From a virus (lineage: Duplodnaviria; Caudoviricetes): 41,827 bases of DNA. Positions 1 through 41,827 of the stretch are shown piece after piece. Position numbers and translations under genes: made by a program. Within the stretch, counting starts at the first letter, position 1. Each line of letters opens with the position of its first letter. The notes below the pieces were generated by a model. It made no database searches and was not told the origin of the DNA. It saw only the letters and a program-made list of their open reading frames with translations. Location: positions 1 to 41,827 of the IMG/VR virus record IMGVR_UViG_3300043633_000023, one strand, 5' to 3'.

Positions 1-702
1 GTCACCGATCCGCCATACGGGGTGGATTATCAGGCCGGGTGGCGCAACGAGCGGATGCCATACAAGAACGATCCGAACCGATGGAAGGACGGCACGGGCC
101 GCGCTATTGGCGAGGTCACCAACGACGACAACGCCGACTGGCGTGCAGCTTGGGCGCTGTTCCCCGGCGACGTGGCGTATGTGTGGGGCGCCTCGCTTAC
201 CAGCCCCGTCGCTGCTTTAAGCCTGGAAGCTAGCGACTTCGCGCTGCGCTGCCAGATCGTGTGGCACAAGAACAGCTTCACGATTGGGCGCGGCGACTAT
301 CACTGGCAGCACGAGGTTTGTTGGTATGCCGTGCGCCAAGGCAAAACCGGGCACTGGAACGGCGATCGGACCCAGGCTTCGGTGTGGGACATCAACCGCC
401 CCGCCAAATCCGAAACCGGCCACAGCACCCAGAAGCCCGTCGAGTGCATGCGACGACCGATCGAAAACAACTCCAGCCCCGGCCAGGCCGTCTACGACCC
501 GTTCGTCGGATCAGGCACCACCATCATCGCTGCCGAAATGACCGGACGCGCATGCCACGCTATCGAGATCAGCCCGCAATACTGCGACGTGGCCGTCACC
601 CGCTGGCAGAACTTCACCGGACAGACCGCAACGAGGCCCGATGACACTCCATTCCCGCAGCAAGGCCGGACTGTACCGCAAGACACACAAGCCGTCGCCT
701 GA
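1..702 (+). CDS. DNA adenine/N4-cytosine methyltransferase, C-terminal part (continues from the ParB-N part at 41305..41827)
   Basis: Frame 1 opens with VTDPPYG (catalytic motif IV). It later has HSTQKPVE and VYDPFVGSGTT (SAM-binding motif I), the beta-class order. Confidence 0.92.
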   Translation, partial: VTDPPYGVDYQAGWRNERMPYKNDPNRWKDGTGRAIGEVTNDDNADWRAAWALFPGDVAYVWGASLTSPVAALSLEASDFALRCQIVWHKNSFTIGRGDYHWQHEVCWYAVRQGKTGHWNGDRTQASVWDINRPAKSETGHSTQKPVECMRRPIENNSSPGQAVYDPFVGSGTTIIAAEMTGRACHAIEISPQYCDVAVTRWQNFTGQTATRPDDTPFPQQGRTVPQDTQAVA

Positions 703-1054
703 AACCGCCAAGCAAGTCCTCACCATGACCGGCTACGGCATCAGGCAGGAGGATATCGCCACCGTGCTCGATATCCACCCCAAGACGCTGCGCGTCCACT
801 ACCGCCGCGAACTCGATACCGGCGCCACCGAGGCCAACGTCCGCGTCGTCCAGGCGCTGTTCAAGAACGCGGTAACCAACCAGAGCGTGCAGGCGCAGGT
901 CTGGTGGACCAAGGCCCGCATGGGCTGGCGCGAGGCCCAGGAGGTCGCGCTTACCGGCAACACCCCGATCATGGTCATCACTGGCGTTACCCGCGAACTC
1001 CCTGCGCCAAAGTTCAACTCCATCAAGGATGCCGACTGGGAAGATGCCTCCTAA
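641..1054 (+). CDS. terS: Terminase small subunit (HTH)
   Basis: HTH-like QEDIATVLDIHPKTLRVHYRREL and WTKARMGWRE; overlaps the start of terL. Confidence 0.7.
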   Translation: MTLHSRSKAGLYRKTHKPSPETAKQVLTMTGYGIRQEDIATVLDIHPKTLRVHYRRELDTGATEANVRVVQALFKNAVTNQSVQAQVWWTKARMGWREAQEVALTGNTPIMVITGVTRELPAPKFNSIKDADWEDAS

Positions 1055-2351
1055 AACCATCACCCTCGGCTATACCGCCCGCCCGCATTTCGAGGCGTTC
1101 CACGCCCGCAAGCAACGCTGGTCATGCCTCGTCGTCCATCGCCGCGGCGGCAAGACCGTCGCCTGCATCATGGACCTCATCGACGCCGCCCTGCGCTGCA
1201 AGCGAGAAGCGGCACGCTTTGCATACCTCGCGCCGACCTATGCACAGTCCAAGGACACCGCCTGGGAATACCTCAAACGCTTCACCGCATCGATCCCCGG
1301 CATCGAGCAGCGCGAGAGCGACCTCATGGTCCGCTTTCCCAATGGCGCCCGCATCCGGCTCTACGGCGCGGAGAACTACGACCGCCTGCGCGGCACCTAC
1401 GCCGACGGCATCGTGCTGGACGAATACGGCGATATCGATCCTCGCGCCTGGCCCGAGGTGCTGCGTCCGTCGCTCGCCGACCGCAACGGCTGGGCCGTGT
1501 TCATCGGCACCCCGAAAGGCCGCAACGATTTCTGGCGCGTGCATAAAGAGGCGCAAGACAACCCCGAGTGGTTCTCGTTCGTGCTGCGGGCGTCCGGCAG
1601 CGGGCTGCTGCCGCAATCCGAGCTGGACGACATGCGGCGCATGCTCACGAATGATCAGTATCAGCAGGAGCTGGAGTGCTCGTTTGAGGCCGCCATCCGC
1701 GGCGCGATCTACCGCGATGAACTCGCCGAAATGGCTGCCTCCGACCGCATCTGCGGCGTGCCGTTCGACCCGGCCGTGCCGGTCTGGACTGCCTGGGATC
1801 TCGGGATCGGCGACGCCACCGCGATCATCTGCGCGCAGTTGGTGGGACGCGAGATACATGTGATCGACTACTACGAAGCCACCGGCGAGCCGCTGACGCA
1901 TTACGTCGCATGGCTGGAGTCTAAACCCTACCGATACGGCGTGGACCTGCTGCCGCACGACGCTGGGGCGCGCGAGCTTGGCACCGGCAAAACCCGCGAG
2001 GAGCTGCTACGCCAGAACGGACGCAAGGTGCGCGTGCTGCCGCGCCAGGACATCGACGACGGCATCAACGCCGTGAAGCTGCTGCTGCCGCGATGCTGGA
2101 TGGACCGCGCCAAGACCGAGCGGCTGCGCGAGTGCCTGGCGCACTACCATCGCGACTTCAACGACCGCATGGGCGTCTTCAAGCCCGCCCCGGTCCATGA
2201 CTGGGCGAGCCACGCGAGCGACGCGGCGCGGACGCTGGCCATGGGGCTGCGCGAGGCAACGCCGAAGACTGTGGACATCATCAGCGGCCAGTTGCCGACC
2301 CGGAAATACCTCGAGCTGCGCGGGCTGGAATCATCGTGGATGGGGATATAG
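1044..2351 (+). CDS. terL: Terminase large subunit
   Basis: Walker A HRRGGKT, Walker B IVLDE, IGTPKG, nuclease motifs WDLGIGD and HDWASHASDA. Confidence 0.95.
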   Translation: MPPKTITLGYTARPHFEAFHARKQRWSCLVVHRRGGKTVACIMDLIDAALRCKREAARFAYLAPTYAQSKDTAWEYLKRFTASIPGIEQRESDLMVRFPNGARIRLYGAENYDRLRGTYADGIVLDEYGDIDPRAWPEVLRPSLADRNGWAVFIGTPKGRNDFWRVHKEAQDNPEWFSFVLRASGSGLLPQSELDDMRRMLTNDQYQQELECSFEAAIRGAIYRDELAEMAASDRICGVPFDPAVPVWTAWDLGIGDATAIICAQLVGREIHVIDYYEATGEPLTHYVAWLESKPYRYGVDLLPHDAGARELGTGKTREELLRQNGRKVRVLPRQDIDDGINAVKLLLPRCWMDRAKTERLRECLAHYHRDFNDRMGVFKPAPVHDWASHASDAARTLAMGLREATPKTVDIISGQLPTRKYLELRGLESSWMGI

Positions 2352-2354
2352 GTC

Positions 2355-2747
2355 ATGGCGGCTGATCCTGACGACCTGCGGGATATGCTGATGATGCTCA
2401 CTGCGGATTGGCTGAATGGCGACCGGACGCATGCGGGCAAGATTGCCGATATTTATGCGCACATCCTTGCCAGCCTGGGTCCGCCGACGAACAAGGCGGT
2501 ACCGTATGTGTGGCAGCCGGATGCGGACCATCTGAATTGCACGATGGGCGAGTGGGATGGCGAGCCGAACGCATATGATTACGAGTGGCGGCAGGATGGT
2601 GTGGCGAACGGGGCGAGCGGTGCGGACTATACCGTGGTGGAAGCGGACGCCGGGCATACGCTGGCGTGCGTGGTCACGGCGAGCAACGCGCTGGGGTCCA
2701 CGGTGGCGCCAATGTCCAACGGCGTGGCGATACCGCCTGCGCCATGA
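2355..2747 (+). CDS. Hypothetical protein with C-terminal Ig-like domain
   Basis: Pattern YDYEW...YTVVEADAGHTLACVVTASNALGS is typical of Ig-like virion domains; translationally coupled to neighbours. Confidence 0.55.
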   Translation: MAADPDDLRDMLMMLTADWLNGDRTHAGKIADIYAHILASLGPPTNKAVPYVWQPDADHLNCTMGEWDGEPNAYDYEWRQDGVANGASGADYTVVEADAGHTLACVVTASNALGSTVAPMSNGVAIPPAP

Positions 2748-3205
2748 GTGCCGTGCAGCCATATTTGCTGCTTTCCGGGTGGGTGATTGCCAAGGATGGC
2801 GACGACACGGCGCGTGCAATCTTCCATCGGCACTACAGCTACCGGCCGTATCGCGATGGGCGGCGCCCGCTGCTGTTCACCGGCCCCGGCGAGAAGCTGG
2901 TGCTGGTGCGCGGCGATGCGCGGGCGTTGTTCGTCTGGCGGCGGTTTATCAGTGGCGATGGGCAGCGGGGTGTGAACTGCGCGGTGTTCAGGAACGAGGG
3001 CACGGAACTGTCGTCCAGGCTGATTCGCGAGGCCGATGCGCTGGCCGATGCCAGGTGGCCAAATCAACGCCATTACACCTACGTGGCTCCAAAGCGCATT
3101 CGCAGCAGCAATCCTGGCTATTGCTTCAAGGCGGCGGGCTGGAAAGCCTGCGGCGTGACCAAGTGGAACAAACTGGTGGTGCTGGAACGGGAAGCCGCGC
3201 CATGA
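2744..3205 (+). CDS. Mom/XF1762-like GNAT-fold putative DNA modification protein
   Basis: RHYS near the N-terminus and HYTYV...NPGYCFKAAGW near the C-terminus resemble Mom-like families; ATGA overlaps on both sides. Confidence 0.5.
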   Translation: MSAVQPYLLLSGWVIAKDGDDTARAIFHRHYSYRPYRDGRRPLLFTGPGEKLVLVRGDARALFVWRRFISGDGQRGVNCAVFRNEGTELSSRLIREADALADARWPNQRHYTYVAPKRIRSSNPGYCFKAAGWKACGVTKWNKLVVLEREAAP

Positions 3206-3534
3206 GCCAGAACACAGGCCCACAACCCTGGACATTGCTTGGCGGGGATCTGGTCCAGCAAAGGCTTGACGATATCGAGCGGCGTCTTGGGATGCTGGAG
3301 CACGCGCGGCCCATAAACACGAGCATGCAATCGCCTTGGCCGCCGCAACAAGGTGTCAGCAGATTAAACGACCCATGGCAGAACACGGTGCGCGCGATCT
3401 ACGACAGCCTGCATTTCGGGCCGGGCAACGTGTTCACCGACAAAACCAACGAGCTGGGGCAGTCCATCGTCGCCCTCATCGAAGAACGCCACCCTGGGTT
3501 CTTTAATGCGCCATCAAGGAAGGGGGCACCATGA
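3202..3534 (+). CDS. Hypothetical protein
   Basis: ATG overlaps the upstream stop (ATGA); 110 aa. Confidence 0.55.
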   Translation: MSQNTGPQPWTLLGGDLVQQRLDDIERRLGMLEHARPINTSMQSPWPPQQGVSRLNDPWQNTVRAIYDSLHFGPGNVFTDKTNELGQSIVALIEERHPGFFNAPSRKGAP

Positions 3535-3659
3535 GGTCGCCCGCGAAGCCCTCCGCGAAGCTGCCCCCGGCCCCGTTGCGGAACCGCAAGGCGCCGCCGC
3601 CGTTACCGTCTCGCGGGCGGACTAAGGCGTCCGCGCAATCCCACAAAGGAGGAACGGCT

Positions 3660-3968
3660 ATGGCGACGTTACCAACGCATGAGGAGAAGGGCGCGCATGA
3701 GGCGGCAGCGAAGGCCGCGGACACGCACGCCGACAAGGGTGTGCCCAAGCCGGGGCCTGGGCTCGTGGCCCCACGTCCTGACTACCTGCTGGCGATGCTG
3801 GCCACGGACTACATCATCGGCGACAAGCATCACTACGCGCTGATCCGGGCGGCGGCGCTGCGGCTGCTGGAGAATCTCGGCGAGGACGGCAAGGAGGCCA
3901 AGGCCCGCATCGAGGGCATGAGCGGAGCCGATCGGCCAGTCCTGGCGCCGAGCGCGAAAGCCGCATAG
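3660..3968 (+). CDS. Hypothetical protein sharing a helical motif with 2355..2747
   Basis: AGGAGGA RBS before ATG 3660; alternative start at 3531. Confidence 0.6.
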   Translation: MATLPTHEEKGAHEAAAKAADTHADKGVPKPGPGLVAPRPDYLLAMLATDYIIGDKHHYALIRAAALRLLENLGEDGKEAKARIEGMSGADRPVLAPSAKAA

Positions 3969-4009
3969 GGCTGATTGATATCGGGCGAGCCGGGTGCTAG
4001 ATTGTTGCT

Positions 4010-4792
4010 ATGTCATCATCCGGCTCGTTCCAGGCTTACAAGGTAACCAACCAACTTAATGGCCGGGTCTATATTGGCATCACCCGACAGAAGCTCCGCT
4101 CACGATGGATGGCCCATGTAAGTTGGGCGAAGTGTGGACGAAAGGGTGTTCTGGCGGATGCAATCCGCGAGCATGGTGAAGCGGCGTTTGTTATGGAGCA
4201 TCTGGCGTCTGCTAGGACATGGGACGATCTGTGTGCCGTTGAACTGGCGCTGATCTGTCAGGAACGCACGACCATCTGGGATGGCGGCTACAATGTGACG
4301 CAAGGCGGCGAGGGTATGAACGGCTATGTGGCGACCGAAAGTCATCGGCGAGCCATAAGCGCCAAGCTCAAGGGAGTGCCTAAAAGCGCGGAGCAACGTG
4401 CCAAGTTGGCATTGGCTCGGACTGGAACGACCGCCAGTCCAGATACAAAGGCGAAGATGTCTGCCGCGCACAAGGGTAAGTCTCAGTCTCCAGAATGGGT
4501 GCAGCGTCGGATGTCGGCCACCGCCGGGCGAAAATGTTCGGCAGAAACGCGGGCTAAGATATCGCTGGCAAGGAGCATTCAAAAGGCATCTGCCGAGACA
4601 AAGGCGGAAATGTCGGCATCGAGGAAAGGCCGCAAGCTCAACCTGTCACCGGAACAGCGTGCAGCGTATTCCGCAGCCAAAACAGGATTGCGGCACTCAG
4701 CCGAAACGCGCGCGAAAATATCGGCTGCGCGTAGAGCGCGTGAGGCAGCAAAGCGCACACAAGAGAGCAGCCAGGAAAGGTTGCAATTATGA
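4010..4792 (+). CDS. Free-standing GIY-YIG homing endonuclease with NUMOD3 repeats
   Basis: AYKVTNQLNGRVYIGIT, RWMAH, GYNVTQGGEG, then repeated SAETRAKISxxxxG units. Confidence 0.9.
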   Translation: MSSSGSFQAYKVTNQLNGRVYIGITRQKLRSRWMAHVSWAKCGRKGVLADAIREHGEAAFVMEHLASARTWDDLCAVELALICQERTTIWDGGYNVTQGGEGMNGYVATESHRRAISAKLKGVPKSAEQRAKLALARTGTTASPDTKAKMSAAHKGKSQSPEWVQRRMSATAGRKCSAETRAKISLARSIQKASAETKAEMSASRKGRKLNLSPEQRAAYSAAKTGLRHSAETRAKISAARRAREAAKRTQESSQERLQL

Positions 4793-4986
4793 TCGGAATT
4801 TTGGTCTACATTTTAGTGCTGTGCCTCGTATTCGGCGTGATTTATTACGTGATCACGTTGATTCCGTTGCCGCCGCCCTTCGCGTTGATTGTTCAGGTCG
4901 TGTTGGCGCTGATTCTGGTGCTGGTCCTTCTGGACCTGTTGCTCGGCGGGAAGTTCATTGGATTGGCACCGCTGCGAATACCGTAA
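4789..4986 (+). CDS. Small two-TM membrane protein (holin candidate)
   Basis: Two hydrophobic helices separated by IPLPPPF. Confidence 0.65.
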   Translation: MIGILVYILVLCLVFGVIYYVITLIPLPPPFALIVQVVLALILVLVLLDLLLGGKFIGLAPLRIP

Positions 4987-5005
4987 CAACCCTGGGGAGG
5001 GGGAC

Positions 5006-5353
5006 ATGCCGTTCGATCTACTGCCGGAACGCGAGGCCGAGGACATCGTCCGCCTGCGGGTGGCGCGCGACGGGGTCGGCGCCGGCTGGAACACCGGCAA
5101 TCTGGGGCTGGAGGAGGACCAGAGCCACTGCGCGATCGGCTGGCTGCTGGTGGCGACGGACTGGGATGAGGCTGCGGCCACACAGTTGGCGCTGGATTAC
5201 GTCTGGCCCGCGCTGCCGCCCGCCGCACAGGCCAAATACCAGGGCAAGATCGAGGCGATCTACAAATACAACGACAACGGCGACAGGAAGAGCGTGCTGC
5301 GGCTCTTCAACGAGGCGATCCGCCTGGCCGAAAAGGCCAATGAGCCTCGATGA
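5006..5353 (+). CDS. Hypothetical protein (DUF6197-like)
   Basis: GGGGAGG RBS; motifs GW, HCAIG, YND and VLRLFNEAI. Confidence 0.55.
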   Translation: MPFDLLPEREAEDIVRLRVARDGVGAGWNTGNLGLEEDQSHCAIGWLLVATDWDEAAATQLALDYVWPALPPAAQAKYQGKIEAIYKYNDNGDRKSVLRLFNEAIRLAEKANEPR

Positions 5354-6305
5354 GCAGTCGTCCGCCCCGTGGGACTACGAACGCCAGCTCATTGACCGCA
5401 TAGCCATCCGCGAGGCCGCGGCGACACTCACGCCCAGGCTGCGGCGCGTCATGGCGCAATACTACCATCGCGGCGAGACGCTGGAGGAGATCGGCTACCG
5501 CGAGGGGTGCGGCAAGGAACGCATCCGGCAGATACTGGAGAAGGCGGAACGCAAGCTACGCGAGGCGGTGGCCGGGCCGAATATCACCACAGTGCCGCCG
5601 CTACAGACCACGGCACAGACATTCCCGCCAGGCTTCGACAAGGCCGCGTTCCTCGCTCACATGCGCGGGCTGCGGGACTGGGAGGCCAACCGCAAGGCGC
5701 GCGAGTTCGAGGTTGAACGCCGCCGCCTGGCCGAGATGCTGGAGGAGGAGCGCAGAAGCCGGGGCATGGCGGCGAAGCTGGCCGAGACCCACGCGGAACT
5801 CCTCAAGGCCAAGGGAACATCACTGCCGCCCGGCACCAGCCTCAAGATCAAGCTCCCGGTGCAATACACGGTCCATCCCGGCACCATTCCACCGCCCCCG
5901 AGCCACGCCCCGACGAAATACCACTACCACGACGGCGCCACGGCATATCCTGGCCAGACGTACCACCACCCGCCGCCGCTGACGCACGAGGAGATGGTCA
6001 CCAAAGCGGACTGGGCGCTCCGGTTGTTCCTGCTATCCAGGCGACCGACCACCGCCGGCGTCCCGTGGCTCGGGAAGATGGCAACCCGAGTGCAATACCC
6101 GCGCGATGGCGGCCAGATCGGCGAGGCCGTGGCGCAACTGGCCCGCGATATCCCGCAGAACGCCCTGCTATCCGCGCATCCGTTCGAGCTGCCCGAGGGC
6201 GTCAAGGGCGCGATCGCCACCAATAGCTGGGCCAGCCTGCGGGTGTTGGCCAGCAAGGACGACCTGCTGCTGTTCGTCGATGCCACCTGGGACGAAGGGC
6301 CATGA
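5340..6305 (+). CDS. Sigma70 region-4 HTH fused to a degenerate coat-protein-like C-terminal region
   Basis: LTPRLRRVMAQYY..ETLEEIG...KERIRQILEKAERKLR is a sigma4 HTH signature. Four segments of the C-terminal half match the coat protein of this genome. Confidence 0.75.
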   Translation: MSLDEQSSAPWDYERQLIDRIAIREAAATLTPRLRRVMAQYYHRGETLEEIGYREGCGKERIRQILEKAERKLREAVAGPNITTVPPLQTTAQTFPPGFDKAAFLAHMRGLRDWEANRKAREFEVERRRLAEMLEEERRSRGMAAKLAETHAELLKAKGTSLPPGTSLKIKLPVQYTVHPGTIPPPPSHAPTKYHYHDGATAYPGQTYHHPPPLTHEEMVTKADWALRLFLLSRRPTTAGVPWLGKMATRVQYPRDGGQIGEAVAQLARDIPQNALLSAHPFELPEGVKGAIATNSWASLRVLASKDDLLLFVDATWDEGP

Positions 6306-6311
6306 CATGCG

Positions 6312-6689
6312 ATGGAGCAGCCGCCGCCAGAGCATAGACCGCGCAACTGGCTGACGCTCTCGGTGCTCGGCACCGCCGCCGGCATCGGCGTCTACGTCTT
6401 CACCATTGGCAGCCAGATCGGCGCCATGCGCCACCAGCTCGATAACAACGATATACGCATTACGGCACTGGAAACGCACGGCAGCGGGCCAGTTCAGACC
6501 GCCGCCGCCAAGGTGGACGCCGTCATCGCCCGCGCCGACCGCATCCTCACCGAACTGCTCGCCATGCAGCAGCGAATTGCGGACATCCAGGCCACCCAGC
6601 AGGCGCAAGCCGGGGCCATCGCCCGCCTGCAGCAGGACATGACCACGCGCCGGCAACTGCCGGACCCACCAACCAACGGGGAACGATAA
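6312..6689 (+). CDS. Single-TM coiled-coil protein (holin- or spanin-like candidate)
   Basis: TM segment WLTLSVLGTAAGIGVYVFTIG followed by a Q-rich heptad region. Confidence 0.55.
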   Translation: MEQPPPEHRPRNWLTLSVLGTAAGIGVYVFTIGSQIGAMRHQLDNNDIRITALETHGSGPVQTAAAKVDAVIARADRILTELLAMQQRIADIQATQQAQAGAIARLQQDMTTRRQLPDPPTNGER

Positions 6690-7426
6690 TGCGCCATTAC
6701 CTCGGCATTGGCATGATCGCGTCGGCCGCATTCAGCGCCGCCATCGCGCTCTCGCCCCATCCCGCCCACGCCGCGCTGCAACTCGCCGCACAGTTCGGCG
6801 CCACCACGTTCCTCTGCGTCGATAACGCAGCGTGCGACACCAACCTGTCCACCGGCACCATCCAGATCGCCGACCAGACCATCGGCGGCGTAACCGTCAA
6901 TGGCTCCATCCAGGGATCGGTAGGTACGCTGGCCAATCCGAACCCGCTGGACATCCTGAACACGTCATCTCTGAGCGCGATCAACACGCTAGGCGTGGCC
7001 GTGGGATATACCGTGACCGTCTCGGACACTAGTTTTGCCGCCCCAGTCGGGCAATTCAGTACATCCGGCGCGGGCACCTTCGAGAACGCGGTCGGCTCCA
7101 CCGCCCTGATGCGCTGGTGGGCCGATAGCGCCAACGCTCAAGGCGCCGACGCGATCAACGACACGCCGGGGACGTTGCTCGACAGCTTCTCCACCACGGC
7201 CACGCTCATCGCCGACGCCTACAGCCACAGCGGCAGCGGCGCGTTCGTCGCCACATCCCCGTTCTCGATGACCGAGCAGATCACCGGCACCATCGCCGCC
7301 AACGGCACGCTGCTCAACCGTGGGCAGACTGAGATCCTGTCGCCGGTGCCGGAGCCGGCAAGCATGGCGCTGCTGGGCATGGGGCTGCTGGGCATGGCCA
7401 TGTTCGGCAGGAGGTCACGGCGCTAG
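6689..7426 (+). CDS. PEP-CTERM sorting-domain exported protein
   Basis: Signal peptide ending AHA/A; S/T/G/N-rich body; C-terminus VPEPASMALLGMGLLGMAMFGRRSRR. Confidence 0.92.
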   Translation: MRHYLGIGMIASAAFSAAIALSPHPAHAALQLAAQFGATTFLCVDNAACDTNLSTGTIQIADQTIGGVTVNGSIQGSVGTLANPNPLDILNTSSLSAINTLGVAVGYTVTVSDTSFAAPVGQFSTSGAGTFENAVGSTALMRWWADSANAQGADAINDTPGTLLDSFSTTATLIADAYSHSGSGAFVATSPFSMTEQITGTIAANGTLLNRGQTEILSPVPEPASMALLGMGLLGMAMFGRRSRR

Positions 7427-7428
7427 CC

Positions 7429-9618
7429 ATGCCCAAGCCAAAAGCCGCAGACGAGAAGATCCTGCGCGAGGCGAAGGCGCGCTTTGAGCGTTGCCAGGCG
7501 TGGGAAAGCGCATGGCGCGATCGTGCCAAATTCGACATCAAGTTCGCCAACGGAGACGCGCTCAACCACGGGCAGTGGGACAGCAACGTCCGCCAGGAGC
7601 GCGGCGCGCGGCCGTGCCTGACGTATAACCAAACGAGACAGCACAATTTGCAGGTCATTAACGATGCAAGACAAAATAAGGCGCAGATCAAGGTAACGCC
7701 GACCGGCGGGCGGGCATCCTACGAGAGCGCCCAGATCTTCGCGGGCATCATCCGCCGCATCGAATACCAGAGCAAAGCCGTCGATGCCTACTCCACCGCC
7801 ATTTACCACCAGGTCGAGAGCGGCATCGGCTACGTCCGCGTCGAAACCGACTACGTGGACCAAAATTCGTTCGATCTGGACCTGTTCGTCCGCCGCATCG
7901 CCGATCCGTTCACGATCTACTGCGACCCGGATGCGAAAGAATACGACAAGGCGGACATGAACTTCTGCTTCGTGTTCGAGGACGTGCCGCGGGATCGCTA
8001 CGAGGAGGAATACGGCAAGGAGGACAGCCCCGCGCCGGCGACGTTCGACAACACCGACAACTGGTCCGACAAGGATCACGTCCGCATCGCCGAATACTGG
8101 CGCCGCAACATCAGCGACGAGACGATCCACCTGATGCAGGACGGAACGACGGTGCGGGACAGCGAAATCCCGGCCGAGGTGCGGGAGCAACTAACCCCGT
8201 TCATCGTCAAGAGCCGCAAAGTCGCTGAGCCCGAGATCGAGTGGTTCAAGCTGGCGGGCAACAAGATCATCGACCGCGAGGAATGGCCCGGAAAGTATAT
8301 CCCGATCGTGCCGTTCATCGGCGAAGAGCTGGTCATCGACAACGAACTCGACCGCAAGGGCCACACACGGTCCCAGATCGACGCACAGCGCATTTACAAC
8401 TACTGGGCGAGTGCTGCCGTTGAACAGGTCGCGTTACAGACCAAGACGCCGTATGTCGCCACCGCTGCGGCCATCCAGGGCCACGAAGAACAGTGGATCA
8501 CGGCAAATATCAAGAACTGGAGCGTCCTGCTCTACAACGGCGTCGGCGAGGACGGCGCCCCGATCGCCCCGCCGGCCCGCGAGCCGCCCCCGCAGATGGC
8601 CCAGGCATACATCACCGGGATGACCATCGCCCGGCAGGATCTCATGTCGGTCACCGGCCAGTATCAGGCCGAGCTGGGCATGCCATCCAACGAGCGCAGC
8701 GGCATCGCCATCCAGCAGCGCCAGCGCCAGGGCGATACGGCGACGTATCACTACATCGACAACCAGGCCAAGGGCATCCGCCAGATCGGCCGCATTCTGC
8801 TCGATCTCATCCCCAAGATTTACGATGTGCAGCGGGTCGTCATGACGCTGGGGGAAGACGGCAGCGAGGCCAAGGTCGTGGTCGCACCCGATGCCCCCGA
8901 GGCCCACCAAGCGATCGGACAGGGGCCTGACGGACAGCCGCAAACGCTAACGCAGGGCGATGCCCAGCAGCAGATGCAAGACCCGGACAAGCCGGACCCC
9001 ACGATCATCTTCAACCCGAACGTGGGCATGTATGACGTCGAGGCCGATGTAGGGCCGAGCTACGGCACCCAGCGCCAGGAAGCCGCCAACGCATTCTCGC
9101 AGATCATGGCGCAGAACCCGGCGGCATTTCAGATCGTCGGTGACTTCTGGGCAAAGAACAGCGACTTCCCCGGCGCGGACGAACTCGCCGACCGGCTCAA
9201 GCGCGGGTTGCCGCCGATGTACAAGGCCGACGCGCCCGATCCACAGGTCATGGCGATCACCCAGCAGGCGCAGCAGACGCAGCAGCACGCGCAACAGCTT
9301 CTCGGCCAAGCCGATCAGGAGATCCAGCAGCTCAAGCAGCAGGTCGCGGTGTTGCAGGCGCAGGCCAAGGACAAGAGCGCCGAGATTGCCGTGCGCGACT
9401 ATGAAGCCGAGACCAAGCGGCTCGATGTGGTCGGCGGGATCGATCCGCTCAGCCTGCAAATCGTGGTTCGGCAACTCGTCACCGACATGCTCCAGACGGA
9501 ACTCGCCCCGATGCTGCACGGCCACGCCGACATGGAGGGGCAACTGGCGCAACGCATGGCCCCGCCACAGCCCATGAACGGCGAGGGCGCTCCCGCAGCC
9601 ACAGGACCGATGCAATGA
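7429..9618 (+). CDS. Portal protein (P22 gp1-like)
   Basis: 729 aa; QWD...RPCLTYN, YIPIVPFIG, SGIAIQQRQRQG, YDVEADVGPSYGTQRQE; C-terminal coiled-coil barrel. Confidence 0.93.
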   Translation: MPKPKAADEKILREAKARFERCQAWESAWRDRAKFDIKFANGDALNHGQWDSNVRQERGARPCLTYNQTRQHNLQVINDARQNKAQIKVTPTGGRASYESAQIFAGIIRRIEYQSKAVDAYSTAIYHQVESGIGYVRVETDYVDQNSFDLDLFVRRIADPFTIYCDPDAKEYDKADMNFCFVFEDVPRDRYEEEYGKEDSPAPATFDNTDNWSDKDHVRIAEYWRRNISDETIHLMQDGTTVRDSEIPAEVREQLTPFIVKSRKVAEPEIEWFKLAGNKIIDREEWPGKYIPIVPFIGEELVIDNELDRKGHTRSQIDAQRIYNYWASAAVEQVALQTKTPYVATAAAIQGHEEQWITANIKNWSVLLYNGVGEDGAPIAPPAREPPPQMAQAYITGMTIARQDLMSVTGQYQAELGMPSNERSGIAIQQRQRQGDTATYHYIDNQAKGIRQIGRILLDLIPKIYDVQRVVMTLGEDGSEAKVVVAPDAPEAHQAIGQGPDGQPQTLTQGDAQQQMQDPDKPDPTIIFNPNVGMYDVEADVGPSYGTQRQEAANAFSQIMAQNPAAFQIVGDFWAKNSDFPGADELADRLKRGLPPMYKADAPDPQVMAITQQAQQTQQHAQQLLGQADQEIQQLKQQVAVLQAQAKDKSAEIAVRDYEAETKRLDVVGGIDPLSLQIVVRQLVTDMLQTELAPMLHGHADMEGQLAQRMAPPQPMNGEGAPAATGPMQ

Positions 9619-9872
9619 GCCACAGCAACGCCCTGCAAATGCCGGTCGCGGCCGCCTATGCGGACAACCCGCTCGCGGGCGGCGTCCAGCCGGTCGCCCT
9701 GCAAGGCCAGCCCGGTTCCTGGCAATGGCACATCGAGCCGCTGGGCAATGAATACCGTATCTTCGGCAGTCCGCCGGAAAGCGACAAGTTTCAACTGATG
9801 GGCCGCGAAGGATCGCAGGAACAGGCGCTCAAGCGGCTTGAGATGCTCAAAACCCTGCTTGGTGGCCCATGA
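9615..9872 (+). CDS. Hypothetical protein
   Basis: Coupled by ATGA overlaps on both sides. Confidence 0.55.
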   Translation: MSHSNALQMPVAAAYADNPLAGGVQPVALQGQPGSWQWHIEPLGNEYRIFGSPPESDKFQLMGREGSQEQALKRLEMLKTLLGGP

Positions 9873-10111
9873 GCGACAACGTCACCGAACTCCTCGCCGA
9901 GATCACCCGCCAGCGCGCCGAACTAAAGGACGCGATCGGTCTGATCGAGCGGCTGCGCGAAGAGATCAGGCACCTGCGCGCCACCCTGGACGACCGGATG
10001 ATCCGCCAAGACGCCGAGATCGCCACCATGCGCGGCAGCATGGCACCCCACCCGGCCGACGATGAACCGGGCAACTACACCCACGACGTGGCGCCGTCAG
10101 CGCCCCGCTAA
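9869..10111 (+). CDS. Hypothetical coiled-coil protein
   Basis: Heptad pattern; ATGA overlap. Confidence 0.55.
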   Translation: MSDNVTELLAEITRQRAELKDAIGLIERLREEIRHLRATLDDRMIRQDAEIATMRGSMAPHPADDEPGNYTHDVAPSAPR

Positions 10112-10124
10112 CCCAGAGGCCCCC

Positions 10125-10541
10125 ATGAGCGACAGCAATGCACTGGTGCCTCCCGGCGCTTTCGACCGCTACCGCGAGCAGCAACTCAATGCGCTAGCCC
10201 AACAGGCGGCACCCGCCGCCGCCGGCTCGATGTTCGACCGCTCGCCACAGAACGCCGCCGGCCTGCTCGTCCCAGGCAATATCAACATCCACCAGCGCCC
10301 CGTGGTCAGAAACGCCGATGGAAGTATCAGCACAGTCCGATCCATGTCATTCACCGATGATGAGGGCAGGGCAATCCTGATCCCCACCGTGATCGCGGGC
10401 CGCGGCATCGTGCCCCCCGAACAGGCAATCCAGCACTACTACCAGACCGGACAGCACCTCGGGATTTTCGAGCACTCGGACGCCGCCGACGCCTACGCAC
10501 AGGCGCTGCATGAGCAGCAGGCCGCGGCATACACACGATAA
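10125..10541 (+). CDS. Conserved phage protein (GNI...RPVVRNADGSISTVRS domain)
   Basis: GAGG RBS; the motif is recalled from podovirus internal/ejection proteins. Confidence 0.6.
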   Translation: MSDSNALVPPGAFDRYREQQLNALAQQAAPAAAGSMFDRSPQNAAGLLVPGNINIHQRPVVRNADGSISTVRSMSFTDDEGRAILIPTVIAGRGIVPPEQAIQHYYQTGQHLGIFEHSDAADAYAQALHEQQAAAYTR

Positions 10542-10581
10542 CCACGCCGGCGCATCTCGCGATCGGCCTTAGAGGCATCCC

Positions 10582-11337
10582 ATGAGCGACCAGCCCAACG
10601 CACCGCCCCCCGGCGAAGGCGAACCCGCGCCCGCAGCCGAGCCGACACCCGCGCCTGCCCCGGCACCCGCGCCGGAAGGCGAGCCGCCCGAACAAACCCC
10701 GGAACAGGCCGCCGAAGCCAAGTCACGCGGCGACAGACGCTTTGCGGAACTCACGGCCAAGCTCTCGGCCAGGGAACGCGAGTTCGCCCGCGTCAACGAG
10801 GAAAACGAACGCCTGCGCCGCATCGCCCAACAGGTGCCGCAGCAGCAGGCAAGCCCCGAGTTGCAATACCAGCAGGAACGCGAGCAGCTCAGAGCCGAGG
10901 CGCGGGCAGAAGCCAAGCAGGAACTGCTCAAGGACCGCTTCCACGAGGAGGGCAACTCGGCATATCCGGACTGGCCGCAGAGAACGCGCGAACTGATGGC
11001 CATGGGCGCGGATGGCGGCTTTGCCCAGTTGCTGGTGAACATGCCGGGCGGCGTGCGTGTCACCGCTGCCCTCGCCGACGATCCTGCCGCCGTCCAACGC
11101 ATCGCCAGCATCCAGACGCTGGAGGGACGCGCCGTGGCGCTGGGCAAATACGCAGCCCAGATCGAGGACGGAGCGGGCAGAGCCGTGCATACCCCACGCC
11201 CGGTGACCAGTGCCCCGCCGCCCATCCGCACCGTCACCGGGCGGGCTAACCCGCAGTTCAACGAATACGCCGCCAGCGGCCAGGACTTGGTTGATAAATA
11301 CATGAAGGACGACCTGGCACGCCGTCAGCGCCACTGA
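10582..11337 (+). CDS. Scaffolding protein
   Basis: Lies between portal and coat; P/E-rich N-terminus, RFAELT coiled coil, SAPPPI near the C-terminus. Confidence 0.8.
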   Translation: MSDQPNAPPPGEGEPAPAAEPTPAPAPAPAPEGEPPEQTPEQAAEAKSRGDRRFAELTAKLSAREREFARVNEENERLRRIAQQVPQQQASPELQYQQEREQLRAEARAEAKQELLKDRFHEEGNSAYPDWPQRTRELMAMGADGGFAQLLVNMPGGVRVTAALADDPAAVQRIASIQTLEGRAVALGKYAAQIEDGAGRAVHTPRPVTSAPPPIRTVTGRANPQFNEYAASGQDLVDKYMKDDLARRQRH

Positions 11338-11344
11338 GAGACAC

Positions 11345-11531
11345 GCCCACCCCGCCGCGGCCGGGTAATGCCGCTGTAGCTACCGCCCAAGGTCGTCGCG
11401 CCCGACCCTAAACCGCGCTGCGCCGTGCCAATCCGTCTGTGATTGCGGCTAAGTCCTTCGTCACAGCGAGCAATCGAGACCCCAAGAACTACTTGACAGT
11501 GAGGGGTCCTTTAGTTCAATGTGACGAAGGA
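11345..11531 (+). ncRNA. Candidate structured leader RNA of the coat gene
   Basis: 12-bp stem 11454-11465/11520-11531 covers the RBS and encloses a possible pseudoknot; more hairpins lie upstream. Confidence 0.45.
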
Positions 11532-11540
11532 TATCCTAAT

Positions 11541-13570
11541 ATGCCCGCAACCAATACTCTGTTGACTATCAACATGATTACGGCAAAGGCGCTGGCTATA
11601 CTTCACCAAAAGTGCAACTTCATCGGTTAACTGTAGCCGCTTTGCCGGGTAACCGGCATCGAAGAACGCTGTGAACTCAGGGAAAATCTTGCTATCAGGC
11701 CGGAACGTATGTTAGCTTTCAGTATGCCTGACGCCAAGACAATCCTGAGCCAAGACCTGAGATGGGCGAAAATCCAGCTTGACCCAACATGCAGCAAATG
11801 CCGCATCAGAAAGACGCCAGCAGACTTTCCGAGGAATGCTGTGGACTACTGGTGCAGCAGGTGCCGCAGTGATTACGCGATAGACCTGTATCGGAAAAAG
11901 GTGGCTTCTCTCTCACCCCTAGACCTGGCAAAGTTTCGGGACAAGGTAAGCGAGAGGCAGAGCCGCCAGCGAGACGCAAGGATCGCTTCCATGCCGAAAA
12001 AGCAACTTGAGGCATGGCGGATGCAGATCAACGCCGGCAACACGATGCGCAGATATGAGGTCAGAGACCGGGTTTACCGAGCTTATGGCGGATATGTCTG
12101 CGCATGCTGCGGAGAGACCGAAAAAGCCTTTTTGAGCATCGACCACATCGAGAACGATGGGGCGACTCACAAACGGAAATTTAACCTCAAAACCGGCGAG
12201 CAGATGTATCGCTGGCTGGCAAGGAATAATTTTCCGTCAGGCTTTCAGATCCTCTGCATGAATTGCCAGTGGGGTAAGCGGAACAATGGCGGAATTTGCC
12301 CACATCAGGTAAGGTGCAACGACCATCCCGTTGAGGGAGTAGGGCCAAGCGGCCCGAAGCGCAGCGCACCCGTCTAATCAGCGGGTGATGATATGGTCTG
12401 CTCTGCATGGTGACATGCAGCAGCCCGCAAGGGCGGTTTTGGGGGTAGCGTCCCAAGGCGAACACAAGGGCAATCAACCGTCAATACGATGACAGCTTCG
12501 CGAATAGTGGCGCCAAAATCGGCACTACTCTCCGCATCCGGCTCCCGGTGCAATACACCACCAGCACCACCCCGGCGCTGTCGCTCCAGAATACGGTGGA
12601 AACATCCGTCAGCCTGCCGATCACCAACCAATACCACGTCGATTTCAGCTTCAGCAGCGCCGAGCTAACCCTCACCATCGACGAGTTCAGCGCCCGCTAC
12701 ATCGAGCCGGCCATCGCCCAGCTCGCCGCCAGCATCGAGGCCGCAACCATCAACATGATGTGGCCGACAGTGTGGAACCAGGTGGGAACAGCGGCCAGCG
12801 CCATGCCGTTCAAGACCGTGTTGCAGGCCCGCAAGCTGTTGCTGGACAACCTCACGCCGCAGAGCAAGCAGTGGCTCCTCCGCATCAACACCCAGGACAA
12901 CGTCGATCTCGTTGATGTCACGAAAGGATTATTCCAGGCTTCTACCCAGATCGCCAAGCAATACACCGATGGCGTGATGGGGCTGTCTGCTGGGTTCGAG
13001 TGGGCAGAGAACACGCACTTGACCACCCAGACACGCGGGGCGGAATCGGGTTATCTCGTGTCGCCGGCATCGCAAACTGGCAGCACGCTCGCCGTCATCA
13101 CCGGCACCGGCGCGGGAAATGCCGGGGACATCTTCACCATCACCGGCGTCTATCGCGTGCATCCCGAGACGAAAATCAATACGGGTGTGTTGCAACAATT
13201 CGTCCTCACAGCCGCATATACCGGCGGCGCGGGCAACATGGCCATCGCACCGGCAATCGTCACCAGCGGCCCGACGCAGAACGTCTCCAACAGCCCAGCC
13301 CTCAACGCGCCGATCACGTTCGCCAACACGGCGTCCGTCGCTACCGGCCTGTCGCTCGCATTCCACCCGGATGCGTTCACCTTCGCCACCGCCGACCTCG
13401 TAATGCCCGGAGGCGTGGACATGGCCTCGCGGGTCGTCAAGGACGGCATCTCGATGCGCGCCGTGCGGCAATACAGCATCAGCGACGACACCTTCCCCAT
13501 CCGCATCGACGTGCTCTGGGGCGCCGTTGCACTTCGGCCACAACTCGCCTGCCGCTTGGTTGCGAATTAG
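11541..13570 (+). CDS. Major capsid protein (P22 coat-like), spliced join(11541..11627,12470..13570), 395 aa
   Basis: Joining the exons gives MPATNTLLTINMITAKALAILHQKCNFIG|AINRQYDDSFANSGAKIGTTLRIRLPVQY...RIDVLWG..LRPQLACR. Confidence 0.93.
11628..12469 (+). ncRNA. Group I self-splicing intron (IA-like, with P7.1 and P7.2)
   Basis: 5' exon ends in U with a U.G pair in P1. P2 has a GUAA loop. P3 pairs 11667-73/12360-66, P4 pairs CTCAGG/CCTGAG, P7 pairs GACCA 12321/TGGTC 12394. P8 and P9 hairpins and a terminal G at 12469 are present. Confidence 0.92.
11709..12377 (+). CDS. Intron-encoded HNH homing endonuclease with Zn-finger motifs
   Basis: CSKC and CSRC; CACCGE..FLSIDHIENDG...LCMNCQWGK; the bulk of the ORF loops out of P6a. 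Confidence 0.85.
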   Translation: MLAFSMPDAKTILSQDLRWAKIQLDPTCSKCRIRKTPADFPRNAVDYWCSRCRSDYAIDLYRKKVASLSPLDLAKFRDKVSERQSRQRDARIASMPKKQLEAWRMQINAGNTMRRYEVRDRVYRAYGGYVCACCGETEKAFLSIDHIENDGATHKRKFNLKTGEQMYRWLARNNFPSGFQILCMNCQWGKRNNGGICPHQVRCNDHPVEGVGPSGPKRSAPV

Positions 13571-13579
13571 GAGGCGGCC

Positions 13580-13999
13580 ATGTCAGGCTTCGCCAACAAA
13601 GGACCGCAAGACGCGGGCTCCCCCTCATCGTATTCTGCTGGCGCGCAACTCTTCGATCCCGCCGTCGCCGCCATGGGTGGGGGGCGATCATACGCGAACG
13701 CCCTCACCGCCAGGGCCGGAGGCGGCAGACCCAACGCCACCAAACTCCCGGCCGCCATCAACCGCATCACGACCTGCGCCACCGCCGCCGACAGCGTCGC
13801 CCTGCCTCCAGCCGTAGGGGGCATGGTGATCTACCTTCAGAACAGCGGCGCTTCCGCCTGCCAGGTCTTCGCCGACCCGGCAACGTCCGACACCATCAAC
13901 GGCGTCGCGGCGGCAACCGGGATCAGCCTGGCCGCAGCCAAGGCTTGCACCTTCGCCAGCCCAGGCCCCGGTATCTGGTTCTCGGTGCTGACGGCATAG
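13580..13999 (+). CDS. Virion protein downstream of coat (decoration-like)
   Basis: AGGAGG RBS; G/A/T-rich beta-type sequence (DSVALPPA, DTING). Confidence 0.65.
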   Translation: MSGFANKGPQDAGSPSSYSAGAQLFDPAVAAMGGGRSYANALTARAGGGRPNATKLPAAINRITTCATAADSVALPPAVGGMVIYLQNSGASACQVFADPATSDTINGVAAATGISLAAAKACTFASPGPGIWFSVLTA

Positions 14000-14009
14000 C
14001 GGCTACGAA

Positions 14010-14092
14010 CTGCCGGGACCGGGTCGTCCTTCCCAGCCCGAAGCCAAGGCGTGTGGCCCCCGAACGCCTGTCCCGAGCAGATAATCGGGGGC
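14010..14092 (+). ncRNA. Candidate three-way-junction pseudoknot RNA
   Basis: Stems CGGGAC/GTCCCG, CGGGT/GCCCG and AGGCGT/ACGCCT; loop GCCCCCGA 14056-63 is complementary to TCGGGGGC 14085-92. Confidence 0.45.
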
Positions 14093-14110
14093 AACTTCAT
14101 AGGTGCATGA

Positions 14111-14878
14111 ATGATCGACACCGTCGGGGATATGATCAATTTCGTTCTGCGTGCGAGCGGAATTTGTGGGGTTGGTCAAACAGCATCATATGAGGATGCC
14201 AACACCGGCCTCGACATGACGCGAATGCTCGTCGCGCAATGGGGTCAGAAGCGCTGGCTGGTGTGGAACGAAACCGAACTGACCGTGACGGCAACCGGCG
14301 CCGACTACTACACCATCGGACCCGGCGCCGACTTCGACATCCCCGTGCGACCAACCAAGATCCACGCCGCATGGTGCCGCCTGCTACCGAATGCCGGCAT
14401 CGCCAATGTCGATATCCCGCTCGCCATCATCCAGGCCAAGGAAGACTGGTCCACCATCACCATCAAGAACCTCAAGAGCCTGCCCTCAGCCGTGTTCCTC
14501 GATACCGCGTGGCCACAGGGGCGCGTCCACTTCTGGCCGGTGCCACCCGTCGCGCAGCAGATGCAACTTACGTTAGTGCTCAAGGCATCGCTGCCGAACT
14601 ACACCACGCTGGTGGACCCGCTCGGGCTGCCGCCGGAATATCAGGAGGCGCTGATGTGGTCGTTGTGCGTTCGTATGCAAATGGCCTATGGGCTGCCGTC
14701 GCGCCCGGATCATGCCGCGGCCATGAGGCAGGCCGTGAACGTCGTCATGATGGCCAATACCCAGGTTGCAACACTCGGCATGCCCGGCATCGGCAGCCGC
14801 AGCGGCGACGTGAGTTCCTGGGCCGGGCGCGGGCTGGATCGGGCGTGGACCGTGGGCGGTTCCTGCGTGCTGACATGA
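14111..14878 (+). CDS. Head-tail adaptor (P22 gp4-like)
   Basis: MIDTVGDMINFVLRASGICGVGQT N-terminus, FWPVP, LPPEYQEALMWSL; position after coat. Confidence 0.75.
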   Translation: MIDTVGDMINFVLRASGICGVGQTASYEDANTGLDMTRMLVAQWGQKRWLVWNETELTVTATGADYYTIGPGADFDIPVRPTKIHAAWCRLLPNAGIANVDIPLAIIQAKEDWSTITIKNLKSLPSAVFLDTAWPQGRVHFWPVPPVAQQMQLTLVLKASLPNYTTLVDPLGLPPEYQEALMWSLCVRMQMAYGLPSRPDHAAAMRQAVNVVMMANTQVATLGMPGIGSRSGDVSSWAGRGLDRAWTVGGSCVLT

Positions 14879-15093
14879 GCGACACCGATCAAGCCTACCC
14901 CTGGATACCCGGCGATCACCTCAACGCCGCAGCCCTCAATGCTGCCATCGCAGCCGCCACAACTGGTGCGCTAGGACCACCCGGCCCTGATGGGCTCTCC
15001 TTCATCTCCGGCGTCGGGCCGCCCACCGTGGATGCCCCAGTCGGCACCACCTACCTCGACGTGAACAACGGCGACATCTGGGTGTTTGCCTGA
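14875..15093 (+). CDS. Small virion protein with collagen-like GPPGP; paralog of the next gene's N-terminus
   Basis: YPWIPGDHLNAAALNAAI...GTTYLDVNNGDIW; coupled overlaps. Confidence 0.65.
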   Translation: MSDTDQAYPWIPGDHLNAAALNAAIAAATTGALGPPGPDGLSFISGVGPPTVDAPVGTTYLDVNNGDIWVFA

Positions 15094-15992
15094 TGCCCTA
15101 CCCATGGCACGACGGCGACACGCTGACGGCGGACGACCTCAACAGTGCCATCGCCAACGCCGCAAACGGTCCGGAAGGCCCCCCCGGCGGCCCTGGCGTC
15201 ATGATCATGACCGGCTATGGACCGCCCACCGAGGACGCCCCGGACGGCACGACATACTTCGACCTGAGCAATGGCGATGTGTGGACATTCGGACCCGTGC
15301 CCTACCACGCTCCAGCGGTGAATTTTTACGCCGTCTCACTGTTTACGAGTTCACTGGTCGCGCCGGATAGCTCGTTCTTGGCGCTGTCCTTTTGGGTAAA
15401 AACCGACCCCAATATTCGGCGTGTATATTCCGGAACGGGTATCGTGGGCGAATATAAATCCCCCGGTAGCGCGGTGGGTAAGTTCGACTTTTATTGTCCC
15501 GATGCGACTGGAGACAACTACGTTGATGCTTTGACCAGCGTCAGCGACAAGACGGTGTGGCATCATTTCCTGACGGCGTTTGACTTCGGTGTCGTCAAAA
15601 CCGCCGTGGTCTATCGCGACGGTATTCTGGACACAGGCACAACGGTGGACGTATGGGGCGACCCATTCACGCCCCAGCTCGGCGGACACGGTTTTTCCGT
15701 TGGTCCAACCGATGCAGGGCTGTTCGATATGGCCGATTTCCGGATGATGGTCGGCGTCAATCTGCTGGACGGCACAGGGCATATTCCAGAAGCCACGCGC
15801 CGCCTGTTCATCGACGCCGCCGGTAAGCCAGTTGACCCCGCCGTGGCGACAGCGGCGCTAGGTGCCCCGTGCATCCTGTTCTCGGGCGACGCCGCCTCAT
15901 TCGGCACCAACCAGGGAAGCGGCGGCGCCTTCGTGTTAGGAGACGGTGAGTTCGATACGATCACCGACGCAACCACCAGCCCGAGTGATTAG
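15093..15992 (+). CDS. Virion protein with LamG/ConA-like domain
   Basis: [20 protein letters not shown] and DMADFR motifs. Confidence 0.65.
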
Positions 15993-15994
15993 CC

Positions 15995-16954
15995 ATGGCA
16001 TGGACCAAGACCGGCAATATCACCGGACCCACAGGCCCCGCAGGACCGCCCGGCACAACGGCGGCAGTCACGTCCGTGGCCACCAGCGGCACCGGCATCA
16101 GCGGCGGTCCTATCACCACCACGGGCACGCTGTCGGTGCGCTGGAACGCTGGACAGGTCAATGCGCTGGGCACCGGGCTGTCGCTCGCGGGCGGCACGCT
16201 CACCAGCACTGCCACTGGTGGCGGGGCGCCTACAGGGGCCGCAGGCGGCGATCTGGCCGGGACGTATCCCAACCCCGCCTTGGCAGCTTCAGGGGCCTCA
16301 GCGGGCACCTACGGGGACGCTACCCATGTCCCAGTCATCGCGGTGGACGTTAAGGGCCGCATCACCAGCGCAAGCGTGGCCACGATCACCACCGGGGGCG
16401 GCGCACCATCCGGGGCAGCAAGCGGCGACCTGACGGGGACGTATCCGGGGCCGGTGCTGGTGGGCACAGCCGTCGCGCCAGGCTCCTATGGCGACAGCAC
16501 CCATGTCGGCACCTTCACGGTCGATCAGAAGGGGCGGCTAACGGCGGCTGCCAGCGTGGCAATCCCCGGCGTCGGCACCATCACATACGCCATGCTACCG
16601 ACCGAAGTGCAGCAGGTTCCGGTGCCATTCGTGTTCAGCGGGAAACCCGCCACAGGCGCCACCATCAACGTCCCGATGCCGTGGGCGCTCACCATCCCGG
16701 CCAGCCTGGCGGGCACCGTGGTGTATGACGTGACCCAAGCCACCAGCAGCGCAATCTTCACGCTCAACAAGATATCGGGCGGGTCCACCACAGCCCTTGG
16801 CACCATCACGGTCACGTCCGCATCCCACACCAGCGCGACACTGGCCGGGGCGGGCGGATCACTGGCGATCGGCGACGTGTTGCAGATAGTTGCGCCCACG
16901 CAAGATAGTACGCTCGCCGATATCGGCATCACCGTGCTGGCAGCGAGGGTCTAG
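15995..16954 (+). CDS. Tail fibre-like protein with collagen segment and two repeats of about 59 aa
   Basis: [10 protein letters not shown]; the unit GGAPxGAAxGDLxGTYP...GxYGDxTHV...VDxKGRxT occurs twice. Confidence 0.7.
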
Positions 16955-16957
16955 CCC

Positions 16958-18472
16958 GTGGCCGATTGGTACGTATCATCAACGGCATACACCGCCATAG
17001 CCGCGTTTGTGCCCAGCGCCGTCTACGCCATCGGCAATATCGTCAAGCCGACCGCACCAGCCTCGCAGGCCCGCTGGGCATTCCGCTGCACCACGGCAGG
17101 CACCGCCAGCACCGAACCGGCATGGCCGTCCGCCAACAACAGCACCATCACCACGGGCGGTGCCACATTCACCAATGTGACCGGGCAGAGCGCATTCTTC
17201 TGGACCGCTGCGGCAGGCGATCACCAGACACTGAACGGCACCGTGGGGGCGATACGCTACGCCGCCGGGGATCGGGTGTTCCTGTCCAGCGATCACGCCG
17301 AGACGGTGGCCAGCGGCACATGCGGACCCGGCAGCGGCATAGCCACAGGGTACGGGTTGTTACAATTCCTGTGTGTCAATCGTGCCGGGTCAACGCCGCC
17401 GGTTGCCGCTGACATTACAACCGGCGCGACGATCACCGGCAACGCTGGCCTGACCTTTCGCGCTCGCATCAATGCCTACTATAATGGCATTTCGTTCGTG
17501 AACACGGGAGCTGGAAGCCAGATCATATTCAACGATGTCGCGACCACCGACAAGACGGCCTATTATCAGAGTTGCTTGTTCTATAATAATAACGCTGGCA
17601 GCAGTACCTTCCTGAGCGGGAATTTTCAAAGGGTCATACTTGATAATACCGCGCTGCGATTTGGAGCCGCCGCGCAACCAATAGGGCTGGGAAGCACCGA
17701 ACTCGTATGGATTAACACGCCGTCGGCCTTGGCCGGAGCAATCTTCCCCACCAGTTTGTTTGTTCCTGGGGGCGGGGTCAATACGATAACGCTGCGTGGC
17801 GTCGATCTGAGTGCGCTTACCGGGACGATATTCTCCGACAGCAACGGAACGGGCGGCAGCCGGTATCTGTTCGACAGTTGCAGGATAGCATCGGGCGCCA
17901 CACGGTATGCAGCCGCCGGCGCCAACACCACCAACCTCGTTGAGTTCGTGAACTGCTATGACGGAACTAGCTTTATATCCGAGAGCTACCAGCCCGCCGG
18001 CGCGGTGACGACCGAGTTCACCATCACGCTCACAGGCGGGGCGACGGACAATGTCGGCACATTCAGCCACAAAATGGTATCCGGCACCAACATCGATAAA
18101 TTCAACAACACGCTGAACAGCTTCTGGCTGGACGTGAACTATGCGACGACCGGCAGCAGTAAGACGGCCACCGTCGAGATCATCAGCAGCACCGCCCTGA
18201 ACAATGACGAGATATCGCTTGTTCTGGAATATCTCGGCACCGCCAGTTCTTCGGTCGCCAGCTTCGGCAACAGCTTCATCGCAACGCCGCTCACCACACC
18301 ATCCGCCGTCACGACCTCGACCGCGACGTGGAACAGCTCGCCCGCTACCCCACAAAAGCAGAAGCTGCAAGTGACGTTTACGCCCCGCACGGCAGGCCGA
18401 GTGCGCGCTCAGGTGCGGCTGGGCAAAAGTTCCGCGACGGTCTACGTGAATCCGCAGGTGACCATCACATGA
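16958..18472 (+). CDS. Tail fibre/spike-like beta-rich virion protein
   Basis: GTG start after GAGG; RCTTAGT..TEPAWP motif; T/S/G/N-rich sequence. Confidence 0.65.
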   Translation: MADWYVSSTAYTAIAAFVPSAVYAIGNIVKPTAPASQARWAFRCTTAGTASTEPAWPSANNSTITTGGATFTNVTGQSAFFWTAAAGDHQTLNGTVGAIRYAAGDRVFLSSDHAETVASGTCGPGSGIATGYGLLQFLCVNRAGSTPPVAADITTGATITGNAGLTFRARINAYYNGISFVNTGAGSQIIFNDVATTDKTAYYQSCLFYNNNAGSSTFLSGNFQRVILDNTALRFGAAAQPIGLGSTELVWINTPSALAGAIFPTSLFVPGGGVNTITLRGVDLSALTGTIFSDSNGTGGSRYLFDSCRIASGATRYAAAGANTTNLVEFVNCYDGTSFISESYQPAGAVTTEFTITLTGGATDNVGTFSHKMVSGTNIDKFNNTLNSFWLDVNYATTGSSKTATVEIISSTALNNDEISLVLEYLGTASSSVASFGNSFIATPLTTPSAVTTSTATWNSSPATPQKQKLQVTFTPRTAGRVRAQVRLGKSSATVYVNPQVTIT

Positions 18473-18639
18473 GCACGCAAACGCTCAGCGCCGGACGGCC
18501 TGGGGCAGGCTCTGCCGTGGTGCAGGACGACGCAACGCCGCGCACGGTCACCGTCGCGGGTGTGGGTGTGGTCCAGACCGGCACTGGCGGCGGCGGGGGT
18601 GGTGGCGGCACGGCGATTGCCGTCATGGTGCTGGCCTGA
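18469..18639 (+). CDS. Small Gly-rich virion-associated protein
   Basis: 56 aa, coupled to both neighbours, run of eight Gly. Confidence 0.5.
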   Translation: MSTQTLSAGRPGAGSAVVQDDATPRTVTVAGVGVVQTGTGGGGGGGGTAIAVMVLA

Positions 18640-21600
18640 TGGCACGTTTGGGACTCACCGGCGGCGCCTACCAGGCCCACAGCGTAATTGCATCCGCGCA
18701 ACGCAGCGTGAACCTGTTCAGCGAGCCAATCCCTGAGAACCTCACCGAACCGTCCAAAGCCACCGACTACCCCACGCCAGGCTTGCGGCTGCTGGGCACG
18801 ATCGGCACCGGCCCGATCAGGGGCATACGCCAAGGCACGAATGGCAACGTCTATGTCGTGAGCGGGTCCGAGGTCTATTCGGTCAACACCACGTCCTGGG
18901 TCGGCACGTCGCTGGGCAGCATCACGGCGGGGCTCACGACGCCCGTGTCCATGTGCGACAACACGCTGGACATGGTCATCGTGGACGGCACCGCGAACGG
19001 CTGGATGATCAACCTGGCGGCTAACACCATGGCGCCGCTGGTCGATAGCACCGGCAGCTTCGTCGGCGCCGACAAGGTCGATTACCTCGACACGTTCCTA
19101 ATCTTCAATAAGCCCGGCACCCCGCAATTCTACTGGACCGGCTCGCTGGCAACGACGTTCGACGCGCTCGACTTCGCCAATAAATCCAGTTTCACCGACC
19201 TGCTGCAAACGCTCATCGTCACCAAGCGCGAGATCTGGTTGATCGGGCAGTTGACGACTGAAATCTGGTATGACACCGGGGCCACCGATATCGCCGCCGG
19301 TTCCTCGCAATTCGCCTCGGTGCAATCGGTCTTCGTGGATCACGGCACATGCGCCAAGTATTCAGTCGCCGGCTATGACAACGGCGCGTTCTGGTTGACC
19401 AGGGATCGCCAAGGCCGCGGGTTCGTGGTCATGGGCGCCGGGTATCAGACCAAGCGGGTATCGACATATGCGATCGAGGCCGAGCTGGCAGGGTATGCGC
19501 GGCTGGATGACGCCATCGGCTACTGCTACCAGCTCGCTGGGCATACGTTCTACGTGCTCACCTTCCCGCACGCGGACCATACCTGGGTCTACGATGTGAC
19601 GACCGGGCTGTGGCACGAGTGGCTGTGGATCGACAGCAACGGCGAGGAGCACCGGCACCGCAGCAACTGCTACTGGCCGGTGGATGGCAGCATCCCTGTC
19701 GTCGGCGACTGGCAGAATGGCAATCTGTATGCCTTGGACACTAGGATATTCACCGACGCCGGGCAGCCGATCAAGCGGGTGCGTTCCTTCCCCCACATGC
19801 TCGCGGACGGCAAGCGCGTTTTCTATAGGCAATTCCTGGCAGATATCGACGCCGGAACATCAGCCGCAGTCGCGCCCGCCACGTTCGCGTTCCTAAGCGC
19901 GTCCTTCACGGCAGCGGACGGCACCACGATCGACGCCTACACATCAGAGGTCGGCGGCGGCTGGACGGTGGTGGGCGGGGCGAGCCATGCGGTGATCACT
20001 GGCGATGAGGTGGTCGGGATCGGCGGGGATGCGCTGTATACCGCCGCTGTGACGGCCCCACGGGCGGACTACTCGGTGCGGTTCAGCGTGATCCCGCCGG
20101 ACTACACGACCGTTCCCACCGCGACCGTGATGTTCGTCGCCGGCCGGGCGGATGCGGCAGGGATCGGCTACCGCGCCAGGATCAGCGCGGATGGCACGCA
20201 ATACAGCCTGTCGGTCACCATCGGCGCCACGGTCCACAGCACCGTGGCCATGGGGACCATCACCAGCGGCATCTACACCGCGTGGCTGGTCCTCAGAGGC
20301 ACGACGATCGCCGCACAGGTGCAGAGGAGCCAGGACGGGCTGTGGCTTAGGGGGGATGCCACCTGGCAGGCCAGCAGCGGCACCACGGCGGCGCAGTTCA
20401 CCGACACGACCTATGCCGCGCCTGGGCTGGTGGCGATCGGGGGGACATGGCCGGTGCCGCCGCCGGTGGTGCCCGCCCATGTGGATGCCACGCATCAAAC
20501 GCCACTGACTCCTGACCCGAATTTCCCAAGCGGCTACAGTACCGCCAATTTCATCCAGGCGTTCGATTTCACCCGCGACTGGTTCTATGCGTTTGCCACA
20601 TCGTCCGTTAACGGGATTGCGATCACCGACCTGTCCAGCATGGCGGTGATCAGGACCGCGACGATTGACCAGATGTATGCGGGCACGGCGTTCGGCTCGC
20701 CAGCAGGCACGCCATACTCGCAAGGCATCTTCGACCTCGCTGCCGGCCAAGGGTCCGATCTCTACATGCTGGCCGGGGTTGATACGTTCCATCGCCGGTT
20801 CACTCGGCTTGATCCGGTCTCGATGAAAGTCATCGGCGAGTGGTATGTGCCTAACGGCGTGCTGGGCCAGCGGGGCGTGGTCAACACCACGGCGACGCAC
20901 ACCATCGTGGCCTATCAAAGCCTCAACTCGACCGAGAGCGCGCTGATATATGACGGCACCGGCATGGCACCTGTCGGCCTCGGCCCGACCCCGCTCTATG
21001 GCAACAACAACAACCTGCTGGTCATTGCCGGGCAAAAGCACACCGATGGAAGCTGCGATTTCATCGTGGTCAATTCCGACTACAACCACCCCACCGGCCT
21101 CATCGATATCTGGCGCGTCCATGTGTCCGACGCTCTGGTGATCACCAGCACCAAGACCGGCACGGCGAATGTCCTGGCCACTTACCCGGCGCCGGCGAAT
21201 CTCTATATTGCCCAGGCCGATTATGACGCCACGCACAACACCATCATCATGCAGGTGACCAACAGCAGCACGCCCGCTGGGCCGCCGATCGCCGTCATGT
21301 CGGTGGCACTCAGCGGCACCATCAACTGGGTGCAGAGCTTCGCATCCGATATCGGCATTCCCGACAGCAAGGGCCAGTCGCTACTGAACGGCGATACGCT
21401 GATGATCGGCGACGGCGACGATTTGAAGCTGCTCGATACAGCAACTGGCGCAATCACCTTCACCGGCAGCGTGGTCACTGTCAGCGGCTCGTTCTACCGG
21501 GTTTATGACGGATCGCGCGAAGCCTATTGGACTTATGCGGCCGGCTCGTTCGGCTTTACCCGTATTGATTTCCACGCCGCCGTGATCCCGCCGACGCTGG

Positions 21601-21857
21601 GCATGGACGATGTGGTGGCAACCACCGAGGCGCCGCTGTCGAGCAACCTGATTTCGCTTAGATGGTCGTCGGATCGTGGGCACTCTTTCGGAAATCCGGT
21701 GTCGCAAAGCATGGGAGAAGTAGGGGAATACGCGACTAGTCTCCAGTGGCAACGTTGCGGATACGCAAGGGATAGAGTGTGGGAGATCAGTTGGAGCGTA
21801 CCATGTGGGGCGGCCTTGCAAGGATGCTGGGTGGACGTTACCCCGGCTCAAAGTTAA
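18639..21857 (+). CDS. Packaged-DNA stabilization/tail hub protein (P22 gp10-like) with large internal insertion
   Basis: PTPGL, TWVYDVTTGLWHE, VGDWQNGNLY and a C-terminal LRWSSDRGHSF...GEY...ARDRVWEI; 1072 aa. Confidence 0.88.
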   Translation: MARLGLTGGAYQAHSVIASAQRSVNLFSEPIPENLTEPSKATDYPTPGLRLLGTIGTGPIRGIRQGTNGNVYVVSGSEVYSVNTTSWVGTSLGSITAGLTTPVSMCDNTLDMVIVDGTANGWMINLAANTMAPLVDSTGSFVGADKVDYLDTFLIFNKPGTPQFYWTGSLATTFDALDFANKSSFTDLLQTLIVTKREIWLIGQLTTEIWYDTGATDIAAGSSQFASVQSVFVDHGTCAKYSVAGYDNGAFWLTRDRQGRGFVVMGAGYQTKRVSTYAIEAELAGYARLDDAIGYCYQLAGHTFYVLTFPHADHTWVYDVTTGLWHEWLWIDSNGEEHRHRSNCYWPVDGSIPVVGDWQNGNLYALDTRIFTDAGQPIKRVRSFPHMLADGKRVFYRQFLADIDAGTSAAVAPATFAFLSASFTAADGTTIDAYTSEVGGGWTVVGGASHAVITGDEVVGIGGDALYTAAVTAPRADYSVRFSVIPPDYTTVPTATVMFVAGRADAAGIGYRARISADGTQYSLSVTIGATVHSTVAMGTITSGIYTAWLVLRGTTIAAQVQRSQDGLWLRGDATWQASSGTTAAQFTDTTYAAPGLVAIGGTWPVPPPVVPAHVDATHQTPLTPDPNFPSGYSTANFIQAFDFTRDWFYAFATSSVNGIAITDLSSMAVIRTATIDQMYAGTAFGSPAGTPYSQGIFDLAAGQGSDLYMLAGVDTFHRRFTRLDPVSMKVIGEWYVPNGVLGQRGVVNTTATHTIVAYQSLNSTESALIYDGTGMAPVGLGPTPLYGNNNNLLVIAGQKHTDGSCDFIVVNSDYNHPTGLIDIWRVHVSDALVITSTKTGTANVLATYPAPANLYIAQADYDATHNTIIMQVTNSSTPAGPPIAVMSVALSGTINWVQSFASDIGIPDSKGQSLLNGDTLMIGDGDDLKLLDTATGAITFTGSVVTVSGSFYRVYDGSREAYWTYAAGSFGFTRIDFHAAVIPPTLGMDDVVATTEAPLSSNLISLRWSSDRGHSFGNPVSQSMGEVGEYATSLQWQRCGYARDRVWEISWSVPCGAALQGCWVDVTPAQS

Positions 21858-22515
21858 AGGATGCCTGTTTCCTATGTCGGGTTTTCCAGTGGCGCTTGAT
21901 ACCAGCGGACACCTTGGCGCGGAAAGCATCGGATCGCGTCTTAGGGGCACCGGCACCGATGGCGGCCCGGTGAGTCGCGCTTAGAGGCACACCTGTATGA
22001 GCTTTCGACAGATTTGCCCGATGTTCCTCAGACGCTTTTCTACCTCGACGTGAACTGGCTGATTTTTCGATCGCTTCGGCAGTCATTTTCCGCCCGAGAA
22101 CTTTGGCCCTGGCCTCTTCGTGCCGCCATGGTTCTGCTGTCCATCGAGCCAACATGCTTAGTCGCTGCTTATGTCTGGCCTCAAGGGAGTTGGCATGATT
22201 ACGTCGGCTGGCCGCTTCTGGGCGAATATTGAAACCATATCCCTTTGTGTATGCATTAAAATGATCCATCCAATGCTGTTCTCGGGCAATCAACTCGGAA
22301 TGCTTTGGTACGAGTTCTAGGGCTTCAAATGCAAAGGCGTGCTTACCGTATTTTACCCACGCCGCCTGAAGCACAGGCGACTGATGCTTGCCGGTATTGA
22401 GGAGACAACGATGCCTGATCGTGCGCTTGTTGATATTCAAAGAAGACCCGACATAGACGCGCCCGGTGTCTATGTGGCGGATGGCATATATGCCTGCTAG
22501 ATTGGGCAAAGCCAT
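21838..22515 (-). CDS. GIY-YIG homing endonuclease with NUMOD3 repeats, antisense in the tail operon
   Basis: GIYAIRHIDTGRVYVGSS, LQAAWVKYG, REQHWMD, GFN; AGAAAGGAAG RBS. Confidence 0.92.
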   Translation of the reverse strand: MALPNLAGIYAIRHIDTGRVYVGSSLNINKRTIRHRCLLNTGKHQSPVLQAAWVKYGKHAFAFEALELVPKHSELIAREQHWMDHFNAYTKGYGFNIRPEAASRRNHANSLEARHKQRLSMLARWTAEPWRHEEARAKVLGRKMTAEAIEKSASSRRGRKASEEHRANLSKAHTGVPLSATHRAAIGAGAPKTRSDAFRAKVSAGIKRHWKTRHRKQASFNFEPG

Positions 22516-22613
22516 GATCACTTCCTTTCTGAGTGGTCTGGTTAGGTCTGGCGTGGTGCTCGACACACCGCGTCAGGCCGACATCCTATCATATTGGGTG
22601 GGGTAGAACAGCC

Positions 22614-23411
22614 ATGAGCATCGATCCTATCGTCGTACCGCTTTTGCAGTGGTGCGATGCCAACGGCGATCCGATAGCGGGCGGTTCCATCGCGACTTTT
22701 GTGCCAGGCACCAGTACCCCAAAGCAGGTCTGGATCGACCCGGAACAAACCGCGCTGGCAACTAACCCCGTGATCATGGACTCGGCTGGCCGCACCCTGA
22801 TGTACGGAGACGGAAATTATCGATTAGTCATCCGTGACGCCGTGGGGAACGAGATCGCTGATATAGAGGCCACGACCATCGTCTCGGCAGCCATGGCCCC
22901 GGTCGTCACCGCCGCCACCATCCCCGATGCGCTGGCGCTGCTGGGCGTGTCGGATCTGATCGCGGCCGAAGCCACCGCACGATCGAACGCGGACAGCACC
23001 GAACAGACCGCGCGCATCGCCGCGATGAACGTGGAACAAACGGCACGCGAGGATGGCGACACCGATCTGTATAACGGCATCGTGGCAGAACAGGACCGCG
23101 CGCTGGCGGCCGAGGCGGCACTGGCAGGCGGGGCGCTCAGCGGCGGGGCAGGCTATGCCCATGTCGCCGGGCCAAACCTCATCCAGTGGGGCAGTGCTAC
23201 CGCGACCGGCGGCACCGGGATCGCCTCAGTCACCTACCCGGTCGCATTCGCGGCCGTGCAATCGGTCCAGGCCACGCTGGTGGCAAACACGCTCAACCTG
23301 ACGATCCGAATATCCGCAGTCAACACCACCAGTTTCACGGTATTCATCGAGGATACGTCGAACACCGGCGGCAAGGATTCGCTGTTCTTCTGGTCGGCAT
23401 TCGGCGCCTAG
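22614..23411 (+). CDS. Tailspike/fibre with head-binding N-terminal domain and gp53/H-lectin-like C-terminus
   Basis: DANGDPIAGGSI..GTSTPK..TNPVIMDSAGR; C-terminal IQWG...VTYPVAF...FFWSAFG. Confidence 0.75.
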   Translation: MSIDPIVVPLLQWCDANGDPIAGGSIATFVPGTSTPKQVWIDPEQTALATNPVIMDSAGRTLMYGDGNYRLVIRDAVGNEIADIEATTIVSAAMAPVVTAATIPDALALLGVSDLIAAEATARSNADSTEQTARIAAMNVEQTAREDGDTDLYNGIVAEQDRALAAEAALAGGALSGGAGYAHVAGPNLIQWGSATATGGTGIASVTYPVAFAAVQSVQATLVANTLNLTIRISAVNTTSFTVFIEDTSNTGGKDSLFFWSAFGA

Positions 23412-23415
23412 TTCC

Positions 23416-23940
23416 ATGTCCACCAGCACCGCATCGCCCATCCGCGCCGCGTTTCCGTCCGGCCCGATCGCCGACGAGAACGGCAACGTCACCGCCGTCT
23501 GGCGCGGGTATTTCCAGAGCCTGTATGTGCGGACAGGATCGGCGCCGGGGGCATCCACGCCGAACCTGGGGGTGGCTATCGCCGCCGAGAGTGTCGTCCG
23601 CAGCAGCACCGACACCGGGCTGTCCAACGCGATTGCCGCCGAACGCACCGCCAGGGAAAATGCGGACCTGACAGAAGCAGCAACACGGGCGGCGGCTGAC
23701 AATACGAAAATGCCCTACGCAGGCGGCACCTTCACCGGCGCGATCTACGGCCCCACAGCAGGCTTCAACGTGTTCCAGCAGGGCAGCATCGCGGGCGGGC
23801 CAACCTGGACCAGCGGCTATGGTGCCCCCGCTAGCACGCAGCCGCTGGGGTCGATCTACAGCCGCCGGGACGGCGCGGTGGGAACGACGATTTACGTCTC
23901 GCGCGGCACCGGCACCTGGAACGCAATCGCCGGGGTATGA
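23416..23940 (+). CDS. Virion protein (tail needle-like position)
   Basis: PIADENGNVTAVWRGYF, coiled-coil AERTARENAD, GSIYSRRDG. Confidence 0.6.
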   Translation: MSTSTASPIRAAFPSGPIADENGNVTAVWRGYFQSLYVRTGSAPGASTPNLGVAIAAESVVRSSTDTGLSNAIAAERTARENADLTEAATRAAADNTKMPYAGGTFTGAIYGPTAGFNVFQQGSIAGGPTWTSGYGAPASTQPLGSIYSRRDGAVGTTIYVSRGTGTWNAIAGV

Positions 23941-24035
23941 AGGCGCTGCACATGCTCAGCAACCGCGCGCTCTATTACATCATCGTGGCGCTGTCCCTCG
24001 CCGTGGTGTGGACCGCAGGGATGCGGCATCTGTGA
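23937..24035 (+). CDS. 32-aa single-TM peptide
   Basis: MKALHMLSNRALYYIIVALSLAVVWTAGMRHL; fills the gap exactly with ATGA and GTGA overlaps. Confidence 0.45.
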   Translation: MKALHMLSNRALYYIIVALSLAVVWTAGMRHL

Positions 24036-24592
24036 GGTACTTCCAGCAGATCGCGCGCGGCGTGGACACGCTGCCCATGCTGCTCACGCTCCAGCGCCAT
24101 CCCGAGTTGTGGAACGCGGACACGTTCCGGACCACTTACCCGCATACCCCGCACGCCGAGGCGGACGATATCCTGCTGCGCTACACCGGCCCATCCGCCA
24201 ACCGCTCGGTGGATACCGTCATCGAGGACGAGCGGCCCGTCTGGCTGCCGGCGGCCGCCATCCTGCCGTGGAAGGAACCCGTGCTAGACCTCATGCGCCG
24301 GGTCGGTGCCTACCAGCTCGACAGGCTGCTGGTGACGCGGCTGAAGCCTGGCGCCCGCATCGCCCCCCATGCCGACAACGTGGGCGACTACGCCGCATCC
24401 AACGACGAACGCGCCCGGTTCCATATCGTGCTGCAAGGGCTGCCGGGGTCGATGTATCATAACGGCAACGAAAGCGTGGCGATGCTGACGGGCGAGGTTT
24501 GGACCTTCACCCCGCGCGAGGTCCATGCGGTGGAAAACAACTCGATCGATGACCGGATACACCTCATCGTGGACGTCTGCCTGCTGCCATGA
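24032..24592 (+). CDS. Aspartyl/asparaginyl beta-hydroxylase-like 2OG-Fe(II) oxygenase
   Basis: LKPGARIAPHAD (HxD), RFHIVL, HAVEN and DRIHLIVD. Confidence 0.85.
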   Translation: MRYFQQIARGVDTLPMLLTLQRHPELWNADTFRTTYPHTPHAEADDILLRYTGPSANRSVDTVIEDERPVWLPAAAILPWKEPVLDLMRRVGAYQLDRLLVTRLKPGARIAPHADNVGDYAASNDERARFHIVLQGLPGSMYHNGNESVAMLTGEVWTFTPREVHAVENNSIDDRIHLIVDVCLLP

Positions 24593-25044
24593 TCACCGCG
24601 GCGCCCGAGCCATGGGCCAAGGCCTTGCCCGAGATGATGCCGCTGTTGCCGCTGCACTATGCGGAACTCGCGTTGGATCAGAACCGTGTTCCGCTCGCCC
24701 CCCAGTGGCACGTCTACGACGCCCGCGACTCCCGCGGCGAGCTTCAGATCGTGGTGCTGCGCGAGGACGGGCGCGTCATCGGCTACTACTGGGGCTTCGT
24801 GGCGCCGGGGCTGCATTATGCCACGTGCTTAACGGCCACGATGGATATCTTCTTCGTCCATCCCGAGCATCGGCGCGGGCGCAACGGCCGCACCCTGTTT
24901 GAGGCGGTGGAGCGGGATCTGCGGCACCGCGGCGTGCAGCGTTGGTTCGTCGGCGCCAAGCTGCACCGGGACGCATCGCCGCTGTTCAGGCGGCTCGGGT
25001 TCACGCCGATCGAGACGTATCACTCCAAATGGCTTGCGGACTAA
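24589..25044 (+). CDS. GNAT acetyltransferase (P22 gp14-like position)
   Basis: FFVHPEHRRGRNGRTLF acetyl-CoA motif A; LFRRLGF. Confidence 0.85.
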   Translation: MITAAPEPWAKALPEMMPLLPLHYAELALDQNRVPLAPQWHVYDARDSRGELQIVVLREDGRVIGYYWGFVAPGLHYATCLTATMDIFFVHPEHRRGRNGRTLFEAVERDLRHRGVQRWFVGAKLHRDASPLFRRLGFTPIETYHSKWLAD

Positions 25045-25056
25045 GGAGCAACTGAC

Positions 25057-25821
25057 ATGGTAGCGGCAGCGATTATCGGCGGGGCTGTCATTGCGGGTGG
25101 CGCCTCGATGGCAGGCAGCAGCATGGCGGCGGGATCGGCCAAGGATGCCGCCAACCTCGCCGACCGGCGCTACCAGACCACGCGCGGGGATTTGGCGCCA
25201 TACTTTCAGCCTGGATACAACGCGCTCAACGACGCCTATGGGCTGGCCAGGTTGGGGCCGACCGGCGGCGGTCCCGACTACCTAAGCCAGGCAGCAGGCG
25301 CCCTGCCGGGCAATATGACGCAGGCCGAACTGGAGGCCACGCCGGGGTATCAATTCGATCTCAGCCAAGGGCTGAAAGCGGTGCAGAGCAGCGCCGCGGC
25401 GCGGGGCTTGGGCGTGTCCGGTGCCAGCCTGAAAGGCGCGGGGAACTTCGCAACGGGATTGGCGAACAAGACATACCTCGATCAATTCAATGTCCGGCAG
25501 AAGCGGTTCGAGGATTACCTCAACCTCAACACCGGGCAGCAGGGGAACGTGACCAACAGCTTCAACCGTCTCAACGCCATCGCCGGCATGGGCGCCAACG
25601 CGGCGGCGCAGCTCGGCACGCAGGGGACGGGGCTGGCGAACACCGCCGGGCAATACATCAATGCGGCAGGCGTAAACCAGGCAACGGGCCTGATGAACAC
25701 GAGCAACGTGCTCAACTCTGGGGTCAATAACTACCTCGCCTATCAGCAATACCAGAGAAACACCGGAACGGGCGGATACGACAACACCTTCAATACCAAC
25801 GTGGCTGGACGAGACCTGTAG
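25057..25821 (+). CDS. DNA ejection/pilot protein (P22 gp7-like)
   Basis: Hydrophobic G/A N-terminus, DLAPY, TPGYQF..QG...SAAARG..SGA.LK. Confidence 0.85.
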   Translation: MVAAAIIGGAVIAGGASMAGSSMAAGSAKDAANLADRRYQTTRGDLAPYFQPGYNALNDAYGLARLGPTGGGPDYLSQAAGALPGNMTQAELEATPGYQFDLSQGLKAVQSSAAARGLGVSGASLKGAGNFATGLANKTYLDQFNVRQKRFEDYLNLNTGQQGNVTNSFNRLNAIAGMGANAAAQLGTQGTGLANTAGQYINAAGVNQATGLMNTSNVLNSGVNNYLAYQQYQRNTGTGGYDNTFNTNVAGRDL

Positions 25822-25837
25822 GGCATAGGACAGCGCC

Positions 25838-27547
25838 ATGGCAGACCCCAACGCACTCGCCTTCAGCGTGCCCACGATCGCCAGCAGCGGCGCCCCCCAG
25901 GTGGTCAATCCGCTGGCGGCGATCAGCGCCGGGAACCAGGCGGCGGTGGGCCTGTATGATCTGCGGGCGAAGCAGGCGAGCGAGGCGGCCGGGCAGGCGT
26001 ATCAGGGCGCGATCAATCCGCAGACCGGCGAGCTGGACGCGAACGAGTTCCGCAGGCGCCTGGCGGCCAGCGGGCCGGCGGCAATGGCAGCAGGAGCCTC
26101 GCTGGCGAACATCCAGAACATCAGCAGCAACCAGTTGGAACAGAGCCTCAAGAAGGCTGGATGGGTCAATGCGGCGGCTGGGGCTGCGCTGCAATCCGGC
26201 GATTTCAGCGATGGGGCAATGCTGCGGCTATTCCAGAGCGGTTTGGCTAACGGAACGCTGACGATGCCGGAGGTACAGCGGCAAATGGCAATCCTGCCGC
26301 CGGATGCCGAGGGGCGGCGGAAATGGTTGCAAGAGCATCAGGACACAGCCGCATCCGTCGAAGAGCAATATAAGCAGCGTTTCGGCACACGTCCGCAGGT
26401 ATCAGCCGGCGGCACGACAGAGTTCCCGATCGTGCCATCGGCGAGGTCGGGTCTACCAGGGCCGTCCGTCCAGCAGACCGCAACACCGGGCGAGCAAGCC
26501 GGTCTCGTTACCATCCATGTGCCGGTGGATGCGGCGGGTAATCCCACCACGCCAGACAAGGCGGTGAGATATGACCAGAAGCAGGTGCCGCGCGGCAGCC
26601 TGCCCGGTCTGCCGATGCCGGCAGTGCCCGGCGCCGCACCGCCCGCGCAGACGCTGCCCACCAATGCCGCCAAGCCATCGGGAACGCCGCCGGGGCGCAA
26701 CACGCCCATCCAGCCGGCACTGGTGCCGCCACCGGCGCCTAACTCTGCCGCACCCGCCCCAGAGGTTCCGGCATCCACGCCCGGTGTGGTAACGGGGACG
26801 GGCGGCGTGCCGATGATTACGTCGGCGCCCCCGCAGGGGCAGCCGGAACGGGTCCAGGAAGATGTCAAGCAATGGCAGACCGCAAATGCAGACATGGACA
26901 ACAAAAGACGCAACGAAGCGGCAGGGGTGGCAGCCCTCCAGGCGCTGGAATACGCGCACACCGGCCCCGGCACCGGCAACGTCGCCGCAGTGCGGAATTT
27001 CATGATCACGCAGGGCATTCCGGGGTATCAGCTCCTCGATTCCACTCAGGACGAGCAGCGGCAGATTGCCAAGAAAAACCTGCTGCGCTTTGCCCAAAGC
27101 AGCGGCGCCAGGGCCGGCACCGATCTCGGGCTGACCACACAGCTCGAAAGCAACGCCAACGTGGACACCATGCTCCAGACCGTAAACACGCACATCCTGA
27201 AAGGAGATCTCGGGCTGGCCAGGCAGCGCATCGCGCAGCAACTGACGGCCCCGGATGGGGGCACCGGCAAGACCGAGTTCGGCATCGGGCAGGGCGAGCA
27301 TATCAAGAACTTCACCAGCCAGACCGACCCGGTAGCGTTCGCGTGGGACAAGCTGGATGAGCATGAACGTGCGGCGCATCTGGCCGAGATCGCCAAGGTT
27401 CAAGGCGGCATGGAAAAGTGGAAACGTTCCATGAAGATCGCCCGCGACACCGGGCTGATACAGGTTCCGACAGCGCCGCCGGATCGGCGTTCGGCGATCA
27501 TGCCTCAGATGATGCCGGGACCGCTGCCCAACGCGCTGCTCGCGTGA
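25838..27547 (+). CDS. DNA ejection protein (gp20-like position)
   Basis: Q/A/P-rich 569-aa protein after the gp7-like gene. Confidence 0.6.
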   Translation: MADPNALAFSVPTIASSGAPQVVNPLAAISAGNQAAVGLYDLRAKQASEAAGQAYQGAINPQTGELDANEFRRRLAASGPAAMAAGASLANIQNISSNQLEQSLKKAGWVNAAAGAALQSGDFSDGAMLRLFQSGLANGTLTMPEVQRQMAILPPDAEGRRKWLQEHQDTAASVEEQYKQRFGTRPQVSAGGTTEFPIVPSARSGLPGPSVQQTATPGEQAGLVTIHVPVDAAGNPTTPDKAVRYDQKQVPRGSLPGLPMPAVPGAAPPAQTLPTNAAKPSGTPPGRNTPIQPALVPPPAPNSAAPAPEVPASTPGVVTGTGGVPMITSAPPQGQPERVQEDVKQWQTANADMDNKRRNEAAGVAALQALEYAHTGPGTGNVAAVRNFMITQGIPGYQLLDSTQDEQRQIAKKNLLRFAQSSGARAGTDLGLTTQLESNANVDTMLQTVNTHILKGDLGLARQRIAQQLTAPDGGTGKTEFGIGQGEHIKNFTSQTDPVAFAWDKLDEHERAAHLAEIAKVQGGMEKWKRSMKIARDTGLIQVPTAPPDRRSAIMPQMMPGPLPNALLA

Positions 27548-27548
27548 C

Positions 27549-27983
27549 ATGGCCAACGATCCGCTCGTCCCGTTCGATCCGATCTTCCATGCGGCGGGAG
27601 AGGCCTGGAACGTAGACCCGTTGCTGCTGCGTGCCATCGCCATGCAGGAAAGCGGCGGCAACCCGAACCTCAAGGATGGGGTAGCGCACGGCCTGATGCA
27701 GATCACGCCGGCCACTCAGAAGAAGCTGGGCGTGGAAGATCCGCTTGACCCGGTGCAGTCGATCTGGGGTGCCGCCAAATACATGGACGAGGCGTTGCAG
27801 CGCGAAAAGACCGCTGAGGATGCGTTGCGCTACTACCACGGCGGTCCCGGCTGGCGGAAAGCGTTCGGGCCGGAAAGCCGCGGCTACGTTCCGGCCGTGG
27901 GCAAATACTACAAGCAATACATCGACGCCCAGCAGGCGGCACAACCGCCGGAACCACCCCCCGCAGCACGGGATAAAGAGTGA
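27549..27983 (+). CDS. Lytic transglycosylase (SLT domain)
   Basis: AIAMQESGG (catalytic Glu), GLMQITP, ALRYYHGGPG, ESRGYV. Confidence 0.92.
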   Translation: MANDPLVPFDPIFHAAGEAWNVDPLLLRAIAMQESGGNPNLKDGVAHGLMQITPATQKKLGVEDPLDPVQSIWGAAKYMDEALQREKTAEDALRYYHGGPGWRKAFGPESRGYVPAVGKYYKQYIDAQQAAQPPEPPPAARDKE

Positions 27984-30091
27984 TGGCCGCCGCCAATCGC
28001 GACGATGATCCCACGACATGGTTTCCGGTTGCCAAGGTGCCGGCCGCCACTTCTGGAACGACTGCGCCCGCCGCCAATGACGACCCGACGACGTGGTTTC
28101 CGGTCGGCACGGTCAAGGAAAAGCCCCCACCCGGCGGCGGCGTCATTCGCAACATCGGGGCCGGCTCGGCAGAAGGCGGCGCAGGCGGCATCAATTTCAT
28201 GTCCGATCCGGTCGGCAGCCTGGGGCAGATGGCGCTGACTGCTGGCGGGACCGCCTATGACGCAGCGGCTCCGTATGTCGGGCTGCCGCGCATGACCCCG
28301 GCGTTCCGTAATTTCCTTTATGGCACGGCCGATGCCGACATACCGCAGCCCGGCACACGGCTGATGAACACCATCATGGCGGCGAACCCGGAAGCCGACC
28401 GGCCGGGAAGCGTGCCAGTCACTACTCCGGCAGAGCGGATAGCACGCGCGGGCGCGGCGGGAGCGGTGGCAGGCACGATGCTACCCAATCCGTTGCTCGG
28501 GCCGCTTAGTGGCGCGGCGGGCGCAGTCACGGGTGAGGAAGCCGGGCGCATGGCCCCTGAATGGGCGCAGCCTGGCGTGCAGTTGCTCGGCAACGTGTTG
28601 GGCGGCGGCATCGTGCTGGGTGCGCCGGCCGCATACAACGCGCTCAAGCCGGGGCTGGCACGGCTATCTGAGGGGGGCATCCAGCTACCGCCGGGAGTCA
28701 GCCCGCTATCGCCTGAAGCGGCGGCGTTCTACGACGCACAGCGGGCTGCCAGGCGGGGCGGGGGGACACCACCCCAACCGCCAACGGAACCGCCGTCAGG
28801 GGCAGCGACGCCCCCCGAGGGACCATCGCCGGGGATGGGTGGCGGTGGTGCCGCACAGCCGACCCAGGCGGCGGGGGCCGCGGTCTCGCCTGCGGCAGTC
28901 GTCGGTATGACGCCGGAAGAGGTGGCGATCTACCGCACCACGGCCGAGGGCAACAAGCTGCTGGAACCGCAAGCGGTGGGCGTGCCTGACCGCAATCAAT
29001 ACGTGCGCGGCGTCAATCCGACGCTGGCGGAACAGGAACAGAGCGTCAATACCGCGCGCGAGTTGAAAGCTGCCGGCATCGCGGACACCGCCGTATCACA
29101 GGAAGCCCGGCTCGTCGCCGAGGAACACAACGAAGCGCGCGGGCAGCACTGGGACGAGATGAGCGGCGTGCCGAATGACATCCGCAACCGGGAACTCACC
29201 CAGGAACGCGATATTCAGAGAGCCAAGCCGGAAGTGTTCAAGGATGCCGGCCAGCCGGGCCATGAGGTAGTGCTGGACCCGATAACGACGAAGATCCGGG
29301 ATACCCTGGCGGTGCCCGAGAACCTCGAAAGTCCGGCAGTGCAGGAAGCTATGGGCTATGTGCTCAACCGCCTGGTGGACGAGAACGGCAACCCCAGGAT
29401 CACCAACCCCCGGCAACTATGGGGGTTGCGCCAGCAGATCGACAAGATGACATCCAAGCGGATGGCCAGCGAGGATTCCAAGCTGCATTACGCGGCGGGC
29501 CAGCTCAGTGAGTTGAAGCCGATCATCGACGCGCAGATTGAGAAGGTATCGCCGGGCTTTGGCGATATGCTCAAGACCTATTCCGAGCATGCCCGCCGGA
29601 TCGAGGAAATGCGGCTGCTACAAGGGATAAAGAACGACATTTATGTAGGATCTGGCGGCCGGATGCGGATGAGTTTCGACAAGCTGCAAAATGCCATGAA
29701 GCGCATCGTGGACATGCGCGATCCGACCCAAACCTTTGAGCAGAACCCCTACAATTCGATCAGCGAAGCGAACATGCGGAAGCTGTGGGATCTGCGCGAC
29801 GATCTGCGCCGCTCGGCGAGTGCTCTGGAACTGGCGCGTGCGGCTGGATCTGATACGGTGCCGAATATTCTGGATATGTTTAAGGGCATGGCCAAAGGGC
29901 CAGAAGGATTGGCGGCGCTGCACGGGGCGGCGGCTTTGATATCGCCCGGCTATGGCAATGTGGCAGTGCATTTCGGCAAGCGGCTGGTTGAACCGTTCCT
30001 TGATGCTCGCCGAGCGGCGCAAACCCGCCAGCAGGGTATGGAAATGCTGCGGCCACCGATTAACCAGTTGCGCGACCCGAACGCACCCTAA
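27980..30091 (+). CDS. Large DNA ejection protein (gp16-like position)
   Basis: G/A-rich hydrophobic N-half and helical C-half; last gene of the late operon; DDPTTWFPV occurs twice. Confidence 0.6.
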   Translation: MMAAANRDDDPTTWFPVAKVPAATSGTTAPAANDDPTTWFPVGTVKEKPPPGGGVIRNIGAGSAEGGAGGINFMSDPVGSLGQMALTAGGTAYDAAAPYVGLPRMTPAFRNFLYGTADADIPQPGTRLMNTIMAANPEADRPGSVPVTTPAERIARAGAAGAVAGTMLPNPLLGPLSGAAGAVTGEEAGRMAPEWAQPGVQLLGNVLGGGIVLGAPAAYNALKPGLARLSEGGIQLPPGVSPLSPEAAAFYDAQRAARRGGGTPPQPPTEPPSGAATPPEGPSPGMGGGGAAQPTQAAGAAVSPAAVVGMTPEEVAIYRTTAEGNKLLEPQAVGVPDRNQYVRGVNPTLAEQEQSVNTARELKAAGIADTAVSQEARLVAEEHNEARGQHWDEMSGVPNDIRNRELTQERDIQRAKPEVFKDAGQPGHEVVLDPITTKIRDTLAVPENLESPAVQEAMGYVLNRLVDENGNPRITNPRQLWGLRQQIDKMTSKRMASEDSKLHYAAGQLSELKPIIDAQIEKVSPGFGDMLKTYSEHARRIEEMRLLQGIKNDIYVGSGGRMRMSFDKLQNAMKRIVDMRDPTQTFEQNPYNSISEANMRKLWDLRDDLRRSASALELARAAGSDTVPNILDMFKGMAKGPEGLAALHGAAALISPGYGNVAVHFGKRLVEPFLDARRAAQTRQQGMEMLRPPINQLRDPNAP

Positions 30092-30297
30092 GCCGTGACG
30101 CGACGCCGCCGCACGTAGATCGGGATGCCGCTGGCGAACCAGCCGATGGCCCCGGCTATGACGCCGCCGACAATCTCGCCGAGCAGCAGGCCATATCCCA
30201 CGCATAGCAGGAATATCACCACGCGGGCGAACCAGTTCCCGACAAGCCAGAAATAGAGCAGGGCGAGGGCGAGGACGATGGCGAGCAATATGACCAT
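30088..30297 (-). CDS. Small multi-TM membrane protein (exclusion candidate)
   Basis: Almost entirely hydrophobic, with a basic RRRR tail. Confidence 0.6.
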   Translation of the reverse strand: MVILLAIVLALALLYFWLVGNWFARVVIFLLCVGYGLLLGEIVGGVIAGAIGWFASGIPIYVRRRRVTA

Positions 30298-30298
30298 G

Positions 30299-30511
30299 TC
30301 AGTGCCCCACTCCAAACGCGGCGAGGATTTCCGGCAGCCGGGCGACGATCGCGGCGAGCGTGGCGAGGATTATGGTGAACGGGGCAATCCAGCGTTCACG
30401 GTCGAATTTGCGGGCTTCGGCGCGCAGCTTGGCGGCCTCATCGAGATCGCGATCGATCCGTACTAGGATCGCGCGAATATCGAGCGGGTCACGGGCGGGT
30501 ATGTCACTCAT
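30299..30511 (-). CDS. Coiled-coil protein with C-terminal TM helix
   Basis: EAAKLRAEARKFDRERW followed by a hydrophobic helix. Confidence 0.6.
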   Translation of the reverse strand: MSDIPARDPLDIRAILVRIDRDLDEAAKLRAEARKFDRERWIAPFTIILATLAAIVARLPEILAAFGVGH

Positions 30512-30640
30512 GGCCGCTTCTCGCGCGCCGGGTGCTGGGGTAAATATGCGGTAGCCATGTGATCCTCCCACCAAGGGTCTACGGTCAGGGCGCGCAGTGC
30601 CGCTACAACGGTCTGTGCGCCCGATTTGTGTCTAGCACGG

Positions 30641-30847
30641 TCACGCGGCGGCGTCCTTCCTCGGCGGCGGGGTGCTCTCGGCGTGGCGGGCGCGGGATTC
30701 AATCCACTCGGCGATCTGCCATGGGACGGTGGGGCTGCCCTTGAGCCAGCGCCGCACTTGGTTCTCGCTGCGGCTGGTGAGCGTGGCGAGGTAGCGGGCG
30801 GACCAGCCCAGCGTGGCCATGCACTCGCGCAGGCGGCCCGGGGACAC
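30641..30847 (-). CDS. XRE-type HTH regulator
   Basis: LGWSARYLATLTSRSENQVRRWLKG..VP. Confidence 0.75.
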   Translation of the reverse strand: MSPGRLRECMATLGWSARYLATLTSRSENQVRRWLKGSPTVPWQIAEWIESRARHAESTPPPRKDAAA

Positions 30848-30849
30848 GG

Positions 30850-31059
30850 CTAGGCCTCCGTCGCGCCAAGCATGGGCACCGGCAGGCCGTGCTCCTGCGC
30901 AATCCGCTCCAACTGCTCACAGCAACCTATAAACAGGTTGTGGATATCAATGCGGTCGTATTGGCCGGCGACTTGTTCCGCCAGCGCGCGGGCTGCGTCC
31001 AATGCGATGGCGGCGGTATGTAGCCGCGTCATGATGTCGATAGCTTCGTCTTGGGTCAT
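30850..31059 (-). CDS. Hypothetical protein
   Basis: AAGGAA RBS; first gene after the predicted leftward promoter. Confidence 0.55.
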   Translation of the reverse strand: MTQDEAIDIMTRLHTAAIALDAARALAEQVAGQYDRIDIHNLFIGCCEQLERIAQEHGLPVPMLGATEA

Positions 31060-31104
31060 CGGGGTGGTTCCTTATCTGGCCGGGCCAACCCCGTCCGTAG
31101 CGCC

Positions 31105-31150
31105 TTTATGTGCGCAAAACGCGGACAATGCAAGCGCATAATGCGCACAT
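31105..31150 (-). promoter_or_regulatory. Leftward promoter with inverted-repeat operator
   Basis: TTGCAT-17-CATAAA on the minus strand; ATGTGCGCA 31108-16 and TGCGCACAT 31142-50 form an inverted repeat. Confidence 0.55.
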
Positions 31151-31487
31151 GGACGAATTATCTTCGATGTGTCCAGAATCGCTTGTCATGAGGAAATGGT
31201 CGTTTGCAGTCGGTTTCGTCCCTGTAAATCGGCTCGGAAAAAGTCAAGACGGCAAAACCTATGTCGCGGATAGAAAGTTGTGACATGATTTAATGCCCCA
31301 CGGGATCAACGGGTTAGCTCTGGCAATGTCGATGCATTCCGCCGAATGTCGCGGTTTGTCGGAGTTTCGTCGCCGTTTGCTACCCAGTTCTGTCCGGTTA
31401 TGTCGGGTTCTGTCGCCCGGTCGCTCTAGCCGGGCTAGCGAGATTCTGCCGATCCCCCGGCGGCCGACGAGAACATGCCGCGTTGCT

Positions 31488-31748
31488 TCAATCTCGCCGC
31501 GCATTGCCAGCCGCATCAACGGTATCCTGGGCATCCTCGGTGATGGTCTTGGTCATGGCTTCGGCCATGCCCATGCGTGCCTTTGCCGAGAAACGCGCGA
31601 GTGCCGCGTCGGCCAGGAAGCACACCATGGCGACCGCCTCCAGCGGCTGGAGCATCGCCAGCACCTTGGCCATTGGCCCTCCGTGCTTTTCGAGCTGGGC
31701 TGCGATGCGTCGCTCGGCGTCGGCCTCCATCTCGGCGCGGCTGGGCAT
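31488..31748 (-). CDS. Hypothetical helical protein
   Basis: AAGGAG RBS before MPSRAEMEA. Confidence 0.6.
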   Translation of the reverse strand: MPSRAEMEADAERRIAAQLEKHGGPMAKVLAMLQPLEAVAMVCFLADAALARFSAKARMGMAEAMTKTITEDAQDTVDAAGNARRD

Positions 31749-31781
31749 GGGTGGCTCCTTTATTGTTGCGGCGCGGCCGCG

Positions 31782-32206
31782 GGTCATACCAAAAGTCATC
31801 CCGGTCATACCTGGGGAGGACCGATGACACCGCACCGAGATCCGGCCTGGACCATCAAGTCGATGCCCGTGGCCGAGCGGGAGCAGGCGGCGGCGGCGGC
31901 ACAGCGCCAGGACCGCAGCCAGGGCGAGTGGATCGCCATGGCAATTCGGACGCAGTTGCAGTTGGAAAGCGGGGCACTGGCACCATCGGACGGTGCGGTC
32001 ATCCCGCCGGTCATCCCGGTCATCCGGCCGGTCACACCGCTGGCCGTGGCCGAGCTGGAAACGCTGGCGCGGGTGTGCAGCCTCCTCGCCGAGGCGGCGG
32101 GCAAGCCGGTGCCGCAATCGGTGACGCGGCTAATGTGGCGGCGGGTTCGGGAACGCCTGGGCGGCGGGATGACCAAAAGTCTGCCCGGTCTGACCGTGGG
32201 CATACC
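31782..32206. repeat. About 11 copies of GGTCATMCC-like 9-mers in three clusters
   Basis: Copies at 31782, 31794 and 31803; 31997, 32009, 32018 and 32030; inverted at 32166; degenerate at 32178, 32187 and 32198. Confidence 0.7.
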
Positions 32207-32285
32207 GTCACCCGTCCCAGTCGCCGTGCCAGGCCCGCCAGCCGGCGACCAGGCCGACCAGCAGCACGGCGAGGGCGAGCAGTAG
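31824..32285 (+). CDS. Ribbon-helix-helix-like DNA-binding protein
   Basis: GGAGGA RBS; WTIKSM..AEREQAAAAAQRQDRSQGEWIAMAI fits a strand-helix-helix pattern. Confidence 0.65.
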   Translation: MTPHRDPAWTIKSMPVAEREQAAAAAQRQDRSQGEWIAMAIRTQLQLESGALAPSDGAVIPPVIPVIRPVTPLAVAELETLARVCSLLAEAAGKPVPQSVTRLMWRRVRERLGGGMTKSLPGLTVGIPSPVPVAVPGPPAGDQADQQHGEGEQ

Positions 32286-32299
32286 GAAGACCACGGCGC

Positions 32300-32482
32300 T
32301 CACGGCGATTCCTCCCCGTTGCCGTCCAGGGCGGTGAGTACCTCCATGAACCCGGTTTCGACCAGGGTTTGCAGCCCGCGCACGGCGTCGGCGAGGGCCT
32401 GCATGGTTTCGTTGAAAGTCTGTGCGTGCTCGTCCTGGCCCGCGAGGATGGCGCGCAGCATGGCGTTGGTGTCGTCGCTCAT
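32300..32482 (-). CDS. Hypothetical coiled-coil protein
   Basis: Last gene of the leftward early operon. Confidence 0.5.
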   Translation of the reverse strand: MSDDTNAMLRAILAGQDEHAQTFNETMQALADAVRGLQTLVETGFMEVLTALDGNGEESP

Positions 32483-32485
32483 CGC

Positions 32486-33370
32486 TTATGCCTGCGCCTT
32501 CTCGGGATCGGGGCCGGGCCAGTCGCTGTCGGTCGCGTCAAAGCGGGCATAGGCGTCGGCGAGGATGTCGCTGATCTCGTCTTGCACCCATTGCGGGGCG
32601 GCGAGGAGTGCCTTCGCCAGTTTCTTGTCCTCGCCGAGTTCCGCGACTTGGGCGCGGTTGGTGCAGCCCGCCGCCTTGCCGCGCAGGCTGGTAAGGGAGG
32701 CTTGCCACTGCTCATCGGTGAAAGCTGGCGGGGCAGGGGACTCTACCGGCGGCTGGGGCTGCTCGTCGTAGGTCGGCGCCAAGCGGGCGATGCGCTCGGC
32801 CTTGGGCATGGCGGCAGCCGCGGCGCGGACTGGTGGCTCGGCGTCCAATGTCGGGCCAGCGTGCGGCGGCTCCTTGCGCGGCGCCGGGATGTCGGCGGCT
32901 TCCTCGGGAACGTACATTCCCGAAGTCGCGAGCGGCCAGACGGTGCGGACGCCCTCACTGACGACGCGGGAGCGCAGCATCTGGCGCGGGAACTTCTTGT
33001 AGTTGTCCTTGGCCATGAGGCCAGCAGTGCGGGCGCGCTCCATGTTCCAGCCGATGCGGGCCGAGCCGCCCTGTGGATGCGAGAAAGTCGCATCTGCGTT
33101 CTCGTCCGTCAGCGTGTGCCACTCGACCTTGCCGCCGCCCTCGAAGAAATCGCGCAGCATGGCCTCGGCCTTCTTGGCGGGCCTGCCCTGGATGATATCG
33201 TAATCACGGGCAGCGAGCGCCGGATGCCTGCCTTCCGCTTGAGAGATCGCCATGAGCACCAGAGCCTGCTCGGGCGTCTTCATGCCGAAGAGCCCGCTTT
33301 TAGCGATAGCGGCTGCCAGGCGTTCCATCTCGGCGAAGCTGCTGCCGCCGGTCGTGGCGATCTCGTTCAT
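32486..33370 (-). CDS. Single-strand annealing recombinase (RecT/Redbeta-like)
   Basis: AIAKSGLF, IIQGRP, YKKFPRQMLRSR, GMYVPEE. Confidence 0.8.
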   Translation of the reverse strand: MNEIATTGGSSFAEMERLAAAIAKSGLFGMKTPEQALVLMAISQAEGRHPALAARDYDIIQGRPAKKAEAMLRDFFEGGGKVEWHTLTDENADATFSHPQGGSARIGWNMERARTAGLMAKDNYKKFPRQMLRSRVVSEGVRTVWPLATSGMYVPEEAADIPAPRKEPPHAGPTLDAEPPVRAAAAAMPKAERIARLAPTYDEQPQPPVESPAPPAFTDEQWQASLTSLRGKAAGCTNRAQVAELGEDKKLAKALLAAPQWVQDEISDILADAYARFDATDSDWPGPDPEKAQA

Positions 33371-33840
33371 GGCTTCTTTCCCTTGATTGCGAGCGACATT
33401 TCGTTGGGGCGAACGATCGAACAGCCGGGCACTTCGGTGCCGCCGTCGATCGCCGCATGGATCTTCTTGCGGTCTGGCACAGGCGGCGGCTGCATCATGT
33501 ATTCGGCCGGAATGGCCTTGCTGTCGTCGATGACGAGCGCGGCGGGGCGGCGGGCGAGGTAAGCGAGGTGATGGCCTGAGGCGATCTGCGTCGCCCCGGT
33601 TTCCGCCATGGTGTGGGCCAGTTCGAGGCGCGTCATCTTGACGGCCTCGGCGGCGGCCTCCTGGAGCTGTTCGGCGGCGATGATGGCGGCCACCATGGCG
33701 CCCATGGCCTCCACCAGATCGTCCCGCGTGACCGCCTGCTGGTAGGCGTTGGCGTAGTCACGACCAGCGCGGTGGACCTGCGTGTAGGTGTCCTTTAGCG
33801 CCTTGAGGATCACGTTGCGGGCTGTCGCTGCTCCACTCAT
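33367..33840 (-). CDS. Siphovirus Gp157-like protein
   Basis: LVIDDSKAIPAEYM..PPVPDRKKI..AI..GTEVPGC..SLAIK. Confidence 0.8.
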   Translation of the reverse strand: MSGAATARNVILKALKDTYTQVHRAGRDYANAYQQAVTRDDLVEAMGAMVAAIIAAEQLQEAAAEAVKMTRLELAHTMAETGATQIASGHHLAYLARRPAALVIDDSKAIPAEYMMQPPPVPDRKKIHAAIDGGTEVPGCSIVRPNEMSLAIKGKKP

Positions 33841-33844
33841 CCCA

Positions 33845-34093
33845 TCAGTCCTTGTCGGCGTATTGCTCGCCCTCGGGCGGCAGTTCGGCCGGGTCTATGA
33901 CCGGGCCATCGACCACGCGGACGGTGCGTTTGACGCGGGGCGTGGCCGTCAATGCGGCGATGAACTCCTTCACCAGCATCAGGTGGATCTGTATGGCTTG
34001 GGCCTGTTCCTCCAGGCGGCGCTCCTCGGCGCGGTAGCGTTCCAGGGCGCGGGCGGCGTTGGCGGCCAGCTCGCCGCCGTTTGGCGCGTTCAT
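33845..34093 (-). CDS. Hypothetical protein
   Basis: AGGAG RBS; ATGA overlap. Confidence 0.55.
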   Translation of the reverse strand: MNAPNGGELAANAARALERYRAEERRLEEQAQAIQIHLMLVKEFIAALTATPRVKRTVRVVDGPVIDPAELPPEGEQYADKD

Positions 34094-34437
34094 GCCGCGC
34101 GCTCCTGCCGGTGGAAGCTGTTGCAGTCGTAGCAACGGGTGCCGTAGACGCCGACTGCATCCTCGGGCGGCTCACCGGCGCAGACGTAATCCGTGGACCT
34201 CGCGCGCACCGTGATCCAGCCGGTGCCGGCACACCATTCGCAGGCCCCGTCGCGGGCGGCTTCTGCGGCCTCATCCGCGTCGTCAAGCTGCTGCTCCAGG
34301 TCGCTGATCGCTTCCGCCTCGGTGGCGCCTTTGCCGATCGGCTGGCCGGTGCCGTCGTAGCTGTCCTCATACGCGCACCAGCGTTCGAGGGCGGGCGCGT
34401 AGCCGGTGGTATCCTCATGAGTCACGATCTGGGCCAT
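34090..34437 (-). CDS. Hypothetical Zn-finger protein
   Basis: IGKGATEAEAISDL; CEWCAGTG...CYDC. Confidence 0.6.
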   Translation of the reverse strand: MAQIVTHEDTTGYAPALERWCAYEDSYDGTGQPIGKGATEAEAISDLEQQLDDADEAAEAARDGACEWCAGTGWITVRARSTDYVCAGEPPEDAVGVYGTRCYDCNSFHRQERAA

Positions 34438-34440
34438 GGC

Positions 34441-34686
34441 TTATGCCGCGGCGTAGGGCTTGAACCACGCGCGCAGCTTGCGGGCGCGGGCGTCGATCTC
34501 GTCGGCGTCGATCTGTCCGGCGATGACGTTGAGGTCGGCGTGGCTTTCCTCAAGGGTGTTGGTCAAGTCGGACACCAGGCTTTCGACGCGGCAGTCCTCG
34601 CTGGCCTTGTAGGCGACGGCGAGGGCGGCGAGCGCGGTGCGGATGGCGGCCTGTGCGGTCTGGATGGCGTAAGCGTCGGTGTTCAT
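34441..34686 (-). CDS. Hypothetical protein, first gene of the PL operon
   Basis: AGGAG RBS before MNTDAY. Confidence 0.6.
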   Translation of the reverse strand: MNTDAYAIQTAQAAIRTALAALAVAYKASEDCRVESLVSDLTNTLEESHADLNVIAGQIDADEIDARARKLRAWFKPYAAA

Positions 34687-34709
34687 GGGGTGTTGCTCCT
34701 GCGTCTGTA

Positions 34710-34766
34710 TTGGCAGATTGCCAACAACCGAGTCATGAGTCAACACCTGATGTGGCAATTCGCCAA
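34710..34766 (-). promoter_or_regulatory. PL-like promoter with two operators
   Basis: TTGACT-17-CAATCT; TTGGCAGATTGCCAA 34710-24 and GTGGCAATTCGCCAA 34752-66. Confidence 0.75.
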
Positions 34767-35041
34767 CATTATCGCCATGGGAGCAGGGGCTGGCCTTGCG
34801 GCCGCTTTGTTAGGCTACGTCATATTGCGTAGCGTACGGTAACGCCTATTGCGGACACGTTGCCAATGTCTGGGGTGGCGGGATACCGTGGGCGAGGGTC
34901 AGGCTACCGGCCCGGCGGCTCACACCCGGCGTCCTCGGCCAACGCCGGACGTGTCGATGAGGCGACCGCATCAGCAAGCCGCACAGCGCAGGAGTGTCCG
35001 CGCTATGCCTGACGCCAGGATTGGCCAGCCAGCCGTATTCG

Positions 35042-35537
35042 CTACTGATCTCGCGGGGTGTCGGAATCCGACCCCCTGCTACGAGCTGGCGCCAGGCGCC
35101 GCTTGCCCATGCCGCCTAGCGCGCGGGGGCTACGATGATCTATCTGAAGAGGCCCGAATGCTTGCTGGTGTTCAACCAGCAACTCAGGGTGCCGCCGCAT
35201 TAGCTCTAGCAGCAACGGAGTGTCTACGAGCCGCAAGTCGCCTTTTAGCAGGAAATCGGTTCCGGTCCCCAGCTTCTCACCGGCGGACATTAAACTGAGC
35301 ACGCCGAGCATGCGCTCGCCCACCTCGACCTTGGAGATCGTGCTGGTATCAACCTGCATGACGCGGGCGAACTCGGTCTGGGATTCGTACATGATTTCGC
35401 GCGCCATCCGCATACGCCGCCCCGATGCGTCGGTAGGTTTCGAGCACTGCGGGGCTGAACATCGGCACGGCCACCTTCCGCTCGCGAAGCTGCGGGGGCG
35501 TTTCTTTCCGGCTGTCGTGTCTCGTGGATTTAGCCAT
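35042..35537 (-). pseudogene. CI-like XRE repressor, apparently frameshifted at 35420-35423
   Basis: The HTH SQTEFARVMQVDTSTISKVEVGER..TDFLLKG is in one frame. The natural N-terminus MAKST...YRRIG is in another; the frames switch at a G4 run. Confidence 0.6.
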
Positions 35538-35558
35538 GCTGTCGATATATCCGACAAT

Positions 35559-35671
35559 GTGGCGTCGTGCCAATAGCAAGTTAGTCAGTTTCCGTGGCGT
35601 GTGTATGTCGCGCGCATTTCCGGCGGATTACATTATGCCGGTTGACGCTTTGGCGTACTGCCATCTACTCT
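35559..35671 (+). promoter_or_regulatory. OR-like operators and PR promoter
   Basis: GTGGCGTCGTGCCAA 35559-73 and TTGGCGTACTGCCAT 35650-64, the latter within TTGACG-18-TACTCT. Confidence 0.7.
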
Positions 35672-35720
35672 GGGCAAGGCGCCGCGAACCGCTTACCGTG
35701 CGGCGACCCGAGGAGGGCGC

Positions 35721-35996
35721 ATGGGTAAGAACGGCGCCGCCATACCGCTGACGCATGCCATGGTGGTCGAAAAGCTCGGCGACAGGATCGTGATCGCGCG
35801 CGCCCTCGGCATGGATAAGCCGAACACGGTTGCGCACTGGAAGCGGAAAGGGCGTGGCATTCCGCCGCATTACTGGCCGGCGATCGAGCGGCTGGCGGCG
35901 GCGCAAGGGCTGCGGATCACCTGCGCGGACCTGGAGGCGTCATCGCCGATTCAATTTCTGCGCAGGAAGCTGGCATCGCCCAGGCGGGAAGCGTGA
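35721..35996 (+). CDS. Cro-like HTH regulator
   Basis: LG..VIARALG...NTVAHWKRKGRGIPPHYW; divergent from cI; AGGAGG RBS. Confidence 0.8.
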   Translation: MGKNGAAIPLTHAMVVEKLGDRIVIARALGMDKPNTVAHWKRKGRGIPPHYWPAIERLAAAQGLRITCADLEASSPIQFLRRKLASPRREA

Positions 35997-36040
35997 GCGC
36001 GTCGGGCCAACGCCAAGCGGTGGGGCAGCGGCCGGGGGCC

Positions 36041-36487
36041 ATGGCGTGGTCCGACGAGGACGACGAGCGGCTGGCGGCGCTGTGGGCCGAGGGGCTGTCC
36101 GGCGTGGCGATCGGCAAGGCCATGGGGCGCACCAAGAGCGCGTGCCTGGGGCGGGCGCATCGGCTGGAGCTGGAGGCGCGGGCCTCGCCGATCCCGGATG
36201 CGTCGCGGAGATCCGGGGCTGCCGGGCTGGTGAAGGCCAAGGCTGCGGCCCCGGAACCGGAGCGTGCGCCGGCGGGCCGTCCCCGGCAGCGGCTGTCGCT
36301 GTGGCTGGTGCCAACTGGCGTGGTTCGTGAGTGTCAGTGGCCACATGGCACGCCGGGGAAGCCGAGCTTCTACCTGTGCGGCGATCCGGCGTGGCCGGCG
36401 CGGCCATACTGTGAGCGGCATTGCCGCCGCGCGTTCCTGGGCTGGCGCGCGCATAGCCATGCCGACCCCCATGCGGTGGCGTCATGA
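36041..36487 (+). CDS. gcrA: GcrA family regulator
   Basis: WSDE..ERLAALWAEGLS...IG..MGRTKSACLGRAHRL; CQWPHG.P...F..CG......PYCERH; alternative GTG start at 35993. Confidence 0.9.
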   Translation: MAWSDEDDERLAALWAEGLSGVAIGKAMGRTKSACLGRAHRLELEARASPIPDASRRSGAAGLVKAKAAAPEPERAPAGRPRQRLSLWLVPTGVVRECQWPHGTPGKPSFYLCGDPAWPARPYCERHCRRAFLGWRAHSHADPHAVAS

Positions 36488-37482
36488 GCGGCGCTCGGTA
36501 CTATGTCTACATTCTGTTCCGTGAAGACGGCGTGCCGTTCTATGTCGGCAAGGGCAGCAATGGGCGGTGGCTGGAACATGAGTCCAAGGCCCGAAGGGGC
36601 CGGAAAGGCCATTTATCCAATCTTGTCCGTGGTATGCAAGCACGCGGCATCGAGGTGCCGAAGATCAAATTACATGAAGGGCTGCCGGAAGCGGCAGCGC
36701 ATGAATACGAAATAGCATTGATTGCCGCAATCGGGCGTCAGCCAGCCGGGCCGTTGCTTAATTTGTCGGGAGGCGGTGAGGGTGGCAGCGATCTAGCCCC
36801 AGAAACGCGTGCGAAGCTGTCGGCATTGTGGCGTGGGCGGAAGCATACTGATGAAACCCGCGCAAAAATGTCGGCCGCTCAACGCGGCAAGAAAGTTTCT
36901 GCGGAAACGCGGGCAAAACAGTCGGCGGCGAGACGTGGTATAAAACCTTCGGCGGAAGCTCGTGCGAAAATGTCAGCTGTTCGTCGTGGCAGGAAATTAT
37001 CTGCCGAAATACGCGCGAAAATGTTGGCCGCTCAAAACAATAGAACGCCTGATCATAAGGCAAAGCTAGCAGCAGCCGCGATAGCGCAGCGCGGTCGGAA
37101 AATCCCAGCCGACATTGTCGAGAAGGTTGCGGCATCTAATCGAGGGAAAAAACGATCCCCCGAAGTGTGCGCCAAGATAGCAGCTCGCGTTGTCACGCCG
37201 GAAACGCGTGCGAAATTGTCAGCGAGCCTGCGTGGCAAACCGAAGTCGCCGGAACACAGTGCCAAAATAGCGGCTGCTACTCGCGGCAGGATAGTTTCCG
37301 AAGAGACACGCGCGAAATTGTCAGCCTTTCATAGCAATAGAACACCGGAGCATATCGCGAAGATTGCTGCTGCGAAGCGTGGCAAGCCTCATTCGGCAGA
37401 GGCTCGTGCGAAAATGTCAGCTTCCCGTCTGGGCAAATCGCGCGGTCCATACAAAAGCCGGCGGCAGGAGGTGGCGCTGTGA
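36484..37482 (+). CDS. GIY-YIG endonuclease with about 13 NUMOD3-like repeats
   Basis: YYVYILFREDGVPFYVGKG..RWLEH, E..LI, LLNLSGGGEG; long ETRAKxS array. Confidence 0.9.
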   Translation: MSGARYYVYILFREDGVPFYVGKGSNGRWLEHESKARRGRKGHLSNLVRGMQARGIEVPKIKLHEGLPEAAAHEYEIALIAAIGRQPAGPLLNLSGGGEGGSDLAPETRAKLSALWRGRKHTDETRAKMSAAQRGKKVSAETRAKQSAARRGIKPSAEARAKMSAVRRGRKLSAEIRAKMLAAQNNRTPDHKAKLAAAAIAQRGRKIPADIVEKVAASNRGKKRSPEVCAKIAARVVTPETRAKLSASLRGKPKSPEHSAKIAAATRGRIVSEETRAKLSAFHSNRTPEHIAKIAAAKRGKPHSAEARAKMSASRLGKSRGPYKSRRQEVAL

Positions 37483-37943
37483 AGGACTGGGGCCGACGCC
37501 ACGGCGCGCGGCTGCCGCCGTGGATGGTGTTTGAGTTGACCGGCGAGGCCACGCGCTCCAAGCCGTTCAAGCTCACCGCTCCGGTGCCGTCCGAGGATAA
37601 TCTGCACGCGGCCGTCGCCCATGCGCTCGCGGTGCTGCTGCCCTCCGATGCGGTGCTCAACACCTGGGAGCTACGCAACGCGGCCAGCGCGGCTGAGGGC
37701 GCCCGGCGCAAGCGGCTGGGAGCGTTACCAGGTTGGCCCGACATGGGCGTGTTTTTCCGTGGCCGGGCGGTGCTGCTGGAGCTGAAGCGGCAGCGTGGCG
37801 GGTATTTATCGGACGCGCAGAAGGCGTTGCATCCGCGACTGGCAGCCGCCGGGTTCCCGGTTGCGGTCTGTCACACGGTGGTCGAGGCGCTGGATGCGGT
37901 GAGCGCGCATGGCGTGCCGCTGAGAGGTCGGGTGGCGGCATGA
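37479..37943 (+). CDS. VRR-NUC domain nuclease
   Basis: SEDNLH, GALPGWPD, LLELKRQRGGYLSDAQK. Confidence 0.85.
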   Translation: MKDWGRRHGARLPPWMVFELTGEATRSKPFKLTAPVPSEDNLHAAVAHALAVLLPSDAVLNTWELRNAASAAEGARRKRLGALPGWPDMGVFFRGRAVLLELKRQRGGYLSDAQKALHPRLAAAGFPVAVCHTVVEALDAVSAHGVPLRGRVAA

Positions 37944-38311
37944 GCGACACCATCAGCGATCGGATGCTGGCGTATATCAGGGACACCGATCACGTCTCGT
38001 TCGCGGAGCTGAGCCGCCGCTTCCCGGAATGCCGGGAGGGTGATTATGCCCTGACGCTGGGCGAAAACCTCATCCTGTGGGCCGGCCTGAGCCAGGAAGC
38101 GAGCAAGGCGCTAAACGCGCTTCTGGAAAATGGCGTCATTCACGCCAAGCCCTGCGCGATGCTGATCTACCTCATAGACGGGGCGATCCCGAAATATCCG
38201 GTTGCCAAGCGAAACGTCCCATACAAAAAGCCGCATTGGCTGCCGGTCACGCTGCGGCCTGGGCCTAATCCCAAGCGTGAGCGTGCCAAGGCGCGGAGGG
38301 CAGTCCAGTGA
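37940..38311 (+). CDS. Conserved hypothetical protein
   Basis: VSFAEL, NLILW, IYLIDG, KKPHWLPV; coupled overlaps. Confidence 0.65.
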   Translation: MSDTISDRMLAYIRDTDHVSFAELSRRFPECREGDYALTLGENLILWAGLSQEASKALNALLENGVIHAKPCAMLIYLIDGAIPKYPVAKRNVPYKKPHWLPVTLRPGPNPKRERAKARRAVQ

Positions 38312-38559
38312 CCCTCGCCCCGCTCTCGCAGCAGTGCCAGCGGATTATCGCGCTACAGGAGCAGATCTGCGAGGCGCTCGATGACGCCGAGTGCTCGTGG
38401 GCGGAAGCCGTGGGGTGCATGGGGTTCGCGCTGTCGGTGCTGCTGGATCAGCAGGACGATGAGCGGATGCGGGTGGCGATGGCGGCGGAGGTCGGCAAGC
38501 GGCTGCTGTCCGGCGCCTGGACGCGCGGCACATTCGGAGAACCGGAGCGCATGCAATGA
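38308..38559 (+). CDS. Hypothetical protein
   Basis: GTGA and ATGA overlaps. Confidence 0.55.
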   Translation: MTLAPLSQQCQRIIALQEQICEALDDAECSWAEAVGCMGFALSVLLDQQDDERMRVAMAAEVGKRLLSGAWTRGTFGEPERMQ

Positions 38560-38735
38560 CCGCAAAGCAGCAGCGCCAGTTGCAGCGGGCGATCGCCTCG
38601 GCGATCGAGCAATCGGGCTGTTCCACCTGGGAGGCGTTCGAGGTGCTGCGCGACATGAGCACGGTCATGCTGGGCCGGTATGGCGCGACGATGGTCCGGA
38701 TGACTGTGCATTTGCCAAAGGAGCTAGCGACATGA
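38556..38735 (+). CDS. Hypothetical protein (59 aa)
   Basis: MTAKQQRQLQRAIASAIEQSGCSTWEAFEVL...; ATGA overlaps; below the ORF-track cutoff. Confidence 0.5.
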   Translation: MTAKQQRQLQRAIASAIEQSGCSTWEAFEVLRDMSTVMLGRYGATMVRMTVHLPKELAT

Positions 38736-38923
38736 GCGTTGCTGCGGCGCTGACAACCGGCCAATATGAGCCGCTGAACGAGAACACCCCCCGCGTTGGA
38801 AGCGCGGAGGGTGCTGGAATGAACCGATCGGCTCTGGAGGCCAGTCGGGAGAACAACAGGATATCGCTATCCCGGTTCTCTCACAAAGCCGCCTGGGTCG
38901 TCAACAGGAGGCTTGTGCCATGA
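38732..38923 (+). CDS. Short ORF preceding the replication initiator
   Basis: ATGA coupling on both sides; contains a hairpin near 38785-38812. Confidence 0.35.
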   Translation: MSVAAALTTGQYEPLNENTPRVGSAEGAGMNRSALEASRENNRISLSRFSHKAAWVVNRRLVP

Positions 38924-39777
38924 GCGTCAACCCATGGATGAAGTTCTATCCGACCGACTGGCGCGGCGATGCTGCCTTGCGCTCGGTCTCCTTCGCGGCC
39001 CGCGGGCTGTGGATGGACATGTTATCGCTAATGCACGAGGCGGACCCCTACGGGCATCTGCTCGTGAACGGTCGCGCGCCACCCGCTGACAGGCTTGCCC
39101 GCATGCTTGGCGGCGCCCTTGAGGAAGTAACGCAACTTCTTGATGAGCTTGAGGAACAGGGCGTCTTCAGCCGCACCGGGGACGGCATTATCTACTCGCG
39201 CCGCATGGTCCGGGATTACGCCAAGGCAGCCCGTGACAAGGCCAACGGCAGCGCCGGAGGCAACCCCAATATCAAGCGGAATGGCCCCGTGGGGGTTAAC
39301 CCCCCCCTTAACCCACAGGTCAACCCAGGGGATAACGGGGGGGATAAAGCCCATATACCAGAAGCTAGAATCCAGAAACTAGAGTCAGAAAAGGAAGAAA
39401 GAACCCCCTATACGCCCCCCCGTGTTCCGCTGCCGCAACAGAAGCGGCCGCCCGCGGCAGCGGGCTGTGTGAGTGATCCACCGGGCTTCGCTGAGTTTTG
39501 GGCGAAGTATCCGAAGCGGGAAGCCAAGGGCGCCGCGATCAAAGCCTACGCCCGCGCCCTCACACTCACCGACGCCGATACCCTGCTCGACGCCCTCGAC
39601 CGGAATTGGCCCAGTCGGAAATATACCCCGCTACCCGCCACATGGCTCAACAACCAGCGATGGCTCGACGAAATCGAAACCGGCGACCCCGTCCTGGCCG
39701 CCGTCATGGCCGCCAATCGCAGCCCAACCTTTCCCGAGCCAGTCGCACCCACCTCGCCGCTGAGGCTCGTCCAATGA
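38920..39777 (+). CDS. Phage replication initiator (lambda O-like organisation)
   Basis: PWMKFYPTDW..AARGLW wHTH N-terminus; FAEFWAKYPKR..K...PATWLNNQRWLDE C-terminus. Confidence 0.85.
   Translation: MSVNPWMKFYPTDWRGDAALRSVSFAARGLWMDMLSLMHEADPYGHLLVNGRAPPADRLARMLGGALEEVTQLLDELEEQGVFSRTGDGIIYSRRMVRDYAKAARDKANGSAGGNPNIKRNGPVGVNPPLNPQVNPGDNGGDKAHIPEARIQKLESEKEERTPYTPPRVPLPQQKRPPAAAGCVSDPPGFAEFWAKYPKREAKGAAIKAYARALTLTDADTLLDALDRNWPSRKYTPLPATWLNNQRWLDEIETGDPVLAAVMAANRSPTFPEPVAPTSPLRLVQ
39291..39400. repeat. Putative replication origin iterons within the initiator gene
   Basis: Repeats GGTTAACCC, TTAACCC, GGTCAACCC, GGGGATAAC and GGGGATAAA, followed by a purine/A-rich tract. Confidence 0.65.
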
Positions 39778-40511
39778 GCCGCGAGCGGTTCATGGCCGCC
39801 CTCGCCAAGCTCGTCCAACCCGACAACGCCGAGGAAGCCGGACGCGCACTCGCCAACATGCTGCCCATGCTCACCGACATGCCCGAGCATGCCTTCGCCA
39901 GCCGCACATGCCTCAACGCCGTCGCCACCGCCAAGCGCCGCACCATCGTCCCGAGCTACGCCGATATCCGCAACGCCATCGGCGCCTGGCAACGCGAGCA
40001 ACCTAGCGCCCCAGCTATCGGCGAGGCCGCCGGCCTGGACGAGAATGGCCGCATGTGGCTCGCCTACTTCCGCCGCCGCGAGAACGAATACTTCCACACC
40101 CAGAACGGCAAGCCTTCGTCCCGCGAACTCTGCCTTAGCCTCGTCAAGCAGCAATCCCTCCCGGCATGGGAACGCATCACCGGCAACGAAGCCGAGCCAA
40201 TGCGACCGCGAACCGACGAGGAAAAGCGTGCCGTTCGGGAGATCGTCGCAGCCTACGATCGCGAAGTCGCCGCCCACCGCGACGTCCTCAAGGTCGAGGC
40301 GCCACGTTCGCACTCGCTTGGCGACCAAATCGCCGCCGCCCGCGCCGCAATCATGCCGACCATCGAGCACGAGCCGCTTGAAGCGGCCGAGGAACTGCCG
40401 GAACCGGAGCCCATCGACGCCGACGAGCCGCCGCCACCCGAGCCGGACGATGAGCCGTGGCTGGACGAGGACGACCTTGAGTTCGCGCCGCTGGAGGACG
40501 AGCACGCATGA
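39774..40511 (+). CDS. Hypothetical protein (helicase-loader position)
   Basis: Follows the initiator; PSYADI motif; acidic tail. Confidence 0.55.
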   Translation: MSRERFMAALAKLVQPDNAEEAGRALANMLPMLTDMPEHAFASRTCLNAVATAKRRTIVPSYADIRNAIGAWQREQPSAPAIGEAAGLDENGRMWLAYFRRRENEYFHTQNGKPSSRELCLSLVKQQSLPAWERITGNEAEPMRPRTDEEKRAVREIVAAYDREVAAHRDVLKVEAPRSHSLGDQIAAARAAIMPTIEHEPLEAAEELPEPEPIDADEPPPPEPDDEPWLDEDDLEFAPLEDEHA

Positions 40512-40696
40512 CCGATCGCACGCCAATGCTCACCAAGATCGGAACCGCCGGATACACCAGACAAAACCACGACGCCATGGCGCAACACGCCAACGACGCA
40601 CTGCGCGCCGGCAATTACGAACTCGCCGCAGCCTTCGCACAGGCCGCCGCCGCCTACGCCGTCGCACACGCTACCTACGGCAACGCCCCCGAATGA
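40508..40696 (+). CDS. Hypothetical protein
   Basis: Coupled overlaps. Confidence 0.5.
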   Translation: MTDRTPMLTKIGTAGYTRQNHDAMAQHANDALRAGNYELAAAFAQAAAAYAVAHATYGNAPE

Positions 40697-41283
40697 CCGC
40701 ACTCGCCCACCAAACGCTTGACCCTAAGCCATTGACGCGCATAAAAGCGCCGCAACCTGACGCCAACCACGCCGGGTGCGGTAGCTATTGGCTGGTCGCA
40801 CAAACCCACCCACAAGCCGAACGATGGGCCTCGTCACAGCTCACCGCCGCCGGCTATCACACATACCTGCCGCTTATCGTCGTCCAGCGCCGCGATCGGC
40901 ACACTCCGACAATGCTGCACCGCGTCGAGCGCCCGCTGTTCACCGGCTACGTCTTCGTGGCCGTTGGAACCGAGGACCGCTGGTCACCGATCCTGTCCTA
41001 TCGCGGCATTCGCCAGGTGCTCATGAGCGGCGCTACACCCCACCATCTCGATCCAGCCATCATGAGCGCCCTACAGGCCGGTGACGCCTTCCGCCGCCTC
41101 CCACTACCGGACGCACCGCTCCTGCGCCCTGGCGCCCCCGTCACGTGCCTGTACGGGCCATTCCAGGGACGAGAGGCCGTGGTGATTAGCGCGGCGACGA
41201 ATACCGCACGCATCGCACTCCCAATGCTCGGCGCCATGAGGGAACTCACCGTGCCAATCACCTGTCTCACAGCACGGGATTAG
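40693..41283 (+). CDS. NusG/RfaH-family antiterminator (late regulator)
   Basis: WLVAQTHPQAE, YLP, RPLFTGYVFV (NGN domain); GAPV...GPFQG (KOW domain). Confidence 0.88.
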   Translation: MTALAHQTLDPKPLTRIKAPQPDANHAGCGSYWLVAQTHPQAERWASSQLTAAGYHTYLPLIVVQRRDRHTPTMLHRVERPLFTGYVFVAVGTEDRWSPILSYRGIRQVLMSGATPHHLDPAIMSALQAGDAFRRLPLPDAPLLRPGAPVTCLYGPFQGREAVVISAATNTARIALPMLGAMRELTVPITCLTARD

Positions 41284-41304
41284 CTATGCACTGGGCGCAT
41301 ACCT

Positions 41305-41827
41305 ATGAGTGTTAGTTTTCCCACGAACTTCATCGCAAATGTCGCTGACCTCATTGCCTATAATCGCAATGCGAGGGAACATTCGCCCGCTCAAATCGCC
41401 CAAATTGCCTCCGCAATAGGACAATGGGGCTTCACCAATCCCGTCCTCGTGGACGAAACGAACACGCTCATCGCCGGCCATGGACGCCTGGCAGCCGCTA
41501 AATCCCTCAGCATGGCACAAATCCCAGCCCTCCGCATCGCCGACAACAAGCTGGCGCTCAACGCAACCTGGGACGAAGACCTGCTGCGCGGCGAACTGGC
41601 GGAACTGCGCGACATCGGGTTTGACCTGGCACTCACCGGCTTTGACGGCGGGGAACTCGACGCACTCTTTGCCGACCATACCGCCGGCCTCACCGACCCC
41701 GACGACGTCCCCGAGCCGCCCGCCGAGCCCGTCACCAAGCCCGGCGACATCTGGCTCATGGGACGCCACCGCCTGCTCTGCGGCGATGCCACCTCACAGC
41801 TCGACGTGTCGCTCGCACTCGCAGGCG
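41305..41827 (+). CDS. ParB-N/methyltransferase fusion, N-terminal part (runs off the window end)
   Basis: YNRNAREHS..QI...I..WGFTNPVLVD..LIAGHGRL..ADNKL...WD; GDIWLMGRHRLLCGDAT. Confidence 0.9.
   Translation, partial: MSVSFPTNFIANVADLIAYNRNAREHSPAQIAQIASAIGQWGFTNPVLVDETNTLIAGHGRLAAAKSLSMAQIPALRIADNKLALNATWDEDLLRGELAELRDIGFDLALTGFDGGELDALFADHTAGLTDPDDVPEPPAEPVTKPGDIWLMGRHRLLCGDATSQLDVSLALAG

Follow-up and report, generated by a model that had tools for sequence, protein, structure and literature searches.

A sigma-4-type helix-turn-helix protein of a P22-like phage carrying a very probable remnant of the phage's own coat protein

In shells of the HK97 fold the A-domain, the E-loop hairpin and the terminal hairpin have established roles in shell building, and phage T4 uses gp24 as a second capsid protein. 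In the literature examined, HK97-fold derivatives were described either as whole-fold paralogues or as A-domain-only proteins. For the coat of phage P22, the accessible text of PMC9965877 defines the N-arm as residues 2-30 and the P-domain as residues 79-127 plus 358-416, and states that the scaffold binds the N-arm and R101. Here we describe a 321-aa protein of a P22-like phage in which a sigma70 region-4 helix-turn-helix (HTH) is joined to a coat-like C-terminal part. The window, by which we mean the whole stretch of DNA analysed, is the complete record of 41,827 bases (Table 1).

The start of the gene overlaps the end of an upstream ORF, its start context was identical in six of six close copies, and the layout of the protein was common to 14 other full-length proteins. 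Taken with the single open frame, this shows that the HTH and the C-terminal part are co-translated, as the sequence-only reading had proposed when it described a fusion of a sigma4 HTH with a copy of the coat. Sigma matches from Pfam, PHROG and NCBIfam mapped to the C-terminal part of the sigma models; the NCBIfam matches were confined to residues 4-81, and sigma70 region 2 (core binding, -10 melting) is absent, with all sigma matches lying within residues 4-84. Weak PHROG matches were to phrog_36 (E 0.0017) and phrog_79 (E 0.047). The HTH has a KERIRQ recognition helix, which we take to resemble the -35-reading helix of primary sigma factors. The protein qualifies neither as a capsid protein nor as a sigma factor. 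The charged helix behind the HTH gave zero matches to profiles of scaffold, portal, terminase and coat; derivation from the scaffold was rejected (P 0.14), with no match to nine other gene profiles either.

Table 1. Positions of the 321-aa gene, its parts, the surrounding head genes and examples of other coat-derived ORFs in relatives
Feature	Position (strand)	Details
Whole gene (P0001)	5340-6305 (+)	Single open frame, 321 aa; accessory, between the terminase and portal genes
Sigma70 region-4 HTH	5421-5564 (+)	Residues 28-75; Pfam PF04545 (Sigma70_r4), E 4.7e-11
Charged helix with conserved GFDKAAFLxHM motif	5625-5762 (+)	Residues 96-141
Coat-like peptide GTSLKIKLPVQYT	5832-5870 (+)	Matches coat 47-59 (12521-12559); in Pro/His-rich variable linker
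Mini domain, very probably coat-derived	5973-6293 (+)	Residues 212-318; AF2, structure search, profiles, dN/dS
Terminase	1029-2351	Pfam/PHROG matches
P22-type portal	7429-9618	Pfam/PHROG matches
Putative scaffolding protein	10582-11337 (+)	Position before coat; without family match
Coat exon 1	11541-11627 (+)	Residues 1-29, N-arm helix; very probable source of the mini domain's first helix
Coat exon 2	12470-13570 (+)	Residues 30-395, PF11651
Type-B mini-coats, examples	L058:662-1135; L045:4146-4625; L090:9920-10477
N-arm helix plus peptide ORFs	L012:5710-6651; L045:6844-7203; L099:8183-8536; L101:7091-7498	Also in L013, L014, L016, L029

The C-terminal part, here called the mini domain, was modelled by AF2 with pLDDT of about 88-98 by block as helix-strand-helix plus four strands, namely an N-arm-like helix (216-234), a strand (247-254), a short spine helix (260-270) and C-terminal strands (276-318). 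Compared with 48,161 chains, it matched HK97-fold proteins (encapsulins or phage capsids, as assigned from chain titles) in 9 of the top 10 and in 27 of the best 50 matches listed, with T4 gp24 also appearing in the list. The best match had a Z-score of 6.8 (rmsd 3.7, 94 residues aligned), and the P22 coat one of 4.5 (rmsd 3.2, 86 residues aligned over 22-415); alignments to HK97-fold chains comprised 70-98 residues spread along nearly the whole coat length. Foldseek, suggested beforehand as a check on the coat likeness, likewise placed a phage capsid on top when run against PDB (E 0.075). An ESM Atlas search with the mini domain gave zero matches.

No coat model of Pfam or PHROG, PF11651 and phrog_283 included, matched the 321-aa protein, and neither single-sequence searches with the mini domain nor a profile search of longer proteins retrieved any coat. 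The link to the coat therefore needs profiles, structure and intermediate families. We took the natural uninterrupted coat of the relative L001 as reference and built a P-only coat profile from 22 sequences cut to residues 4-28, 76-124 and 330-382. Against it, the family profile scored 31.1 locally and 18.8 globally, and none of 200 shuffles reached either value (local maximum 17.6). Random three-piece composites of real phage proteins reached the local score in 0 of 400 cases (maximum 22.0) and the global score in 1 of 400. The uncut coat profile gave 25.8 with 0 of 150 shuffles as high, a test that is weak alone because a terminase control scored 22.6, and with a low-diversity coat profile 2 of 60 shuffles reached the score. 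The sequence-only reading had staked its claim on a significant profile or structure match to coats: the P-only profile match stands above all shuffles, whereas Pfam, PHROG and single-sequence searches yielded none.

Matching segments of coat exon 2 lie at 12521-12559, 12698-12736 and 13394-13519. Among the four coat-like segments originally listed, the third and fourth reappeared unprompted as the two matches of the family-versus-coat profile alignment (P 0.16 and 0.004), while the second is part of the global alignment but three residues off the register claimed for it and not significant alone. The long middle of the coat is missing, as had been noticed: coat residues 125-329 gave no match to the family in 80 composites, and in place of the A-domain the spine helix passes straight into the C-terminal strands. 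The I-domain is absent as well, the E-loop hairpin has left as its sole trace an out-of-order 13-residue peptide of low model confidence in 11 of 39 members, and the C-terminal hairpin is 4-5 residues shorter than that of the coat. Present in reduced form are the N-arm helix and the P-domain (AF2, structure search, profile tests and calibration with the type-B mini-coats described below), and these pieces are the counterparts of the N-arm and P-domain delimited in P22. The N-arm residues M12, K16 and H22, invariant in close coats, are lost in the family, and the conserved positions of the mini domain resemble core residues.

Because independent evidence from structure, profiles and intermediate families agrees, we conclude that residues 212-318 very probably descend from the phage's own coat. 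The HK97-fold core remnant tethered to a sigma4 module, as first envisaged, is thereby sharpened to an N-arm helix plus P-domain. A non-coat origin, with a common alpha/beta arrangement causing the resemblance and only the 13-residue peptide coming from the coat, would fit the weak direct profile scores, the fact that all structure Z-scores were below 8, and the presence in the same list of CAP-domain rows and of an unrelated chain at rank five (Z 5.8) that we take to be archease-like, but is very improbable given that three independent kinds of evidence agree. Without A-domain, I-domain and E-loop hairpin and with the terminal hairpin shortened, the mini domain as modelled would not be expected to build a shell.

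The remaining segment is the peptide GTSLKIKLPVQYT in the linker. Its match to the coat, 10 of 13 residues identical, is real and was the top non-self tblastn match within the window (E 0.048), and the coding DNA shares a 17-nt identical stretch (blastn 31/39 nt, E 8e-4), as had been reported from the sequence. However, it is out of coat order and outside the folded domain (AF2 pLDDT about 58-60), and beat all 300 shuffles in only 11 of 39 members, some of them only about 40% identical to the query. It probably corresponds to the first E-loop strand region. The core IKLPVQYTV is retained between members just 40-43% identical, and a profile from 65 close coats matched only this peptide in the 321-aa protein. 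For residues that are identical anyway, codon usage gives the five shared codons a chance of about 0.02, and the same codons are present in two orthologues and two other coats. The DNA match therefore fits common descent and is no demonstration of recent copying; recent gene conversion at the peptide is unsupported.

At least 42 proteins belong to the family of the 321-aa protein. Fifteen of them, the query among them, came from a full-length search (39-80% identical), residues 160-321 searched against 1.84 billion representatives gave 26 matches (24 new), and the profile search of longer proteins gave 12 (3 new). In this homologue search, which had been recommended for the fusion, the HTH was joined to the mini domain in 30 of 39 scanned members, comprising all 15 of the full-length set and 15 of the 24 found later; several HTH-less members look truncated, and P0020, P0026 and L084 carry other N-termini. 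Wherever both neighbours are present (L001, L002, L003, L084, L122), the gene lies between terminase and portal. The family forms a long-branched clade apart from the coats (100/99 support). Pooled dN/dS of six close copies, from non-independent pairs and with a portal reference of about 0.07, was 0.22 in residues 212-318, as against 0.50 in the HTH, 0.44 in the charged helix and 0.56 in the linker. No other part of the gene is as constrained as the mini domain, which is under purifying selection. Among cultured phages there were zero credible matches for the mini domain (5 records, E 1-7) or for type-B mini-coats. In GTDB genomes no prophage carrier of the gene was found, and two weak Vibrio matches, confined to the charged helix, were dismissed. 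Short low-depth contigs of relatives overlapped the gene in three of six listed soil RNA runs, for which DNA carry-over is possible, and two of these three showed listed pieces.

A coat-profile scan of relatives revealed further small ORFs built from coat pieces. The type-B group of 19 proteins (P0040-P0058) combines a Tat-like RRGFL N-terminus with a mini-coat P-domain in 16 cases and stands alone in three (104-124 aa). HHalign aligned type-B mini-coats to the coat in two blocks that run in the same order, with probabilities of 98% and 96%; they are less diverged than the query family and unmistakably coat-derived. Their model reached a best Z of 6.9 and had 9 of the query's top 10 chains, archease included, within its top 11; A0A6J5NY35 was the top BFVD match of both. 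Between the query family and the type-B group, 1 of 150 shuffles scored as high locally (P 0.002) and 14 of 150 globally. The stand-alone P0041 had a P22 coat cluster in its top ESM Atlas row, under the bar of the tool. Close to the scaffold gene or the coat gene, other small ORFs carry a coat N-arm helix and a GxxLRxRxPVxY peptide, most of them with a deletion of 8-9 residues and some preceded by a permuted spine piece.

Coat-derived paralogues were present in 16 of 30 distinct head modules (terminase to coat) and none was detected in the other 14; after clustering the count was 14/28, and the share is slightly inflated by two modules that were found by searching for the paralogue itself. By type, the query family occurs in five modules, P-domain minis (alone or behind a Tat-like start) in six, and fragments of N-arm plus peptide, permuted in some cases, in seven, with two modules counted under two types each. 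The mini-coat types measured had dN/dS of 0.1-0.3, with one near-identical pair at 0.56. In a 55-row tree each of four P-domain types formed a supported clade. All coats fall together on one side in 66% of the bootstrap trees, and the tree is compatible with a single origin as well as with several. Because the module occurs in several architectures in related phages, the remnant needs no HTH to be retained by selection. Two small uncharacterised phage proteins, A0A6J5NY35 (116 aa) and A0A384ZX87 (112 aa, Dickeya phage JA29), match the mini-domain fold and may extend the module outside this phage group.

The head-module region is insertion-rich. In the window, a GIY-YIG/NUMOD3 endonuclease-like gene (4010-4792), which was not found in the closest relatives L001-L003, also lies in the terminase-portal interval, and the gene directly before the portal (6689-7426) ends in a PEP-CTERM motif and recurs in several relatives. 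In the annotated phage collection, no coat is more than 42% identical to that of the window. The coat gene is interrupted by a group I intron at 11628-12469 (Rfam RF00028, E 3e-8, under the gathering score); its exons abut exactly in L001, and the coat gene is likewise interrupted near this position in L046, L047 and L055. The 222-aa ORF of the intron (11709-12377) is without Pfam match and presumably encodes a Cys/His endonuclease. Upstream of the coat gene lies a conserved structured-RNA-like leader (11400-11543) with zero Rfam family matches, in which 21 of 29 predicted pairs showed compensatory change among 12 chosen relatives. Its outer stem extends into the ribosome-binding region, and the leader is a candidate translational control element. 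At 39889-41283, a 464-aa gene has an antiterminator-like domain (phrog_6386) at its C-terminus, and its product is likely a late-gene activator.

The best reading of the 321-aa protein, which we put forward tentatively, is that of an assembly-docked sigma-4 regulator whose remnant would dock the HTH protein on scaffold or free coat. Head assembly might then sequester the protein from DNA or RNA polymerase, or package it as a regulator; the HTH is predicted to act on -35-type DNA or on RNA polymerase. The retained N-arm helix packed on the P-domain would be the surface to which scaffold attaches in the P22 procapsid, and such docking would be the simplest reason for keeping a coat domain on an HTH protein made among head genes. 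Even if coat descent is granted, docking and regulation together are somewhat less likely than not. The single frame, the HTH, the conserved family, purifying selection, head-module position and patchy presence are established, and the putative scaffold is a candidate partner through a C-terminal motif conserved across 63 distinct relatives' stretches. A complex prediction with the L001 coat, the scaffold C-terminus and residues 160-321 gave 0.34/0.00/0.35, with 0.25 for a coat-replaced control, values that speak neither for nor against docking. Binding of the cognate scaffold is weakened as a proposal by the missing M12, K16 and H22. The separate antiterminator-like gene of the same phage and the 14 of 30 related head modules lacking a detected mini-coat also count against the proposal. 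The mini domain must also have a use without transcription, since there are other mini-coats that have no HTH. As a target of the HTH, a sigma70 promoter in front of the coat was rejected: the TTGACA (11493) is part of a variable loop and is absent from the relatives' 130-nt upstream stretches. A promoter scan stayed at chance level (4 matches vs 3.0 expected), and no conserved target site upstream of the coat was found among relatives. In a wider and more doubtful form of the docking proposal, P22-like phages would maintain a set of mini-modules taken from the coat (P-domain remnants, N-arm/E-loop peptides) as address tags or sensors for the assembling head, here wired to a sigma4 module for feedback between assembly and transcription within one protein, or as a regulator that heads would carry into the next cell.

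Two close rivals have to be weighed against docking. Remnant and coat peptide might act as a decoy that occupies host capsid sensors without activating them, the HTH being a second, separate activity. Capsid sensors are common: according to the part of 10.64898/2026.01.04.697583 available, Avs7/8/10 and Dsr1 sense by shape and Lit and CapRel by short motifs, and capsid sensors are also described in the accessible text of PMC13728456. The patchy presence in an insertion-rich head module (16/30), the several N-terminal partners or none, and the recurrence of the coat peptide in other small ORFs, of which those measured show purifying selection (dN/dS about 0.3), would all suit a decoy. Nevertheless, Avs7 chiefly contacts the A-domain (10.64898/2026.01.04.697583, same part), and this domain is missing from the remnant; a mimic could trigger sensors instead of blocking them, and the HTH fusion in 30 of 39 members is left unexplained, so that we consider a decoy rather unlikely. 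Full exaptation, in which the P-domain remnant has become a stable oligomerisation or ligand-binding domain of the regulator with no contact to head proteins, is unlikely too. It is consistent with the long branch apart from the coats, with core-like conserved positions and lost coat-invariant N-arm residues, and with A-domain encapsulins as an isolated HK97 sub-domain in a new role (PMC8346489, accessible part), but not with a gene that stays in the late head module wherever its context is known, nor with the close coat peptide kept in 11 of 39 members.

Quite improbable is an assembly poison against competing related phages, a fragment that binds growing shells or scaffold and cannot extend the lattice. 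Its anatomy, without A-domain or E-loop hairpin, would suit a chain terminator, and Ccm shows, in the accessible text of PMC8569155, that capsid homologues can redirect assembly. Because the gene is co-oriented with its own coat in the late region, and carrier and non-carrier coats are 62-90% identical to the window's coat, such a poison would hit the phage's own heads; the lack of a prophage carrier in GTDB genomes also speaks against it.

If the docking proposal is true, the mini domain would be a minimal version of the coat's scaffold-binding face and the fusion a candidate for an open question, a protein sensor coupling phage transcription to head assembly; for another, phage capsid decoys against capsid-sensing immunity, the mini-coats would likewise be candidates. 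Compared with sigma4-like phage regulators, presumably of the RinA/ArpU and Q-like kinds, the protein has the stand-alone region-4 HTH in common; unlike those regulators, it is encoded among the late genes, relatives can do without it, and it has a very probably capsid-derived domain. With P22-like coats (PF11651, phrog_283; P22 gp5, CUS-3, Sf6) it shares N-arm, P-domain strand, start of the spine and C-terminal strands in the same order, but the mini domain keeps about 105 of 395 residues, has neither A-domain, I-domain nor E-loop hairpin, sits behind an HTH and is accessory. SaPIbov5 Ccm (PMC8569155, in the text available) and T4 gp24 are likewise second capsid-derived proteins beside a main coat; they are, however, whole HK97 folds at pentamers, and Ccm is satellite-encoded, whereas the remnant here belongs to a phage that itself encodes a terminase, a portal and a coat. 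The A-domain encapsulins of Family 4 (PF08967) are, like the mini domain, an HK97 sub-domain of about 100 residues standing alone, as far as the accessible text of PMC8346489 describes them, but they keep the A-domain and belong to cellular enzyme operons, whereas the complementary part is kept here, in a phage head module and with an HTH; PF08967 gave no match to the 321-aa protein. Searches of the open literature turned up neither a P-domain-only remnant nor the fusion seen here, in line with the novelty first claimed for it. The observation is real, the 321-aa gene very probably represents an exaptation of the HK97 fold in a new form, and an N-arm/P-domain module under selection and reused with different partners in about half of this phage group would, if true, be the missing complement to the derivatives described so far.
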